IMG/VR virus record: IMGVR_UViG_3300028533_000484 | Location: 1-64,000 of that record | Origin: a virus | Lineage: Duplodnaviria > Caudoviricetes | DNA: 64,000 bases | Direction: 5' to 3' (one strand) | In this document: positions 1-64,000 of the stretch, piece after piece | How the letters are laid out: each line of letters begins with the position of its first letter | How positions within the stretch are numbered: the stretch's first letter is position 1 | Notes under the pieces: generated by a model | Databases searched by the model: none | Told to the model about the DNA's origin: nothing | What the model saw: only the letters and a program-made list of their open reading frames with translations | Made by a program: the position numbers and the translations under genes

Positions 1-1643
1 GGAAGAAACTCTCAAGAAATGCAACAATATGTATCTATGAAATCAACTAAATCAATCAAAGGAGAAAAAAATATAAATGGAACTTGAAGAATTAAAAAAG
101 TTTGGATACGAGGAAAAGACTATATACGATACAGCTCAGGAAACTTTACCAGATGGAAAAAGAGTTACTACAGAAACACCTATAAGCTCATATTTTATGA
201 AGATTTACAAATTCGAAAATGGATGGATTAAATGGAAAGTTTGCGTTGAGGATTCTGAAATTGAAGGTCTTTGGAATGTAGGATTGACAATACAAACTAT
301 TGACGGAATGGATGAAGAGGAGTTTGAGAGTCCAAATAACACTGATGATTTATTAGTTTTGTTAAGTGAGCATACAGAAAGATGTTGTCAGATTAAGAAT
401 TTGTAAAAAAAATATTTGGAGAACTTACAAAGAAGTTTTATTAGAGCCCTTTACAATTATTTGGAAGGATTCGACACATAAATACAATTCCGCTACAAAC
501 CTTGCAATTTTCGAGAAATTTTAAAATGTAAAATACCTATATTGTTAGTGTACAGAGGAAAAACTCTATGAGCAAGAAAAGAAATATTTTACAAGTTCTT
601 GATGAACTGATCGATACATTAACAGAAATTTCAATTTTATTCGGTAAAAATCTGAAAGAGAGTATGAGAGATGATTTGTCTGCACTAGTCAATAAATCAA
701 GAGAATTGATAGAATGGGCAGACAAACATTTTGATGACTTGAAAGAAGAAAATATAAAAGATGTAAACAAGCGTTTTGACGAACTCATGGATACAATTTC
801 TATTTTAATGGCAAGATATAATGTATCAACTAAAACGGAGGAAACAGAAAAAGTATACAAAGATCTTGTTATCAATTTGGAAGTTCTTGGTAGACGAAAC
901 AACGAGTTGGAGAATAAATATCATTTAGGTTTGCATCAGCTAAAACCATCTTTAACTGAAGGAATTGCTTTAATTAAAGCAGGATTAAAAATGCTATTTG
1001 AGGATATTGATTGGGAATTTGTAGAAGGTAGAAAAGCTACAAGTAAGAATTTGTAAAATATTGAATGGAGGAGTACAATGGATAGAAATGAAATGTACAA
1101 AGAAATAAATCGATTGAATGGTATATTGAACGAAAAGAACTCTTCAAAATCTAAAACAATGACAATTCTAGATGTAGCAGAAGGCCTAGGAGAAATTGTT
1201 TCAAAGCTCTCTTTTCTTAAAGGAGAAAAGGTTTCAGAAGCTATTTATAAGAATCAATTTCACGATTTAAAGAGCTTTACAGAGCAAAATAAGAAAAATG
1301 TAAAGTATTTTGATGATTTGAAAAAATCTATTACTGATTACTATACAAGACTCCAGAATGTAAATCATCTCGAACATAAATTATTGAATAACGAATTATC
1401 AATTCTTTCTGATATGCGAAAAGATGCAGAAACAGGTTTCAAGATTATTTTACAACAGATTAAGACAACGAATGATGAAGCCCAAAAGAAAGAATGGAAA
1501 GATTTGTATAATTCTTATAAAATGGCAATAAATATTGCTCTTAGACTTGTAAGGAATCGACTTCAAAACGATGAAAAGTTCATAAAAGTTTTTCGAACAG
1601 GTATAGATTTTATCGAAAAATATGAATTACAGGATTTAGAAGA

Positions 1644-2507
1644 ATGTTAAAACATTACACGGGTGGTCGGATGAATTATTTACAGTTTAATGATAAAGGA
1701 AAATTCGAGTCAGAAGAGCAAGCTTTAGCAGACTATTTCGGTGAAGGTAATTATACTGGTTTCTACAAAAAACATTTCCTTCGAGATAAGTTTTCAATTA
1801 CAAAAGATGATTTTATATCCGGGGACATCGATGTAATGTTCCATGCAATAAAAAGGTTAGGAATTGAATATTCTTATAACGATTGTCCTGAATCATTAAA
1901 ACCTTATTTACATCGTAAAGTCTGGGAAGATGAGCTTGGAAACATTAGGAAAGAAATCTTTGCAGAAGGTTATCTTAAGAATCCAATTTTCATTAAACCA
2001 AAGGATAAACTAAAACGTTTTACTGGCTTTGTTTTAGAGACAATCGATGATTTAGCAAATTGTAAAGGTGCTGGAAATCAAACAAAAGTTTGGTGTAGTG
2101 AACCTGTTACATTTGTAGATGAATTTCGAGTTTATAGATTGCATCAACCTGACAGTGCTGCGACTACTTATAGCTTCGGTTGTCATAAAAGGAATTTTAA
2201 TTTTCAAAACCTTGAAAAAGCAGATATCTTTATAAGAAGTCTACCTTGGAGTAATTTACCAGTAGCTTGTGCAGTAGATGTAGGAATACTATCTACAGGA
2301 GAAGCTGCTTTAATTGAAGTAAATGATGCTTTTAGTTTAGGTTTGTATAGAAGTGTTTGTTTAGAAGTAAGTGCTCCTCCTGGACCAGACTTATACAGAA
2401 GTATTCGTTGGCCAAACGAAAAAGGATCAGCAGACTATCTCAAGTTTTATTGCGAATGTTTAATTGAAAGATGGGATGAATTGAAAAGGAGTGCAATTAG
2501 ACTATGA
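1644..2507 (+). CDS. ATP-grasp domain protein (DUF4343/R2K-like)
   Basis: PIFIKP..KRFTGFV, SEPV.F..EFRVY and AVDVG...LIEVNDAFSLG motifs. Confidence 0.75.
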   Translation: MLKHYTGGRMNYLQFNDKGKFESEEQALADYFGEGNYTGFYKKHFLRDKFSITKDDFISGDIDVMFHAIKRLGIEYSYNDCPESLKPYLHRKVWEDELGNIRKEIFAEGYLKNPIFIKPKDKLKRFTGFVLETIDDLANCKGAGNQTKVWCSEPVTFVDEFRVYRLHQPDSAATTYSFGCHKRNFNFQNLEKADIFIRSLPWSNLPVACAVDVGILSTGEAALIEVNDAFSLGLYRSVCLEVSAPPGPDLYRSIRWPNEKGSADYLKFYCECLIERWDELKRSAIRL

Positions 2508-2565
2508 AGAAAAGAAGAAAATTATCGCTCGCTTCCTGTAAACTATTTGAAACTATATTGAAAAT

Positions 2566-3462
2566 ATGATTCTAACTGAACAGCAATATAAAAACTTAAA
2601 CAGAAGGTATTTTCACGGTTCCCAAAATGGAAGATTGAATCCAAAAGAAGGTCGCCAGAATTTTTTATATCTCTCTAATAGTTTTGTATACTCTTCTATG
2701 TATGCTTGCCAAATTGATCCTTTACGTGGAAGGGTTTTTGAATTTAGGTTGAAGGAAGGATTGAATATTTTTAATGCAAAATGTAAAAGTGATTTATTGA
2801 AGCTTAAACTTCATGCTCGGAAAAACAACATTGATTGGAAAAAATTGGAAAAAGAAGATTGGAGTTTGTTAAAATCAAAAGGTAGTATTATAAAATTAAT
2901 TCGAGAGTTAGGTTTTGATGGTTTCTTTGATTGGGAGTGGACTGATAATTTAAGAAAATACAGAGAAGAAGTTGAAGGAGAACTTAAAGGTCAATTTTTA
3001 GATACCTCACCGGCTATAGGTATTTTCGATGTAGAAAAACTAAAACAAGTTCAAACTTACCAATATTCTGAGTATTTTGAATTTGACGATTTTGTGAAAA
3101 TATATAATGCTGAAAAACAAACTTTGAAAAATTATGCAGGTACCCTTTACGTAAATGAAAAAGATTTGTATCCTGCGATTTTGTATTATGCTCAAGACCG
3201 TTTTTTATTCTTAACAGAAAAGGACTTAGAAGAAACTTTAAACGATATTTCTGATTATGCTAAAAGTACCGAGTTTGAAATAATAGATATTTTAGATGAG
3301 TGTTTAAAGTTTGATGTTTCTAAAAATGGTAAATATGAGTTAACTGAGGAGTTGCAAGTTCGACCTGTTAATAGTAAACTAAAGGAGCAGTTTGGAAAAA
3401 ATTACGAGAAGTTTTACAGAGAGTATAGAAAATTAAATCGAGAGTTGCACATTAAGAGTTGA
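2566..3462 (+). CDS. ADP-ribosyltransferase-like protein (ART-PolyVal-like), paralog 1
   Basis: YFHGS, LYLSNSFVYSSMYA, GRVFEFRL..LNIFNA and LGFDGF pattern; paralogous to 7326..8087. Confidence 0.55.
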   Translation: MILTEQQYKNLNRRYFHGSQNGRLNPKEGRQNFLYLSNSFVYSSMYACQIDPLRGRVFEFRLKEGLNIFNAKCKSDLLKLKLHARKNNIDWKKLEKEDWSLLKSKGSIIKLIRELGFDGFFDWEWTDNLRKYREEVEGELKGQFLDTSPAIGIFDVEKLKQVQTYQYSEYFEFDDFVKIYNAEKQTLKNYAGTLYVNEKDLYPAILYYAQDRFLFLTEKDLEETLNDISDYAKSTEFEIIDILDECLKFDVSKNGKYELTEELQVRPVNSKLKEQFGKNYEKFYREYRKLNRELHIKS

Positions 3463-3500
3463 AGATTGTATAATTATTTGAAAGGAGTTGCCATAGAAGA

Positions 3501-4220
3501 ATGCTAAAGTATTGTATAGCAAAAAAGCTTCATTTAATAGAAAAATCAAATTACAAAGGTATGCTTAGACCCTTAATAGGTGCTTCTCTTCAGGAAGTTT
3601 ATATAAAAGAAGCTTATAGAAAAACAGATGAGCAAATGTGTATAGACTTTGTATATTTACTTAAGGATTTTCTAAACGGAGAAATTTCTACAGACCTTTT
3701 TCTAGACTTTCAAGAGCAGCATGATTTCGAATTACGCGCAGTTACTGGTGAAGAGTTAATACACGCGGATTATCATACTCAATCTCGAAAAATTCATTTA
3801 TACCTTTCACAAGATATTTTAGGAAAAATTTCTCAAGGTAAAGATTTAGAAGGTATTGCAAAAAACATCTGGGCAAACTTTATGCACGAAGATACTCATG
3901 CTCAACAGCAAAAAGCTAGTAAAGTAGCTATAAAAAGGAATTACATTCCTCCAGAGAGTTTGGATTGGAAAGATGACCTTGAAAAATCCTTAGCTTACTT
4001 TGATCAAGCTATTGAAGCAGATGCATATGGAAGAGGAATTGCAGGTAGACTTATTGCTCAGTATTCAAAAAAAGAGGATATTTATAAAGATGCAGCTGAA
4101 AATACAGTAAAGGATGCTTATGCAGCAAAAGTCATCAATATTTATAAAAATCCAAAATGTAAGAATTCGAAAAAGTTTTTTAGAGCATTCTTTGATGTTC
4201 TACAAAACAATGATCTATAA
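3501..4220 (+). CDS. Zincin-like metallopeptidase (HEDTH), paralog 1
   Basis: HExxH (MHEDTHAQQ) plus downstream EADAY. Confidence 0.65.
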   Translation: MLKYCIAKKLHLIEKSNYKGMLRPLIGASLQEVYIKEAYRKTDEQMCIDFVYLLKDFLNGEISTDLFLDFQEQHDFELRAVTGEELIHADYHTQSRKIHLYLSQDILGKISQGKDLEGIAKNIWANFMHEDTHAQQQKASKVAIKRNYIPPESLDWKDDLEKSLAYFDQAIEADAYGRGIAGRLIAQYSKKEDIYKDAAENTVKDAYAAKVINIYKNPKCKNSKKFFRAFFDVLQNNDL

Positions 4221-4247
4221 CAACATTATGAGAATTTTGACAGAAAA

Positions 4248-5042
4248 ATGAAAACAATAAATTTTAAAAATTATCAGGTAAAAACAATCTCTTTAAAAGA
4301 AGGTTTATGTAATCAAATTTTAACAGAGGTCTACAAAAAATCTGACAAGTCTTTATTTTTAAGTTTTTTTAGGAATTTAAAGGATTATCTTTTAGATAAA
4401 AAAACTAAAAAAGATTTTGACGATTTCAATGCAAAAAATCATTTTGAGCTATTTCAGATAGACTCCGGCTTAAGTGGATACTATGATATTACAGAAAATA
4501 AGATCGTTTTTCTTTTAGATAAAACTACTTTAGATTTAGTAAAGCGGTTAGATGGGGAGAAATTGTATAGAATAGCTGATTATGTTTGGACAGCTTTTGT
4601 ACATGAGGATACTCATTTTCAGCAACAAAATAAAATTGATAAATCGATGAGTAAGAAAGGTTTAGAACCTTTAAAAATAAGTAAAGATTACATTCAATAC
4701 GACCCTGATTTACCATACGATTTAGATATTGAAAGAAATGTAAAATATTTTTCGAATCAGTATGAAATAGATGCTTTGGCTAGGGAAATAGGAGAGAAAT
4801 TAAAAATTCTTTATAAACTAAATGGCGAAAAGGATGAAAAAGTAATTCACGAAACTGTTGGGGATATTTTTGAGGATATTAAAAATAACAATCTGCCAAA
4901 GAATAATAAAATCGTAGATACTGAAGAAATTAAAAAAGTAATAAACATTTATTGGGACCCTAGAATTAGTAAAAATGTGAAACTTGACTTTTTTGGAACG
5001 TTGTTTGAATACCTTTACGAAAGAGAGGACGGCACAAAATAG
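4248..5042 (+). CDS. Zincin-like metallopeptidase (HEDTH), paralog 2
   Basis: VHEDTHFQQ plus EIDALAR. Confidence 0.65.
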   Translation: MKTINFKNYQVKTISLKEGLCNQILTEVYKKSDKSLFLSFFRNLKDYLLDKKTKKDFDDFNAKNHFELFQIDSGLSGYYDITENKIVFLLDKTTLDLVKRLDGEKLYRIADYVWTAFVHEDTHFQQQNKIDKSMSKKGLEPLKISKDYIQYDPDLPYDLDIERNVKYFSNQYEIDALAREIGEKLKILYKLNGEKDEKVIHETVGDIFEDIKNNNLPKNNKIVDTEEIKKVINIYWDPRISKNVKLDFFGTLFEYLYEREDGTK

Positions 5043-5713
5043 AATGCTAACAATTCAAGAAATCTTATTTGGTTTAGTAATAATTGTAATTACAGTTACA
5101 ACTATAGTTTTACTGATTAGCATAATTTTTGATCATCGCAGAAAAGAAGAAATTATTCGACAAGTGGAAGAACGATCCAGAACTTTTAAAATTGAAGGAA
5201 ATCGTATTACAGTAGGTTATCGATATGAGTGATGAAGGAAGAGATCAAAACATTTAAATAAAAACTTACGAATGTAAGGAGGAAAAAAAATGATTGAGCC
5301 AATGAAGCAGTACCATTTTGAAAGAAGTGCATTTTGCGATACGTTTGAAAAAGTTTTTGGGGATGATGATACCATTGATTTTATCAACGGTGAATTTGGA
5401 AGCAAGAAAGGACCAAGCTCAGGATTTAATTATGAAACATTAAACTTTAAGTGCTTCTGGAGAGATGAGGACTATCATATCCTGGATTTAGAAACCGGAG
5501 TATTGATTGTTTGGTACAAAGGTTTGCATCTTGGAAGAATTAACAGATGCTCTCGTCCTGATTTTACTCTAGAAGATTTTGAAAAGATGTTGACCAGGTT
5601 GAATGTAGAGCTGATTGAAACTTACGGTGAAAATAAAAGTTCGTAAATGTCCCACGAATTCGAAAAGTTTTTTAGAGCATACTTCGATGTATTGCAAAAC
5701 TATAATCTATAGC

Positions 5714-6442
5714 ATGACATGTAAAGATTGTAGTAAAACTTACAAACTCGGGGAAAGTCATACAATTAATTTTGAGAGATTTGATGACAAGGATTGGGTC
5801 TTAGATTACGAAGGTCAACTAAAAGAATTCCACATATCTAATGTTTTGAGAGAAGCTTACAAAAATACAGATACAATCTACATAGATCAGCTTTTAATTT
5901 TAATTTCCAATGCTTTGCAAAACTTTGATATTAAAGATGTTGAAAACCTGAAAACAAGTGAGTTTTTAATTCAAAAAGTTTCTGGAAAATATTTTTCAGA
6001 TGCAAGATATGAACCTGCAACAGGTCTAATAAAAATTTTTATAAATGAAAAATGCTTGCAAGACCTAAAGGATTACAAGAACATACCTAACATTGCTCAC
6101 TTTATAAAAAGCTCTTTTACTCACGAAGATACTCATAGACAGCAAGATGTTGTATCTAATGGGAAATTTCTCAAGTCTGGTAACTATTTAGATTTTAAAA
6201 AAGATGAAAAAGGTTGTATAAATCAAAGAGTTGAAATCGATGCTTATGCACGTCAGTGCGGATTTGAATTGAAAAGTCTTTATCCAAACGAAAAAGTCGA
6301 CGATATATTTAAAAGAGTTTTTAAGTTAGATATAGATGATGAGAACCTAAAAACTGTACTTAAATATCTTTTTGATAATCTGACTGTAACTAATCAAAAG
6401 TTTTTCCTAAGAAACTTGTACGATTACTTGGAAGATTCTTAA
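5714..6442 (+). CDS. Zincin-like metallopeptidase (HEDTH), paralog 3
   Basis: THEDTHRQQ plus EIDAYAR; start moved to ATG 5714, 7 nt after an ACTATAAT box. Confidence 0.65.
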   Translation: MTCKDCSKTYKLGESHTINFERFDDKDWVLDYEGQLKEFHISNVLREAYKNTDTIYIDQLLILISNALQNFDIKDVENLKTSEFLIQKVSGKYFSDARYEPATGLIKIFINEKCLQDLKDYKNIPNIAHFIKSSFTHEDTHRQQDVVSNGKFLKSGNYLDFKKDEKGCINQRVEIDAYARQCGFELKSLYPNEKVDDIFKRVFKLDIDDENLKTVLKYLFDNLTVTNQKFFLRNLYDYLEDS

Positions 6443-6634
6443 AAAGAATTTTTTAGAGTGTAAGAAATTGCAAGGAGTTGTAAATCAAGAATGATAGTTA
6501 AGGTATTTTACGAAAATAAAACAGATCCAACAAAAAGCTTTTCTCAAAAATTTGAAGATGTAGATAAAATTGAAGAGGTTGAACAGGTAACCGACCGCCG
6601 AGATGAGTTTGCAGATCACTATGAATATGTTTAT

Positions 6635-6684
6635 AGAAAGCGAGCGTAGAAAAATGTTTGGTCTTTAACCGAATATCTGTTCAC
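6635..6684 (+). mobile_element. About 50-bp non-autonomous IS200/IS605-type mini element (single palindrome)
   Basis: TTTAT|AGAAAGCGAGC..AGAAAAATG matches the left end of the TnpB element at 29837; hairpin TGTTTGG-TCTTTAA-CCGAATA; ends TTCAC like the TTCAA right end. Confidence 0.7.
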
Positions 6685-6771
6685 TCCGCAGGAAGGATGG
6701 TACGCAACATGAAAGACATCCTTGTAAAAGTTTTTTCGATATACTACAAAGTAACGACCTATAATATTATT

Positions 6772-7311
6772 ATGAAACTTTCAGAAGAAATCAAAAAAGA
6801 AATAAAAAGAGAATCGGAAGAATACCTCAATGAAATAAAATCAGGTACAGATCAATATGGTGGTCTTACAAAAGAAGAAAGAGATGAATTGGGAGCCTTT
6901 TACACGCCACCAGACCTTTGCTGTCAAATGCTTGAGATGTATGATTGTACTTTGGAAGAATTTACAACAAAAACAATTTTAGATCCAACTTGCGGAAGTG
7001 GTAACTTGATAATGGCTGCTTTAATTGCAGGTATCTCTATAGATAAAAAATATCCTGAAAAAGTTTTTGGAAATGAATTAAGTTTAAAACCTCTTGAATT
7101 GTGCAGAAAACGTTTTACATATTATTGCGAAACTCATGACTTAAAAGAATATGACAAAGAGTTTTGGAGATGGCATCTGCATTTAGGAGATGCTTTGAAT
7201 AAAGATTGTATTGACAAAGAGTTGTTTGTAGAAAGCTATCGATACGACCCAATAAAGAATAAAGTAACTACAGATATCAAAAAGAAGTTCACTTTAAATA
7301 GAAGAAGATAA
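6772..7311 (+). CDS. N6-adenine DNA methyltransferase-like protein, SAM-binding half only
   Basis: GAFYTP, ILDPTCGSG, FGNEL and GDAL motifs; no (D/N/S)PP(Y/F) motif IV. Confidence 0.7.
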   Translation: MKLSEEIKKEIKRESEEYLNEIKSGTDQYGGLTKEERDELGAFYTPPDLCCQMLEMYDCTLEEFTTKTILDPTCGSGNLIMAALIAGISIDKKYPEKVFGNELSLKPLELCRKRFTYYCETHDLKEYDKEFWRWHLHLGDALNKDCIDKELFVESYRYDPIKNKVTTDIKKKFTLNRRR

Positions 7312-7325
7312 AGTTTGGAGAAAAA

Positions 7326-8087
7326 ATGTTAATTACGGAACAAAAACTAAAAAGACTCGGAAGATTATTTTACAGAGGATCCTTGTATCCTGATTGGGAC
7401 GAGAGTCTATCTCTTTTTAAGTGCTTCTATGTAACTTCTGAACCTTCATATGCTCTGTATTATGCTACAGATGAGGAGTCTCATAATGTAGGGTATGTAA
7501 CAGAGTTTTATCTAAACAAACCTTGCAATCTTTTTAATGCGAATTCTGATAGAGACTTCCAAATACTTAAAACACATTTGACAAAAACCGAAAGCTCCAT
7601 ATCCTTACAAGATTTAAAAACTTTGCGTACAGAAGATTGGCTTTTATTAGGTCCTAGTAAAAAGGAAGAATTGATAAAGTATCTAAAAGAACTTGGTTTT
7701 GACGGTTTTGTAAACTTTGAACGTGTAAAAGGTTTTTATCTAAGACGAGACTTCGGAAGGATAGGATCTTTTTCAGGTATTGGATTATTTAATTCTTCAA
7801 AATTCTTCAAACAAGGAAAACAATACAAAGGTTTTTCGGAAATATCCACAATTCCAAAAGTAAAAGCTGATATAGAAAATGAACTAAAACATATAAAGAT
7901 GTTTGCAGAAGATAAATTTGATCTTGTAACTAGTAAAAATGATTTGATTAACCTAACCAAACTATCAGGTGTAAACAAATATCTTGTTACTTTGGATGAT
8001 ATTAAGAGTATAGTAAATGATCTAAATCCAGAAGAATTGCGAGAAAGACTCAAATTAGAAAGCCATAGAAAGTCTTTTAGAACTTAA
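7326..8087 (+). CDS. ADP-ribosyltransferase-like protein, paralog 2
   Basis: FYRGS, FYVTSEPSYALYYA, NLFNA, EDW and LGFDGF; aligns by eye with 2566..3462. Confidence 0.55.
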   Translation: MLITEQKLKRLGRLFYRGSLYPDWDESLSLFKCFYVTSEPSYALYYATDEESHNVGYVTEFYLNKPCNLFNANSDRDFQILKTHLTKTESSISLQDLKTLRTEDWLLLGPSKKEELIKYLKELGFDGFVNFERVKGFYLRRDFGRIGSFSGIGLFNSSKFFKQGKQYKGFSEISTIPKVKADIENELKHIKMFAEDKFDLVTSKNDLINLTKLSGVNKYLVTLDDIKSIVNDLNPEELRERLKLESHRKSFRT

Positions 8088-8638
8088 TTTAAGATTGTGC
8101 TCGCAATAAAAACAAAACATTGAGGAAGTTCTTTAGTTAAAGTTTTCAAAAGTTTTTAGAAAAGCCTAGAAACTTAAAACCTATACTATAGGTTGTAAGA
8201 AGTTCAGTATGGAAGATCTTGAAAAACAGATTCGAAGTTTTATAGCTGCAACAATTTTAGTACATACAGCTTGTGTAAGTTATAGTTTGACGGAATCTGA
8301 AAATCTACAAAATTCAAAGTACGCGTTTGATCTTACAGATGTGCTTAAAGCAGCTGATAGAGCAACTAGAGCATTCTCTTACATAGATAGAAATAAAATC
8401 AAAGGTATTTTCAACGATACTGTAAAAGAAAATCTTTTGAGTTTAATAGATGCTGCAATTGTAAAAATCGGAGAAACGATTGAATTCTTGCACAAAGTGA
8501 AAACTGAAAATCAAAAAGAAGTTCTGAATAAAGTCTCAAGTTTAGTTGATGATTTGGAGCTGTTGAGAGAAACTACAAGGTAGAGTTGCAAAAAATTAGG
8601 CTTTTAGAATATAAACTTTTTAAGAGGAGATACAATTT

Positions 8639-8752
8639 ATGACAGATAAAGTAAAAGCAATTAAAGAAGCTATCGAGAATGGAACATACATTCTCGATAT
8701 AGAGACTACAGCAGAAAAAATCATCTTACTTGCTTCCTTGGATTTGTTTTAA
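8639..8752 (+). CDS. flgM: Minimal FlgM-like anti-sigma28 factor (37 aa)
   Basis: Translates as MTDKVKAIKEAIENGTYILDIETTAEKIILLASLDLF, matching the FlgM C-terminal pattern KV..IK.AI.nG.Y..D....A.K; GAGGAG RBS upstream; below the ORF-track cutoff. Confidence 0.8.
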   Translation: MTDKVKAIKEAIENGTYILDIETTAEKIILLASLDLF

Positions 8753-9135
8753 GAAATGATAGATTATAGCTTTATAGAATGCCATATTGCAAAAAGCAAT
8801 ATTGGTGAACATGATAGTGACAATCGATTTTTACTTGAAAGAATAGATAAACAAATAGACAGCTGGCAGGAGGAACATCCAGGATGTACGTTAGTTGGAG
8901 TTTGTTACGAATATCCACATACTTTTTGTGAAGGTTACTATCCAATAGTCTATGAAGATGAAAATGGAAATCGTTTCTGGACACATTGGTGTGTAGATAG
9001 ATACAAAGAATTTTGTGCAATAAATCGCTTTTAGTAAACTATTTTACCACTTTTGAAAGATAGATCCGAAAAAGAAGTAAATCCTTTTTTGAAAAACTAA
9101 ACTTTCAAAAAACTATACTTTTTCTATAAAAACAA

Positions 9136-9172
9136 TTTCAAAGGCAGTTCTCGAAAAAAATACTGCCCGAAA
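9136..9172 (+). promoter_or_regulatory. Leader RNA stem abutting the RBS; fifth copy of the tRNA-cluster stem motif
   Basis: TTTC-AAA-GGCAGT-TCTCG..AT-ACTGCC-C-GAAA followed directly by GGAG. Confidence 0.7.
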
Positions 9173-9182
9173 GGAGAAAAAA

Positions 9183-11246
9183 ATGAATGTAAATCTTATT
9201 CGTTTGTTTCTTTGCGAAACAAAAGGCAATCAAGTTAATTACGCAAAAGTAGCTGATCGTGCAATTCGTGCTGGTTATATTGTTGAACCAGAAGCAGCAA
9301 CAGTTGATGTAATGAATTTCTTGAATGAGCAAACTCTCAATCCAAATGCTACATTCTACAAACAATGGGAAGATATTCTCTCTCGTACTCGTCTTAAGTT
9401 GGCAATTGACCAGGTTCGTCATTATGCTTCAACTTACGGTTCTATTGAACCTGAAAAAGCTCTCGGTGCAGTTTTGGTAGCAGGAAAAGAAAGCCTCAAT
9501 GTTGAATACAACTGCGAAGGAAATGGATGGGTTCCAAACGACAATCCAATTATTATGCCTTTTAAACAGTTCAAAGTTATTAAAGCAGTAACTGAGGACG
9601 AAGTAAAAGATAAAATCTTAGATTTGTTCCGTTCAGGTTCAGCTTTGAAATCTGACACAATCGATGTTTGTGTTTCGTTCTTGAAAGAGAATGGATTTCT
9701 CAGAATGCTCAACACTGACGAAATCAAAAACAAAGAAGCCCAAGCAACAATTGCTTGTATGACAAAGAACTATCCAACAGATGAATTTGGTTTACTTCGT
9801 TGCATTGTTTATACTTTTACTGGAAAGACAGCTTTAATCAAAGACCGTTCTACAATTTACACAATTGAAGGAAAGAACGGTTTTAGTCCAGTAAATAAAT
9901 TCGACTTTGCAATTCTTTCAGATAAACAGTTGACAAACTTGTCTCGTATCTTCTATCGTTACAAGCCATTGTTCCTTGCAATGAAGAAGTACTACGATAA
10001 CTCAAAATACATCAACAAGTTGCGTAGACTTGCTGAAAAGAATCATACACCTTTAAAGAAAGGTTTCTGGGAAGATTGTTTTAATACTTCAGAACGCGAT
10101 ACAAGTCAACTTTTAAATGAAGCAAGATCTAAGATTTCTGAATTGAACAACTTTAGAAAAGTTCAATTGATGCAGTCAATCATGGAACGTTTGAATGGAC
10201 GTAACATGGACGGTAAGTTGTACGTAATTCGTAACGGAAAGATGTTCGTTCGCGAAGGATATCAACCAAGAACAAATCAAGCTTATTTGATGGACTTGTA
10301 CAATGTTGTTAAAACATCACTTGTTGAAAGTTTGAAAGCAAAAGCAACAACTTTTGCAGTACCAAAGGGCTTACATCTTACATGCCCAACATCTGAAAAG
10401 AACTTTATCGGAAACTATCCAATAGGTACTTCTGTAGACTTCTCAGATTCAGACAACATTGTAGGTATCTACTGGCGTAACGAATGGGGTACAAGAGACT
10501 TCGACCTTCACGTAGTTACTGAAAATGGTCGCCAATATGGTTGGAGTGAAGCCTTCAAAAGTCCAGACCAGGATATCATCTACTCAGGTGATATGACAAA
10601 TGCAGATCCAGAAGCAGTAGAACTGTTCTACTTCAAGAGAGATATGCCAGATGGTTTCGTAAACGTAAACAAGTTTAACGGTAACGACAGCTCAAAACTT
10701 CGTTTGTTTGTTGCAAAAGAGAATATTGTTAGAAAGCTTGCTTCAGGAAAACAAGATTCTTGGAGATACAACAATCGCAATGACAGAAAGTTAGAGAACT
10801 ATATGGTTGATCCAAACAACATTGTTGCAGAAGCAATGTTGGATTTCTCAAATTGTTCTCAGAAGACAATTGCTTATATTCAAGATAATCGTTTATACAT
10901 CATGGCTTTGCAGTCAGGTAATGGTAGAGTTTCTACTAGAACAAATCAAGAAATTATTCAGCAAGCAAACAAAGTAAAAGCTGATTCTTATATTGATTTG
11001 GTATCGATTCTCGAAGAAGCTGGTTTCAAGAAAGTTGCCGAAGGACATACAGATGCAGTTACTGAAGCAAAAGAAGAAGTAACAAATGTTGATGTAACTG
11101 GACTTACAGCTGAAGAAGCAATTGCAAAAGTAAAAGCTGAATATGAAAGATTAGATGTTGTAAATGCAAAGAAGGATGAAGTCGTTGAAGTCGGTCTTGA
11201 CTTGACAAATCCTACACCAGATGTATTATTAAAGTTGTTTAATTAA
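9183..11246 (+). CDS. 687-aa protein with C-terminal TerD-like domain; candidate RNA-binding protein
   Basis: GIYW...DFDLH...GW...YSGDMTNA...E pattern resembles TerD-like domains; strong codon bias suggests high expression. Confidence 0.5.
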   Translation: MNVNLIRLFLCETKGNQVNYAKVADRAIRAGYIVEPEAATVDVMNFLNEQTLNPNATFYKQWEDILSRTRLKLAIDQVRHYASTYGSIEPEKALGAVLVAGKESLNVEYNCEGNGWVPNDNPIIMPFKQFKVIKAVTEDEVKDKILDLFRSGSALKSDTIDVCVSFLKENGFLRMLNTDEIKNKEAQATIACMTKNYPTDEFGLLRCIVYTFTGKTALIKDRSTIYTIEGKNGFSPVNKFDFAILSDKQLTNLSRIFYRYKPLFLAMKKYYDNSKYINKLRRLAEKNHTPLKKGFWEDCFNTSERDTSQLLNEARSKISELNNFRKVQLMQSIMERLNGRNMDGKLYVIRNGKMFVREGYQPRTNQAYLMDLYNVVKTSLVESLKAKATTFAVPKGLHLTCPTSEKNFIGNYPIGTSVDFSDSDNIVGIYWRNEWGTRDFDLHVVTENGRQYGWSEAFKSPDQDIIYSGDMTNADPEAVELFYFKRDMPDGFVNVNKFNGNDSSKLRLFVAKENIVRKLASGKQDSWRYNNRNDRKLENYMVDPNNIVAEAMLDFSNCSQKTIAYIQDNRLYIMALQSGNGRVSTRTNQEIIQQANKVKADSYIDLVSILEEAGFKKVAEGHTDAVTEAKEEVTNVDVTGLTAEEAIAKVKAEYERLDVVNAKKDEVVEVGLDLTNPTPDVLLKLFN

Positions 11247-11387
11247 AAAATGTTTCTGCAGTAAACCTCCCAACTGCAGCATTGTTGGTGGCCCGCCAAC
11301 TAAAACAAAGGGCTTTCCCTTTGCAATGATTAATTTTTCCTGACCTATAATGTCTGTATAAATGTACAACAAGTGAGGTAGTTTGTT

Positions 11388-12119
11388 ATGATAGAAATTT
11401 TGGACTGGACTTGTAAAGATCCATTGAATTTGATTGGCTTTTGTGCCGGAGTTTGTTGGAATGCTCCTGTAAATGATGTAGAAAAAAACATCAATCGTGC
11501 AAAGAATTGCATTAAGTCTAATCATGGTAGAGCGTTGGAATATCCAGATGTATATGTTGTAATGGATGAGTACTCAGCCCGTGTTATTAGAGAGTTTTAT
11601 ACACATATTATTGGCACTACTCGTTTACAATCCTCTACCAGATATGTAGATGCAAAAGAAATGAATCCTGAAAAAGATTTTTATACACCAGTTAATTTCA
11701 CAGATACCCAAAAAAATATTTTATTAAAAGGTTATCAGGAAATTATGAAAACATATACCGATTTAGAAAACAACGGAGTAAGTAAAGAGGATGCTGCTAA
11801 TATTCTACCTTTAGGTATGCATACTAAAATTGTTGCAAAAATTAATTTAAGAGCTTTAGAGCACATGGCTCATAAGAGAAATTGTAATAGGGCTTACAAA
11901 GAGTTTAGAGCTTTAATGAAAGAGTTTGAATCTAAACTTGAACAAATCTCTGGAGAGTGGAAATGGATTTGTAAAAACATGTTAGTACCTGAATGCAAGA
12001 CTTTAGGTTACTGTCCTGAAGTAAAAGGTTGCGGTCTGGAGATTTCTAAGGAAGAAGCTTTGAAAGCCATTAAATATTGGAAAGAGAACAAAGCCAGAAT
12101 TGAGGATGATGGAAAATAG
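11388..12119 (+). CDS. thyX: FAD-dependent thymidylate synthase
   Basis: HGRALE, QSSTRYV, EDAANILP and NLRAL motifs. Confidence 0.9.
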   Translation: MIEILDWTCKDPLNLIGFCAGVCWNAPVNDVEKNINRAKNCIKSNHGRALEYPDVYVVMDEYSARVIREFYTHIIGTTRLQSSTRYVDAKEMNPEKDFYTPVNFTDTQKNILLKGYQEIMKTYTDLENNGVSKEDAANILPLGMHTKIVAKINLRALEHMAHKRNCNRAYKEFRALMKEFESKLEQISGEWKWICKNMLVPECKTLGYCPEVKGCGLEISKEEALKAIKYWKENKARIEDDGK

Positions 12120-12328
12120 AATGCACAAATATTTTGTTTCATACAGCTTTACAACCAGTCTTGGTTATGGAAATGGCTCTATTGGAGTAGAACTAGAAAA
12201 ACCTGTTCGGAGCATGGAAGATGTAGAAGATATTCGAAAGTTCATAGAAGATACGTATTGTGGAAATCAACTACCTATTGGTGCTAAAGTTGTAGTTATG
12301 TATTGGAGACGTTTCGAGGAGGAATAAA

Positions 12329-13087
12329 ATGACATTAAAAACAAAACTTCGAAACGGTCTTGCATACTACAGGCATCACTCTCCAGTCTTAAGAAATCTT
12401 TTAGATACTTTCGAATTAAATGATTATGAATATGCTGTTGTCGGAGGCTTTGTAAAGAGTGTTATTGCATATCACTTGCATAAAGCTTCTGAAAGTCCTA
12501 GAGATATTGATGTTGTTGTAGATATCGATACTCAGGAGCTTGAATACATTTTTAAACAGTATCGTATAAAGCATCAAAAGAATGATTTTGGCGGTTATAA
12601 GATTCTCGACAATACAGGTACATTCAATACACCTATTGATATTTGGTGTTTGAAGAATCATCAACCTTTCAAGACTTTTCCTGAAAAGTTCCACAATTGG
12701 AAAGGTATAGTAGAGTCTAGTTGGATTTCAATCTGTGGAGGAGTATATCTTCCACAGTCTAATAAAATCTATATCAAGGGTCTAAAAGATTCAATTCGAA
12801 AAGAACAAATAACTTTCCGACATCCAGAAATCTTTTTCGAAAGTAAAAACGTTATAAACAAATATACAGTTGTAGCAAAATTAATTGATCTTAGTTATGC
12901 CTATAAATTAGATAAGAATTGTCTTAAAGCAATTACCGAGTATCTTGCAAAACACAAGGATAATAAATCTCTTGTAAATTATCTAGAAAGTCATAGCACA
13001 AGATGCGTAGGAAGTTGGGGAAAAGAAATCAATGAAAGATTTAGAATCTTTAATGAAGCCTTCTATCCTCGGAAAGTTCCCAACTAG
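12329..13087 (+). CDS. Nucleotidyltransferase, poly(A) polymerase/CCA-enzyme head-like
   Basis: VVGGFVK...PRDIDVVV, FGGYK and IDIW motifs. Confidence 0.7.
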   Translation: MTLKTKLRNGLAYYRHHSPVLRNLLDTFELNDYEYAVVGGFVKSVIAYHLHKASESPRDIDVVVDIDTQELEYIFKQYRIKHQKNDFGGYKILDNTGTFNTPIDIWCLKNHQPFKTFPEKFHNWKGIVESSWISICGGVYLPQSNKIYIKGLKDSIRKEQITFRHPEIFFESKNVINKYTVVAKLIDLSYAYKLDKNCLKAITEYLAKHKDNKSLVNYLESHSTRCVGSWGKEINERFRIFNEAFYPRKVPN

Positions 13088-13967
13088 TTCCTTTAGGTTT
13101 TACGCTTACAATTTTCGGTCTATATAAATATCTATATTTACCATTTTTTGGAAAGTTCTTCTGCAATCCTTTAATATCGAAAATAATTCTATTTTGTTTT
13201 GGATTAGAAGGTCTTTCCAGACTTGTAGTAAACCAAACAGCTTTATCTGTACGAAGATCGATTGCAAACCATAAAAGCTCTAAATCAGTTTGAAAACCAA
13301 AAGCATTGCTACAATATGGACAACTTTTATTTTTCCAAGTTAATGGATCTCTAACAAACTTTGCACCACAATCTTTACACATAAACTCTAATGCCATATC
13401 TTTTCTAAAAATGTTAGTAACCAAGAGTCGTGTTTTATCAAACTTTTTTCTCCAAACTTTTACAGATTTATCCTTGTAGTCAGACTTCATATCTGAATAA
13501 AGCTCGTGTTTAATGTTGTCAAAGAGTTTAGACATTACAAGAGCATCCTCTTCTGTAAAGCCATCTACTTTTGTACAAACTTTTTTCATTTCAAGTAAAG
13601 CTAAGCTCATAGCACTCTTCATAAGTTTTGTAGAGCACATATACGCATAGTAATGTACTAAAAAGTGCTGTGCATATGTTAATTTGTAAAGATTATCTTC
13701 ATCAACAACTTCTAGAAATTTTTTCTTAAAAAACGATCTTGGAATTCTATGATGTAGTTCGTAACCAGCTTCTGGAGTTAATTCTCTATCTTTAGTCGAC
13801 TCTAGAATATCTGTCATTTTGAAATAAAAAATTGAATCAGTATCAAAGCATTCTTTTTCGTAAAGATCTTTATTTCTCTCGAAATCTTTTATAGATGCTT
13901 CTTTTGCAGCTCTTTTTGCTAGAGTTTTTGTACTTGCCATGTTTTTTGTCCCCATGTAACATTTCAT
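13050..13967 (-). CDS. HNH homing endonuclease with zinc ribbon
   Basis: ELHHRIPRS...NLYKLTYAQHFLVH; CKDC..CPYC; opposite strand to neighbours; true start may be downstream. Confidence 0.75.
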   Translation of the reverse strand: MKCYMGTKNMASTKTLAKRAAKEASIKDFERNKDLYEKECFDTDSIFYFKMTDILESTKDRELTPEAGYELHHRIPRSFFKKKFLEVVDEDNLYKLTYAQHFLVHYYAYMCSTKLMKSAMSLALLEMKKVCTKVDGFTEEDALVMSKLFDNIKHELYSDMKSDYKDKSVKVWRKKFDKTRLLVTNIFRKDMALEFMCKDCGAKFVRDPLTWKNKSCPYCSNAFGFQTDLELLWFAIDLRTDKAVWFTTSLERPSNPKQNRIIFDIKGLQKNFPKNGKYRYLYRPKIVSVKPKGTSWELSEDRRLH

Positions 13968-15064
13968 TTAGTTCCAGTTACAGAAAGCAACTATATTCTG
14001 ATTATGAGCGATATTATAATATTAAGAAACAAAATTCAGGAAGGGGCTATCGAAGTCTACGCTGCACACCCGGAGACTTACGAAATGCTCAAAGGAAAAG
14101 TAAAGGATTTACCTCAAAATGCAATCGTTTATCCTAATGCTATGTGTCCTGTAGGAGAACTTCAACAAGCAGATCTTCGTGATAAGAATCTTAAAGAGTT
14201 TATCTTTACAGAAGTTCTTCCAAACTTCGGATTTATTAAAGGTGAGTGTCCAGACTTAAATAGAATATTGTAATTGTCGAACTACTTTATATTTTTTCAA
14301 AGGTTTCGATACAACAAAATCATTTAAGTTTGCAATTTTAAAAATTGCTTCATTTTCTGAATGAAATGGACCATAAAAGGTGCTACCGTCATAAACGTAG
14401 TACCTTCTCCACCATAAAACAATCTTGTACATGTGTAAATTTAGTTTTCCTTTTTAGAATGTATCTTTAAACATGAACCTATAATATTATCATGATTTAT
14501 CCAAATGATTTAATTGATCTTTATAAACTTAAGAAGATGGTGAGTAGTCCTCTATTCGATGTATATGTAGAGGATGTGACCGAAGCTCCAAAAGATTGGG
14601 ATTGGACAACTCAAGGCATTTATAGAGGTAAATTGCACTTTGTTAAAGATATGGAAGACCTTGAAAGTTGGATATCTAAAATTCTTGCAGGGAAAGTACA
14701 AATATGTTATGAACCAAATTCTTTGTACTTCGAAAAACATCCACATACAGGTGAGCATTGCAGATATGTTAAACCTCGATTTGAATTCCAATACAGTGGT
14801 GCAAACAACTATGCTATTAAAGAATTTAAAGCTAAAGTGAAATCTGAGGAAAGATCTTTAGAAGTGTTGAGATATGAAAACGATTTTGAAGGTACATGCT
14901 ACGTAATTGCAACTTGGGATGTAACAGATGAAGGTTATGAATTCCGTTCGATAGGATCAAGACTTTTTGAAGTACCTTCTGAAGACTTCCAGACACTTTG
15001 GGATGGAATAAAAGAAGCTGATAAATATTTACGCAATGAATGTTTGAAAGGAAAGGAGTAAGAT

Positions 15065-15595
15065 ATGGGAAGAAGTACAAATTGCGGTGTAATCTATATG
15101 TGTTATCCTGGAGCAGGTAAGTCAAGCACAGTAAAAGATTGCTGGGGCTTTATAGATTTAGAATCAAGTAATTTCAAATTAGAAGATAGATCAAAACCCA
15201 AAGATTGGTACAAATATTATGTACAAACAGCCTTCGATTTAGTATCTCAAGGATATTCTGTTTTCTTATCAACTCATAAAGATGTTAGAAAGTATGTTGC
15301 AGAATTAAGAGATAAACGCAACCAAGATACTGTAGTAGCTGTTGTCTATCCATCTTTGAAATTAAAAGATGAATGGATTGTAAGATTACAAAGTAGATAC
15401 GACAAGGAACCTACTACAAAAAATGAATTGGCATTAGAGAGAGCAAAAGTTGCATATTCTGAAGATATAGAGGATATGAAGAAAGATGCGGATGAATTTA
15501 TTTTTTGGAAGATAGAGTTATCTTCTACAGACTATAAATTAATAGATGAAATTCTTTTACCAGATGAATGGGCTCAGAGACCGTTGTATAAATAG
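15065..15595 (+). CDS. P-loop NTPase (nucleotide kinase-like)
   Basis: N-terminal YPGAGKS Walker A followed by IDLESS. Confidence 0.65.
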   Translation: MGRSTNCGVIYMCYPGAGKSSTVKDCWGFIDLESSNFKLEDRSKPKDWYKYYVQTAFDLVSQGYSVFLSTHKDVRKYVAELRDKRNQDTVVAVVYPSLKLKDEWIVRLQSRYDKEPTTKNELALERAKVAYSEDIEDMKKDADEFIFWKIELSSTDYKLIDEILLPDEWAQRPLYK

Positions 15596-18423
15596 AGGAG
15601 GTTTTTATGAGTAGTGTATGTTCTAAGTATTGTTTTATGGATTGGTTTGAAGATGCTAAACCAGAGGAGAGAAGACTATGTAAAGTTTACATAGATGATC
15701 TTGGTCCATTTGAAAATACAAGCGATAAAGATTTAATTCAATTTTTAGGATATGAACCTTCTGTACATACATCTAAGCTTGTTTCAGGAGAGTTAGGAAC
15801 AGAAAGTGCAATCAGAGAAGATGTATTCTTCTTTAGAGGACAACCAGAAGCTCTTGAGCAAATGTCTAAAGCAGAAACAGTAGAGTTTGCTCTTGTAAAG
15901 ATAAGATCTTGGTGTAAACAATTTGAGAAATATGAAATTGGTTGGCATCCTTTGTATGTAAGGTTTGCAAATCTTCTCGAATTGCACGGTGAAGATTATT
16001 TTATCAATAAGATAAAAGCATATGTTGAGGATAAGCAAAATGGAAAATAAAAAGATAGCTTGTTGGGAGTTAACAAATCTCCTTCAAAACTATTGTCATG
16101 ATGGTGGAGCCTTAGACAAGGTTACTGTGAATGTGAAGGATACAAATTATAAAGTAAAAAGTGTACTGGTATCAAAATCCAAAGATGGAGTTGTAATAAC
16201 AATACTTGAAGACTAGAGAAGCGGTGATTAAAATGATTGATTCAAAAACATGGGACAGATTAACACATAATGAAAATGCAAAAAGGCGAGAGCTTTTGTA
16301 TGATTTGCATAAAGCTGAATACGAACTTAGAGAGTGTCAGGAAGAGCTTAGAAATCTTCAAGACACTGTAAAGAAAGTACAAGAGCTTAGAAAGAAATGT
16401 AAAGAAGTTTTAACAGATAAACCTTTTAGACTGCTTAAAATACCTGTATGGAGAGCACCAACAGAGTACGATGGCTCGGTAGATTTTTCTCTTACACACA
16501 AAGCTTATGCATACTCGTTATACTACAAAGAACATGAAAAGGCTCTTGCAAAAGTAATCTTAAAGTGTAAAATCAAGACTAAATCTGTACAAAGAGCAAA
16601 AGATTCCGCATATAATGTTTTACAGAAGTTTGATGAAGAAATGAAAACAAAATATAATGAATTGTAGAGGTTTTTATGATCACTTTTGATACTTTTGAAA
16701 AATTAATCACTACAGTTGTTCAAGCAGAGGAAAAGAGAGATAGTTTTGAAAACAGTTTAGAAAACTTACTTGGAGAAGGTTCCAACGTAATGTCTCTTTG
16801 GATTACAGATCCTCTTTGGAATATGCTTGAAACTATTATTGTTGATGACCTTAAAGGTTCGAGTGATGACTTTTGTTTCCTTCAGGAAAATCTATACGAC
16901 CTTGTGAAAGGTGAAGTTAATAGTATCTGGGTACACAACAAAGAAAAGGATTATTGGGGACAATATGATATTAAATCTGTAAAGGATTTTTATGATTATC
17001 TAAATAAATCCTTACCAGTTTCAAAAGTTATTGGTGGAGATGAGGTGCCTAGATGATGGAAGAACAGTTTTTGGAACAATTAAAATGTACTACCAAGGAT
17101 TCGAAGATTAAAGAACTGGTAACAGAGAATGCAGATGAATTGGTTCAGATATTAAGATTGTTTGGACAATTTAATGTTGCAACAGATTGGGAAGATCCAC
17201 CAGGAGTATTTCAATGTTAGAAATTAAGACAGAGCAAAATGCAATTGAATTTGCAAAACTTATTGCAGAATCTTTAGTTAAGGTATTGGAAACTGTAATG
17301 TCAAAAAGTGCAGCAGTAGATGAATCTATTGTAATTTGGAATGCGCTTGGTATTGAGCATATAGGTTTCCAAAGTGGTAAGGTAATTCTCTATGCAAGGA
17401 ACCCTTACAGCTTGATACACGAAGATTTTGTGCCAGTTTTTGTTTGGGATAGATTACAAGATACTGTTGAGAAACAATATGGATGGACTTTAGCTGTTGC
17501 TCTTCACAATCCCAATGAGATTTTTGAAAAGGACTTTCAAGTTTATGAAGATGTTTACGAATACTTTGGACCTTACATAGAAAAGCTTTTCTATAATAAT
17601 AGAAAGTTAGGAGATTGATTATGGGATATTATTTAGCTGTTATTGCTAGAAATAAAGAAACAAATGGATTTCAAAAAATAGAACGTTGGATTGGTCATGG
17701 ATACTATTTTATGACAGGCTGGCAACTACCTGGAGATGTATATACAGTTCCAGTACCTAAAGCTTTTCAAAAGTTTTTACTTGAAGCGAACAAATACGAG
17801 GTTTTCAGATATGAAGGTATGTTCAATAAACCGGAGTATCTAGGATATCTTCCTACAGTTGCTCGAACAGCAAATGTAAATGATAGACTTAAGAATGTGT
17901 ATCTTCCTATGGATGTAGATCAGAGTCAGATAATTGTTATGCGCAAATCAGATTTTAAGGAATGTGAAAAAGAATTCAAAGCAACAACAGGTGAAACAAT
18001 TCCTATAGTAACTACTGAATTTCAAACTTGTGGAAAGACAGATAGCTGGTTTGCTCTTGATAGTTGGAATGAAAGACTTGAATCTCTCAAAGAAGATATT
18101 CGTAAAAGAATTGAAAAAGATATAGAATGGAAAACTCTTAAAAATTCTCTTGAATATAGAAAACTTTCTGAAAAAGAAAAATTAAATATTCAATGTGAAT
18201 TTTTTGATCAAACACATATAGCTTATGGCGAAGATGGTAAACCTCGAAGCTATGATGACCTTGGGGATGATCCAGACTACGAATGGGGTTGCATTGAAGC
18301 AATTCACAATTTACAAGGTATGTTCCTTACTTTTGAGGATGGAAAATATGAGACATATGGCTGTATATATAGTACAGACAATGTTATAGACTACGACTCT
18401 ATTTGTACAAAGGATGATAAATA

Positions 18424-18708
18424 ATGGATTCAACAAACCCTGAACTTCACCCTGAAAGATATGGGGGTGATGATGTTTATGAAACAAAGAAAGTTGCAGA
18501 GCATTGGCATAATGTAGATATGTACAGAGGTTGGCTTTTAATTACAATTGAGAAATACTGTAGTCGTTATGGTAAAAAAGATGAACCTCTTAAAGAAGCT
18601 TATAAGATTGCAAACTATGCAAAGTTCCTTGTAGAGCTTGAAGAAAAACTTGCTGCTGAAAAGAAAGAAGATCCTAGTACTTCAACAAAGGAGAAGAAAA
18701 ATAAATGA
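18424..18708 (+). CDS. DUF3310/SaV-like phage protein
   Basis: HPERYGG...KYCSRYGKK...K..NY pattern. Confidence 0.6.
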   Translation: MDSTNPELHPERYGGDDVYETKKVAEHWHNVDMYRGWLLITIEKYCSRYGKKDEPLKEAYKIANYAKFLVELEEKLAAEKKEDPSTSTKEKKNK

Positions 18709-19547
18709 TAAAGTTTGTCAAAACGATAGGAGAATCTGACTCTTGTTTTCATTACCTTAGAGAAGATTCTAGGAATAAACAAGTACAGGATCTTACAGCA
18801 AAACTTTGGGATGGTATTGAATTCAAACCAGGTATCAATATTGTTATTGGAGAGAATGGTTGTGGAAAATCTACTTTATTGAATATCATCCGACAAGGTA
18901 ATCTTCTAACGCACTCCTTCATTCCAAAAAAATCTAGATTTCCTATAACAGATGTAGAAAATCTTGATAAGATTTACAAATGTTTTGTAATCAAACAAGA
19001 TTTAAGAATCCCGGTATTTAATCTCTATAGAATGTCCGAAGACTCTCATAAACTTGCATCTAATGAAATAGCGGATAAAACCGAGCTGACACAATTTTTA
19101 GGATTAAAAGAAGAATCTAAAGGTCAAAATGTTAAAGGAGATTTGTCTCAATTATTCCATATTATGTTTGAGCGAACTTCTGAATGTTACCCTTTACTCT
19201 ACTATGCAATAGAGTTGGCAAAAACCTTTCCAGCAAAAGATGTATCAGACACACCTTTCATTAAAGATGTAAATGGAGAAGCTCTATTAGATACTATTAA
19301 GAGCAACGGTATTGAATGTAAAGAACCGATGTACACAATTTTAATGGATGAGCCAGATGTTGGGCTTGATGTGGAAAACCTTAAAGATATATACAATATG
19401 TTGTCTACGCAGAGACCTGACACTCAAGTAATTGCTGTTATACACAATCCTCTTCTTATCTACAAACTTTCGAAATTAGATTATGTAAATATAATTGAAA
19501 TGTCGAAAAACTATCTTTCAGAAATCAAAAACTTTTTGGAAAACTAG
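18705..19547 (+). CDS. ABC/AAA-type ATPase
   Basis: GENGCGKST Walker A, ILMDEPDVGLD Walker B, IHNP H-loop. Confidence 0.8.
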   Translation: MIKFVKTIGESDSCFHYLREDSRNKQVQDLTAKLWDGIEFKPGINIVIGENGCGKSTLLNIIRQGNLLTHSFIPKKSRFPITDVENLDKIYKCFVIKQDLRIPVFNLYRMSEDSHKLASNEIADKTELTQFLGLKEESKGQNVKGDLSQLFHIMFERTSECYPLLYYAIELAKTFPAKDVSDTPFIKDVNGEALLDTIKSNGIECKEPMYTILMDEPDVGLDVENLKDIYNMLSTQRPDTQVIAVIHNPLLIYKLSKLDYVNIIEMSKNYLSEIKNFLEN

Positions 19548-21194
19548 AATTGAAAATCTCCTATACTGTATAGGAGGTTGAATATTTTATGAAAATACTC
19601 TGTAAAGAAAAAGACTTTTACGATTATATAGGTTATCAAAATGGCTCTGAAGATGTAACTTTCGATAGAAGAGACATGATAGTGATAACTAGAGGTAAAG
19701 ATTTCAGGTTATACAGCTCAAAAGAAATAGGCGAAGCGCAGTTAATGAACTCTTTTCTAGGAGATGAATCTGAAGCTGAATTCGGTTTATGGATTGGTCA
19801 CAACCTCTACATCTATAGAGTCACAGAGCTTTCAGATAGATACGATACCAATTGTTGGACCAAAGCAGTATCTCCAAAATTTAAGTACAAGATTAAACTT
19901 CTTGATAAAAAAACTATATATGACATTCCTCATAAAGCTCCAATAGAGTTTGTTCGCATAAATTGGAGAAAACTAAATTATCAATTTAACATATTTAGAC
20001 ATGCTTCATATCTTACAGCAAAAGAAAAAGAAAAATATCAAAAAGATCTTGATAATGAAATATTAAATGGCAATGTTAAAAATTGGGAACTTAAACCTAT
20101 TGAGTTTGATATACATAGAATTTTGATTCCGATTCTTAAGGATAGCTTTGCAGGAGCCTTGGATCCTAGTGAAGTTTATTATGCAATCGAAAGTTGGTTG
20201 ATCTCTCAACACAACGATGTTGATCAAGAATCTAAAGGTATAACGGATGTGGAAAAAGCTATAAATCACGGTTTTGATAAAAAATCAAGCTTTAGGAATG
20301 TGAAGTAATATGGAAGGTTTTTTACATACAAATTTCACTGAATTTACGACGTATCTATAGGTACTTTTAGAGTATCTGAGATGGAATTAGAAAAAGTATT
20401 AAACGAGAAATTCAACAGTACCCAATTAGATGTATACGAATGGAGGAGTAAATAATGACATTAGAGGAAATTAAAAAATTAAGTAGAAAAGAATTTGGTG
20501 AACGTTATCCTTTTGTTATTGTTAGAGAGCATGTTAAAGATGAAGAAAGTGGTAAATGGATCCTTCGAAAGTCGTATTGGGAAGAAGATCAACCTGAAGA
20601 AGGTATAAAGAAAGGAGATCCTTGTCTTGAGTTTTATCTAGACGATTGGGGAGGCTGGAGCGATATATTACTTTGCTGGGCAGAAAAAGTTAAACCTATT
20701 TTCGATCAAATGCCAAAAGAAACTCAAGATGCTTTTTATATAGAACAGTTGAAAGAAAAATATGGAGATATGAGATTGTATACTCCATGTGCAATGGAAC
20801 CTTTCGATAAAATAAACGACTATACAACAATGGTTGAGCACTTATCTACTTTTACTTGTTTGCAATGTGGTCATCTTACAAAGTCTTCTGATGGTAAGAA
20901 ACTACTCACTTGGTCAACAAGAGGTTATTGGATTTCTCTTTATTGTAAAAAATGTGCAAGAAAATTTATGTTTAGAGATCTCCATAAAGGAAGAAATAAA
21001 GAAGCGCTTTTACCTTGGCTGAACTCTCATCCACATTTCAACTTAAACAATTATATATTCAATAAAAGATATAAAAAGATTGAAGATAGATGGGAAATTA
21101 CATTAAAAAGATATAGCAAAGAAGGTACAACTACAAGAATTTTAAATAGTAAAGAATTACTGGAAGGTTTACTTTAATTGAAGGAGGCTGAATA

Positions 21195-21479
21195 ATGAAG
21201 GTAAGAGGAATTAAATGCTTAAAATGCGGGGATTTTATTTATAGTAGAACTCGCCACGATTTTCGTTCATGCACTTGTGAATCATGTTTCGTAGACGGTG
21301 GCCAAAACGATTATATTAGAATTGGTGGTAATAAAGAAGACTGGGAATTTGGTTATGTTGAAGTTCCTGTTACTTCTGAAGAGCTTTATAAAGACTATAA
21401 TAAAGGTAAGGATAAGTATGGTAAAATTACATCGCAGTATCAAATGATATATCCAAAAGCTAATGAAGAGGAGTCTTAG
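21195..21479 (+). CDS. Small phage zinc-binding protein
   Basis: CLKCGD.IYS..RHDFRSCTC..CFVDGG. Confidence 0.6.
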   Translation: MKVRGIKCLKCGDFIYSRTRHDFRSCTCESCFVDGGQNDYIRIGGNKEDWEFGYVEVPVTSEELYKDYNKGKDKYGKITSQYQMIYPKANEEES

Positions 21480-21990
21480 TATGGATGAGAAGAAACCTAT
21501 AAAAGCTAAAGAGATTATTAACACTCCAGATTACGAATTGGCTTTTTCTTATGTAGACAAAGGTATACCTCTCTATTATTATGCTCTACTTATGCCTCGG
21601 AGAGTAGCTACTAGAGCTCAGGTAATAGAGGCTCTTAGTTATGGAGTACCGTTGTATGTTTTAGAAAATAAAAGTGCTATTACACTGAGCACATTGTAGG
21701 AGGATATGAATATGAGGGAAAAGCAAATACCAGTATTTAAGGAAGTGCACGATACTATTTATGAGTTTTCAGATGAGGTGCACGACTTTGTAGAAATTGA
21801 TGATGGTGAATTGAATTACGATAACAACTATCTCATCTTCAAACTCAATGGAAGTGAATGGTATATTGAAAAATATGAAAATTGTTCAAGAATATATCTT
21901 GAAAGAATTGGATACAGTTATGAAGAAGCTTTAGCAAAATTAAAATTGATTATAGATATTCAGGAAAATAAGGTGGAGGAATAACAAAAT

Positions 21991-22344
21991 ATGGAAGTAA
22001 TTGCAGTAGATTACGATGGTACAATTACAAAGGATGGTGGGGATTATCCTAACGTAGGCGAGATAAAAGAGGGCTGCATTGAAACGTTAAAAGAGTTGCA
22101 AAAGCATTGTAAGATTGCTCTTTGGACTTGTAGAAGTGGAAAAGATCTAGATGATGCAATAATGTATCTTAGGTCTTTTGGATTTGAACCAGATTATATT
22201 AATACACAACCATTCACAACAGGTTCACCTAAAATGGTTGCATCTACATATATAGATGATATGGCTTTTCCTTATACTGCAGCCGCAAACGATTTTTGGA
22301 TTAAGTGGAAGAAGTTGCTTATAAAAGCTTTTTTGCTGATATAG
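21991..22344 (+). CDS. HAD-superfamily phosphatase
   Basis: IAVDYDGTI, WTCR and YIDD motifs. Confidence 0.8.
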   Translation: MEVIAVDYDGTITKDGGDYPNVGEIKEGCIETLKELQKHCKIALWTCRSGKDLDDAIMYLRSFGFEPDYINTQPFTTGSPKMVASTYIDDMAFPYTAAANDFWIKWKKLLIKAFLLI

Positions 22345-23094
22345 AGTTGAAAAGTATGAAAATAGAAGAAGTTACTCTAAAACTTGAAGAAGATTTATTG
22401 AATTTCTCAAACTTTTTTCTTAAGTTTCGCTTGCAAATAGATAGCTCTATTGATACTTTACAAGAATCTATTTTACTGAAAAAGTTAACAAAAGAATCTC
22501 AAAACTTGCTTTTAGGTATGAAAGAGTGTCAAATTCGAATTGACAAAGATATCTCAACTTTAGAAAGCATTTTAGAAAAGAAGTATCAATACAGTAAAAG
22601 TACTTGGTTTAGGTCAAATCGTAATGTAATAGATGCTTTTCAAACTTGCGAATCCATTTTTGCAGAGTACAATAAATTCTTGAGAAAAGATATCTCATTA
22701 TTGAAAGAAACTTTTGAAAAACTTGAAGAATCTATAAAAAAATTAAACAACCCTATCAAAGAGCATAACAAAACAGCTCAGCTTAAAATTGAAGAAATAT
22801 CTGAAAAGTATGAAACATTGCACAAAGTTGTAATTTTAGGTTTTAAAATTACTGAGCCAATTTTATTATCCTTTGAGGAATTTCAAAAACTATATCCCGA
22901 AGCAGATTTAGCTTTTTTAAGATACTTAAAATGTATCAACGCAGATTGTAACAGAAAAGAAGAGTGGAAATGGTTTAACGATTTGGAAAAGTATTTTGAC
23001 TCTTTTGAAGTTGGGAATTTTTCAAATGTAGTGTATCCAGATGCAAGTGTTGATAATCGAAAGAAAAAATAATCTTTTTTGAAATATTTTTTAA

Positions 23095-23122
23095 AGTCCT
23101 CAAGTTTGAGGACTCTTTTTTG
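23095..23122 (+). terminator. Intrinsic terminator
   Basis: AGTCCTCAA-GT-TTGAGGACT hairpin plus T-run. Confidence 0.6.
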
Positions 23123-24274
23123 CTTTTTTGAAAAAACTATGAAACTTTTTGTACAAGTTTCCCTATAATATTGTAGTATAAGGGAGTAAACAATGTTCAT
23201 TAGGAAAACTAGTAAAATTAACTCGATTAATAACAGAATTGAATCTTTTTTAAAAAATCATAACTATAAAAAGCAAGATAAAGACTGGTCAAAAGGTGAT
23301 GTAATCCCAGAAGATAATGTATGTCGCATTATTTACGATGAACATGAAGGATATAGTGTAAGTACGTTTTTTATAAATGTTGGCTCCGATAAAGAAAGGT
23401 ACAGTATTAAACTTAAAGTCACTTTTGATGGTGATCCAGAAAAGCCAGAATGGGGAATTTGTGAATATAAAATAACCCGAAACACAGATTCATCTGATAA
23501 TTTATCTTATTTTAAAGGACATGACTCAAGCGTAACACCATTACTTATTGACTTAGATACTGCAATTAAAATGGAAAAAGAAGATTGGGAAAGAATTGAT
23601 ACAAAATTTGACTAGAATATTGGTACTGTATTGAAAAGAAGCCAGGTATGAAATAAGAGGAGGTCGTACATGGATTGTATACAAACAACTTTGTTTTTGG
23701 ACACAATAGAGCAATTGAAAATTAAACATCCTTCTGTAGAGTTTATAGTGGAGACTATGGATTGTTGTAAACCAGATTTCTACATAACACTTCGTAGAGG
23801 AGATGTAGAATATTCTTTTAGAACACTTGGTTATAGTTTCACATATAATATGAAAAGATTATTCTGTAATGAAGTTATAGATGGCGAATTGCTTTGAGAC
23901 AGAAGGTTGATTGATTGGAGGTAAGTTATGTCTGAGCAAAAAGATGAAAAAATGGCAACCAAAAAGAATTCATTATTTGAACAAGAAGCGGTTAATAGAA
24001 TCTTACAGCAATTTGGAACAAAAGGAGAGTTGATTGTAAGAACACGAATATGGGAAGATGGTGCAAATTTCGGTTACGATAAAGGTTATCACGATGCGAA
24101 AGAACATTATCTTAATGTGATAGATAATCAGCACAAACTTGTAGATGAAGGCAAGAAGTTAATTGAACTATTGTTTGAAAGTGGAAATCTCTTCTTTGAA
24201 GATTATGAAGGAAAGGTTAGTCCAATAACTTACTGCGATATAAAAGATGGTAAGATTATTTTCAAGGAGTAACC

Positions 24275-24340
24275 GTGTTTGAGAAAGAAGCAAGTGAATA
24301 CGTGAAAGAAAATAAAGAGGTATATAGCAGCTGCTTATGA
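24275..24340 (+). pseudogene. Truncated 5' duplicate of the 24722..25030 gene
   Basis: GTGTTTGAGAAAGAAGCAAGTGAATACGTGAAAGAAAATAAAGAGGTATAT versus ATGTTCGAGAAAGAAGCAGATGAATACGCGAAAGAAAATAAAAAGGTATAT. Confidence 0.7.
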
Positions 24341-24721
24341 TCCTGAATTCGACGTACCTTTAGGTTAAGGAGGTTAAAATGGCAGATTTTGAATTTACAA
24401 AAAGACCTGATCCAGAGATCAAGTATGGTATGTTGCAACAGAATTCTAAAAAAGAAATCCAAGAATGGCTTGTCTACAATATGCGTAAGTTTCTTTTGAA
24501 TGAAATGCATATTCCTACTGGAAGTATTGCACCGCACAACAAAGAGCTTGAAAGCTTTTGTAAAGATATTTACAGAGAGTTGCACGATGTAGGTTATACA
24601 GAAGGCGTAGAAGCTACAGAGTACGATTTTGCAGAGAATGAAGGTCTTTAAAGTCTAAAGAGTTGTAAAAAGGATTTTTAAATTGATAGGAATAGCATTG
24701 GAAAAACTAAAGAGGTAAATT

Positions 24722-25030
24722 ATGTTCGAGAAAGAAGCAGATGAATACGCGAAAGAAAATAAAAAGGTATATGACAGTGATGAGTATGCAGATATTACTG
24801 ATTATAACAATGTTAAAGAAACCTTTCAGAAAGCTGTAGAGTTCGGGTATAACAAAGCTAATGAATGGCATTCCGTTTACGACGAGCTACCAAAAGAAAA
24901 CAAAAAGTATTGGGTTTTAACTTCTAGCGGAGAACCAAAAGTAGATGATTGGGTAAGTGTAAGCTGGGCTTACTCTGATGATATTATTGCCTGGAAAGAG
25001 ATTGTATATCCAAAGGATTTTAAGAGATGA
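24722..25030 (+). CDS. DUF551-like phage protein
   Basis: WHSVYDELP...IIAWKEI pattern. Confidence 0.5.
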   Translation: MFEKEADEYAKENKKVYDSDEYADITDYNNVKETFQKAVEFGYNKANEWHSVYDELPKENKKYWVLTSSGEPKVDDWVSVSWAYSDDIIAWKEIVYPKDFKR

Positions 25031-26898
25031 CTAAAGAAGAACTTTATAAAGATGTGGAAGATAAAGGTGTAGACTATGCAGATAGCATCGGAAGTACAAT
25101 TCCAAAATTTTCAGATAATGATGGCTATAGTTGGCTACAAGTAGAAGAAGCATACGAAAAAGGCGCTTTGGATTTTGCAGAACCTTTAATGCAACAGAAT
25201 GAGAAAATGAAGTCTTTGTTAAAAGAAATATATGAAGAATTTGGCTTTGGTGAGTTGGTAAAAGTAAGAAATGACTTACCTGCAGAAATACAAGAAATTT
25301 GTGAGCATGCAGAGTCAAAATCTCAATGGATAAATCAGCATGCGGAACAACTCATCAAAAGTAAAACATATATAAGAGAATTACTTGATTTTATCAAAGC
25401 AAAAGAAAATGGAGATGGTAGAACTCCAACACTATATTTTTATGAAAAGTATGAAAGGTTCTTAAAGGAGATAGAAGAATGAACTGCTCAGAATGTAACA
25501 AACAAATGAAGAAGTATTTATGGGGATTCACATATTTTTATGTTTGTGAAGACTGTGGAGATATAACTCTTACTAGTGAGGCAGAGGAATGAAGCTAGTA
25601 ATCGATATTCCTGAAGAGTTTGAAGAACATTACAACATGGATCATTTTGTAGATAGTTTCAAAAGGATAGAAACCGATATTAAAGTTCGTATAGGCACAG
25701 GTACTTTCAGTGGACTTTATGAGTTAGAACTCATAGAAATGTTAAGAGAAGCTTTTAGTAAGAACAGCTAGTATTGGAAGTGGAAGAATGACAGTAATAG
25801 TTGAATTTAGAACAGGTGGAAAAGAAGAAAACAAAGATGTTGAACGATATTGGCAAGATAGTCATTACTTGTATTTGAAGTTCAAGGAAGGCTGTAAAGT
25901 AAAGTATCGAAGATATATTCGCAGAAATGTGAAGTTAAATTGCATTGTGGATAGTGAAGTAATGGAGGTTGAATAATGGGTGAAATTTTATACTGTGTTG
26001 AAAATCAGTATAGTTCGGTTATTGCTAAAGACTTGAATATGGATAATGCGATGATCTTTGTAAGAGCTTTATTTGATCATTATTTTGATGAAGAAGATAT
26101 TGCTTTCACTGTAAGAAGACAAAACGAAGACAAAGAGGTAGAAAAATGACAGATAAGAAATATCCATATCTTGTTTACGGTTGGTTAGCCCCTGATGGAA
26201 AGTTTACTGAATGTAAACATGAAGAACATCGTTATGTTGCAAAAACAGTGTTCAAGTGTGATGAAAGAACTTTAGAAGAAAAAGGTTACATCAAGATTAC
26301 TTTTTCAATCTTCAATCATCAGAGAAAGGTAATATCTTGTAAAAGACCAACGCAAGCGCAGCAAGAGTTCCTTGACTCAAACGAGTTCAATAGTATTGTA
26401 GATGATATTTGGATTGGAGGTATGTAAAAGAATGAACGACCTTAAAAGCATAATTGAGGATGTAAACAAAAGTGACATTATCTCAAAGAAAGTGATTGAG
26501 AAGGTCATAGAGAAAATAGGTTGGGAAGAGTGGCAAGATTTATACGATGAGTATACCGATACTAGGACGACTACTGGAGAAGTTGTCATTACCTTGCGTA
26601 GCTTAGGACTAGAGAACGAACAATTGGAAGCACAAATTGGAAAGATGGCAAATTGTTGGAACTGTGCAAACTATAAAGTAGGTGATACAACTTGCTTAAA
26701 AGGTAAACCCCATAATAGTGGTGGATGTCTTAAAGACTGGGTGTTGCGGAAAGATAGGTGATAGAATGTCAGAAGAAGAATTAAAAGAAAAGTACTGTAG
26801 CAGATGTGCTAACAGTGACTGTGACCTTAATTGTATTGCAAAACAGAAAGCTCCTTTTAGTGACTTTGTTTGTAATAATGGAGAAATGTTTGAAGAAT

Positions 26899-27081
26899 AT
26901 GAAGAGTAATAAATATAGAAACAAAAAGAGTGGAGAAATCTATATTGTTCTTGGTGAAGTGATTGACTGTACAAACGAAAGAGATGGAACAATTTGCATT
27001 CTTTACAACGACGGTAAAAAATTATTTGTGAGAGAAAAGAAAGAGTTTTTTGAAAAGTTTGAAAAGGTTACGAAAAAATGA
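26899..27081 (+). CDS. DUF1653-like protein
   Basis: KYRNKKSG.IY.V...ILY...LFVRE..EF..KF. Confidence 0.6.
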   Translation: MKSNKYRNKKSGEIYIVLGEVIDCTNERDGTICILYNDGKKLFVREKKEFFEKFEKVTKK

Positions 27082-28197
27082 CAGGAAAAGAAGCAAAAAG
27101 ATGTGAAGAAATTTATCAAAGACTTAAAAATGAAAATCCTTGTATCTTTTGTGTTCAATATGACAATAGTTGTCAAATCGAGGGTTGTGACCCAACTTCC
27201 TTAAAAATGTATTATGAGAAAGGCTACCAAGAAATTGGGCCTTTCTTAAGGAATATTTATGTAAAAGAGCTTGAAGAAGAAAACGAAAAGCTAGAAGAGA
27301 AGCTTGAAAAATACAGAAAAGCTGTAGATAAGTGTTTACATATTACTTTTATTGGTCCTGGAAGCGAAGTTCATTCTGTTCCTGAGTTTGCAAGTTTAGT
27401 TGATAGCTATTTAACAGAAGTTGAAGGACTTCCAGTTTGGAAAAACTAAAGAGAGGTAAAAAATGATAGATAGAGACCTGGACAGAATTAACAGAGCAGA
27501 AGAAATACAACGTTACACAGAAAACAGATGCGAAGCTTTAGAAAAAGAAATCGCAGAACTGAGAGAAAAATGGTTACAAGCAACAGATGAAGGAACCAGC
27601 TGGGCTCGTCTAAAAAGTTTGGAAAATAAAAACGCAGAACTGGAAAAACAGAACAAGAAACTACTAGAAAGTTGTGCAGGTGCAACAATGATGCATGAAC
27701 ATCTCACCAAAGCAAAAGAATTTCTAAGATGGTTTGTATGGTATTTTAGAATGGGTTGCGCAAACCATATACCATATAAACAGAATGTTGAAGCAGTAGA
27801 ACAATTTTTAGAGGAAAGTAAATAAAATGAAGATCTTTTTTGCAGTAATGTTAGCTTTGTTATATTTAACAGTAGCGCCTTTCTTAGTATTGATATATGG
27901 CAGCATAGAAGCTTACAAACTTTATAAACATATTCTAGACTCTATTGAAGAGTATGATAAAGGAGATTCTGAATGAAGATGTTAATTACCTATCTAGGAG
28001 GTTTTATTTGTGGTATGGGAACCCTTCTTGTTATAGGAGGACACGATCCAATACCTACAATCATTGTAATGTTACTTATAACTTTCTTTAGTTTTTTCTT
28101 TTGTCATAAAATTCATAAGAAGAAGCAAAAGGAATATTATGATAGATTCAAAATGCGATAGATCAGAGGGCTTCACATCAACTAATTATGTTATACT

Positions 28198-29364
28198 ATG
28201 ATACATTCATTAGAGTTTAAAGAGTACAAGATTTACAGCAATAGAGTTATTCTTACTTTGGTACCTCTCTTTTGCATAATTATTTTTAGTATGTTCTTAA
28301 TCTTGGATGGTAATATACTAGCCAATGATTTCGGTTTAGGTGCCAAAGGATATTTGTATGTAGGACTCATAATATCCTTTGCAGATATTCCCACCATCAT
28401 CTATACAATCAAATGTTTCAATACCTTTTTCAGAATACGCAGAAAGCCTTTAAGGATTGAGTTGAAGGATCGAGTACCTCCATTTAATATCTGGAAAACA
28501 TATACTATCGTATATTATGTTTTTATGGTGGATGTTTTCCTGGTTACTTTTATGCCCATTAAGTACTGCGGTATTGTTGGTCAAATGGCATTCTGTATAG
28601 CATTTCTTTTAATAGGTAATGCAACTCTTCTTAAAAATTATATTCCAGCCAATATTGTATATGCAGTTGTTGCATTTTTAGGCTCTTGGTGTGCAAACAA
28701 GTTCACTCCACATACTTGGTTACACTGGGGCAACTCTTTAGTTTATCTACCTATTCAAATGACTGCACCAACAGTTATGTTGCTTATGTTTGCAATTTCA
28801 GTATTGAATAGAATAAATGAAATGGCAGATTTAAGAAATTGGAAGAATATTAAAAAATTGGAATATATGAACTCTCACGATGTACTGACAGGTGTTTACA
28901 ATAGACAAATGCTTGATCCTGAAAAGTTTAAGAATCATTACTTCTTATTGTTTGATATTGATTTTTTCAAAAAGGTTAATGATAATCTTGGTCACGATAT
29001 GGGTGATAAAGTTCTTAAAAAAGTAGTTCAGATTGTAGATGAAAACATCTCAAAAGAAGATATGATAATAAGATATGGCGGTGAAGAGTTTATAGTCTGG
29101 ATCAGTAAAGACGGTTCCAAGAGATCCATACATAAATTTGCAAACGATGTTAGAAAGAAGGTGAAAGAACAAACACTTAAGATACAGGATACTAACGATC
29201 CTGAATATGTACCTCCTATTACAATATCAATAGGAGTTGGTTATCATGATCCTAAATTTACTTTTGAGGAAAACATCAAAGTAGCAGATCAATATCTATA
29301 TGAAGCAAAAGAAAACGGTCGTAATAGAGTAATATCTATCATCAATTCCAAAAATCCTCGATAG
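28198..29364 (+). CDS. Membrane-bound diguanylate cyclase (GGDEF domain)
   Basis: About six hydrophobic helices, then HDVLTGVYNR, DIDFFKKVND..GH..GD, RYGGEEF, TISIG and ADQYLYEAK..GRNR. Confidence 0.93.
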   Translation: MIHSLEFKEYKIYSNRVILTLVPLFCIIIFSMFLILDGNILANDFGLGAKGYLYVGLIISFADIPTIIYTIKCFNTFFRIRRKPLRIELKDRVPPFNIWKTYTIVYYVFMVDVFLVTFMPIKYCGIVGQMAFCIAFLLIGNATLLKNYIPANIVYAVVAFLGSWCANKFTPHTWLHWGNSLVYLPIQMTAPTVMLLMFAISVLNRINEMADLRNWKNIKKLEYMNSHDVLTGVYNRQMLDPEKFKNHYFLLFDIDFFKKVNDNLGHDMGDKVLKKVVQIVDENISKEDMIIRYGGEEFIVWISKDGSKRSIHKFANDVRKKVKEQTLKIQDTNDPEYVPPITISIGVGYHDPKFTFEENIKVADQYLYEAKENGRNRVISIINSKNPR

Positions 29365-29836
29365 CTATAAAGCGAAAATTCACTATAATATTCAATGGAG
29401 ATAAAAATGAAAGACAAATATGTAGTTGATGATCTTTTATCAGAGCTTTTTCATCTTCAGGATCATGATATGGGTGATTTAGAAATTTATTTAGATCAAC
29501 CTAGACGCCGAATTAAAGGTATAAGACTTGAAGAAAATGGAAAGTTCGTAATTCTTGAGGAAGATATAACTTCCAAACCTTTGAAGTATCGCTGGGAAAT
29601 GACCTGTAAAGTGTGTCCAGAACAGTACGATGTATATAATGGAAAAAGACTTGTAGCTTATGTAAGATTCAGACACAGTATACTTACAGTAAATTGTCCA
29701 GATGTTGACGGTGAAATGGTCTTTATGAGGGAAGGTCAGGATAGTTATCCATTATCAGAATCTTGTAAAGCAGAAGTTGAAATTGCCATTTCAGAGTGGA
29801 TTGAAAAGAATAAAAAAATAATACCAAAGATTTTAT

Positions 29837-31510
29837 AGAAAAGCGAGCCAGAAAAATGCTGAGTCTTTAGCTCAGCATATGAATGGCTCTTAAAAATATA
29901 TTAACAACAAGCCACTTAAATGTAAAGCTTTTTAAAAGTTCCTACTTTTTATCTATAAAAACGAAAGCTACAAGAATTGGTCGTTCTCATAGCCTTCTAA
30001 ACAAAACAAATTAAACAGGAATTTGTAATGCCTAATACAGTTAGTTATAGAAGTGCGAATCTAGCACTTAAGCTAAAATTAAATCCGTCTCAAGAACAAA
30101 AATCCTATCTCGACAAGACTTTCGGATGTGTTAGGTTCATCTACAACTACCTTTTAAATTCAAGGAATCAATTCTACGAAAATTCTATAGTTCCACTTCG
30201 AAAACAATTCAACTATTACGAAAAAGTCCAAAAACTCGAAGAGCTTTCTAAAAGTCTAAAAGAAAACAAAACAGAAATTAAAGACTTGAAAGCTGTGCTG
30301 GAAGCTATCAAGAAAATTACAAATCAAGAATACAAGAAGTACAAAGAGCCTAAAGTATCAGAATTGACTAAACAATTTCCATTTTTAAAAGAAGCTAACG
30401 GACAAGGTAAAGCTAACGCAGTTATGAATTTAAGGTCAGCTTATTCAAACTTTTTCAGTGGAAAAGCAGAAGCTCCTAAGTTTCATTCCAAGAAAAACAA
30501 GCAGAGCTTCAAAGACTCAATGATGAAGCAGGACTTCTTGGACTGGAACTCTAAAACTGTAGACTTACCTAAAATCGGGAAAGTCAAATTTTCTCATAGA
30601 AATTTGCCAAAATGGTACAAAGACAGAACAAAAGTTTGTAGCTACACCTGTAGTAGAGCACCTAACGGAAAATACTACATCACAATTCTTTTTGAAGTCA
30701 AATTAGACTTCAAAGAAAAAGTTAAAATCGAAGACCTAGACGAAAACCAAGTCATAGGATTGGATTTTGACTGTGATGATATGTACATAGATTCAAACGG
30801 AAAATCTGCATTAAAAGATTTTGGATTCAAGAAACAAAAGCAAGAACACTTAAAGCAACTTTCTCATTTACAAAGGCAATATGCTAGAAAAGTTAAAGGT
30901 TCTAAGAACAAAGAAAATCTTAGAGTCAAGATAGCTTCTTTGGAAGAGCACATTGCTAATGCAAGGATGGATTGGATAGAAAAAGAGTCTTTAAGACTGA
31001 CAAAGGAAAACCAACTTATCGGTCTGGAAGATTTGTCTATTAAAGGAATGATGAAATGGTCAAGAAACGCAAAGAACTATCAAGACATAGCTTGGTCTAC
31101 TTTCGTTTCTAAATTAAAATGGAAAGGCAAAAGATACGGATGCCACATTATCAAAGTTGACAAATTCTTTGCCTCTTCACAGACTTGTTCTTGTTGTGGT
31201 TTTAAGAATCCAGAAGTTAAGAAATTCCATTTGGAGAATTGGAAATGTCCGAGTTGCGGACAAGTCCACCAAAGAGACTTCAATGCTGCGAAGAATATCA
31301 GCAGCGAAGCTATAAGAGTACTCAGGGAAGCTGAGGAAAACCAGGAAAAATCCGAAAGGATGTCAAAAGACACTGGTAGCGTGTTGTCAACTTCATTGTT
31401 GGCTAATCTGGCACTCGCAGAGGCGAGCTAAGGGTAATGCACGAAACAATCTCCTAACACGCTTAGCTGTTAGGGGAATATGCTTGGTCTTTAGCCAAGC
31501 ATAGCTTCAA
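29837..31510 (+). mobile_element. IS200/IS605-family (IS1341-like) element, TnpB only
   Basis: Subterminal hairpins TGCTGAG-TCTTTAG-CTCAGCA (29857) and TGCTTGG-TCTTTAG-CCAAGCA (31481); TTTAT at left junction; TTCAA right end; no tnpA. Confidence 0.85.
30028..31431 (+). CDS. tnpB: TnpB RNA-guided endonuclease
   Basis: FGCVRFIYN, RuvC I IGLD, RuvC II LEDL, zinc finger CSCC..CPSC, RuvC III RDFNAAKNI. Confidence 0.93.
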   Translation: MPNTVSYRSANLALKLKLNPSQEQKSYLDKTFGCVRFIYNYLLNSRNQFYENSIVPLRKQFNYYEKVQKLEELSKSLKENKTEIKDLKAVLEAIKKITNQEYKKYKEPKVSELTKQFPFLKEANGQGKANAVMNLRSAYSNFFSGKAEAPKFHSKKNKQSFKDSMMKQDFLDWNSKTVDLPKIGKVKFSHRNLPKWYKDRTKVCSYTCSRAPNGKYYITILFEVKLDFKEKVKIEDLDENQVIGLDFDCDDMYIDSNGKSALKDFGFKKQKQEHLKQLSHLQRQYARKVKGSKNKENLRVKIASLEEHIANARMDWIEKESLRLTKENQLIGLEDLSIKGMMKWSRNAKNYQDIAWSTFVSKLKWKGKRYGCHIIKVDKFFASSQTCSCCGFKNPEVKKFHLENWKCPSCGQVHQRDFNAAKNISSEAIRVLREAEENQEKSERMSKDTGSVLSTSLLANLALAEAS

Positions 31511-32222
31511 TAAAGATTAAAAGACTAAAAAAGAGTAGAGACTGGAAAAGAATCCTAAAGAAAAAGTAGAAACCTCTCCCAAAGGAACACCTATAATATT
31601 TGTTGCGAGGTACGATTATGTTTTTTAAAGAAGGAATGACAGTCAACGATTTGAAGAAAATTGTTGACAAAGCAATTGATGCAGGTTTTGAAGATGCAAC
31701 TGTATTGGTTCAGGCTGATGCAGATGGAATCTCAGATATCGTAGTTAACGGTTATGAAGGCCACGGTTACAGCTTTGGGGGAGATGAAAAGATCTTCAGC
31801 CTAGTTTCTGTAAAGGATGAAAAACAGTACAGAAATATTTATGGGAATTAAATATGGGAGCAATAAACATAATTTTACAGACAGCTATTGATGCAATCGA
31901 GGAAGTCGGCAAAAAGGACGACCATTGGAACGATGGATACCATTTCAAAGCAGATACTATGACTCGCTCTGTAGATGATATTACAATTAAAGCTGATGGA
32001 GACGAATTTGTCTTAGCTTGTGTTTGGAAAAATTTACCTAGCTATAAACCTATGTTACCAAACATTAAACATGCTTTTGATAATTATGGTTGGTTTGTAA
32101 GAGATAAAACCGAAGTAACGAAACTTATTTCCGATTTGATATACTATGCAAGCAACGATCCAAATGCAGCAGATGCTTGCAAAGCAGCAGAAACTTTCTT
32201 AAACAATTTGTAAGGAAAAATA

Positions 32223-32251
32223 AAAGGCTTCTATTTCTAGAAGCCTTTTTT
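32223..32251. terminator. Bidirectional intrinsic terminator
   Basis: AAAAGGCTTCTA-TTTC-TAGAAGCCTTTT between convergent genes. Confidence 0.75.
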
Positions 32252-32252
32252 A

Positions 32253-33296
32253 CTATTCTTGTTGTTCAATATCTACAGTTACACCTTCATCTTCGTGATA
32301 GTATGCAATTTTGTCAAGTGCATCTTCTGCATCTTTTGTTACACTATCAACGTAATCTTCGAAAGAATCATAATCATCTTCCCAATCTTCATATGTATTG
32401 ATTTTTATTCTTACAGTATACTCTAAAGTTTTTGACTGCTTTTCAGAGTCACTAATTCCTAAACTCCTAAACACTTTTCTAACTTCTGGACTTGCTCTTT
32501 TGACGTCGTATAGGTCGATGTAAACATCTCCTAAGTATTCGATCATTTGATTGCTATCTACCCAGTTACAACCTGATTGACCGAAATCTTTACTGAATAC
32601 ATATACTGTACTATTCTCCAAAAAAGCTTCTAAAGCTTCGTCCTCAGTTTCATAACCCTCTTCTTCATAACCTTCGTATCCGTGAGCGTTACCCTGATCA
32701 GGATATGCACCACCTTCAATTGACTCTAAGGTAGCTACATCTTCTCCAAAAGGACCAATATTTTGAATATGTATATACTCTCCTAAACCTTCTTCATAAA
32801 GCTTATCTATCATTTTAATAGTTACATTGTTAAATTCACCATAAGCTTCTTTTAGAGATTTACGCCCTGATTGTTTCTTAGGTCCTATAATTCCTAAACG
32901 TCTAAATACTTTTTTAGCTTCTGGATCTGCTCTTTCAACTGAATCTAGATCAATGTAGACATCGCTTAAATAATTCTCCATTGAAGTTTCATCCATCCAG
33001 TTACAACCTGTTTGTCCAATGTCCAAACCGAATACAAATACTTTATTGTCTTGTAGATAAGCTTCTAATGCTTCCTCTTCACTATCATAGCCTTCGTTTT
33101 CGTAGTTTTCATAACCATAAGCCCAGCCGTCGAAACCGTAATCTGCACCTTCAATTCTCTCCAAAACACATTCCTCGTTTTCATAAGGTCCCACGTGTCG
33201 GATATTTACATAATCTCCTAAACCTTCGTCGTAAAGTTTAGTAATCATTTTAAGAGTTAAGTTATTAAACTCATTACTTTCCTTTAAACGTCTCAT
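32253..33296 (-). CDS. Acidic protein with two tandem ~145-aa domains; probable virion head protein
   Basis: LKESNEFNNLTLKMITKLYDEGLG repeated as LKEAYGEFNNVTIKMIDKLYEEGLG. Confidence 0.55.
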   Translation of the reverse strand: MRRLKESNEFNNLTLKMITKLYDEGLGDYVNIRHVGPYENEECVLERIEGADYGFDGWAYGYENYENEGYDSEEEALEAYLQDNKVFVFGLDIGQTGCNWMDETSMENYLSDVYIDLDSVERADPEAKKVFRRLGIIGPKKQSGRKSLKEAYGEFNNVTIKMIDKLYEEGLGEYIHIQNIGPFGEDVATLESIEGGAYPDQGNAHGYEGYEEEGYETEDEALEAFLENSTVYVFSKDFGQSGCNWVDSNQMIEYLGDVYIDLYDVKRASPEVRKVFRSLGISDSEKQSKTLEYTVRIKINTYEDWEDDYDSFEDYVDSVTKDAEDALDKIAYYHEDEGVTVDIEQQE

Positions 33297-34241
33297 ATAA
33301 TCTCCTTATATACAAATAAGTAAGAATTTTTCAAAACGATATCTCCTATATTGTAAATATGAATAAATCTGAAATGAAAAAAATCATGAAAGAACCTTTT
33401 TCTGAGATTACGAAAGCAATCAAAGACAAAGATGTTAACAAGGAATTAAAAGCTATAAACGATCTACTAAGCGTATGCGAAGATTTAAGATGTTTAGCAG
33501 AAAAAAGAAAGCAAACTATTACCGATGGTATGATACGTTGCAAATGTGGACATTATTTCAAAACTAATCCTAAAAAACACTATGTAACCGAACGTATAGT
33601 ATGTAAACCTACTTTTTGGGATTCGGGTTACGGTGACGACGATAGATATGCTGATTTTAGGATTAAAGACCTCTATGAGAATTGTCCTAAATGCCAAGAA
33701 CCTGTAACATTAAAGTTAGCTTTTTTTGAAGATCAAATACCAGGTACAGAAAGAGATCGTTGGGGAAAGGTATATAGTTAAAGGTGGATTTATAGATGAT
33801 TGAAAATGTTAAAATAGGAATGACAGTTTTTGCTTTTCACACTATACACGATCCTATAGTAGAAGGAACTGTAAAAGATCCTACAATCAGAGAAACAACT
33901 TTCGGAGGAGCAACATCTAATCCAAAAACTTACAAAAGCATCAAATCCGTAGACTGGAAGTATTATATAGCAGATGAAAACGGTATAAGAAGCGAAACTG
34001 CAGGTTTTGGAAGCAGCGGTTGCTATCTTGAAAATACATTTTCGACTGCAAAAGAAGCTTTCGAAGTAAAAGAAAAGTTGATTGAGGATTATCGTGAAAA
34101 GCTTAGAAGTGAAATCACAGATGTAGAATCTCTCTTTAGATTTCCTCTTAATCACTGTGTAATCGGAAACGAGTATACAGATTGGTATGCAAGGGCTGTA
34201 TATGAAGAATATATCGAAAAATATAAGAAAGGAGAATTAAA

Positions 34242-34565
34242 ATGAAAAAGATTATTTTTATTTTGATAGTAGCTACATCAATCGTTTTCACAGCTTGCAA
34301 TGCAGCTACAGAGGTTAGGATTCTTTCAGCAGATGGAGTTGAGTCATCGACAACTTATACTTTTACTGATTTTTTCAATCCTGAGGAACTTGTACATGTT
34401 GATAATGATAATACATCTATGGCAATTGTGATGGATAAAAATACAGGTATACTTTATATTCAGAAACACACTGGTTATCAGTTTGGCATATCTCCTATAT
34501 ACGATTCAGATGGTTCAGTTTTGACAAAAGAAAAATGGCTTGCAAAGCGCGCTAAAAAGGAGTAA
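34242..34565 (+). CDS. Putative lipoprotein (DUF6440-like)
   Basis: MKK, hydrophobic stretch, FTAC lipobox; DKNTGILY motif. Confidence 0.6.
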   Translation: MKKIIFILIVATSIVFTACNAATEVRILSADGVESSTTYTFTDFFNPEELVHVDNDNTSMAIVMDKNTGILYIQKHTGYQFGISPIYDSDGSVLTKEKWLAKRAKKE

Positions 34566-36626
34566 AGATTATATGAAAAAAGTAAAATATTATACAAACT
34601 ATCCAATTGAGGATCAGAGAAATTTTTTTTGATTTATTGTCAAATGGAACGTATTGTGAAGAAGCCTTGAAACAGTCACACCTTGATAAAAAATGTCTTA
34701 GAGATTATATTTATGAAGATGGTAACGTTGTTTACTCTGACATTGAAAAATGTTGGGAAGAGATTGAAAGTAATCTTTGTGTCAACGACGAGTATCGATT
34801 ACATATTCGCTATGTAGATGCTGTTTACTATGATTACGATCCTTTTGAAGAATTAAACATAACTGCTGAAAAAATTGATAAAGAAACAGATAATAAAAAG
34901 CGCCTTGATTGGATTAAAGAGCAAAAGGAAAAGTTTGACAACGACTTCGAAAAGTTTGCAAACTTTGTTTATACTGAGTATCTAGAAAATAAGTAGGTGA
35001 AAATGAGAAAAGGAAAGATAGAATACTACGCTTGTGGAGACATAAGTGAATATGATTTGGATGATCCAAAAGAGTCAAGCGAATTCTATGAAGAAATTAA
35101 AGAAGCTGGTTCTGCAATAGATAGCACAGAATTTGGTACTTTCGAACAAGAGCTTTATGAAGTTCGCTATCGTGATGAAGAAACTGTAAGACATATCTAT
35201 GCTTATAGTTCCGCAGAAGCTAAATTGTTGGCTCATTTGGATTCTGTTCACAAGGATAAGGAATTTAAAATTGAGGACTATACTGCACATTTCTTTTCGT
35301 TAAAAAGTGCAAAAGGAAGAGATGAGATTATAGGCGATATGGATTTGGATAAGTATCGAGACATGGTCTATGAAGCAGAAGAAAAAGAAGAAGTTTGATT
35401 CTAGAAAATCAGATATTGTTGTCTGGAGGACAAAAACTGAACAATGACGACTAAACAGCTTGATCGGGAAATCGAAGATGTAAAACTATCGGGACAAATA
35501 CTCGTTTCTCGATTTGCAGATATACTTGGAGTTGAAGCAGAAGTCTTAAAAGAAAAGAAAATTGACGATTCCGGTCTTTGCAGGGATAGTGAAATTGCAG
35601 CTTTGGAGGAGTATTTACAGGAGAATGAATAATGTTTGTGATTCAATGTGAGACTAAAACCTTTTTTACAAAAAAGAAGAAAATTCTTTATATAGGCCCT
35701 CTACACAATGTTAAGCGAGTTGAAGAGGCATTAAAATTCAATTCAGAACATCATGCAAACAATCATAGAAGAATTCACAACCTGGATCGTAATATTTGGA
35801 AGGTAAGGAGAATATAAATGGAAGTGGCAGATGATGATTTAGACTTAGATTGGGGTAACATTCCAAATTATGAACAGGAAAATAGAGACTTCCTTAACAG
35901 TGAGCTACCAAGAGATGTTCATTTAAACCCAAATGAACAGGATGTTGAAAAAACCATTTTATATTTTTAGAAATTTCCTGTCGAAAATAACCTATATTAT
36001 TAATGTACAGGAGGAACGAAGATGTATAGCAATTGTTTATTCGAAGCAATTAAAGCAAAAATCAAAGATCCAAAAACTGTACAGATTATTTATTTAAAAG
36101 GTGGATTATTTGGTAAGAAAGCTCACTTTATGTGGAGAAATGGATGTGAAATCTTTCACGCATATAATCCAAAAGGAAGCAGTAATAGATTTATCTACAA
36201 AGTATCTTATAAAAATATTTCTTTTGATTCGTTTGAAGCCTATGTTTTAGATGCAATCAAAAAATTACCTTTTGAAAAACAAATTATCTATGCAAAAAAG
36301 TTGCATCTAAAGTCTATTGAAATTCCAGGAGTATTGAACTGGACAAATCTAATTAAAGACTCTGATCCAGATTTTTCAAATGTTCCAAAAAAAGAAGATT
36401 TTTATTATCTGACTAAGATTCTTAGAAGTGAACCTCTTATTAAAGTATTAATTAACAGAAAAATAAAAACATTAACTTTTGATGAATTGATTAGTTGTGA
36501 AAAAATTATCCAATGGAAATATGTTACTCCGTTTGATAATGATTATACTACAATTAATGGTTGGAATAGAAACAGAGAAATTTTCAAAGAAATCCAATAA
36601 AATTTTCTATCTCTAGAATTATTATT

Positions 36627-36989
36627 CTATTCATCAGTATTATTTACAATCCGAATATTTTGACCTTCAATGTCGCCCTTTTCAATTCGCCTTTGGAAAA
36701 AAGCACTATTGCGTGCTTCTTCTACACTTCCAAATGTCATTAGTTCTTCACCACCTAAGTTACCATTGACATTTACGGTAATCCAACTATTGTCTCTAAA
36801 AGATTGAATAGTTACTTCTGTTGCGGAATCAATAGCACTAGCTTCCTTCAATCCTAATTCTGTTTCAACCAAATCCAAAGTTTCATCAAGTTCTTTTTCA
36901 GCCTCAAATAGCTTTACTTTGGCAATTCTAACTTTCTTTTCTGCTTCTTCAATTTTATGTAATTTTTCGTCGTAAATGTTCATAAACAT
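36627..36989 (-). CDS. Hypothetical late protein with LKEA motif
   Basis: Isolated minus-strand gene with upstream ACTAAAT box and AGGAG RBS. Confidence 0.45.
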   Translation of the reverse strand: MFMNIYDEKLHKIEEAEKKVRIAKVKLFEAEKELDETLDLVETELGLKEASAIDSATEVTIQSFRDNSWITVNVNGNLGGEELMTFGSVEEARNSAFFQRRIEKGDIEGQNIRIVNNTDE

Positions 36990-38721
36990 CTCCTTGAAAA
37001 TATTTAGTTTGGTTTTCTATAATATATATAAAAGTTGTAAAGTATTAAAGAATATGATTTTAAGCAGGAGTATGAATAATGAGAGATATTAATAAGCTAA
37101 AAGAGCTAAGTGAAACAAAAAACGATTTAACTCTTATTATTTTCTTTACATTTCTTGCAGGAACTCTTTTTGGTGCATTCGGAATATTATGTGAAGAATA
37201 TTTATGGAATCCAAATCCTAAAGAAGGTACTGTCGGATGTTTCATAGTTTTACTTTTATTTGTATTTGGTTTTCTTTTTATTGTAAAAGCTTTGAGTAAA
37301 AAACTGGTCAAGAAAGTAAAAAAAGGAATCTCTTAAAGAGAGTTAGGATAGGAGGACATATGGTTAGTACAGAGCTTGTTGCAATAGCAATTTTGTGCGT
37401 CGGATGCATTGGTTTGTTTTATTTATTTGGTATTGATGATGAAGATTCTGAATTGAAAAAGAAGGAGAATTAATATGAAAGATTCTGTTGCAGAGTCTGT
37501 AATGACTGTAAAATATTGGGTAGAAGGAGAACCTAAAATCGTTCAAGCAGTTACAGCTATTAGACGTGATAGTAAAACTGGTGAATTCATTATTGATACA
37601 ATTTTTGATGAGATCCGAATTCCTTACAAAAAGTTTGAAACAGTAATCGAAGTTTCTTAAAACAAGGAGGATTTAATGTTTAAAGTTTTCATTGGTTATT
37701 TGTTTGGCACATTCTCAACTCTCCTTACAATTGCAGTACTTTTATCTGGAAGAACAAAACTTGCCATTATCATAGATGTTCTAGCACTTGTAGTACTCTT
37801 TTTAGGTGCTCGCAGATACAACGTAAAGAAACATATGGAATTGGAAAATGATATGTAAATTAATTTGTAAGCTTTCAAACAGTTTTGAAAAGATAATTTA
37901 CCGAAGAGTAAAAAAGAAGCTTAATAGTATGATTGGAACGGAGTTACATTTTGATAGAGGAATTCGTCACATTGTAAAGGTTGAATCCTTCTTCAGTTTC
38001 CTTACAAATAGTAAAAATCTTACAATTAAGTTTTGTACAGAAGATGATTATTTTTATTTTACCTATTCATACAGTCTTAAAACAGTTTTTAGACTTTTAA
38101 AGGTAAAAGGTGTAAAAGGATACACAAGAGGAGATAATGAACAGGATTATCTAGAATTTGTGTAGAAGGAGATTTAAAGTGATAAGATTCATTGCATTAG
38201 ATACAGAATATACGTTTAAATGGGAATTTGAGGAAAGTCATGCTAGCTATAGACATGGAGATACATACAAATGTACACACTATGTTGTAGCAAAGCTTAA
38301 AGGTGACGAGCTCATAGATTGGCTTCAGTTATATGGTTTAACTCCTGATAAGATGTTCAAGAAAACAAATCCTTTTAAAGATCTTTGGTTCGGTGAGAAC
38401 GATAAAGAAAAGGATATCGATACATATAGATTAAACAAAGCTGCAGAAGAATGGTCTAAACAAAACGCAGATGTTGTTGAAAAAAATCCTTGGACTGTTG
38501 TTGGAATGAACGGCGGATATGTTCTAATATCAAACGGTTCGAAAGAAAATACAGTTGAGCTTGGAAGTGCATCTGTAGTGAATTTAGAAATGAACAATAG
38601 TAATACAAACACTATTAGAAACAATCCAAACATTTCTGTAAGGGCTCAGGCAAGTTTGATTTAAAAAAATAACGAAGTTACCTATAATTTAGAGTACAGT
38701 AATTTAAAGGAGAAAGAAATA

Positions 38722-39285
38722 ATGATTAATGTTAGAGAAAGCGTTTTTGAGACAAACAGCTCAACTTGCCATTCCTTAACACTTGTATCGGATCAGACTT
38801 ACAAAGACTGGGTAGCTGAAAAAACAATTTTCAGTGAAGATACAGGAAGTTTTATTGAATTTGATAAACTTTTTGACACATGTTTAGCTGAAGCAACAGA
38901 GGATTACGAGAAGCGTAAAGGTAAAAAAGAGCCAAGTGAATACGATCGTAAGAAGCTTCATGTACTTGAATACGTTATTAATCATGCCGAGAAAGAGAGT
39001 TTTGACGAAGCTGTTAGGACTCTTTTGAAAGATCACGATGGTAGAATTTTATCAGGCATGGTAAACGAAGATGATGAGGAAATTGGTTTAGAATATTCAG
39101 AAACAGCTAACTATGAAAATGCAACTGCTGAGGACATCGCAATGGAGCTTCTGTATACATTCTCTGATGGACTTTTATGTACAGAAGAAGGTTATTACAA
39201 CAACGATGACTATGAAACATATCACACTTATCGAGAGATTGACAATGTAATGGTACATGCTTTTGGATACTACAGCGGTTGTTAG
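38722..39285 (+). CDS. Phage protein of the FETNSS N-terminal motif type
   Basis: VRESVFETNSSTCHSL. Confidence 0.5.
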   Translation: MINVRESVFETNSSTCHSLTLVSDQTYKDWVAEKTIFSEDTGSFIEFDKLFDTCLAEATEDYEKRKGKKEPSEYDRKKLHVLEYVINHAEKESFDEAVRTLLKDHDGRILSGMVNEDDEEIGLEYSETANYENATAEDIAMELLYTFSDGLLCTEEGYYNNDDYETYHTYREIDNVMVHAFGYYSGC

Positions 39286-39774
39286 TGAGTATAATTGACT
39301 TTTAAAAAGCGTTGTAATTACATTATTGGAGATTGATCTTGGACTTTATTAATTTCTTAAAAGAGCATACCAGTTTAGAGGATTACAGAGTCTCTGACTT
39401 TGAAGGGACTTTTGAATTTAAAACCATCGATTCTAACAAAAACTATGCTTGTCCTTTTTGTAAAAAGACTTTAGGTAAAGCTTTTACTGAAGATCTCAGT
39501 TTCAAACACTTTAAAGACGAGTTTTCAAAAGAATGCGATTGTGAAAAGTGGAAACTTCGAAAAGAAAAATATAAGCAATGTTTGGAGTTAGTTGAGCAGT
39601 TACAGGATTTAGAAAATAAGTTGGAAGAGATCATTCAGACTACAAAGATTGAAAATCTGGAAGCAGTTGTGCCTACTCTGAAAGATATATATTTAGGATC
39701 CTTAAACGATAAAGCAGCTGAATTTGATAGGGCTTTTAAAAAATATTTAGATCTACAAAATCTAAGGAGCAATT

Positions 39775-40500
39775 GTGAAAGTAGAAATTGAAATGAAAGC
39801 AAAAGTAAACGATTCTCAAATCGATAAGTTGCTTTGGTATTTTAACAATGAAACAACATATCTAGCAAAAAAGGATACATATTTTTCGTTTGGAGGAATA
39901 GCTCCAAAGAAGCCAAAGAGTATTATCCGTATTAGAAAGGAAGAGGAAATAAACGCTTACAAACTTTTAGAAGTATTTGGCGGAGTATCTAATGGTTTAA
40001 ACTATCCAAACATTAATTCAATTCTAAAAAGTTTTACTATACTGTTTGAGGCTAAAAAAATGTTAAGCTTCGATCCTAGTAAGAAAAGCTCTTGGCTTAC
40101 GGTAAAGGTAAAAAACACAAATCTAGAAGGAATTGAAACAAACGAAGAAACAGAAGGTCAACTATCTGAGGATACGGAAAAAGCATTTCGTGAGTCTATG
40201 AGCATTGCAAACTTCAAACCATACTTTACAAAGCTTAAGCAGTCCTTCTCTTTCTATGTACAAAATAAAGATAAGGATAAAAACAATTTTGAAATGCATG
40301 CGGAACTAGTTTCTGTAGATGGTATAGGACCTTATCTTGAAATTGAATCGGTTGTAAAAGAAAAAGATGCGGCAGAAGCTAGAGACCAAATTAGATGGTT
40401 TTTCGAGTATGAATTAGGTATTACAGACTTCGATGGACGTAGTTGGTCTGATATTGTAGAGGAGAGTTACAATGGCGATAAGCAAGAAGACGTTTTGTGA
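39775..40500 (+). CDS. CYTH-domain protein (class IV adenylyl cyclase/triphosphate tunnel enzyme-like)
   Basis: EIEMK (ExExK), DTYF, IRIR, LTVK and GPYLEIE motifs. Confidence 0.8.
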   Translation: MKVEIEMKAKVNDSQIDKLLWYFNNETTYLAKKDTYFSFGGIAPKKPKSIIRIRKEEEINAYKLLEVFGGVSNGLNYPNINSILKSFTILFEAKKMLSFDPSKKSSWLTVKVKNTNLEGIETNEETEGQLSEDTEKAFRESMSIANFKPYFTKLKQSFSFYVQNKDKDKNNFEMHAELVSVDGIGPYLEIESVVKEKDAAEARDQIRWFFEYELGITDFDGRSWSDIVEESYNGDKQEDVL

Positions 40501-41194
40501 GAGAGTAGAAATAATTAAAGCTGCTGATAAAAAACTAAAGGATGCTATCGAGACAGTTTTTGAAAAAAATCCTTTTTTAGATTCAAAAGAGTCATCTGCT
40601 TTTCCTGCGGAATGGATTTACAATATTACAGAAGAGCATCTAAAAACTCTATTCTTGGCAGTTAATGATAAATTAGATACAGTAAAAGTTGCCGAAAACC
40701 AGGATGAAACTTGTAAAGAGTTTGAAGCAAAAATGGAAGAGCTTCGCAAATTAGATACAGTTTTTGCAAATTGTTCTTGGAAGCCAAATAAAGATAAAAC
40801 ATTGCTTGATGCAGAGGTAGAATATTACTATGGTGAATGGAATTTTGCTGGACAAGTTGAACAAAATGGTAAAGAGTATTTTCTAGAGAAGCCTGAGGAT
40901 CTCTACGAATATTTAAAGACTCTTGCACAAGATTAATCTACAATTCTATACTAATTTTATAAAAATACCTTTTATCTTTCGGATGAAAGGTTGCTGTTCT
41001 CGTAAGATGCAGCGTAAAATTGCTTTTATGAAAGCTTTAAGTATTTACAGTGGTTACTTTTAAGTAGCAAAAAGCTTTCAACTTTTTTGAAGTTTTAAGA
41101 AAAGAAACACCTATATTATAAATGTTGATAGTTACAAATAAAGTAACTCGAAACATTTAAGTTCTTTGACACTATTAGGGATAGTTAATTTTTT

Positions 41195-41268
41195 AGGGCT
41201 ATAACTCAGTTGGCTAGAGTGTCAGCTTTGCAAGCTGAAGGTCGTGAGTTCAAATCTCACTAGTTCCA
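41195..41268 (+). tRNA. tRNA-Ala(TGC)
   Basis: Cloverleaf; TCAGC-TT-TGC-AA-GCTGA; G3:U70. Confidence 0.9.
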
Positions 41269-41282
41269 TTTCAAATAAATAA

Positions 41283-41518
41283 TCAGGGTGATATTCAGAA
41301 AACTTCACACTCGTAACAAAGAATCCTAATAAGATTAGGTAGGGCAGGATGGAGATAAATAAGGAAGCGTTGTTCACTTCTCGAAAATTAGCCCGACTCT
41401 TAAATGAGTCACCTTCATCAATTCTATTCAAGGTTGTAAAGCTCGTTAGAGTACCAGGAATAGGAAATCAGTTCAAGTATTACTTGAGCTACTGTAAAGA
41501 CAGAATTACGAACTATCT
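41283..41518 (+). ncRNA. Structured non-coding RNA with partial RNase P RNA-like features
   Basis: Multiple hairpins; AGAAAACTTCACACTC, ACTCGTAAC/GTTAGAGT pairing, GTAAA and AGACAGA motifs; no P4 partner found. Confidence 0.3.
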
Positions 41519-41590
41519 GGTCTGTTCGGCTAGTGGTTAGGCCACAAGGTTTTCATCCTTGTAGCACGGGTTCAATTCCCGTACAGACCT
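41519..41590 (+). tRNA. tRNA-Glu(TTC)
   Basis: Cloverleaf; CAAGG-TT-TTC-AT-CCTTG. Confidence 0.9.
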
Positions 41591-41591
41591 T

Positions 41592-41713
41592 ATCGCAGAA
41601 ATTGTTCCTATTAACTCGGTATCATAAACCAGTAGTCGAGGTTCGAATCCTCGGGTCCCCAATTTCGTGGGGATTTGGTGTAATGGTAGCACGCTATATA
41701 TACAATTCGCGAT
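41592..41713 (+). ncRNA. Stem-motif RNA 1 enclosing a circularly permuted tRNA (CAT anticodon)
   Basis: Order is anticodon arm, T arm (CGAGG-TTCGAAT-CCTCG), loop-closed acceptor (GGTCCCC..GGGGATT), D arm (GTGT..GCAC). Confidence 0.85.
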
Positions 41714-41719
41714 TTTTTT

Positions 41720-41803
41720 GGAAGTATGGATGAATTGGCAAAATCACCAACCTGCTAAGTTGGTTACCTTCGGGTAGTGCGTGGTCGGGACACGCTGCTT
41801 CCG
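41720..41803 (+). tRNA. tRNA-Ser(GCT) with atypical T-loop
   Basis: CCAAC-CT-GCT-AA-GTTGG; long variable arm; T-loop GTCGGGA. Confidence 0.8.
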
Positions 41804-42120
41804 CTAAAGCTAAGCTGTAAAAGTTCCCTACAGATTTAGCAACACTGTTTGACGGTATCAGGTGTAAAAGCTTTACACAAGTCAAAACCGAAAAGAGTAA
41901 TTTGCTTTTCAACTTTGATAAAAACCGGCCTTTCGTAAGCGCTTACGAATAAAAAAGGGAACACCTTTTTTGAATACAGTAATATAGACTTTTCTATATT
42001 GTAAAAAGTTGTGGCTATGCAACTTAAAAAGATACAACACTGCAGGAAGTCAGCTGTTTGACTTTGTTAACGTTGTTACATAGTGTTTGTGAGTTGCTGC
42101 AAACTGCAACTCCTTTTCAA

Positions 42121-42219
42121 CACTGTCTAGCAAAATACAGATAGGCGCGCGCTTATTGCTTATCTAGGATAATGTGCCATTGCGCGATGGAGGTCCAGGT
42201 TCGAGTCCTGGGGCAGTGA
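42121..42219 (+). tRNA. tRNA-like RNA with D-loop hairpin insertion and irregular anticodon arm
   Basis: Acceptor CACTGTC/GGCAGTG; T arm CCAGG-TTCGAGT-CCTGG; inserted helix AGATAGGCG/TGCTTATCT. Confidence 0.65.
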
Positions 42220-42288
42220 AAATCGATACTCGACGGAGTTCGATAGTAGGCGACCCATATCCGACGGGAGTGGTTGAATCGTCGAAGT

Positions 42289-42382
42289 GGCTTATTCGTC
42301 TAAGGTTGAGTAACGTCAACTAAAGGTAAGGACGCTGGTGTATATTCACCGGAAATGGTGAGTTCAATTCTCCCATAAGTTA
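42289..42382 (+). tRNA. tRNA-like RNA (Glu/Asp-type body) with D-loop hairpin insertion and 8-nt anticodon loop
   Basis: Acceptor GGCTTAT/ATAAGTT; D stem GTCT/GGAC with GTTGA/TCAAC insert; CTGGT-GTATATTC-ACCGG. Confidence 0.65.
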
Positions 42383-42391
42383 CATTTTTGT

Positions 42392-42448
42392 AGTGCATAA
42401 GTTGTTCCTATTGTAAAGAATGCTTTTGGTTTTTATACAACTCGCACT
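42392..42448 (+). ncRNA. Stem-motif RNA 2 (no tRNA cargo)
   Basis: AGTGC-ATA-AGTTGT-TCCTATT..AT-ACAACT-C-GCACT around a short loop. Confidence 0.75.
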
Positions 42449-42673
42449 TTTATTTTTAAGCTAAAACGGTCAAATAACATTAGCAAGCAAGACCTGTTGT
42501 CCGTTATCTGAAGGGTCTCTAAACAAGGTGTTAATGTGTATGACAATTTCTAGATCATGTCACGTGGCTTAAGGGATGAGCCCTTCACAAGGAGTAAGAG
42601 TCTCCGGAGTTATAGGATTAGAAATTGTAACGAAACAGCACCCTTTTGACAGAGGTTGTGATAGGACGTTTGT

Positions 42674-42747
42674 GGAGTTATGGAGCAGATGGTTAGCTCA
42701 GGTGACTGTCACTCACCAGGTCACGGGTTCGAGTCCCGTTAACTCCG
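42674..42747 (+). tRNA. tRNA-Asp(GTC)
   Basis: Cloverleaf; GGTGA-CT-GTC-AC-TCACC. Confidence 0.92.
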
Positions 42748-42808
42748 TACAAAAGTAGCATTAGTGGTTGCAAACACGAGGCTATTGTAGGAAATTCGAA
42801 ATTCCTAT

Positions 42809-42972
42809 CGATTATATGGTGTATGGGTGCACAGCCGGCCCGAGTACTTGACAATAAGGCCTGACGATAGCTTACGACCTGCATTAAGCAGACGACGGAG
42901 CGACAATAGGGCCTGACGATAAAGGAAACAGGTCGGCAGGGTGAGTTAAGGTTCGAGTCCTTCGTATAATTG
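42809..42972 (+). ncRNA. tRNA-like RNA whose anticodon arm is a ~100-nt rod
   Basis: Acceptor CGATTATA/TATAATTG; D arm GTGT/GCAC; helix GCCGGCC/GGTCGGC; T arm AAGG-TTCGAGT-CCTT; internal 20-nt direct repeat. Confidence 0.7.
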
Positions 42973-42979
42973 TATTTAC

Positions 42980-43052
42980 AGCGGGATAAAGCAGTTGGCA
43001 GCTTGCGAGCCCCATAAGCTCGATGTCGAAGGTTCGAGTCCTTCTCCCGCCA
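42980..43052 (+). tRNA. tRNA-Met(CAT), initiator-like 1:72 mismatch, C33
   Basis: AGCGGGA/TCCCGCC-A; CGAGC-CC-CAT-AA-GCTCG. Confidence 0.85.
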
Positions 43053-43057
43053 AAACA

Positions 43058-43181
43058 AACGCATAGGTTGTTCCTATTCTCAGAGTTGTCGAGTAGCTCA
43101 ATTTGGTAGAGCACTAGATATCTAATCTAGAGGTTGTGAGTTCGAATCTCACCTCAACGTCCATGATATACAACTCGCGTT
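43058..43181 (+). ncRNA. Stem-motif RNA 3 enclosing a normal-order tRNA
   Basis: AACGC-ATA-GGTTGT-TCCTATT..AT-ACAACT-C-GCGTT. Confidence 0.8.
43087..43163 (+). tRNA. tRNA-Arg(TCT)-like with A33 and encoded CCA, nested in stem-motif RNA 3
   Basis: CTAGA-TA-TCT-AA-TCTAG; GTGAG-TTCGAAT-CTCAC; ends TCCA. Confidence 0.75.
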
Positions 43182-43199
43182 CGATTTTAGAAAATTATT

Positions 43200-52689: not shown

Positions 52690-53017
52690 CCTCTGGTGCA
52701 TTAGACTCATCATAAATCTCTATTTCTTTTCCTTCCTTTAACCAATCTATCAACTGCAAAGTATTTACAACCTGCCAGTTCCATTCTCCTTTTTCATTTT
52801 TATCTATTGCAACTTTCCACAAATGGTTGTCAGACGATCTTACTTTTCTACCATCATCTAGCTCAATTTCAAAAATATCTCTTTTACCTTGAGGGAATAT
52901 ACCTATTACTTCTGTTTCACCTTCTGTAGGGGATTTTATTTTATCTCCCAATTGAACATCTTTCATTTCGTAATAGGTACCATCTGCTTTCATTATTTTA
53001 GAATACATTGGTTGAGC
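52679..53017 (-). other. Split intein N-part (Ala1, blocks A and B)
   Basis: AQPMYSKI..DG...MKDVQLGD.I..P...V...FPQG....FEI...DGRKV.SS.NHLW. Confidence 0.92.
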
Positions 53018-53788
53018 ATTTCCCAACAAGTGTCCTTCAGTAGACATCATCTTTAACTGAAGATTGTTTCTAAACAACATTCTAGCAGAACCGCGACCTG
53101 CTGTTGAATAAATAATTTTACTACAAGAAGGATCTAGTTTATCTGCGTTAACAACATCGTCACGACGACCAACTTTTTCAAATATTGGACTTTGCTCAAT
53201 AAACTGCTCAAAAGGAGTACCTAACAAGTCCCATACTTTACCTAAACTATAACTGGCTAAAGCTACACAATAACTTGTCATCGCAGAATGCCCCAATAGC
53301 TTAAAAGGTTCTCTCATCAAACAAAAGTGAACCATATCATAGGATACGCACAAGTTGGAAAGCAAGGATTTTCCCCAGCCGATACTGGTTGAAAGAGCTA
53401 AACCTCTTTTAGGATTCAATGGATTTGGATCCATGAATTCGCAAAATGCTTTTTTAACATTAGGCCATAAACCTTCAGCTTGTGCACCTATCCATTCTGG
53501 AGTTAAATATTCTTCGGGAGTTGGAGGTTTTCTTTTATAAGATAATCTCCATCCTTCATTTGCAATTAAATCCTTATAATCGTTGTTTAAATCCGCAGTA
53601 GCTAACCAGTTTAATGCAGCTCTAATATTTCCAATACCAACCGACTCTATTTCAGGTCTTTCTAAAGCTTTTGGATCACCAGCTAAAGCATCAATAAGAA
53701 TATCTGCTAAATTGTCGTCAAATGTTTGGAAATGCATATTCTTATCATTTAACTTTTTTGCTTCTGCTAATCTCAGTGTGTTACTCAT
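52679..53788 (-). CDS. terL: Terminase large subunit, N-terminal ATPase fragment, followed by a 112-aa N-intein
   Basis: Walker A SIGWGKS; LLGN|AQPMYSKI... intein block A; DNHLW block B. Confidence 0.85.
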   Translation of the reverse strand: MSNTLRLAEAKKLNDKNMHFQTFDDNLADILIDALAGDPKALERPEIESVGIGNIRAALNWLATADLNNDYKDLIANEGWRLSYKRKPPTPEEYLTPEWIGAQAEGLWPNVKKAFCEFMDPNPLNPKRGLALSTSIGWGKSLLSNLCVSYDMVHFCLMREPFKLLGHSAMTSYCVALASYSLGKVWDLLGTPFEQFIEQSPIFEKVGRRDDVVNADKLDPSCSKIIYSTAGRGSARMLFRNNLQLKMMSTEGHLLGNAQPMYSKIMKADGTYYEMKDVQLGDKIKSPTEGETEVIGIFPQGKRDIFEIELDDGRKVRSSDNHLWKVAIDKNEKGEWNWQVVNTLQLIDWLKEGKEIEIYDESNAPEVKL

Positions 53789-53831
53789 TATAAAATATTT
53801 AGTTATGTTTTAAGGGTTTGCACAAAGGAAT

Positions 53832-53860
53832 AGCCCTTCAGCTATTGAAGGGCTTTAATT
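53832..53860. terminator. Intrinsic terminator hairpin
   Basis: AGCCCTTCA-GCTAT-TGAAGGGCT. Confidence 0.6.
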
Positions 53861-53875
53861 TGAAAAAAGATGTGT

Positions 53876-54472
53876 TTAACGTCTTCCTGAAGTAGGTCTC
53901 ATAGTTGTTTTTGATTCAAGCATTCTTTTACGTGCAGCAACACGTTTTTTAGCTTCAGCAATTCTTTTTGCACGAGCTACGCGAGCTTTTGCTTCTGAAA
54001 CTCTTTTACGTTGCTCGATTCTTTTTTTAGCTTCAGCAATTCTTTTTGCACGAGCTACGCGAGCTTTTGCTTCTGCAACTCTTTTTGCACGAAGAGCTTT
54101 ACGTTTTGCAGCTTCTTGTAATTCCTCTCCATCTTCATCTGAATCCTTGTCTGCATCTGCATCTTCATCTTCAGATTCATCTAAAGCTTCGTCTTCATCG
54201 AGGTCTTCTTCATCTTCGTCTTCAACGTCATCTTCACTTGCGAAAACTGCATCGATGTCTTCTTTTGATACAACACCGTCAGCTACAGCTGTTTCAACAA
54301 GATCGAGAATTTTACCAGCAAGATCCTCATCAGCTGTATCTTCTACATCTTCTGTAGCATCTGCTTCAATTTCAATCTCGTCTTCATCTTCTCTAAGAGC
54401 TGATTCTCTTAAGTTACGTTTAAGAATTGCTGCTCTACGAGATTTTTCAGAACCGTTTGTTCTTGCTATCAT
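53876..54472 (-). CDS. Prohead core/scaffold-like protein
   Basis: Acidic middle, basic repeated C-terminus, multiple L-x-E-(S/A) sites; lies between capsid and terminase. Confidence 0.55.
   Translation of the reverse strand: MIARTNGSEKSRRAAILKRNLRESALREDEDEIEIEADATEDVEDTADEDLAGKILDLVETAVADGVVSKEDIDAVFASEDDVEDEDEEDLDEDEALDESEDEDADADKDSDEDGEELQEAAKRKALRAKRVAEAKARVARAKRIAEAKKRIEQRKRVSEAKARVARAKRIAEAKKRVAARKRMLESKTTMRPTSGRR
53945..54075 (-). repeat. Two ~53-bp direct repeats encoding EAKARVARAKRIAEAKK
   Basis: TTTTTTAGCTTCAGCAATTCTTTTTGCACGAGCTACGCGAGCTTTTGCTTCTG occurs twice, 78 bp apart. Confidence 0.85.
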
Positions 54473-56882
54473 ATAATTATCTCCTATAGGAGCTTTCCAT
54501 TACAGAAAGCTTTTCTTACCCCTAAATTAGTGTAAAAGAAAAAATGTTAAAGTGTAAAACCTTTCGTAGATACTGCTGTCGTACCTAGTATATAGTAGAT
54601 TGTAAACTTTCTCAAAGTTTCTTCTTTTCTATAGATTTTCTTACACTCAGTCTGCATAAATTGTCCAAGAGTTATTTTATCTGAATACTTACACTGTTCA
54701 GAATTTATTCCATAAACAACATCTTTGTACTGAGCAAATCTTGTAGATTTGTTTAAAACAACAATGTTTCTTTCCCAGCTCTTTATGTTGTATCTAAATG
54801 CTCTGGATAATGCTTCATCCAAGTCTGCCAGATCTAAATTGCGAATCTTGTAAATGTGAAAATATTGTTCAGCTCGGTTTAAATCCTTGAGCATTTTATT
54901 TGGATTTTTCAGAAACAGAGCTTCTGAGTAACTAAAAGATGTTTGTTGTAAAAAGTTTTGTCTTGGAATTAAAATTATTCTAGCTTCTGTAAACATATTT
55001 TGATACTTCTTTTGTAATAGTTCCAGTTTTTTGCAATTAATTACATTTTCAAACACTTTTTCTGAAACAACAGTCGTTAAGTAATTCAAATACTTAATTT
55101 CTCTTTCATCAGCTGTCGAAATATTTGTAAAAATTTCTGTCATTTTTTATTCCTTTTTTGAAAGGTAGCTTTGATAAAAAACTATATTATAGATATAATA
55201 TAGTTAAGGTTACTAATTAATTATTACAAAGAGGTATAAAATGAATTCAACAAAATACGTAGCAGATTATGACACACATGGTATTGTTAAGATTGAAGAA
55301 ATCATAGAAAACAAATACTTAGAGGAAGCAAAAGCTTATAGAGATCTTTTTAAGGAACTTACACTTAGTGGTAATGTTACAAGATCAAATAGATCTGAAG
55401 AAGATCTTCAAAAGGATGTAGAAGCTACAGAACTTTTAAAAGAGTTGTCTACTGGTTTAAATCATCCTCTTGCTTGGGGATTTATGCTTTACAATGAAGC
55501 TTCTATTACAAAGATTTATTGGACACAACGTGTTGGTAAACTTCGACAAGATAAAAGAGAATTCTTCAATAAAGATAAGTATTTAGAATGGCTTACAGAG
55601 ATACACGCAGTACTTATCAAAGGCCATACAAAATACACAGATCCATTGTACTACTATAAACTGGGTAAAAAGTCAAGAGCAGGTGAAGTTGTTGGAGATT
55701 ACGATGTTATGAATAGTTTCCGTACACACTGGAATATGTACTTCCTTCCAATCTTAGCAATGTATCTATATGCGGAAGATCAAAAGTACAACGATTACGG
55801 TATCAGTATTGATGCTGCTCTTGAGAACGAGAATGGTGCTGGAAATCACTTAGAAGCAGAACTTGCAAGACATGTAAAATCTTACACTGCTGAAGATCAA
55901 GCATCATTTATTGCAATTGAGAATTTCTTAAGATCTTTTACAAAAGCTCCTTTAAATCAGCCAATTCCATTAAATACTGGTGCTAAAGCAGCTGGTGTAA
56001 CTTATCGAGAAATTATGCTTTCAATTGTTGATGGAACTTGGACATCAGGAAAAGCTGCTTACGAAAAGTTCTTAATTGGACCAAGTATTCAAGCAAAGGT
56101 ACTTCAAAAAATTAAGTTTGAAATGGGTAAACACGGTTTCAGTCTTGAAGAATTCGGAAGATATCTAGAAGATTATCGTACGACAGCAATTGATATCTTA
56201 AACGGTATCGATGCATCGTTTAGCTTTGAAGATGCTTAAAGTAAAAAGTTAAAAATAGAGAGCTAAAAAAGTTAAAATTTAAAAAATTGATTTAGGCTAC
56301 TGGCAACAGTAGCCTTCCCTTTACTATATTTCTGTTTAAGGAGTAATCTATGGAAACAAACAAAGATGTAGTGGATCTTTCAGAAGATAAAAAGAAAGAA
56401 GTTGAAGCTAAGCTACAGGAAGCTATAAAAAATTGGGAGGATGTAGAAAAGTTTAAGCTTGAAAGTTTTAATAAGCTTCAAAAACTTTACGAAACTGCTA
56501 GTCCAGATCTTATAGAGAAAGTGAATAAGAAGTTCCTAGAGGCTGTAGCTGCAACAGGTAGCACATTTAAAGAAATTGGAAAAGAGTTTTTTGAAAGAAT
56601 GAATGAGGCTTTCAAAGATGTTTTCAAACAGATTCCTACAGATAGAGTACTTGATGCAAGAACTCGTAATTTGTATACAGCTATTGCACTTTCACTTTTT
56701 GGCGATATTGAAGACTTTATGAAAACAGATGAAACTAGAGAACAAGCTTTAATGCATGTTAATTTCATCAATGCTGCTTTTAGAGCAAAAGGTATTCGTT
56801 ATAATGGATGTAAAGCACAGTGGGATGCAGAAGATAAAGCCCTCAAAGAAATGAAACAATCCTTATCGTAACTAGATAAAGT

Positions 56883-57437
56883 ATGACAGAAGTTTCATTT
56901 AGAAAGTTGTCTAGAGAGATTGCGGAAACAACAGCTTTGCCAAATCTACCTAGACTTCCCAACCCGATAAAAGACATAAAAAGAGCAATTGAGACAATTA
57001 CAGACTTACCTTCTGTTGCAACATATACTCCAGTAACTACAAAATGCGGTTTAGGTAAAACTCAAGGAACAAAAGGTCAAGCTAGAGGAATGGAGTTTGA
57101 TTCATATTGGGAATTTGCTTGGTACATATACCAAGTGGATATTCTTGGGAACGTAGTTATTAGAAATACGACCGATAGTTTTACATATACAAACGAAAAT
57201 AATGAAAATGCTAGATTTTATCCTGACTTCAAGATGCAAGGACAGTATCACGAAATAAAAGGTATTTTCAGAACTAACGATATTTTAAAACAAGATGCAA
57301 CTTTAGGTTTAGTAACATTCTGGGGACCAAACGAAATGAAACCTATAATGAAAGAGGTTTATGAGAAGTTTCCAGACTGGAAAAACGAATATGTGGAGAT
57401 GTCTCACGCAACAAAATATGGAAAAACCAAACTATAA
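56883..57437 (+). CDS. PD-(D/E)xK endonuclease (TnsA/gp4-like)
   Basis: FDSYWE...FYPDF...EIKG. Confidence 0.6.
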   Translation: MTEVSFRKLSREIAETTALPNLPRLPNPIKDIKRAIETITDLPSVATYTPVTTKCGLGKTQGTKGQARGMEFDSYWEFAWYIYQVDILGNVVIRNTTDSFTYTNENNENARFYPDFKMQGQYHEIKGIFRTNDILKQDATLGLVTFWGPNEMKPIMKEVYEKFPDWKNEYVEMSHATKYGKTKL

Positions 57438-58849
57438 TCTAATTTTAGAAAAAAACAAAGGAGTCTAAATGATCGAAGATGTTCGTTGTAGAATTTACAA
57501 CAAAGATTTGAATTTTGATCTTACTATTCCTGACTTTTCGTCAGATGTATTAGCAAGACTATATAAAGAAGAAACAGCTTTGTCACTTCCGAATATGAGA
57601 ATTGTCCTTCCAGACAACTATGTAAATTGGCTTTTAGAGAGTGACAAGTTCGGTCCAGTACTTGAGGAAGTAGCTACATTTATTGGAATTTCAACAGAGA
57701 GGTTTGCACAAATCTTTCTACTGTACGTAATGGGAGCAAATCCAAAAGCTACAAATACTTTCTTACATCCAGAAGTAACAAAAAATAAAAAACATTTCTT
57801 AGAAGCTTTTACAGAGTTTAACAAAGCTTATATGGTTGAACCGGATAAGATTAAAAATACGATTTCGCCAGATATTATGCTTTGTGCAATTTGTTACACC
57901 TTAATGCACAAATATAGAAAATATGAGTTTGAAATTCCGGCAAATATTCTTCCTTACATGCTCACCATTCTAAACAGTGAAGAGGATCTTGAACAATATC
58001 AACCAGATGTTGAGGCTGGAGAAGGAGTATTTAGTCCTTACTAGAATAAACAACTTCCATTGCACAAACAGTAGGTATCGTTGATACCTGCAAAAACTTA
58101 TATCACTTTTACACACTTAGGAGAAAAGGTAATGGGAAAAGTAGAAACTATTAAAGAAAGGGTAGAATGGTTCTCTAATGCAAAGGATAAGACCTGCAGA
58201 GGAGTATTTAAGCAAGATGTCGGCATCAATTTCGTTCTTGACGAAATTAAAAATGCACCTATAGAGTTCGCTAGCTTAGACTCAAGAACTAATCCAAATG
58301 TTTATGCTGAGGATTATTTGGTAATCGAAACAGCAGTAACGTTAGATGAAACTGCATTAGAAAAGATTCCTTTCAGATTGTTAGATCAATCAAAATCACC
58401 AGATAACCCTGGTTACAAGATTTATAAGTTCCAGGTAGAAGAACCTTCAGAACAATTATTGTAAAGAAGTAGAAAGCCCAATAACTAAAACACTGCAATT
58501 TTGTGTTGCAGTGTTTCCTTTCTAATCATAGATATTAAAGATTATACATCCGAACTAAATTAGAATATGAATAAAATTGCAACAAATAGCGAAACCTATA
58601 CTTTGCTAATTTCGAAGTATATGAATAATTTCATCAATGATATTTCTGAAAACAAGGAAAAGGTCCTAAAGAAGCTTGAAGAGTTTCCTGGAAAGAGTCA
58701 TACACTTATTAAAAAAGCTATACTTGAAGGCCCAGATTCTTTACCTACTGATGATACAACTATCTGTAGAGATGTTTTTAATTTTATTGAGTTTTATTCG
58801 ACCGGAAAATACTCGGATAATATCGAAGTTCAGTTTGTAGGAAAAGAAA

Positions 58850-60643
58850 ATGCTAAAGAGTAATCACTACAACCTTTATACAGGTATTGGAGAAAAGTTA
58901 AAGCTTTATAAAGAAAAGGTTTATAGACTCAGACCAAATGTTCAAAACGAATTTGTAGATGAGAAATATAATTGCATTGCAAAAAGACTTACTGTTCCTT
59001 TAGAGCAAGATGCAGTTTACAAAACACAATTCTTTAACGAAATGTTAGCTTGTGCTTTGCAACCTTTGAATAATGATACTCAATTCATACTTTATAATGT
59101 GGACGGCAAGATAGAAAATCCTTATAAATACTTACCAACATTGTCCGAGGATTATGCATCGATTATATGTCAAATTGAACCTGAAAAACCTTTTACAGAA
59201 ATTTCTATAGTTATATATTGTGGACCAGATATTAATAAAATTCTTCTATCTGATGGATCTGTTACAATGGACGCTGATTATGTACCTACAAAAGATACAG
59301 ATGTCATTACAAAAGAGTATGCGGATCGTCTTATAGAAAACTTTACAGCTTTTAGTTATCCACTGAAGCATTTTACAATTAAGCAAGGAAATGTAGGACC
59401 TATTGGAGCATATTGCTTTCTTGACAACAGTTTTTACGACAAAGTTCTTTTTATTAGAAATCACAATACAATGAAAAGAATGGATGATTGTGAAATTACT
59501 ACAGATAGTTTTGCTCTTCCGAATACATTTACAAAAAGTGTACAGATTGGCTTAGTTGTAGATGGAACAACTACACATACTGCTCGCATTTCTGAAATAT
59601 TAGATGGTACAGATCCAAATTGGACGCTTATGAATACCGACAACGTATATACAGGTACTGTAGATCAAATCTATTGGAGAAATGCTTATAGTCTTAGATT
59701 CAATCTAGAAAGTTTTCTTTCAAAATACAGTGCTTCTAAACCTTATATGAACATTGGTATAAAGGTTTGGGATGAGGAAGGTCATACAAGATACAGTGAT
59801 ATAGATGTATACGGTATTGATGAGTACATTGAGTCAGCTAAATCTCTAGCTAAAATTGAGTTTATTAATGAAAACTTTACAAAGTTTAAATCAAAGTTTG
59901 TATCTGGTGAAGGTTATTTTGAGAATGACCTTGATAAAGTTTACGAACTTCCAATAACACTTACAATTGAAAATAATTTTTTACAATTCTTTAGATTAAA
60001 AAATAACTTAAAGCTTTCTGTAGAAAACGATGCAGGAGAAGAAACTTTTGCTTGCGATCTTCCAATAATTTCACATCAACCTGTTGCAGGAACATTTAGG
60101 ATAAACACGAAAATTGAGTTTACACTTGCCAGTAAAACAATTCATCTAAGAGCATATAATGTAAAAAACGAGCTTATGTATGATGAAACTCTTACATTAA
60201 ATGTTGTTCCAGATAACAGTGATGAATCAAATAGAGTTACAACTCCAGCCTCATCAGAAACATATCCATCTTCTGATTACGGTAATCCTTGGGATTCGAA
60301 GGCTCCTTTACAGACTTGGGATATGAAGCTTAAGGAAGGAGAATATACTTCAAATACTTTGCAGTCTGCAGTTTGCTTTGTAACAAAACCAAAGGACTGT
60401 TATAGTCATATCAACATTGATATTGATCATGATGGAGATATGTACATTCTATCAGAAGGTAATACAGGTTGGTTGAGTTGTCAAAAAGCAGCAGATGCTT
60501 TTAAAATTCCTACGAACAATGGTCATGGATGCAAATTAAACGAAGGTTACTTTACATTTGGTAAAGTTAATTATAAAAGTAATGTGTTTATTCGTATAAT
60601 AGGAGCTACGAAAGTGGTCTTTAAATCCGCAATTTTAGGTTAG
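58850..60643 (+). CDS. Putative virion structural (tail-associated) protein
   Basis: YVPTKDTDVITKEYAD tail-fibre-like motif; beta-rich; operon preceded by ACTAAAT. Confidence 0.4.
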   Translation: MLKSNHYNLYTGIGEKLKLYKEKVYRLRPNVQNEFVDEKYNCIAKRLTVPLEQDAVYKTQFFNEMLACALQPLNNDTQFILYNVDGKIENPYKYLPTLSEDYASIICQIEPEKPFTEISIVIYCGPDINKILLSDGSVTMDADYVPTKDTDVITKEYADRLIENFTAFSYPLKHFTIKQGNVGPIGAYCFLDNSFYDKVLFIRNHNTMKRMDDCEITTDSFALPNTFTKSVQIGLVVDGTTTHTARISEILDGTDPNWTLMNTDNVYTGTVDQIYWRNAYSLRFNLESFLSKYSASKPYMNIGIKVWDEEGHTRYSDIDVYGIDEYIESAKSLAKIEFINENFTKFKSKFVSGEGYFENDLDKVYELPITLTIENNFLQFFRLKNNLKLSVENDAGEETFACDLPIISHQPVAGTFRINTKIEFTLASKTIHLRAYNVKNELMYDETLTLNVVPDNSDESNRVTTPASSETYPSSDYGNPWDSKAPLQTWDMKLKEGEYTSNTLQSAVCFVTKPKDCYSHINIDIDHDGDMYILSEGNTGWLSCQKAADAFKIPTNNGHGCKLNEGYFTFGKVNYKSNVFIRIIGATKVVFKSAILG

Positions 60644-60733
60644 ATTAAAAAAGCTTCTGAAATATACTCAGAAGCTTTCTCTTTGTTTAGATTAGAATTA
60701 CCAATTCTGAATTTTTACTCTTTAGACAAAAAT

Positions 60734-60762
60734 AAAAGGTTGCTCTTTCGAGCAACCTTTTT
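60734..60762. terminator. Bidirectional terminator after the capsid gene
   Basis: AAAAGGTTGCTC-TTTC-GAGCAACCTTTT. Confidence 0.8.
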
Positions 60763-60788
60763 ATTTAATGCTTTACAAAAGCTCTAGA

Positions 60789-62531
60789 TTAGAATCCAGC
60801 TGTTGCTTTGTATGCATCTTCCTTGATACGATCTTTCAAGTGGTTGATAACAATGCGGCTTAAGTATTTTGGATTCAAGAGTGCTTTGTCTCCAAATGTT
60901 GCTAAACCTGCACGTGTGTTGAATGTTGGGTATTCCAACTTGTTGCTTACGAATGGAACTAATGTACCAAATACTACTGCAACGTCGTTTTCAACTTTTG
61001 TATTCTTGAATACGCACAATACTTCGTTATCTGGGATAACTTCGATTGGAGCTTTGAATACTTCGATACCGTCTAATTCACCAATTTTGTAAACACCTGT
61101 TGGATCTTGAATACCTTTTGGTGTGAAACCAGCCATAAGTTTCAAGTAAGGTGCTACAGATACACCAATTACCAATTTGTTGATTGCACCACGGTGAATA
61201 TCACTGTAAAGTGCAGCACCAGCTAATTCAATAGCACTTGGGAATGTGTTAGCGATATCTACATAAGAATCTTTTGTAGCAGCTGAACCAGATGGAACAT
61301 CTCCTGTAGCATAAGCTGCATCGAATTCTACTGTGTAGAATGCTGGGTTTGTACAAGCGATTGCATAAGCATCTTTGAATGCTTGTAAGTCGATTTGACC
61401 GTGAATAACCTCAGCTGCAGCAGAAAGAAGAAGATCATCTACTTGAGTATTGAATGTTGAGTCAAGAGTGATTTCTGCAAGTTTTGTCCAAGAAACACCT
61501 ACAGATGTTCTACGTGGTCTTAATTCGTATACACTCATATACAAGTTAACTTCACCAAGATTTTTACCTGTGTAATCTGTTTCTGATTCGAAACGACCGT
61601 AAGCATTTACACTTGTAGGTACTTCTGCACCTTCTGGTAATGTGATAACTGTTTTAACTGTTCCGTCTTTTGAAGCACGTGGTTCATCTTTAGCAGTTGC
61701 ACCTGCGAATTTTTGTCCAATGTAGTAGCTGAAATCGCTTGGATCTTGGAATGCAATTACATTTCTTTCATCTGTTCCAACATAGATTTTTGTTGAACCT
61801 GGAACATAGAATTCACCGTTTTCACCGAAAGGACCACCTTTCCATTCAACTGTGATTGTGTTACCTTCGATTTTAACGTTTGCTGTATTAGCAAGTTCGT
61901 TAGCGAAACGAGATTCTTTTGATTCATAAATTGATTTGCGAGCATTTGTGTTTACTGCACCGTTAGCTGCACGAGCTTTTCCACCATAAGCTGGATTTAA
62001 ACCATTGTAACCACCAATTTCTCTTTCAGCTGAAACTGTATTAGCATCAAATCCATATGGATCCTGATCAGATTTTGCTGCATCGAAGCTCATTGATCTT
62101 TCAGCAAAGTTACCTGCATCTGCTGCAGCTGATTTGCTAAAATATGGTTTGATGTAGTAGATAGCATCGCGTGCTGTTTCCATTGCATATTCGCTGAATA
62201 CGTTACCACGGTTCAAGTTTGTCATTGTCATTTGAACCAATTTCATAACGTTAGCTGGAGCCATTCTTTGGAATTCAGCTGATGTTTCTTGCTCGTTCAA
62301 TTGTTTCATGAAACGTGCTTGGTTTGTCAAGTTAATAGCTTGATTTTGGCGTACTTTTGCTTCATTTAAAGCTGATAATTCACCTTTGAATAATGGGTGA
62401 TTGTCCCAAATTTGAGCAGCTTTTTCAGCACGAGCTGCTTTTTCTGAAAGTCTTTTTTTAGCTTCAGTTTTAAGAATTACTTTTTCCTGAAGAGGTGCTT
62501 TCATTTTTTTAGATTGTAACATTATCTTCAT
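60789..62531 (-). CDS. Major capsid protein (T4 gp23-like, HK97 fold) with N-terminal propeptide
   Basis: 580 aa; strong codon bias; R...VSWT.LAE......NTQVDDLLLSAAAEVI..QID spine-helix pattern; YKIGELDG. Confidence 0.8.
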   Translation of the reverse strand: MKIMLQSKKMKAPLQEKVILKTEAKKRLSEKAARAEKAAQIWDNHPLFKGELSALNEAKVRQNQAINLTNQARFMKQLNEQETSAEFQRMAPANVMKLVQMTMTNLNRGNVFSEYAMETARDAIYYIKPYFSKSAAADAGNFAERSMSFDAAKSDQDPYGFDANTVSAEREIGGYNGLNPAYGGKARAANGAVNTNARKSIYESKESRFANELANTANVKIEGNTITVEWKGGPFGENGEFYVPGSTKIYVGTDERNVIAFQDPSDFSYYIGQKFAGATAKDEPRASKDGTVKTVITLPEGAEVPTSVNAYGRFESETDYTGKNLGEVNLYMSVYELRPRRTSVGVSWTKLAEITLDSTFNTQVDDLLLSAAAEVIHGQIDLQAFKDAYAIACTNPAFYTVEFDAAYATGDVPSGSAATKDSYVDIANTFPSAIELAGAALYSDIHRGAINKLVIGVSVAPYLKLMAGFTPKGIQDPTGVYKIGELDGIEVFKAPIEVIPDNEVLCVFKNTKVENDVAVVFGTLVPFVSNKLEYPTFNTRAGLATFGDKALLNPKYLSRIVINHLKDRIKEDAYKATAGF

Positions 62532-63095
62532 CTCCTATAAAGTTTAAACTTTCTACAACAGAATTAAAAATAACTTATCGAAAAATCTTATTCAAAAGAT
62601 AAAAAAAGTTTAATTTTTAATGAACCAGTAAACATGTTTTTGAAGGTTTTTCATACAGAAAAACAAACAATGCTTTCCAGTCTCTAAAAGAAAGTCGATA
62701 TAACAATTAGTGAAAAAAATAAAAAGCTTTTTAAAAACTAACTAAAAACATGAAGTTTATAATAGAAAAATCAACTGAACCTTTTAGATTTAAAGAAACA
62801 TGGAACTATACAGTCGAATATGATGAACGTTTTAACAAATATGGCTTACTTCTAGATGGATGTTTGTTTACATTTTTAACAGAAGATCAAGCTACTCTCC
62901 TCAAACAAACTATTACAGAACCTAAATTTGAAGAATTTTTCAATTCTGTAGGTATTGGGGATAGAAATTTAAATATGCAACCAAAAGCTGCTTGTTCTGA
63001 TGACTATTTCAGGCCAACTGGTGAAATAGAATTTTAAAACTTTTTCGAAAGTAAGTGTACCTTAACACCTATAATATTGTTAGAGGTACACAAGT

Positions 63096-63875
63096 ATGTC
63101 AAAGATTTTAGTTAATTTACCACAACAGACTTATATTTTAAGAAATTGTTATGTTTTAGGTGCAAAAGACACGCCTTGCTTTTGCGATGAGTGCGGAACA
63201 GCAATCAAAAATGTTTGCGTTGTTCAGGGAACAGCAACTGGTGAATATTTTAATCTTGGCACAACTTGTGTTGAAAAACATAGCAAAGAAGATGAAAACT
63301 TTTTAACAACAGCTTCTCAAGCTAGATTAAAGACAACTAAAAAAGCTATTTCCAAAATAAACAAATTCATTAAACTTTATAAAGAAGTTTCATCAAATCC
63401 AGATGTAGTCGGAAAATTCTTATCAATACATACAGAGAAAAAGCATACAAGTAAGGGTTTTGTTACTCATGCAAAAGTAACACTTTTCTGGCTTTATGAT
63501 CCTGAATCACAAATTGGCCGTTCAAATGAAAATTGGTATCTCGGTACAAAATCTGGCTTTGCCTGGGATTCATCTAGACATGTAAAAGATGATATTGAAC
63601 TCGATCTTGGCTGGATTGATGTATCGAAAAACTCAGAATTAAGAGAAATCTTCTCAAATACAGAGTGGGAGTATCCAGTAACAGATGATTTTTCAAACGA
63701 TGCACTTGTTGCTGCTGAAAAAGCTGGATATCAGGACCCAGAATTCGGAAAAGAATGGAGCAATAATCATTTCGATTGGTACTTGAGACAACGTTATTCA
63801 AAATGGTATGCTGATGAGCACAAGATCTGCAATGAAATTGCACAACTAAAAAAGGAACATGGAATTACTTGGTAG
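63096..63875 (+). CDS. Hypothetical protein with N-terminal zinc finger
   Basis: CDECG..IK......GTTC. Confidence 0.4.
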   Translation: MSKILVNLPQQTYILRNCYVLGAKDTPCFCDECGTAIKNVCVVQGTATGEYFNLGTTCVEKHSKEDENFLTTASQARLKTTKKAISKINKFIKLYKEVSSNPDVVGKFLSIHTEKKHTSKGFVTHAKVTLFWLYDPESQIGRSNENWYLGTKSGFAWDSSRHVKDDIELDLGWIDVSKNSELREIFSNTEWEYPVTDDFSNDALVAAEKAGYQDPEFGKEWSNNHFDWYLRQRYSKWYADEHKICNEIAQLKKEHGITW

Positions 63876-64000
63876 GAGGTATATATGAAGTACGTTCATT
63901 GTAAGTATTGTTATAAAGGTTGGGGTAAAGTCGGAGATAAATGCATATATTGTCGACGCGTTTTGAAATAGTATATACTTTTAAGGAGGAGTATTCGTGT

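Follow-up and report, generated by a model that had tools for sequence, protein, structure and literature searches.

A 37-residue phage homologue of the FlgM C-terminus as a candidate non-exportable anti-sigma28 factor

The stretch of DNA analysed here (64 kb, hereafter the window) comes from an IMG/VR phage record of 140,446 bp with a GC content of about 32%. It contains a gene of 37 codons, which we call mini-FlgM, preceded by a Shine-Dalgarno sequence (Table 1). Both the short open reading frame and its GAGGAG ribosome-binding site had been pointed out in the original prediction, which was made from the letters alone, and both were found in place, with the quoted peptide lying inside the 37-aa frame. 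An in-frame TAA is present at 8621-8623, 15 nt 5' of the ATG; therefore, a longer N-terminus of mini-FlgM is ruled out. The gene is flanked on the same strand by two other small genes, of 124 and 92 aa, neither of which gave a match in family searches that included Pfam, PHROGs and NCBIfam. No terminator-like site was found on the + strand between 8100 and 9300, and in the simplest reading mini-FlgM and these two neighbours are probably one unit. The 92-aa gene does not adjoin mini-FlgM in other lineages. The possibility of a split gene, with the 124-aa frame as the lost N-terminus, was considered and rejected: this frame has no similarity to FlgM, and the upstream genes of the relatives differ.

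The TTGCAA and TATAAA boxes that had been proposed as a promoter are present as given, but as a promoter they are no better than chance, since the promoter scan of 8100-9300 did not call the site, the number of promoter-like sites in this AT-rich region (4) is close to that expected in shuffled sequences (4.4), and the upstream DNA of the relatives is unrelated, the site showing no conservation. Inside the gene (8671-8699), over the codons for IENGTYILDI, there is also an inverted repeat whose 11-bp arms match perfectly around a loop of 7 nt. We rejected it as a functional RNA element because it is weaker or absent in the relatives; codon choice probably accounts for it.

Table 1. Features of the mini-FlgM locus and of other loci mentioned in the text. 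Positions are those of the window unless a contig handle is given.
Feature	Position	Strand	Remarks
124-aa gene 5' of mini-FlgM	8209..8583	+	Same strand, 55-nt gap; no family match
TTGCAA (8586-8591), 18-nt spacer, TATAAA (8610-8615)	8586..8615	+	Promoter-like site of the original prediction; weak, unsupported
Shine-Dalgarno GAGGAG	8624..8629	+	9 nt 5' of the mini-FlgM ATG
mini-FlgM gene, 37 codons	8639..8752	+	Stop TAA 8750-8752; ORF list, Pfam FlgM match
Residues 3-14, matching later FlgM helix alpha1	8645..8680	+	Conserved face V5, I8, I12
Residues 15-20, inter-helix linker GTY..D	8681..8698	+	Aligned with the P. aeruginosa FlgM linker (six residues)
Residues 21-37, matching FlgM helix alpha2 (T24, A25, I28, I29), with leucine-rich tail (L30, L31, L34, F37)	8699..8749	+	
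92-aa gene 3' of mini-FlgM	8756..9034	+	ATG 3 nt past the mini-FlgM stop; no family match
687-aa protein	9183-11246	+	
GGDEF membrane protein, 388 aa	28198-29364	+	Pfam GGDEF 115 bits; GGEEF active-site motif
IS200/IS605-type TnpB	30028-31431	+	PHROG 506, E 1e-88
tRNA-like gene (ARAGORN)	43331-43404		Ambiguous two-base anticodon
Homing/HNH endonuclease, 567 aa	50986-52689	+	PHROG 3339, E 1.5e-88
GroEL-type chaperonin and both T4-type topoisomerase II subunits	G000: 81472-83115, 116498-118396, 119329-120696	-	
Intrinsic-terminator-like hairpins bracketing the 37-aa gene	L013: 5929-5946 and 6135-6158		Likewise in L014-L016
ORF with weak intein-splicing match, TnpB (OrfB_IS605), then ligase ORF	L029: 1047-4186		Ligase ORF 307 aa vs 374

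The predicted protein matched the Pfam family FlgM (PF04316) with 34.2 bits, above the gathering cut-off of 25 (E 3e-8), and the resemblance was also found when the 140-kb record was searched in six frames (E 9.4e-9). The match spans profile positions 27-54 of 55, that is, only the last half of the model. In agreement with this, NCBIfam TIGR03824 was matched partially (E 2.1e-6, positions 67-94 of 98), and the score of 28.4 bits is below the cut-off of 40.75 for the full-length equivalog. When the profile of the mini-FlgM family was compared with the PDB, one solved structure was retrieved, the "negative regulator of flagellin synthesis" 9wsf_B, over residues 77-103 (E 3.8e-6). The only other Pfam family matched was Permuted_GreAB-C, below threshold. 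By these profiles mini-FlgM is a homologue of the FlgM C-terminus. The identity that had been proposed thus held, including in the search against the FlgM family that had been suggested as a check; the term "mimic" did not, this being a true homologue. The absence of the export region, also anticipated, is borne out by the profile positions covered and by the nearby upstream stop codon.

In P. aeruginosa, residues 61-107 of FlgM suffice for a complex with sigma28 (PMC12784957). Helix alpha1 contacts sigma2 through its first part and sigma4 through V77, I80 and I84 in its later part; V96, A97, L100 and L101 of alpha2 contact sigma4 as well, and E104 and R107 make polar contacts to sigma2 and sigma3 (PMC12784957). 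The sigma4 mutation L204R weakens FlgM binding about 200-fold, and the sigma2 mutations R40E and R82E only 3-4-fold (PMC12784957). The numbering of PDB chain 9wsf_B is that of the paper plus 2 (PMC12784957). In the HMM alignment to 9wsf_B, the seven sigma4-contact positions are occupied in mini-FlgM by V5, I8, I12, T24, A25, I28 and I29, so that six of the seven hydrophobic contact residues are kept, the exception being V96, replaced by T24. On this mapping, mini-FlgM retains the energetically dominant sigma4 interface, whereas the part of FlgM that contacts sigma2 is missing, together with all that precedes it. The start of the protein falls at about FlgM residue 75 in the alignment to the P. 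aeruginosa protein, and its two helices are the counterpart of roughly the final 33 residues in bacterial FlgM.

The conservation among 77 distinct 37-aa relatives follows the same face, with strong conservation at all seven sigma4-contact positions. Every one of them has I8, while I12 occurs in 99% and V5 in 82%, and in the inter-helix linker G15, T16, Y17 and D20 are invariant while positions 18-19 are variable. In total, the invariant or nearly invariant residues are I8, K9, I12, G15, T16, Y17, D20, E22, T23, T24, A25, E26, K27, I28, L30, L31, L34 and F37, and variation is seen at positions 7, 10, 13, 14, 18, 32 and 35. The pattern is that of two amphipathic helices with a conserved, putative binding face. 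The leucine-rich tail (L30, L31, L34, F37) is particular to the mini-FlgM family.

A complex was then modelled in which B. subtilis SigD represented sigma28 and the partner was the mini-FlgM family alignment. The model reached an ipSAE of 0.72, against 0.02 for the best of three controls, a pass that speaks for likeness to known complexes and is not proof that this copy binds, because FlgM-sigma28 complexes have been solved and SigD is not the sigma factor of the host. Among 80 solved complexes, 58 attain the mark used, and among 110 mismatched pairs, 2 do. The three model runs share at least 67% of the contacts, with a partner pLDDT of at least 76. On SigD, confident contacts fall only within residues 188-253, in the C-terminal domain (sigma domain 4), and on mini-FlgM they involve residues 1-2, 4-5, 8-9, 12, 19-29 and 31-33, the contact faces being those of the same helical pair as in the crystal structure. 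Modelling of the kind that the original prediction had called for, there with FliA, placed the peptide on sigma4, as a matter of likeness and not of binding, and the model predicts that mini-FlgM would bind a sigma28.

The best-supported reading, which we consider somewhat more probable than not, is that mini-FlgM is a phage-made, non-exportable anti-sigma28. The peptide would be made during infection from its strong ribosome-binding site and would bind domain 4 of the host flagellar sigma factor (sigma28: FliA, SigD). Occupancy of sigma4 would block both recognition of the -35 element and docking on core RNA polymerase, and in consequence the late flagellar, chemotaxis and other sigma28-dependent genes (autolysin in Firmicutes) would be kept off, regardless of hook-basal body status. 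The N-terminus of FlgM is required for export through the flagellum. As mini-FlgM has no such N-terminal export region, the block would not be relievable by secretion. From this we infer inhibition in vivo, retention in the cell and a benefit for the phage, which may consist in resources saved and core polymerase freed, in less autolysin expression in Firmicutes-type hosts, or in fewer flagella as receptor. In addition, the window encodes a GGDEF membrane protein (Table 1), and since c-di-GMP generally suppresses flagellar motility, this diguanylate cyclase may be a second, independent motility brake, on circumstantial grounds.

With the bacterial FlgM proteins (Salmonella; P. aeruginosa, 9WSF; Aquifex, 1SC5) mini-FlgM shares the homologous C-terminal two-helix motif, with the sigma4-contact hydrophobics kept, and the model puts the peptide on the same domain. 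The differences are also clear: mini-FlgM has 37 aa, whereas bacterial FlgM has about 85-110; it is without the disordered N-terminal export region and the sigma2-contacting start of alpha1; and it carries the leucine-rich tail in place of the charged C-terminal contacts. Since this alpha1 start is absent and E104 and R107 are replaced by that tail, affinity and specificity may differ. Furthermore, bacterial FlgM is found in a flagellar operon, and mini-FlgM among phage genes for replication and nucleotide metabolism; the genes flgA, flgN and flgK of a flagellar cluster were not found beside it.

In a first alternative, the FlgM-derived hairpin has been retargeted and clamps sigma4 of a housekeeping, another alternative or a phage sigma factor, serving host shut-off or phage timing in the manner of AsiA. 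The sigma4 fold and its hydrophobic groove are common to all sigma70-family factors. The predicted contacts are on sigma4 only, the sigma2 and sigma3 contacts behind the multi-domain grip of FlgM have been lost, and the protein has a conserved, family-specific tail. A phage sigma could also lie elsewhere, as the record is about 35% complete, and the phage is distantly T4-like (topoisomerase II 33-34% identity; rIIB in relatives). However, the conserved residues are those that contact sigma28 in the crystal structure, the Pfam assignment to FlgM is above cut-off, and profile searches found no sigma70 region 2, 3 or 4 domain in the 140-kb record. We consider retargeting rather unlikely.

T4 AsiA, which is likewise small and helical, redirects host transcription by binding to sigma domain 4, its target being the housekeeping sigma70. 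The likeness to mini-FlgM, a small helical phage protein on sigma domain 4, is one of predicted placement. The two have no sequence relationship, mini-FlgM coming from the host's anti-sigma family, and outside FlgM and the sub-threshold Pfam hit mentioned above no family, PHROGs included, was matched that would place it with AsiA. Unlike AsiA, mini-FlgM most likely targets the flagellar sigma.

In a second alternative, sigma28 would be appropriated instead of silenced: with sigma4 capped, the holoenzyme would ignore host -35 elements and be redirected to phage promoters, or sigma28 would be shielded from proteolysis. A predicted interface on sigma4 only, which would leave sigma2 free, is compatible with this. 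T4 AsiA together with MotA offers a precedent for such sigma4-capping, promoter-redirecting logic, and FlgM itself is known to shield FliA from proteolysis (Barembruch and Hengge 2007, listed among the references of PMC9266447). Against it, the window has about as many sigma28-type promoter matches as chance would give (8 vs 6.7 expected), we know of no partner activator for an appropriation of this type, and in the systems that have been studied the binding of FlgM to sigma4 dissociates the holoenzyme. This possibility seems very doubtful to us. The broader proposition of a widespread AsiA-like clamp of gut and rumen jumbo phages, built on FlgM and acting on sigma4 only, whether on a retargeted sigma or by appropriation of sigma28, we hold to be unlikely; if true, phages would have acquired a sigma-remodelling factor independently, from a host protein.

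Relatives of mini-FlgM were abundant in metagenomes. A word-indexed search of 5.8 billion proteins gave 16 clusters with 76-100% identity, every one of 37 aa, and a profile search gave 103 proteins, nearly all of 37 aa. The contigs that carry them number in the hundreds and reach 319 kb; the length is fixed across about 100 metagenomic clusters, and the PF04316 match is precomputed for all relatives. Judging from the sample names, the metagenomes are of rumen and gut. With phmmer against 1.8 billion representatives, only other 37-aa proteins were retrieved, as well as one frameshifted form of 48 aa (P0022 resembles such a frameshifted copy); three long, repetitive proteins among the hits seem spurious and were discarded. 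Searches for longer or fused forms found none, though with a query this short the result carries little weight. In three variants of 40-49 aa (P0089, P0093, P0116), three extra residues are inserted in the inter-helix turn (DWNKAVETTAEK), and the tails differ. ESM Atlas holds clusters of FlgM-domain proteins of 33, 37 and 47 aa, and minimal FlgMs may be a wider phage theme.

Among the relatives, pairwise dN/dS is 0.03-0.14, with synonymous sites saturated. In those examined, the Shine-Dalgarno sequence is AGGAGG, AGGAGA or GAGGAG at a constant distance, the other upstream DNA being unrelated; in L016 it is AGGGGA. Mini-FlgM is a real gene under purifying selection. That it could be without function, as a captured flgM in decay or as a reading frame arisen by chance, is extremely improbable: the gene is very short, belongs to no PHROG family and has no BLAST relative in cultured phages, but the low dN/dS, the fixed length over so many clusters and contigs, the ribosome-binding site retained in unrelated contexts and the invariant hydrophobic faces all speak against it.

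On phage contigs, the gene was found in at least four neighbourhoods: that of the window; 3' of a DUF2786 gene (L007, L008); 3' of ClpP, a BRCT gene and two small genes (L002, L011, L012); and 3' of an NAD-dependent ligase (L013-L016, L026-L033). Across loci, its phage neighbours are ClpP, NAD ligase, BRCT, DUF2786, dCMP deaminase and rIIB. In the ligase lineage, terminator-like hairpins flank the gene (3 found vs 0.0 expected; Table 1), which suggests a stand-alone, moron-like cassette with an unrecognised promoter between the hairpins. In one contig of this lineage (L029) the ligase gene 5' of mini-FlgM appears to have been invaded (Table 1). The 687-aa protein of unknown function encoded downstream in the window accompanies mini-FlgM loosely, with genes matched by size only near some relatives (703 aa, just 3', in L007/L008; 684 aa, 4 kb 5', in L002/L011). 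Distant relatives of the 687-aa protein, with 25-29% identity, occur in gut phage Phass-1 and in two Synechococcus phages, S-CRM01 and S-CBWM1.

Concerning the origin of the gene, no full-length FlgM close enough to mark a donor was found. The short FlgMs of Campylobacterota, such as the 62-aa proteins of Caminibacter/Nautiliaceae (P0101), share the motif IENGTYKVDIE.TAK with mini-FlgM and have, like it, a Thr-Ala pair at the position of V96-A97 of P. aeruginosa. In contrast to mini-FlgM, they keep about 30 N-terminal residues and reside in bacterial genomes. No donor can be named, because the similarity to FlgM of Thermotogota is about equal. In Fervidobacterium (L005), a full-length FlgM frame of about 93 aa is followed directly by a bacterial frame of 156 aa instead of by phage genes.

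The search for relatives in GenBank phages gave no match by megablast of 7000-12000, by tblastn of the 37-aa protein against 50,697 records (E up to 10), or by tblastn of a full-length bacterial FlgM. Pattern scans of IMG/VR gave no confirmed relatives, and no PHROG family matched. A full-text literature search returned no report of a phage-encoded FlgM. The gene had been described as unannotated, which is correct for the list of reading frames on which the original prediction was based; public gene callers do find it, and JGI labels relatives as "anti-sigma28 factor". Thus annotation of the relatives exists and it is their biology that is undescribed.

The nearest published concept is TldR, a nuclease-dead TnpB-type protein of temperate phages, guided by RNA to the fliC promoter (PMC13418256). 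The likeness lies in a phage-borne device that lowers flagellin expression, which for mini-FlgM is a proposal; TldR acts at the fliC promoter, whereas mini-FlgM would titrate the sigma factor and affect the whole sigma28 regulon. If an anti-sigma28 role is true, the phage would own a copy of a host flagellar checkpoint reduced to its binding core and freed from the export that releases sigma28, and motility shutdown may be a common strategy of jumbo phages in gut and rumen, because about 100 clusters are found on large contigs. Moreover, if the binding is true, a natural 37-residue sigma28 binder would be a minimal tool for studying and engineering sigma/anti-sigma switches. To our knowledge, the known phage anti-sigmas target housekeeping or stress sigmas, and none is related to host regulators.

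As for the host, the gene had been taken to imply a flagellated one. What stands is that a host with a sigma28-type sigma factor is implied; flagella themselves are not. The CheckV completeness of the record is about 35%, and therefore the full phage genome would be of several hundred kb. A GGAG, GAGG or AGGA core lies at -18 to -5 of 54% of the ORFs of the record, whose starts are crude calls, compared with 6.6% of random positions. Heavy use of Shine-Dalgarno sequences is atypical of Bacteroidota and fits Firmicutes-like or other Shine-Dalgarno-using bacteria. Because of this excess, the usage argues against a Bacteroidota host and fits the latter groups. For TnpB, GGDEF and topoisomerase II, the best matches have an identity of only 28-42% and come from mixed taxa, and they point to no host. 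A scan of genome contigs for relatives returned only generic FlgMs, with 54% identity, and the 140-kb record contains no flagellin or CsrA genes.

Other genes of this phage are listed in Table 1. The best plasmid and phage matches of the IS200/IS605-type TnpB are about 35% identical and mostly from Firmicutes, and the large subunit of topoisomerase II is only 33-34% identical to those of T4-like Vibrio phages and of Salicola phage SCTP-2. A homing/HNH endonuclease and a GroEL-type chaperonin are also present. Finally, the window carries eight tRNA genes, and the tRNA-like gene with the ambiguous anticodon lies inside this cluster.

What the first reader, a model, noticed from the sequence alone, without database searches (positions are those of the whole stretch)
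41592..41713. Circularly permuted tRNA (CAT anticodon) with a loop-closed acceptor stem
Seen: anticodon arm (loop ATCATAA), then a canonical T arm, the 3' acceptor strand GGTCCCCA, a 6-nt loop, the 5' acceptor strand TGGGGATT, then the D arm. The break is between the D and anticodon arms. Established: permuted tRNA genes are known from some algae and archaea, and YrlA RNAs have a permuted tRNA-like domain. Inference: this RNA keeps an anticodon hairpin but cannot be charged unless it is cut in the acceptor loop and ligated at the junction.
Basis: partly seen in the sequence, partly recalled or inferred. Interest (0 to 1): 0.85.

Follow-up and report, generated by a model that had tools for sequence, protein, structure and literature searches.

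The report
Back-to-front tRNA-Met on protein handle
A giant gut or rumen phage encodes a complete methionine tRNA in back-to-front order with its amino-acid end capped by a loop, held in a conserved RNA "handle" that travels with one unstudied protein and RNA-repair ligases, so it is more likely a tRNA look-alike on an RNA-protein particle than a working tRNA.

Summary
Window 41593-41712 holds every part of a tRNA-Met(CAU) in circularly permuted order, and the re-ordered sequence is called tRNA-Met. The break lies at 28/29 inside the anticodon stem, not between the D and anticodon arms. The flanks form a conserved "handle": a 4-5 bp stem, a 3-nt bulge opposite one C, a 6-bp stem ending GU/AC, then UCCUAUU. 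The 140-kb record has seven strict copies plus a one-mismatch eighth. They wrap two permuted tRNAs, one normal tRNA-Arg and short inserts; one copy abuts the ribosome-binding site of a 687-aa TerD-domain gene.

About 55 handle-wrapped permuted tRNAs occur in other large phages, and all helices covary. One is a tRNA-Met counterpart with compensatory changes. Across bacteria and archaea, 79 of 80 loci encoding this protein have handles directly upstream, in Chryseobacterium directly after RtcB.

My best reading (0.55) is a Y-RNA/YrlA-like scaffold RNA carrying a capped tRNA-Met mimic, with a different handle and partner and no Ro60. The main rival (0.25) is a true permuted tRNA matured by cutting and RtcB ligation. 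No RNA data exist. Earlier notes of this scan describe the same handle-protein pair on other DNA. I found no paper describing it.

The parts
41593..41605 (+). Handle 5' strand: outer stem TCGC (41593-96; A41592 can add a fifth pair with T41713), 3-nt bulge AGA (41597-99), inner stem AATTGT (41600-05)
   Evidence: Pairing scan of the whole record; RNAalifold consensus; covariation counts
41606..41617 (+). 5' linker: conserved TCCTATT (41606-12) followed by AACTC
   Evidence: TCCTATT is the commonest start of the cargo in handle copies from other loci (57 of the 177 unique relaxed-scan hits, which include false positives)
41618..41632 (+). Anticodon hairpin: nt 29-31 GGT, 7-nt loop ATCATAA (U33, anticodon CAU, A37), nt 39-43 ACCAG
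   Evidence: The loop sequence is identical in the L275 counterpart
41633..41653 (+). Variable loop TAGT and T arm CGAGG-TTCGAAT-CCTCG
41654..41675 (+). Closed acceptor hairpin: 3' strand GGTCCCC, A73, loop ATTTCG, U(-1), 5' strand GGGGATT. Seven pairs plus a 73:-1 pair. No encoded CCA
   Evidence: Compensatory changes at 3:70, 5:68 and 6:67 in L275
41676..41695 (+). U8, G9, D arm GTGT-AATGGTA-GCAC, G26, then C27 and T28, which pair with A42 and G43 across the break
   Evidence: In the family alignment the helix 42-43:27-28 is paired in 87% of cells, with 5-6 pair types
41696..41712 (+). 3' linker ATATAT and handle 3' strand: ACAATT, single C (41708), GCGA
41713..41719 (+). Run of seven T directly after the handle. 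A T run also follows the L275 counterpart. Meaning unknown
   Evidence: About half of all handle copies are followed by a T-rich stretch
42393..42447 (+). Sibling handle RNA with a 31-nt non-tRNA insert
   Evidence: R1 match of 37.8 bits
43059..43180 (+). Sibling handle that wraps an ordinary-order tRNA-Arg(UCU) (43087-43163)
43200..43325 (+). Sibling handle with a second permuted tRNA (Asn, GUU). The break is again at 28/29. The acceptor hairpin has a bulged A
   Evidence: R1 match of 111 bits
9136..9172 (+). Handle-like hairpin (TTTC-AAA-GGCAGT ... ACTGCC-C-GAAA) that ends directly at the GGAG ribosome-binding site of the next gene
9183..11246 (+). 687-aa protein with a helical N-terminal part and a TerD-like beta sandwich. 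It is the candidate handle-binding partner
   Evidence: AF2 model pLDDT 81. TerD matches at Z 9-10 over residues 421-596. In 79 of 80 cellular loci encoding a homologue, handles lie directly upstream

Best explanation
The element is a small non-coding RNA of about 120 nt built like a bacterial Y RNA of the YrlA type. Its two ends pair into a conserved handle that is probably bound by the phage's 687-aa TerD-domain protein. The body is a complete tRNA-Met(CAU) look-alike. The acceptor end of that body is capped by a loop. The anticodon stem is assembled across the break: nt 27-28 come from the 3' piece and nt 29-31 from the 5' piece.

The RNA therefore displays a genuine anticodon arm and tRNA elbow but cannot be charged as made. 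I infer that the particle works alongside RNA ligases (RtcB in related phages and in bacterial operons) in the contest over tRNA cleavage. It could act as a decoy or docking module for enzymes that recognise the anticodon arm of particular tRNAs, or as a tether that brings the partner protein to them.

Shown: the anatomy, conservation, covariation and gene linkage.
Inferred: protein binding, transcription as one unit, and the decoy or tether role.
For: - Handle copies: seven on the + strand of the 140-kb record and none on the - strand. They wrap two permuted tRNAs, one normal tRNA and short inserts.
- Independent fold: the RNAalifold consensus recovers the handle, anticodon hairpin, T arm, closed acceptor and D arm.
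- Family size: a covariance model finds about 55 full-length relatives in phage contigs. All seven helices covary, with 92.9% of cells paired against 35-45% for slid controls.
- Counterpart: the L275 tRNA-Met element has compensatory changes in both handle stems, three acceptor pairs, the T stem and the D stem, and an unchanged anticodon loop.
- Link to the partner protein: homologues were found in 164 cellular loci. In 79 of the best 80, handles lie within 1.2 kb upstream on the same strand. That is 180 perfect handles in 94 kb, against 1 in 948 kb of the remaining + strand and 1 on the whole - strand.
- Repair context: the Chryseobacterium operon runs RtcB, three handle RNAs, TerD-like protein, RlaP. 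Kordia has Rnl1 and PNKP downstream. RtcB is present in 4 of 4 related near-complete phages.
- Against a decoding role: the phage also has three normal tRNA(CAU) genes and a normal tRNA-Asn. In 9 of 23 cases a normal tRNA with the same anticodon lies in the same locus.
- Acceptor caps: in phages whose tRNA genes encode CCA, most permuted tRNAs of this class have lost CCA and carry short or extended hairpin caps. One variant has no acceptor stem at all (L009).
- Variable geometry: the break position (27/28 to 31/32) and the linker lengths (5' mostly 9-15 nt, one of 5; 3' 5-10 nt) vary.
- Precedent: YrlA has the same topology and sits in the rsr-yrlBA-rtcBA operon (PMC4201824; 10.1101/312249).
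Against: - There is no transcript, binding or processing datum of any kind.
- The anticodon loop is fully canonical and conserved, as expected of a decoding tRNA.
- The acceptor is a clean 7-bp stem with A73 and U(-1), which bacterial RNase P could cut. M. smegmatis YrlA is cut in this way and receives CCA (PMC4201824).
- A sister class of permuted tRNAs (Pro-like) keeps an encoded N73-CCA in the acceptor loop, which suggests real 3' ends there.
- The link to the partner protein rests on gene neighbourhood only. In this phage the gene lies 32 kb away.
- The N-terminal fold of the protein is unidentified.
Confidence: 0.55

Rival explanations
1. It is a true circularly permuted tRNA-Met gene. 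The handle holds the two ends together. An endonuclease removes the two linkers, and an RNA ligase (phage RtcB) joins nt 28 to nt 29 to give a circular tRNA. RNase P, 3' trimming and the CCA-adding enzyme then open the acceptor loop to yield a chargeable tRNA.
For: - The re-ordered sequence is a canonical tRNA-Met with a perfect anticodon stem, U33, A37, U8, A14, G18, G19, T54-C56 and A73.
- The anticodon loop is unchanged in the L275 counterpart while the stems drift.
- RtcB is encoded by 4 of 4 related near-complete phages and lies next to the handle array in Chryseobacterium.
- The Pro-like class conserves N73-CCA inside the acceptor loop in most members.
- U(-1) is the base bacterial RNase P prefers (established knowledge).
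Against: - No endonuclease candidate was found. The tRNA splicing endonuclease is absent, there is no bulge-helix-bulge motif, and the partner protein shows no recognisable nuclease fold.
- The break position and both linker lengths vary between relatives, which does not fit a ruler-like cut.
- The same handle wraps normal tRNAs and non-tRNA inserts that need no ligation.
- The element is redundant with normal isoacceptors.
- Short, stable caps with 73:-1 paired, loss of CCA in phages that otherwise encode it, and a form lacking the acceptor stem all argue against a working 3' end.
Confidence: 0.25
2. It is a two-piece tRNA. Only RNase P and 3' processing open the acceptor loop. The two halves stay together through the acceptor stem, the handle and tertiary contacts, as in two-piece tmRNA, and the RNA is charged without any ligation.
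For: - The weak Rfam hit of the T arm plus acceptor hairpin to the permuted cyanobacterial tmRNA model (E = 0.037) shows the same local layout.
- M. smegmatis YrlA is cleaved by RNase P and receives CCA in vivo (PMC4201824).
Against: - A handle branching from the 5' strand of the anticodon stem would probably clash with the ribosomal decoding sites. This is an inference from established ribosome-tRNA contacts.
- The same objections from acceptor caps and redundancy apply as above.
Confidence: 0.07
3. It is a Y RNA in the strict sense, and the handle is bound by a Ro60/Rsr protein of the host, so the phage hijacks or soaks up the host Ro60.
For: - The handle 5' strand (GC-AWA-R) loosely resembles the bacterial Y RNA motif GNCGAAN0-1G (PMC4201824).
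- A TROVE protein is present in Bacteroides thetaiotaomicron, one of the control genomes.
Against: - The motif is not matched: position 4 is A, not G.
- No Rfam family reached E <= 10 apart from weak tmRNA and thermometer hits.
- TROVE is absent from this record and from four related phage genomes.
- The handle is tied about 900-fold to a different protein family.
Confidence: 0.07
4. It is a decaying remnant of a tandem tRNA duplication, or another rearrangement, with no function.
For: Tandem duplication followed by loss of the outer halves is the textbook route to a permuted tRNA gene. The element lies in a tRNA cluster.
Against: - The same layout occurs for at least eight anticodons in about 30 contigs, with compensatory changes in every helix.
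- The L275 counterpart preserves all the helices.
- The element is only 60-67% identical to the phage's normal tRNA(CAU) genes, so it is old and has been maintained.
Confidence: 0.03

Closest known systems
YrlA-type bacterial and phage Y RNAs with Ro60/Rsr (Chen et al. 2014, PMC4201824; Wang et al. 2018, 10.1101/312249)
   Same: - The two ends pair into a protein-binding stem.
- The body is a circularly permuted tRNA-like domain in the order T arm, loop-closed acceptor, D arm.
- The stem in the place of the anticodon stem is formed between the 5' and 3' segments.
- The genes lie in or near RtcB RNA-repair operons.
- Several such RNAs occur per locus, some with and some without the tRNA-like part (compare YrlB).
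   Different: - The handle has a different sequence and shape. The Y RNA motif GNCGAAN0-1G is absent, the 3-nt bulge is on the 5' strand opposite a single C, and UCCUAUU follows.
- No TROVE/Ro60 gene is present. The linked protein has a TerD-like domain instead of TROVE plus vWA.
- A full 7-nt anticodon loop with a real anticodon is kept, which YrlA lacks.
- The handle is a side branch at 28/29 rather than a continuation of the anticodon stem.
- No Rfam hit.
Circularly permuted tRNA genes of Cyanidioschyzon merolae, some green algae and Thermofilum pendens (recalled from the literature, Soma et al. 2007; not re-read here)
   Same: - The 3' half precedes the 5' half.
- A short intervening sequence lies between the acceptor strands.
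- The re-ordered sequence is a canonical tRNA.
- The flanks pair with each other.
   Different: - Those precursors carry a bulge-helix-bulge motif that is cut by the splicing endonuclease and then circularised.
- Here there is no such motif and no such enzyme.
- The flanks here are a conserved protein-associated handle shared with non-permuted cargos.
- The host is a bacteriophage.
[quoted passage not shown] The original paper was not held and was not read
   Same: A tRNA-like RNA linked to a non-Ro protein in RtcB repair neighbourhoods. One archaeal TerD-like locus (L271) has a Band_7 gene directly downstream.
   Different: b7a-tRNA is described as resembling an ordinary tRNA. No handle, no permutation and no TerD-domain partner are reported in the text I could read.
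Permuted (two-piece) tmRNA genes (Rfam RF01851 and relatives)
   Same: The T arm and 3' acceptor strand come before the 5' acceptor strand, joined by a loop that is removed. There is a weak local model match.
   Different: There is no tag reading frame, no pseudoknots and no G3.U70 alanine identity (here G3-C70). The element is only about 120 nt long and has a real anticodon arm.

Membership tests
Circularly permuted tRNA gene (algal/archaeal type) | The 3' half is encoded upstream of the 5' half, and the re-ordered sequence scores as a tRNA | tested here: met
   ARAGORN calls tRNA-Met(cat) on the re-ordered and on the circular sequence
Circularly permuted tRNA gene (algal/archaeal type) | Leader and trailer form a bulge-helix-bulge motif at the junction | tested here: not met
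   By inspection, the flanks form a 4-5 bp stem, a 3-nt bulge opposite one C, and a 6-bp stem. There are no two 3-nt bulges separated by 4 bp
Circularly permuted tRNA gene (algal/archaeal type) | A tRNA splicing endonuclease is available | tested here: not met
   PF01974 is absent from G000 and from G001-G004, while the archaeal controls rang. The host genome was not examined
Circularly permuted tRNA gene (algal/archaeal type) | A circular intermediate and a mature joined tRNA exist | not testable with these tools
   No RNA data are available
YrlA / Y RNA (Ro60 partner) | The terminal stem is formed by the 5' and 3' ends and carries the protein-binding site | tested here: met
   The handle is conserved and covaries. 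Protein binding itself was not tested
YrlA / Y RNA (Ro60 partner) | Permuted tRNA-like domain with T arm, closed acceptor stem and D arm | tested here: met
YrlA / Y RNA (Ro60 partner) | Ro60-binding motif GNCGAAN0-1G (bacteria) or GGUCCGA (animals) on the 5' strand | tested here: not met
   Here the 5' strand reads CGC-AGA-AAUUGU. The family consensus is GGC-AWA-NNNNGU. The motif is taken from PMC4201824
YrlA / Y RNA (Ro60 partner) | Encoded with a Ro60/Rsr (TROVE) gene | tested here: not met
   PF05731 is absent from G000 (35% complete) and from G001-G004, of which three are at least 98% complete
YrlA / Y RNA (Ro60 partner) | Match to the curated RNA family model | tested here: not met
   No Y RNA family was among the matches at E <= 10 on 41560-41740 or at E <= 1 on a Chryseobacterium handle array
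Handle RNA with TerD-domain protein (apparently undescribed; defined here and in earlier notes of this scan) | Handle consensus: outer stem, 3-nt A-rich bulge opposite a single C, 6-bp stem ending GU/AC, then UCCU... | tested here: met
   41593-41605 pairs with 41702-41712 and matches exactly. R1 score 104 bits
Handle RNA with TerD-domain protein (apparently undescribed; defined here and in earlier notes of this scan) | The TerD-domain partner gene is in the same genome, with a handle in front of it | tested here: met
   Gene at 9183-11246 with a handle-like hairpin at 9136-9172. The rule holds in 79 of 80 cellular loci
Handle RNA with TerD-domain protein (apparently undescribed; defined here and in earlier notes of this scan) | An RNA ligase (RtcB or Rnl1) is in the genome or operon | tested here: inconclusive
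   None was found in the 140-kb fragment. RtcB is present in 4 of 4 related phages and lies next to the handles in Chryseobacterium
Two-piece (permuted) tmRNA | Tag reading frame, pseudoknots and G3.U70 | tested here: not met
   The element is about 120 nt between two tRNA genes and has G3-C70. Only a local hit to RF01851 positions 62-106 was found, at E = 0.037

The most novel reading that the evidence does not exclude
The handle marks a protein-guided, RtcB-dependent RNA cut-and-join pathway in phages, bacteria and archaea, a bacterial counterpart of tRNA splicing or of Ire1-RtcB splicing. Under this reading, handle-wrapped permuted genes such as this tRNA-Met are cut at their linkers, ligated at 28/29, opened by RNase P and used in translation. 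Their production would then depend on the phage's own repair machinery.
Probability: 0.2. Interest if true: 0.95.

Novelty: new variant of a known kind. Interest (0 to 1): 0.78.

Why it matters
- Permuted tRNA genes are known only from a few algae and one archaeon, as far as I recall; a search for "permuted tRNA" with "phage" found no phage case.
- tRNA-mimicking Y RNAs are known only as partners of Ro60.
- Here a full tRNA, anticodon included, is mounted back-to-front on a different, widely conserved handle.
- That handle travels with an uncharacterised TerD-domain protein and with RNA ligases in phages, bacteria and archaea.
- If the particle is real, it is a second, independent solution of the Ro60/Y-RNA design.
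- The anticodons it displays lean towards the Asn, Thr, Lys, Ile and Met class. Part of that class is known to be attacked by anticodon-arm nucleases such as PARIS AriB (PMC12409363).
- This makes a concrete, testable link between phage tRNA clusters, tRNA-cleaving defences and RNA repair.
- If instead the RNA is matured into a working tRNA, it would be the first ligation-dependent tRNA gene in bacteria or their viruses.

Tried and rejected
Searches that found nothing useful:
- Megablast of the tRNA cluster against GenBank phages gave only an unrelated 39-nt tRNA match.
- The exact 22-mer of the T arm plus acceptor is absent from viral contigs.
- The neighbouring exonuclease has no close relatives in viral contigs.
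- Rfam gave only tRNAs at gathering scores, and weak tmRNA and thermometer hits at E <= 10.
- Rfam has no family for the Chryseobacterium handle array.

Enzymes and partners looked for in this record:
- RtcB, Rnl1 and TROVE are absent from the fragment. The Rnl1 search rang in no control genome, so it says little.
- RlaP is absent from all five phage records.

Fold of the partner protein:
- No Pfam, PHROG, NCBIfam or PADLOC family matched, apart from one sub-threshold Pfam hit (CCSAP, E = 0.014, below its cut-off).
- The N-terminal part gave only generic helical-hairpin matches at Z <= 8.4, from a weak model of pLDDT 64. Neither a Ro60-like ring nor a HEPN nuclease could be shown or excluded.
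- I considered the invariant N278, R281, H288, P290 residues as a HEPN-like Rx5-6H motif. I dropped this for lack of any fold support.

Other checks:
- The genome-wide pattern GGCAWANNNNGTTCCTATT hit at least 120 loci. Only 7 of the 80 I examined had a complete handle, and about 500 chance matches are expected for that pattern. I therefore used the protein-anchored search instead.
- The closest relative found through a neighbouring gene (L030, 92% protein identity) has a rearranged tRNA cluster with a normal tRNA-Met and a permuted tRNA-Asn, but no tRNA-Met element at the matching place.
- The promoter and terminator scan was no better than shuffles.
- The AriB cut site (40/41) does not coincide with the break (28/29), so the idea of a missing scissile bond is not supported.
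- The T run after the handle follows only about half of the copies.
Full report
**Where the element lies.** The window is the first 64 kb of a 140,446-base IMG/VR virus record that CheckV rates as 35% complete, so it is a fragment of a very large phage. ARAGORN and Rfam find eight and seven ordinary tRNA genes at 41194-43484. The finding occupies the 129-nt gap between tRNA-Glu(UUC) (41519-41590) and tRNA-Ser(GCU) (41720-41804).

**Checking the observation.** In order they are:
- anticodon loop ATCATAA (41621-41627)
- T arm (41637-41653)
- acceptor 3' strand GGTCCCC (41654-41660) and A73
- a 6-nt loop, then U(-1)
- acceptor 5' strand GGGGATT (41669-41675)
- U8 and G9
- D arm (41678-41692) and G26

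The re-ordered sequence, and the sequence treated as a circle, are both called tRNA-Met(cat) by ARAGORN.

When I tried all nearby join points, the best join was at 28/29. C27 and T28, which follow G26 after the D arm, pair with A42 and G43. Together with G29, G30 and T31 from the 5' piece they give a perfect 5-bp anticodon stem. A 26/27 join leaves a C.A mismatch.

**The flanks are a conserved handle.** The flanks 41593-41605 and 41702-41712 pair with each other (MFE fold).
- a 4-bp outer stem
- a 3-nt bulge opposite a single C
- a 6-bp inner stem ending GT/AC
- T(C/T) directly after it

On the whole 140-kb record the scan gives seven copies on the + strand and none on the - strand. A relaxed scan that allows one mismatch adds an eighth at 99392. 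The cargos of the seven strict copies are:
- 41593: this permuted tRNA-Met
- 43200: a second permuted tRNA (Asn, GUU), also joined at 28/29
- 43059: an ordinary-order tRNA-Arg(UCU)
- 42393, 95642 and 98989: short inserts of 31-48 nt
- 9136: a 13-nt loop, in a hairpin that ends directly at the GGAG ribosome-binding site of a 687-aa open reading frame

The stems differ between copies by compensatory changes.

**Relatives in other phages.** Two pattern scans of viral contigs returned 20 and 44 loci, many from contigs of 200-424 kb. A parser that fixes every tRNA part relative to the T arm and D arm, so that no free splicing is possible, recognised about 36 distinct handle-wrapped permuted tRNAs.

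RNAalifold on six of them independently recovered both handle stems, the anticodon hairpin, the T arm, the closed acceptor and the D arm. Of its 31 predicted pairs, 22 show compensatory changes.

A covariance model built from that alignment, with the 27-28:42-43 pairs added, finds about 55 full-length matches above 48 bits in 67 sources. On the resulting alignment:
- 92.9% of pair cells are standard pairs, against 35-45% when the partners are slid by 1-3 columns.
- All seven helices covary.
- The two pairs that bridge the break are paired in 87% of cells, with 5-6 pair types.

The caveat is that this alignment was fitted to the model.

**A counterpart of this tRNA-Met element.** A metagenome scan found one counterpart, L275:9218-9332, lying between tRNA-Trp and tRNA-Ser. 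Relative to the window copy it has compensatory changes in:
- the outer handle stem (UCGC/GCGA to AAGC/GCUU)
- the inner handle stem (A-U to G-C)
- acceptor pairs 3:70, 5:68 and 6:67
- the T stem and the D stem

The anticodon loop AUCAUAA, A73, U(-1) and most of the acceptor loop are unchanged. The join there is one base further along, at 29/30. The structure has therefore been maintained by selection. The element is only 60-67% identical to the phage's three ordinary tRNA(CAU) genes, so it is not a recent copy of one of them.

**The partner protein.**
- The 687-aa protein has no Pfam family above threshold (one weak CCSAP hit, E = 0.014) and no PHROG, NCBIfam or PADLOC family.
- It has more than 1,190 homologues.
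- An AF2 model (pLDDT 81) shows a helical N-terminal part and a TerD-like beta sandwich. The sandwich matches 2qz7 and 2kxt at Z 9-10 over residues 421-596.
- The N-terminal fold could not be identified.
- All four related phage genomes I could search encode the protein. In one, a six-handle array that includes a permuted tRNA-Thr lies about 165 nt upstream of the gene. In another, a handle RNA ends 45 nt upstream.

A protein-anchored search of one genome per prokaryotic species found 164 relatives. The best 80 come from many Chryseobacterium species, Cloacibacterium, Kordia, Saprospiraceae, Melioribacteraceae, Desulfobacteraceae, Ca. Venteria, Aminicenantes, Pacearchaeota and Promethearchaeota.

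In 79 of these 80 loci, one to five handles lie within 1.2 kb upstream on the same strand. As a control, there are 180 perfect handles in 94 kb of upstream windows. The remaining 948 kb of + strand holds one, and the whole - strand holds one. Because the loci were chosen by protein similarity, this association does not follow from how the handles were found.

**RNA-repair context.**
- In Chryseobacterium the order is RtcB, three handle RNAs, the TerD-domain protein (30% identical to the phage protein, E = 2e-60), RlaP, an unknown gene, an R2K ATP-grasp gene and a second RlaP.
- RtcB is adjacent in 69 of the 80 loci, though most of these are one genus. A Pacearchaeota locus also has RtcB and RlaP.
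- Kordia has T4-type RNA ligase 1 and a polynucleotide kinase-phosphatase downstream. One archaeal locus has a Band_7 gene downstream.
- RtcB is present in 4 of 4 related near-complete phages. It was not found in this 35% fragment.
- TROVE/Ro60 is absent from this record and from those four genomes.
- The tRNA splicing endonuclease is also absent from all five.

This mirrors the Salmonella rsr-yrlBA-rtcBA operon, in which Ro60 and the YrlA and YrlB RNAs sit beside RtcB. YrlA is a permuted tRNA-like RNA with a closed acceptor (PMC4201824; 10.1101/312249).

**Mimic or working tRNA?**

Points that favour a mimic:
1. The phage already has three normal tRNA(CAU) genes, a normal tRNA-Asn(GUU) and a second tRNA-Arg(UCU). 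Even in partial loci, 9 of 23 permuted anticodons have a normal tRNA with the same anticodon nearby.
2. The acceptor is capped. Here A73 pairs with U(-1) under a 6-nt loop. In relatives the caps are UUCG-type tetraloops or extend the helix by 2-3 pairs. In phages whose normal tRNA genes encode CCA, most permuted tRNAs of this class have no CCA. One variant lacks the acceptor stem entirely.
3. The join position ranges from 27/28 to 31/32, and the linkers vary (5' mostly 9-15 nt, with one of 5; 3' 5-10 nt). This fits a scaffold better than a precise cut-and-join. When all five stem nucleotides come from the 3' piece, the topology is exactly that of YrlA.
4. The same handle carries ordinary tRNAs and non-tRNA inserts.

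Points that favour a working tRNA:
- The anticodon loop is canonical and conserved.
- The acceptor is a clean 7-bp stem with A73 and the U(-1) that RNase P prefers.
- There is a precedent: RNase P cuts M. smegmatis YrlA, which then receives CCA (PMC4201824).
- A ligase is available.
- A sister Pro-like class conserves N73-CCA in a longer AT-rich acceptor loop.

On balance I rate the mimic-on-a-particle reading at 0.55 and maturation by ligation at 0.25. The remainder is shared by a two-piece tRNA, a Ro60-bound Y RNA and a non-functional remnant.

**A pattern in the anticodons.** Among 22 well-parsed relatives with canonical loops and perfect stems, 14 have anticodons ending in U (Asn GUU, Thr GGU and UGU, Lys UUU, Ile GAU, Met CAU). 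About a quarter would be expected by chance. The cases are not independent, so this is only suggestive. [quoted passage not shown] This is why I propose a decoy or docking role. AriB cuts at 40/41, not at the break, and it did not cleave tRNA-Met in that study. The link is an analogy and not evidence for this element.

**Novelty.** I found no paper describing permuted tRNAs in bacteriophages or a TerD-domain partner of Y-like RNAs. Burroughs and Aravind 2016, the most likely place for a prior prediction, was not held, so I cannot exclude that they noted the protein. Within this scan, the handle and TerD pair has been reported before on at least eight other genomes. Those are unchecked AI notes that agree with what I tested here. 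New in this report:
- the anatomy of this tRNA-Met member and its join at 28/29
- its counterpart in L275
- the split of permuted cargos into capped and CCA-bearing classes
- their redundancy with normal tRNAs in the same phage

Noticed in passing
window 43200-43325: A second handle-wrapped permuted tRNA (Asn, GUU) is joined at 28/29. Its closed acceptor has a bulged A in the 3' strand and an 11-nt loop. It is 75% identical to the phage's normal tRNA-Asn at G000 94560.
   Followed up: partly
window 43059-43180: The same handle wraps an ordinary-order tRNA-Arg(UCU), joined at the acceptor ends by linkers of 15 and 9 nt. A second, unwrapped tRNA-Arg(UCU) lies at G000 98731.
   Followed up: partly
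L002:4831-4966, L039:1407-1542, L043:298-433, L053:1388-1517, L058:2156-2291, L066:5307-5441, L074:6444-6572: A Pro-like class of handle-wrapped permuted tRNAs has a CGGGGAG/CTCCCCG-type acceptor and G37. N73-CCA is conserved at the start of an AT-rich acceptor loop of 11-19 nt, and the join lies at or near the anticodon loop. These are the best candidates for permuted tRNAs that gain a real 3' end.
   Followed up: partly
L009:1476-1575, L014:759-858, L015:4596-4695: This handle RNA has an anticodon arm (CUU), a T arm and a D arm but no acceptor stem. The T arm is joined to the D arm by CTTAGTA.
   Followed up: no
L251:8741-10658 (Kordia); L271:7883-8806 (archaeon): Downstream of the TerD-domain gene, Kordia has T4-type RNA ligase 1 plus a kinase-phosphatase in place of RtcB. 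An archaeal locus has a Band_7 (SPFH) gene there, the protein family that Burroughs and Aravind linked to another tRNA-like RNA.
   Followed up: no
L251:5839-5913 (Kordia): A bacterial handle RNA has a 51-nt insert that contains a T-arm-like hairpin (CTGG-TTCGACT-CCAG) and a short GAAA-capped hairpin. It is a miniature tRNA-like cargo in a cellular genome.
   Followed up: no
L011, L017, L018, L020, L021 and similar (for example L021:61-180): In phages of 290-416 kb, a handle 5' strand (ATGC-ATA-TAACGT-TCCTATT) is followed by a T arm and a CTTCCCC(A/T)C acceptor-like strand, with no 3' handle strand within 260 nt. It may be a longer RNA, such as a permuted tmRNA-like gene. It scores only about 27 bits with R1.
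   Followed up: no
window 42190-42215, 42355-42375 and 42945-42965: T-arm-like motifs (GGTTCGAGTCC, GAGTTCAATTCTC, GGTTCGAGTCC) lie in stretches of the tRNA cluster where neither ARAGORN nor Rfam calls a gene. They may be further non-standard tRNA-like RNAs.
   Followed up: no
window 43331-43404: ARAGORN calls a tRNA with a two-base anticodon, which means an 8-nt anticodon loop (CATTCCAG). Another note on this window also flags it.
   Followed up: no
window 11388-12119 and 12329-13087: Downstream of the TerD-domain gene lie a ThyX-type thymidylate synthase (PF02511) and a 252-aa protein with weak, sub-threshold similarity to nucleotidyltransferase families (DUF6932; PolyA_pol head domain, E = 0.075).
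   Followed up: no

What the first reader, a model, noticed from the sequence alone, without database searches (positions are those of the whole stretch)
42809..42972. tRNA-like RNA whose anticodon arm is a rod with two symmetric GAC(A/G)AUA internal loops
Seen: acceptor, D and T arms are present, but the anticodon arm is about 100 nt and contains GACAATA-(A/G)GGCCT-GACGATA twice (42850-42869 and 42902-42921). The central hexamers can pair with each other, giving two equivalent 7x7 internal loops closed by CTT/AAG and GCTT/GAGC, capped by CTGC/GCAG. It has no tag ORF or G3:U70 as in tmRNA and is too short for a group I intron. Inference: a tRNA scaffold displaying two binding sites for a dimeric protein.
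Basis: partly seen in the sequence, partly recalled or inferred. Interest (0 to 1): 0.75.

Follow-up and report, generated by a model that had tools for sequence, protein, structure and literature searches.

The report
tRNA-shaped phage RNA with symmetric rod
Huge phages from animal guts carry a conserved, undescribed small RNA gene that keeps a tRNA's body but has a 104-base stiff rod built from ribosomal-RNA-type motifs where the anticodon should be, so it cannot decode and most likely displays a two-fold symmetric docking site for a partner that is still unknown.

Summary
At 42810-42972 (+), inside a phage tRNA array, there are acceptor, D and T arms and a 104-nt "anticodon arm" (42834-42937). 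This arm holds the 20-mer GACAATA-RGGCCT-GACGATA twice. I found the same RNA in five lineages of huge-phage contigs (about 300-400 kb; 7 distinct sequences). Every helix except the central GGCC helix shows compensatory changes (rod: 96% of cells paired, 14 of 26 pairs changed on both sides, 0 of 500 shuffles as good).

The unpaired "loops" are almost invariant and match known RNA 3D motifs. One is AGUA/GAA (sarcin-ricin type). Two are 7x7 loops with the GA...UA/GA...UA frame of bacterial 5S rRNA loop E, and their centre is always A opposite G. A structured 5' domain of about 55 nt belongs to the RNA too.

It matches no Rfam family, has no conserved anticodon and shows no spliced form, so it is not an intron-bearing tRNA.

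Best reading (about 45%): a naturally tRNA-scaffolded, two-fold symmetric binding platform. No partner was found, and the RNA is not tightly linked to the Rsr/Ro60-like or beta-CASP RNase genes.

In kind it joins the phage tRNA-cluster stable RNAs (T4 species 1 and 2). This scan had already flagged the family on other DNA.

The parts
42754..42786 (+). 5' domain, first stem-loop. The outer stem is 42754-42759 with 42781-42786. The inner hairpin is 42764-42766 with 42775-42777, with loop GUUGCAAA.
   Evidence: The outer stem covaries (UAGC/GCUA in the window, UGGU/ACCA in L057, GGCA/UGCU in L062). The hairpin loop GUUSSAAA is conserved. This element directly follows tRNA-Asp.
42790..42805 (+). 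5' domain, second hairpin: GGAA/UUCC with loop AUUCGAAA, ending 4 nt before the tRNA-like 5' end.
   Evidence: RNAalifold columns 2-7 with 16-21: 3 of 6 pairs have compensatory changes (GGAA/UUCC, GAGCA/UGCUC, GGGGAA/UUCCCC).
42810..42816 (+). Acceptor stem, 5' strand (GAUUAUA). C42809 can add an eighth pair with G42972.
   Evidence: It pairs with 42965-42971 and is compensatory in 5 of 7 pairs. At a relaxed threshold ARAGORN frames the tRNA at 42810-42972.
42817..42833 (+). U8, G9, D arm (stem GUGU/GCAC, loop AUGGGU carrying GG) and A26.
   Evidence: The D stem is invariant in all 7 sequences. GG is in the D loop in 6 of 7.
42834..42840 (+). Rod, proximal 7-bp stem, 5' strand (the position of an anticodon stem).
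   Evidence: It pairs with 42931-42937. Six of 7 pairs change on both sides. Three lineages have a G.G mismatch at the third pair.
42841..42849 (+). Internal loop strand CGAGUA (invariant AGUA) plus the 3-bp helix CUU.
   Evidence: AGUA (A2 columns 11-14) and the opposite GAA (columns 93-95) are invariant. The 3-bp helix covaries in all 3 pairs.
42850..42869 (+). First 20-mer: loop strand GACAAUA, helix strand AGGCCU, loop strand GACGAUA.
   Evidence: Invariant except R at each loop centre and R/Y at the helix ends.
42870..42901 (+). Distal part of the rod: 4-bp helix GCUU/GAGC, internal loop ACGAC/ACGACG, cap helix CUGC/GCAG and pentaloop AUUAA.
   Evidence: The 4-bp helix and the cap covary (GCUU/GAGC, ACUU/GGGU, GUCU/GGAC; CUGC/GCAG, CUGG/CCAG, CUAGC/GCUAG). 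The loop letters ACGA and GACG are invariant.
42902..42921 (+). Second 20-mer: GACAAUA, GGGCCU, GACGAUA. It pairs with the first through the RGGCCY hexamers.
   Evidence: The central helix is 100% paired, with GGCC invariant.
42922..42937 (+). 3' strands of the rod base: AAG, loop strand GAAACA (invariant GAA), and stem GGUCGGC.
42938..42972 (+). Variable region (invariant AGG at its start), T arm (stem 42948-51 with 42959-62, loop UUCGAGU), acceptor 3' strand 42965-42971 and discriminator G42972. No CCA is encoded.
   Evidence: The T loop UUCRANU is kept in all sequences and the T stem covaries. tRNA-Met starts 8 nt downstream.

Best explanation
The gene encodes a non-decoding, tRNA-shaped stable RNA of huge gut phages.

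Shown:
- It is a conserved structured RNA of about 163 nt, plus a structured 5' domain of about 55 nt.
- Its tRNA body (acceptor, T arm, D arm, core) is kept only as a shape.
- Its anticodon arm is a 104-nt rod. The rod's helices drift by compensatory change, while its internal-loop letters and the central GGCC helix are frozen.

Inferred:
- The tRNA body is a scaffold. It lets the host's tRNA enzymes (RNase P, 3' trimming, CCA addition, T-loop modification) cut the RNA out of the polycistronic tRNA transcript and stabilise it. Engineered tRNA scaffolds work this way.
- The rod stacks on the D stem as one long irregular helix made of recurrent rRNA-type motifs. These are a sarcin-ricin-type AGUA/GAA turn followed by two loop-E-type 7x7 stacks of non-Watson-Crick pairs, one on each side of a palindromic 6-bp helix.
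- This two-fold symmetric surface is the working part. It is read sequence-specifically by a partner, most simply a homodimer or two copies of one RNA-binding protein of the host or the phage. The RNA either sequesters that partner or brings it to the tRNA and RNA-quality-control machinery encoded around it.

The partner and the direction of the effect are unknown.
For: - Real and conserved: 7 distinct sequences in 5 lineages, all inside tRNA arrays of contigs of 300-400 kb.
- One copy per genome in G000 and in the complete 300,878-bp G001.
- Structure: 24 of 49 pairs are compensatory over the whole RNA. For the rod, 96.2% of cells pair, 14 of 26 pairs change on both sides, and 0 of 500 shuffles match this.
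- Strain variants in sequencing runs (42836 C>T, 42857 A>G, 42969 A>G) all turn a Watson-Crick pair into G.U.
- Recognition signature: the loop strands GACRAUA (x4), AGUA, GAA, ACGA/GACG and GGCC are invariant, while the adjacent helices change.
- Motif identity: E. coli 5S rRNA loop E reads GAUGGUA/GAGAGUA. This is the same 7x7 GA...UA/GA...UA frame. That site binds protein L25 (PMC4408793).
- The loop centre is A opposite G in 14 of 14 cells, with two independent A/G swaps (L062 in loop 1; L004 and L003 in loop 2). The loops are therefore paired stacks, not floppy bubbles.
- Scaffold role: the acceptor and T stems differ completely between lineages but still pair, and the T loop and core AGG are kept.
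- The RNA sits 8 nt before tRNA-Met and 60 nt after tRNA-Asp on the same strand.
- Not decoding: there is no 7-nt loop with U33. ARAGORN proposes different anticodons in different homologs.
Against: - No partner was identified.
- No protein gene is shared by the neighbourhoods of all lineages.
- G000 and G001 share only 34 ORFs, none of them an obvious RNA-binding dimer.
- Phages with the Rsr/Ro60-like gene (4 complete genomes) or the beta-CASP RNase (one genome 88% complete) lack the RNA.
- Neither G000 nor G001 encodes L25 or RNase III.
- Exact two-fold symmetry is broken at the loop centres in the L062 and L004 lineages.
- Invariant loops could equally serve RNA-RNA contacts or cleavage.
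- The conserved 5' domain would be cut off if RNase P acts at 42810, which the scaffold idea does not explain.
- I have no direct evidence of the RNA's ends or abundance. The sequencing runs gave contigs only.
Confidence: 0.45

Rival explanations
1. Decoy or adaptor acting through its tRNA body. The RNA engages tRNA-handling machinery such as RNase P, the CCA-adding enzyme, modification enzymes, EF-Tu, the ribosome, or host anti-phage tRNA nucleases. The rod is a stiff spacer or blocker rather than the recognised surface.
For: The full tRNA elbow and core are kept in all lineages. The gene lies among tRNAs, a tmRNA and tRNA-like Y RNAs. Bacterial YrlA RNAs with tRNA-like domains are handled by tRNA enzymes (PMC4201824).
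Against: A spacer would not need frozen loop letters and a frozen GGCC helix. The acceptor sequence and the discriminator differ between lineages (G, A, U), so there is no conserved aminoacylation identity. The D-loop GG is lost in the L003 lineage.
Confidence: 0.15
2. Processing substrate. The symmetric rod is a cleavage site for a dimeric double-strand-specific endonuclease (host RNase III or Mini-III type, or a phage enzyme). That enzyme would cut at or near the dyad in the GGCC helix and release the distal hairpin of about 52 nt, or inactivate the RNA.
For: The recognised segment is two-fold symmetric and spans about 20 stacked pairs, with internal loops that could fix the cut site. Both rod-bearing genomes encode a beta-CASP/RMMBL ribonuclease that is 54% identical between them.
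Against: No shortened or joined form appears in any assembled run; this is weak evidence because only contigs were available. G000 and G001 encode no RNase III or archaeal-type splicing endonuclease. A relative with the beta-CASP RNase lacks the RNA. The distal hairpin is less conserved than the loops, which is odd for a product.
Confidence: 0.12
3. RNA-only assembly. Because the two 20-mers are the same self-complementary strand, two or more molecules could swap strands (first 20-mer with first 20-mer, second with second). This would build dimers or larger bodies, as shown for the ornate phage-linked RNAs ROOL and GOLLD.
For: The centre is a palindrome (RGGCCY) and the two strands are identical. 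ROOL and GOLLD lie next to tRNAs in phages and self-assemble (bioRxiv 10.1101/2024.12.08.627333, abstract seen).
Against: Intramolecular pairing is favoured by proximity. Covariation cannot tell the two modes apart. The RNA is 4-5 times smaller than ROOL or GOLLD. Nothing was measured.
Confidence: 0.1
4. Intron-bearing tRNA whose insert of about 100 nt is removed to give a working tRNA.
For: The insert sits where tRNA introns sit. It is symmetric, which superficially recalls the archaeal bulge-helix-bulge signal.
Against: With introns allowed, ARAGORN finds nothing at its default threshold. At a relaxed threshold it gives Val, Leu, Ser or Thr for different homologs. No U33 or 7-nt loop can be assembled. 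The 7-bp stem runs straight into the rod. No splicing endonuclease was found in G000-G003, and no RtcB in G000, the only record searched for it. No joint across the rod appears in RNA or DNA runs. The insert is far too short for a group I intron and gives no Rfam intron match.
Confidence: 0.03
5. DNA-level element. On this view the 13-bp-spaced GAC... units are iterons or operators for a DNA-binding protein that happen to lie inside a decayed tRNA gene.
For: GAC recurs every 13 nt along the rod (42850, 42863, 42876, 42902, 42915). Unrelated contigs carry 13-bp tandem repeats of GACGATAGGGCCY.
Against: Compensatory changes in five helices, and the A-opposite-G rule across the loops, only make sense for RNA pairing. 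The tandem-repeat hits are selected by the shape of the search pattern itself.
Confidence: 0.02

Closest known systems
Bacteriophage T4 species 1 and species 2 RNAs (rnaC, rnaD), and similar small stable RNAs in phage tRNA clusters
   Same: They are encoded at the end of the phage tRNA cluster on the tRNA strand (NC_000866 annotation). T4 rnaC folds with an acceptor-like stem, a canonical T arm (GGGUUCGAAUCCC) and long extra arms instead of a decoding arm. They are non-decoding and their function is unknown.
   Different: There is no sequence or model similarity: the rod model finds nothing in the T4 cluster above 9.4 bits. T4 rnaC has no repeated 20-mer, no symmetric double 7x7 loop and a different arm layout. 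The host range and phage clade also differ.
Bacterial loop E of 5S rRNA (the L25/CTC binding site)
   Same: It is a symmetric 7x7 internal loop whose two strands both read GA-NNN-UA and have a purine-purine centre. E. coli has GAUGGUA/GAGAGUA; here the strands are GACAAUA/GACGAUA. It is flanked by Watson-Crick helices and followed by a short capped helix. In 5S rRNA it is a protein-binding site (PMC4408793).
   Different: The three central pairs differ (C.A, A.G, A.C instead of U.G, G.A, G.G). Here there are two copies in mirror arrangement, set in a tRNA-shaped RNA. The geometry is inferred from sequence only. Binding of L25 was not tested and none of the five phage records searched (G000, G001, G002, G004, G005) encodes L25.
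Sarcin-ricin / bulged-G (eukaryal loop E) motif
   Same: The invariant 5'-AGUA-3' lies opposite an invariant 5'-GAA-3', directly next to a Watson-Crick pair. This is the textbook consensus of that motif, cited here from my own knowledge.
   Different: The assignment rests on sequence pattern and conservation alone. No structure or probing is available.
YrlA / bacterial Y RNAs (Rfam RF02553), partners of Rsr/Ro60
   Same: They are tRNA-like, non-decoding RNAs. YrlA-like genes lie beside this RNA in three lineages (window 43217-43338, L004 6241-6373, L038 1045-1168). An Rsr-like TROVE gene lies in the same array in L004 and L003.
   Different: The topology is the opposite. In YrlA the ends lie in the stem at the anticodon position and the acceptor is closed by a loop (PMC4201824). 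Here the acceptor is open and the anticodon arm is closed. There is no YrlA match on the element and no GNCGAA motif. Rsr-bearing relatives lack the rod RNA.
tmRNA tRNA-like domain with its long helix 2
   Same: An acceptor and T arm joined to a long irregular helix in place of the anticodon arm. It is also phage-encoded in these arrays.
   Different: There is no G3:U70, no tag reading frame, no pseudoknots, a full D arm, and no Rfam tmRNA match. The related phages L004 and L057 carry a separate normal tmRNA.
Engineered tRNA scaffolds for recombinant RNA (an insert replacing the anticodon stem-loop)
   Same: The design principle is the same. The cargo helix is grafted on the anticodon stem, and the tRNA body gives processing and stability (my own knowledge of the method).
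   Different: That is a laboratory device. Here the arrangement is natural and conserved by selection.

Membership tests
Canonical tRNA (Rfam RF00005) | Cloverleaf with a 5-bp anticodon stem and a 7-nt loop (U33, anticodon, purine 37); scores above the family threshold. | tested here: not met
   No tRNA match even at E<=10 on 42745-42985. ARAGORN makes no call. The stem has 7 bp and continues into a 104-nt rod.
Canonical tRNA (Rfam RF00005) | Acceptor stem, D arm with GG, T arm with a UUCRANU loop, U8, and core purines 44-46. | tested here: met
   All are present in the window and kept or covarying in homologs. Exceptions: C8 in L062, and the GG is lost in L003.
Intron-bearing tRNA (bacterial group I or archaeal bulge-helix-bulge type) | Removing the insert gives a normal anticodon arm with the same anticodon in homologs, and a matching splicing system is present. 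| tested here: not met
   ARAGORN with introns gives nothing at default and discordant anticodons at 80% threshold. No EndA was found in G000-G003, and no RtcB in G000, the only record searched for it. No joined reads. No intron family match.
tmRNA (RF00023) | G3:U70 alanine identity, a tag ORF ending in a stop, and pseudoknots. | tested here: not met
   U3-A70, no ORF, no ARAGORN or Rfam tmRNA call.
YrlA / Y RNA (RF02553) | The ends pair in a Ro-binding stem with a GNCGAA-type motif; the tRNA-like domain has a loop-closed acceptor; the RNA is encoded near Rsr. | tested here: not met
   No match on the element. The topology is the opposite. Rsr-like genes are near it only in the L004 and L003 lineages and are absent from the own 140-kb fragment. 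Rsr-bearing relatives lack it.
Bacterial loop E motif | A symmetric 7x7 internal loop with both strands 5'-GA...UA-3', giving terminal sheared G.A and A.U Hoogsteen-type pairs and a purine-purine centre. | tested here: met
   The sequence frame is identical to E. coli 5S rRNA. The centre is A opposite G in 14 of 14 cells, with two swaps.
Bacterial loop E motif | The actual non-Watson-Crick pair geometry and the cross-strand stacking. | not testable with these tools
   This needs probing or a 3D structure.
Phage tRNA-cluster small stable RNAs (T4 rnaC/rnaD type) | A non-decoding RNA gene inside a phage tRNA cluster, on the same strand, with tRNA-like end structures. | tested here: met
   Window array, T4 annotation and fold. 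This is a functional class, not a homology family; no sequence relation was found.
Any Rfam 15 family | A covariance-model match. | tested here: not met
   Gathering-threshold scan of the window. E<=10 scans of 40900-43600 and 42745-42985 show nothing on the element.

The most novel reading that the evidence does not exclude
The rod is a phage-made molecular mimic of a cellular RNA site: a tandem, mirror-image copy of the 5S rRNA loop-E arm. Delivered on a tRNA chassis, it would capture two copies of a host loop-E-binding factor (bL25/CTC-type, or a defence or stress protein that reads such motifs). This would be an RNA decoy that rewires host ribosome biogenesis, stress response or immunity during infection by huge phages.
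Probability: 0.12. Interest if true: 0.85.

Novelty: new variant of a known kind. Interest (0 to 1): 0.6.

Why it matters
- Phage tRNA clusters have been known since T4 to hold stable RNAs that are not tRNAs, and their roles are still open after fifty years.
- This family offers an unusually legible example. The tRNA chassis, the cargo and the recognised surface can be told apart from sequence alone.
- The cargo is built from motifs whose 3D structures and protein partners are known from the ribosome. That makes concrete tests possible, such as EMSA with L25/CTC, pull-downs, RNase P and RNase III assays, and a small crystal or cryo-EM target.
- If the partner is a host factor, this would be an RNA-based takeover or counter-defence device of huge gut phages.
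- It is also a natural precedent for the engineered tRNA-scaffold strategy.
- For annotation, it adds a covariance-supported family that is missing from Rfam. Current tools either miss it or could mis-call it as a tRNA with an intron.

Tried and rejected
1. Rfam: no family on the element at the gathering threshold or at E<=10.
2. Intron-tRNA reading: rejected.
3. Hammerhead reading: CUGACGA fits CUGANGA and a GAAA is present, but the order of helices does not fit and there is no Rfam hit. Rejected by inspection.
4. K-turn reading: there is no 3-nt bulge, and UA rather than GA abuts the helix. Rejected by inspection.
5. Relaxed two-copy patterns with a free central hexamer found only the known loci plus unrelated 13-nt tandem repeats (L005-L008, L115).
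6. A pattern for a shorter cousin with a single loop E gave only chance hits in coding repeats.
7. The genome-contig scan gave 29 single hits and no two-copy locus. The rod model then hit only a 13-nt tandem repeat (L088). No representative prokaryote genome holds the RNA.
8. Partner hunt:
   - TROVE and RtcB are absent from the own fragment.
   - L25, RNase III and EndA are absent from every record searched, G000 and G001 among them.
   - A 165-aa ORF shared by L004 and L062 at 88% identity is absent from G000.
   - Neighbourhood all-against-all comparison gave only spurious hits across RNA genes.
   - Profiling G000 and G001 against G004-G006 was not discriminating, because the latter are another clade.
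   - Beta-CASP RNase relatives lack the RNA.
9. Sequencing runs, contigs only:
   - Two RNA-library contigs and one DNA contig run colinear through the element, which does not prove transcription.
   - In run X6 the contigs stop at 42809 and resume at 42850 (after 30 unplaced letters), leaving 42810-42849 uncovered. This is one study at low depth and counts as no evidence for a cut.
   - The runs that hold sizeable shares come from animal gut or faeces, a hint of habitat only.
10. The promoter and terminator scan gave nothing above shuffles.
11. The single-sequence fold z-score is only -1.94, so thermodynamics alone would not have carried the case.

Full report
**Setting.** The window is the first 64 kb of a 140,446-bp IMG/VR virus record. 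CheckV puts that record at 35% complete, so the source is a huge phage. The finding lies on the + strand inside a tRNA array at 41194-43484. It sits 60 nt after tRNA-Asp and 8 nt before tRNA-Met(CAT).

**Observation.**
- The 20-mer GACAATARGGCCTGACGATA occurs exactly twice, at 42850 and 42902. Even with 3 mismatches it occurs nowhere else, and shuffles give none.
Its z-score is only -1.94, so the single sequence proves little.
- Neither ARAGORN nor Rfam calls anything here, even at E<=10 on a 241-nt slice.

**Homologs.**
- An exact-pattern scan of IMG/VR found the pair of 20-mers in three further viral contigs.
- A slightly relaxed pattern in the metagenome collection found twelve more two-copy loci and one truncated one.
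- These collapse to seven distinct sequences in five lineages: the window; L038 (402,886-bp contig); L014/L057/L058 with the variant L042; L062 (326,542-bp contig, the most divergent); and L004 (a complete 300,878-bp genome with terminal repeats) with L003.
- All lie in large tRNA arrays.
- Single-copy pattern hits are chance matches or unrelated 13-nt tandem repeats.
- No representative prokaryote genome carries the RNA.
- Earlier notes of this scan show that first readers flagged the same family on another genome (e1-5482449) and this same stretch again (e1-5746575).

**Structure.**
- For the rod alone, 96.2% of cells pair and 14 of 26 pairs change on both sides. None of 500 column shuffles reaches these values, and sliding the partners by 1-3 columns drops pairing to 31-53%.
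- The proximal 7-bp stem, the 3-bp helix, the 4-bp helix and the cap all covary. The central RGGCCY helix is always paired, but its GGCC is invariant.
- The acceptor and T stems differ almost completely between lineages yet stay paired. The T loop stays UUCRANU. The D stem GUGU/GCAC and the AGG that opens the variable region are invariant.
- Strain variants seen in sequencing runs (42836 C>T, 42857 A>G, 42969 A>G) each convert a Watson-Crick pair to G.U.

**What the loops are.** The unpaired letters are the most conserved part of the RNA.
1. At the base of the rod, an invariant AGUA faces an invariant GAA directly beside a Watson-Crick pair. This is the consensus of the sarcin-ricin (bulged-G) motif, cited from my own knowledge.
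2. Each 7x7 loop has both strands reading GA-C-R-A-UA. E. coli 5S rRNA, read from NC_000913.3, has loop E strands GAUGGUA and GAGAGUA. That is the same symmetric GA...UA/GA...UA frame, and it is the L25 binding site (PMC4408793).
3. The central position of each loop is A opposite G in all 14 cells. The orientation swapped independently in L062 (loop 1) and in L004/L003 (loop 2). This is covariation of a non-Watson-Crick pair.
4. A third loop, ACGAC/AYGACG, precedes the cap.

The rod is therefore best seen as one continuous irregular helix, not a chain of bubbles. Its core (loop, 6-bp palindrome, loop) is made of two near-identical strands and so has two-fold symmetry.

**A 5' domain.** The 60 nt between tRNA-Asp and the tRNA-like 5' end are filled by two elements.
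- The first is a covarying outer stem enclosing a hairpin with loop GUUGCAAA (GUUCGAAA in L062).
- The second is a hairpin with loop RUUCGAAA, ending 2-4 nt before the acceptor.
- The L004 lineage has two hairpins at the same place with different loops.

**Not a decoding or spliced tRNA.**
- No 7-nt loop with U33 can be formed.
- ARAGORN with introns allowed finds nothing at default. At an 80% threshold it frames the tRNA at 42810-42972 but assigns Val, Leu, Ser or Thr anticodons to different homologs.
- No archaeal-type splicing endonuclease is encoded in the rod-bearing records (G000-G003), and no RtcB in the own record, the only one searched for it.
- No assembled read set shows a joint across the rod.
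- The acceptor has no G3:U70. The discriminator differs between lineages, so a conserved aminoacylation identity is unlikely.

**Context and the partner hunt.**
- The array also holds Y-RNA-like units. Rfam YrlA gives full-length sub-threshold matches at window 43217-43338, L004 6241-6373, L038 1045-1168 and L047 1190-1308.
- In L004 and L003 a 558-aa TROVE (Rsr/Ro60-like) protein is encoded in the same array.
- However, the rod model R1 finds exactly one copy in G000 and one in G001. It finds none in 13 other loci with the Rsr-like gene or in five of their whole records, four of them complete.
- A beta-CASP/RMMBL RNase is shared by G000 and G001 at 54% identity. A relative that has it and is 88% complete lacks the RNA.
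- Neither phage encodes L25 or RNase III.
- No ORF is common to all neighbourhoods.
- The partner, if it is a protein, may therefore be host-encoded or an unrecognised phage protein.

**Interpretation.**
- Shown: a conserved, structured, non-decoding tRNA-shaped RNA with a frozen, symmetric, motif-rich surface on a drifting scaffold.
- Inferred, at about 45%: the tRNA body serves excision and stability, and the rod is a sequence-specifically read two-fold platform.
- Rivals: action through the tRNA body (0.15), a nuclease substrate (0.12), RNA-only assembly through strand swapping (0.10), intron-bearing tRNA (0.03) and DNA repeats (0.02).

**Comparison with what is known.**
- In kind, it belongs with the small stable RNAs of phage tRNA clusters.
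- I fetched them and folded them. rnaC has an acceptor-like stem, a canonical T arm and long extra arms.
- There is no similarity to the rod model.
- Another note (e1-5642174) describes a shorter tRNA mimic with a loop-E arm in another giant gut-type phage. My loop-E reading was reached independently and agrees with it. I could not compare the sequences.
- The family is absent from Rfam 15. I found no paper describing it, within the limits of word searches.

**Verdict.** It is a new structural variant within a known but unexplained kind of phage RNA. The function is not established.

Noticed in passing
window 41592-41713, 42392-42460, 43058-43190, 43200-43338: Four units are bounded by TGTTCCTATT and TATACAACTCGC, forming a bulged closing stem followed by a T run. 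Two of them wrap circularly permuted tRNA-like domains (3' half, closing loop, 5' half). One wraps tRNA-Arg(TCT), and one is short. Rfam YrlA (Y RNA-like) matches 43217-43338 over its full length at 34 bits, below the 69-bit threshold. They look like a phage Y-RNA family. No TROVE gene was found in the 140-kb fragment.
   Followed up: partly
L004 9996-11672 (G001:C1 about 145.8-147.5 kb); L003/L009: A 558-aa TROVE-domain (Rsr/Ro60-like) protein is encoded inside the tRNA array of the related complete 300-kb phage. Homologs at 54-60% identity occur in at least 13 other large viral contigs.
   Followed up: partly
window 9136-9182 and ORF 9183-11246: A stem resembling the Y-like closing stem lies over the ribosome-binding site of a 687-aa ORF that has no Pfam match and no similarity to the TROVE protein. 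It could be the binding protein of the Y-like stems regulating itself.
   Followed up: partly
window 41804-42673: An 870-nt stretch of the array has no called tRNA and no long ORF, but it contains T-arm-like hairpins (about 42185-42215 and 42352-42375). Part of it (41839-42066) is similar to L057 8947-9144 and L062 7084-7245. The related arrays in L004 and L057 carry a tmRNA, and none is called in the window. This may be further conserved non-coding RNA.
   Followed up: no
L004 7903-7975; L047 2838-2910: A tRNA with anticodon UUA (it would read the UAA stop codon) lies in the arrays of the L004 and L003 lineages.
   Followed up: no
L088 1443-1505; L041, L059, L025, L034, L060 (metagenome loci): Unrelated, mostly high-GC bacterial contigs carry short tandem arrays of a 13-bp unit GAC(A/G)ATA(A/G)GGCCN. 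These are the same letters as the rod's repeat unit. They are probably picked out by the shape of my search pattern, but the recurrence is odd.
   Followed up: partly
window 43226-43305 (run X6): One RNA-library contig joins 43305 back to 43226 with GTT between. That is the order of a normal, unpermuted tRNA built from the two halves of the permuted unit. Depth over 43213-43274 is very high in all runs, so this probably comes from an ordinary tRNA of another organism.
   Followed up: no
G000:C1 126766-128163; 101522-102103 and 123116-123739: Beyond the window, the phage encodes a beta-CASP/RMMBL ribonuclease (54% identical to that of G001) and two thymidine kinase paralogs, one of them 72% identical to G001's.
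   Followed up: partly
L004 6702-7199; L062 5888-6385: A 165-aa ORF without a Pfam match, 88% identical between the two phages, sits inside their tRNA arrays. It is absent from G000, G004 and G005.
   Followed up: partly
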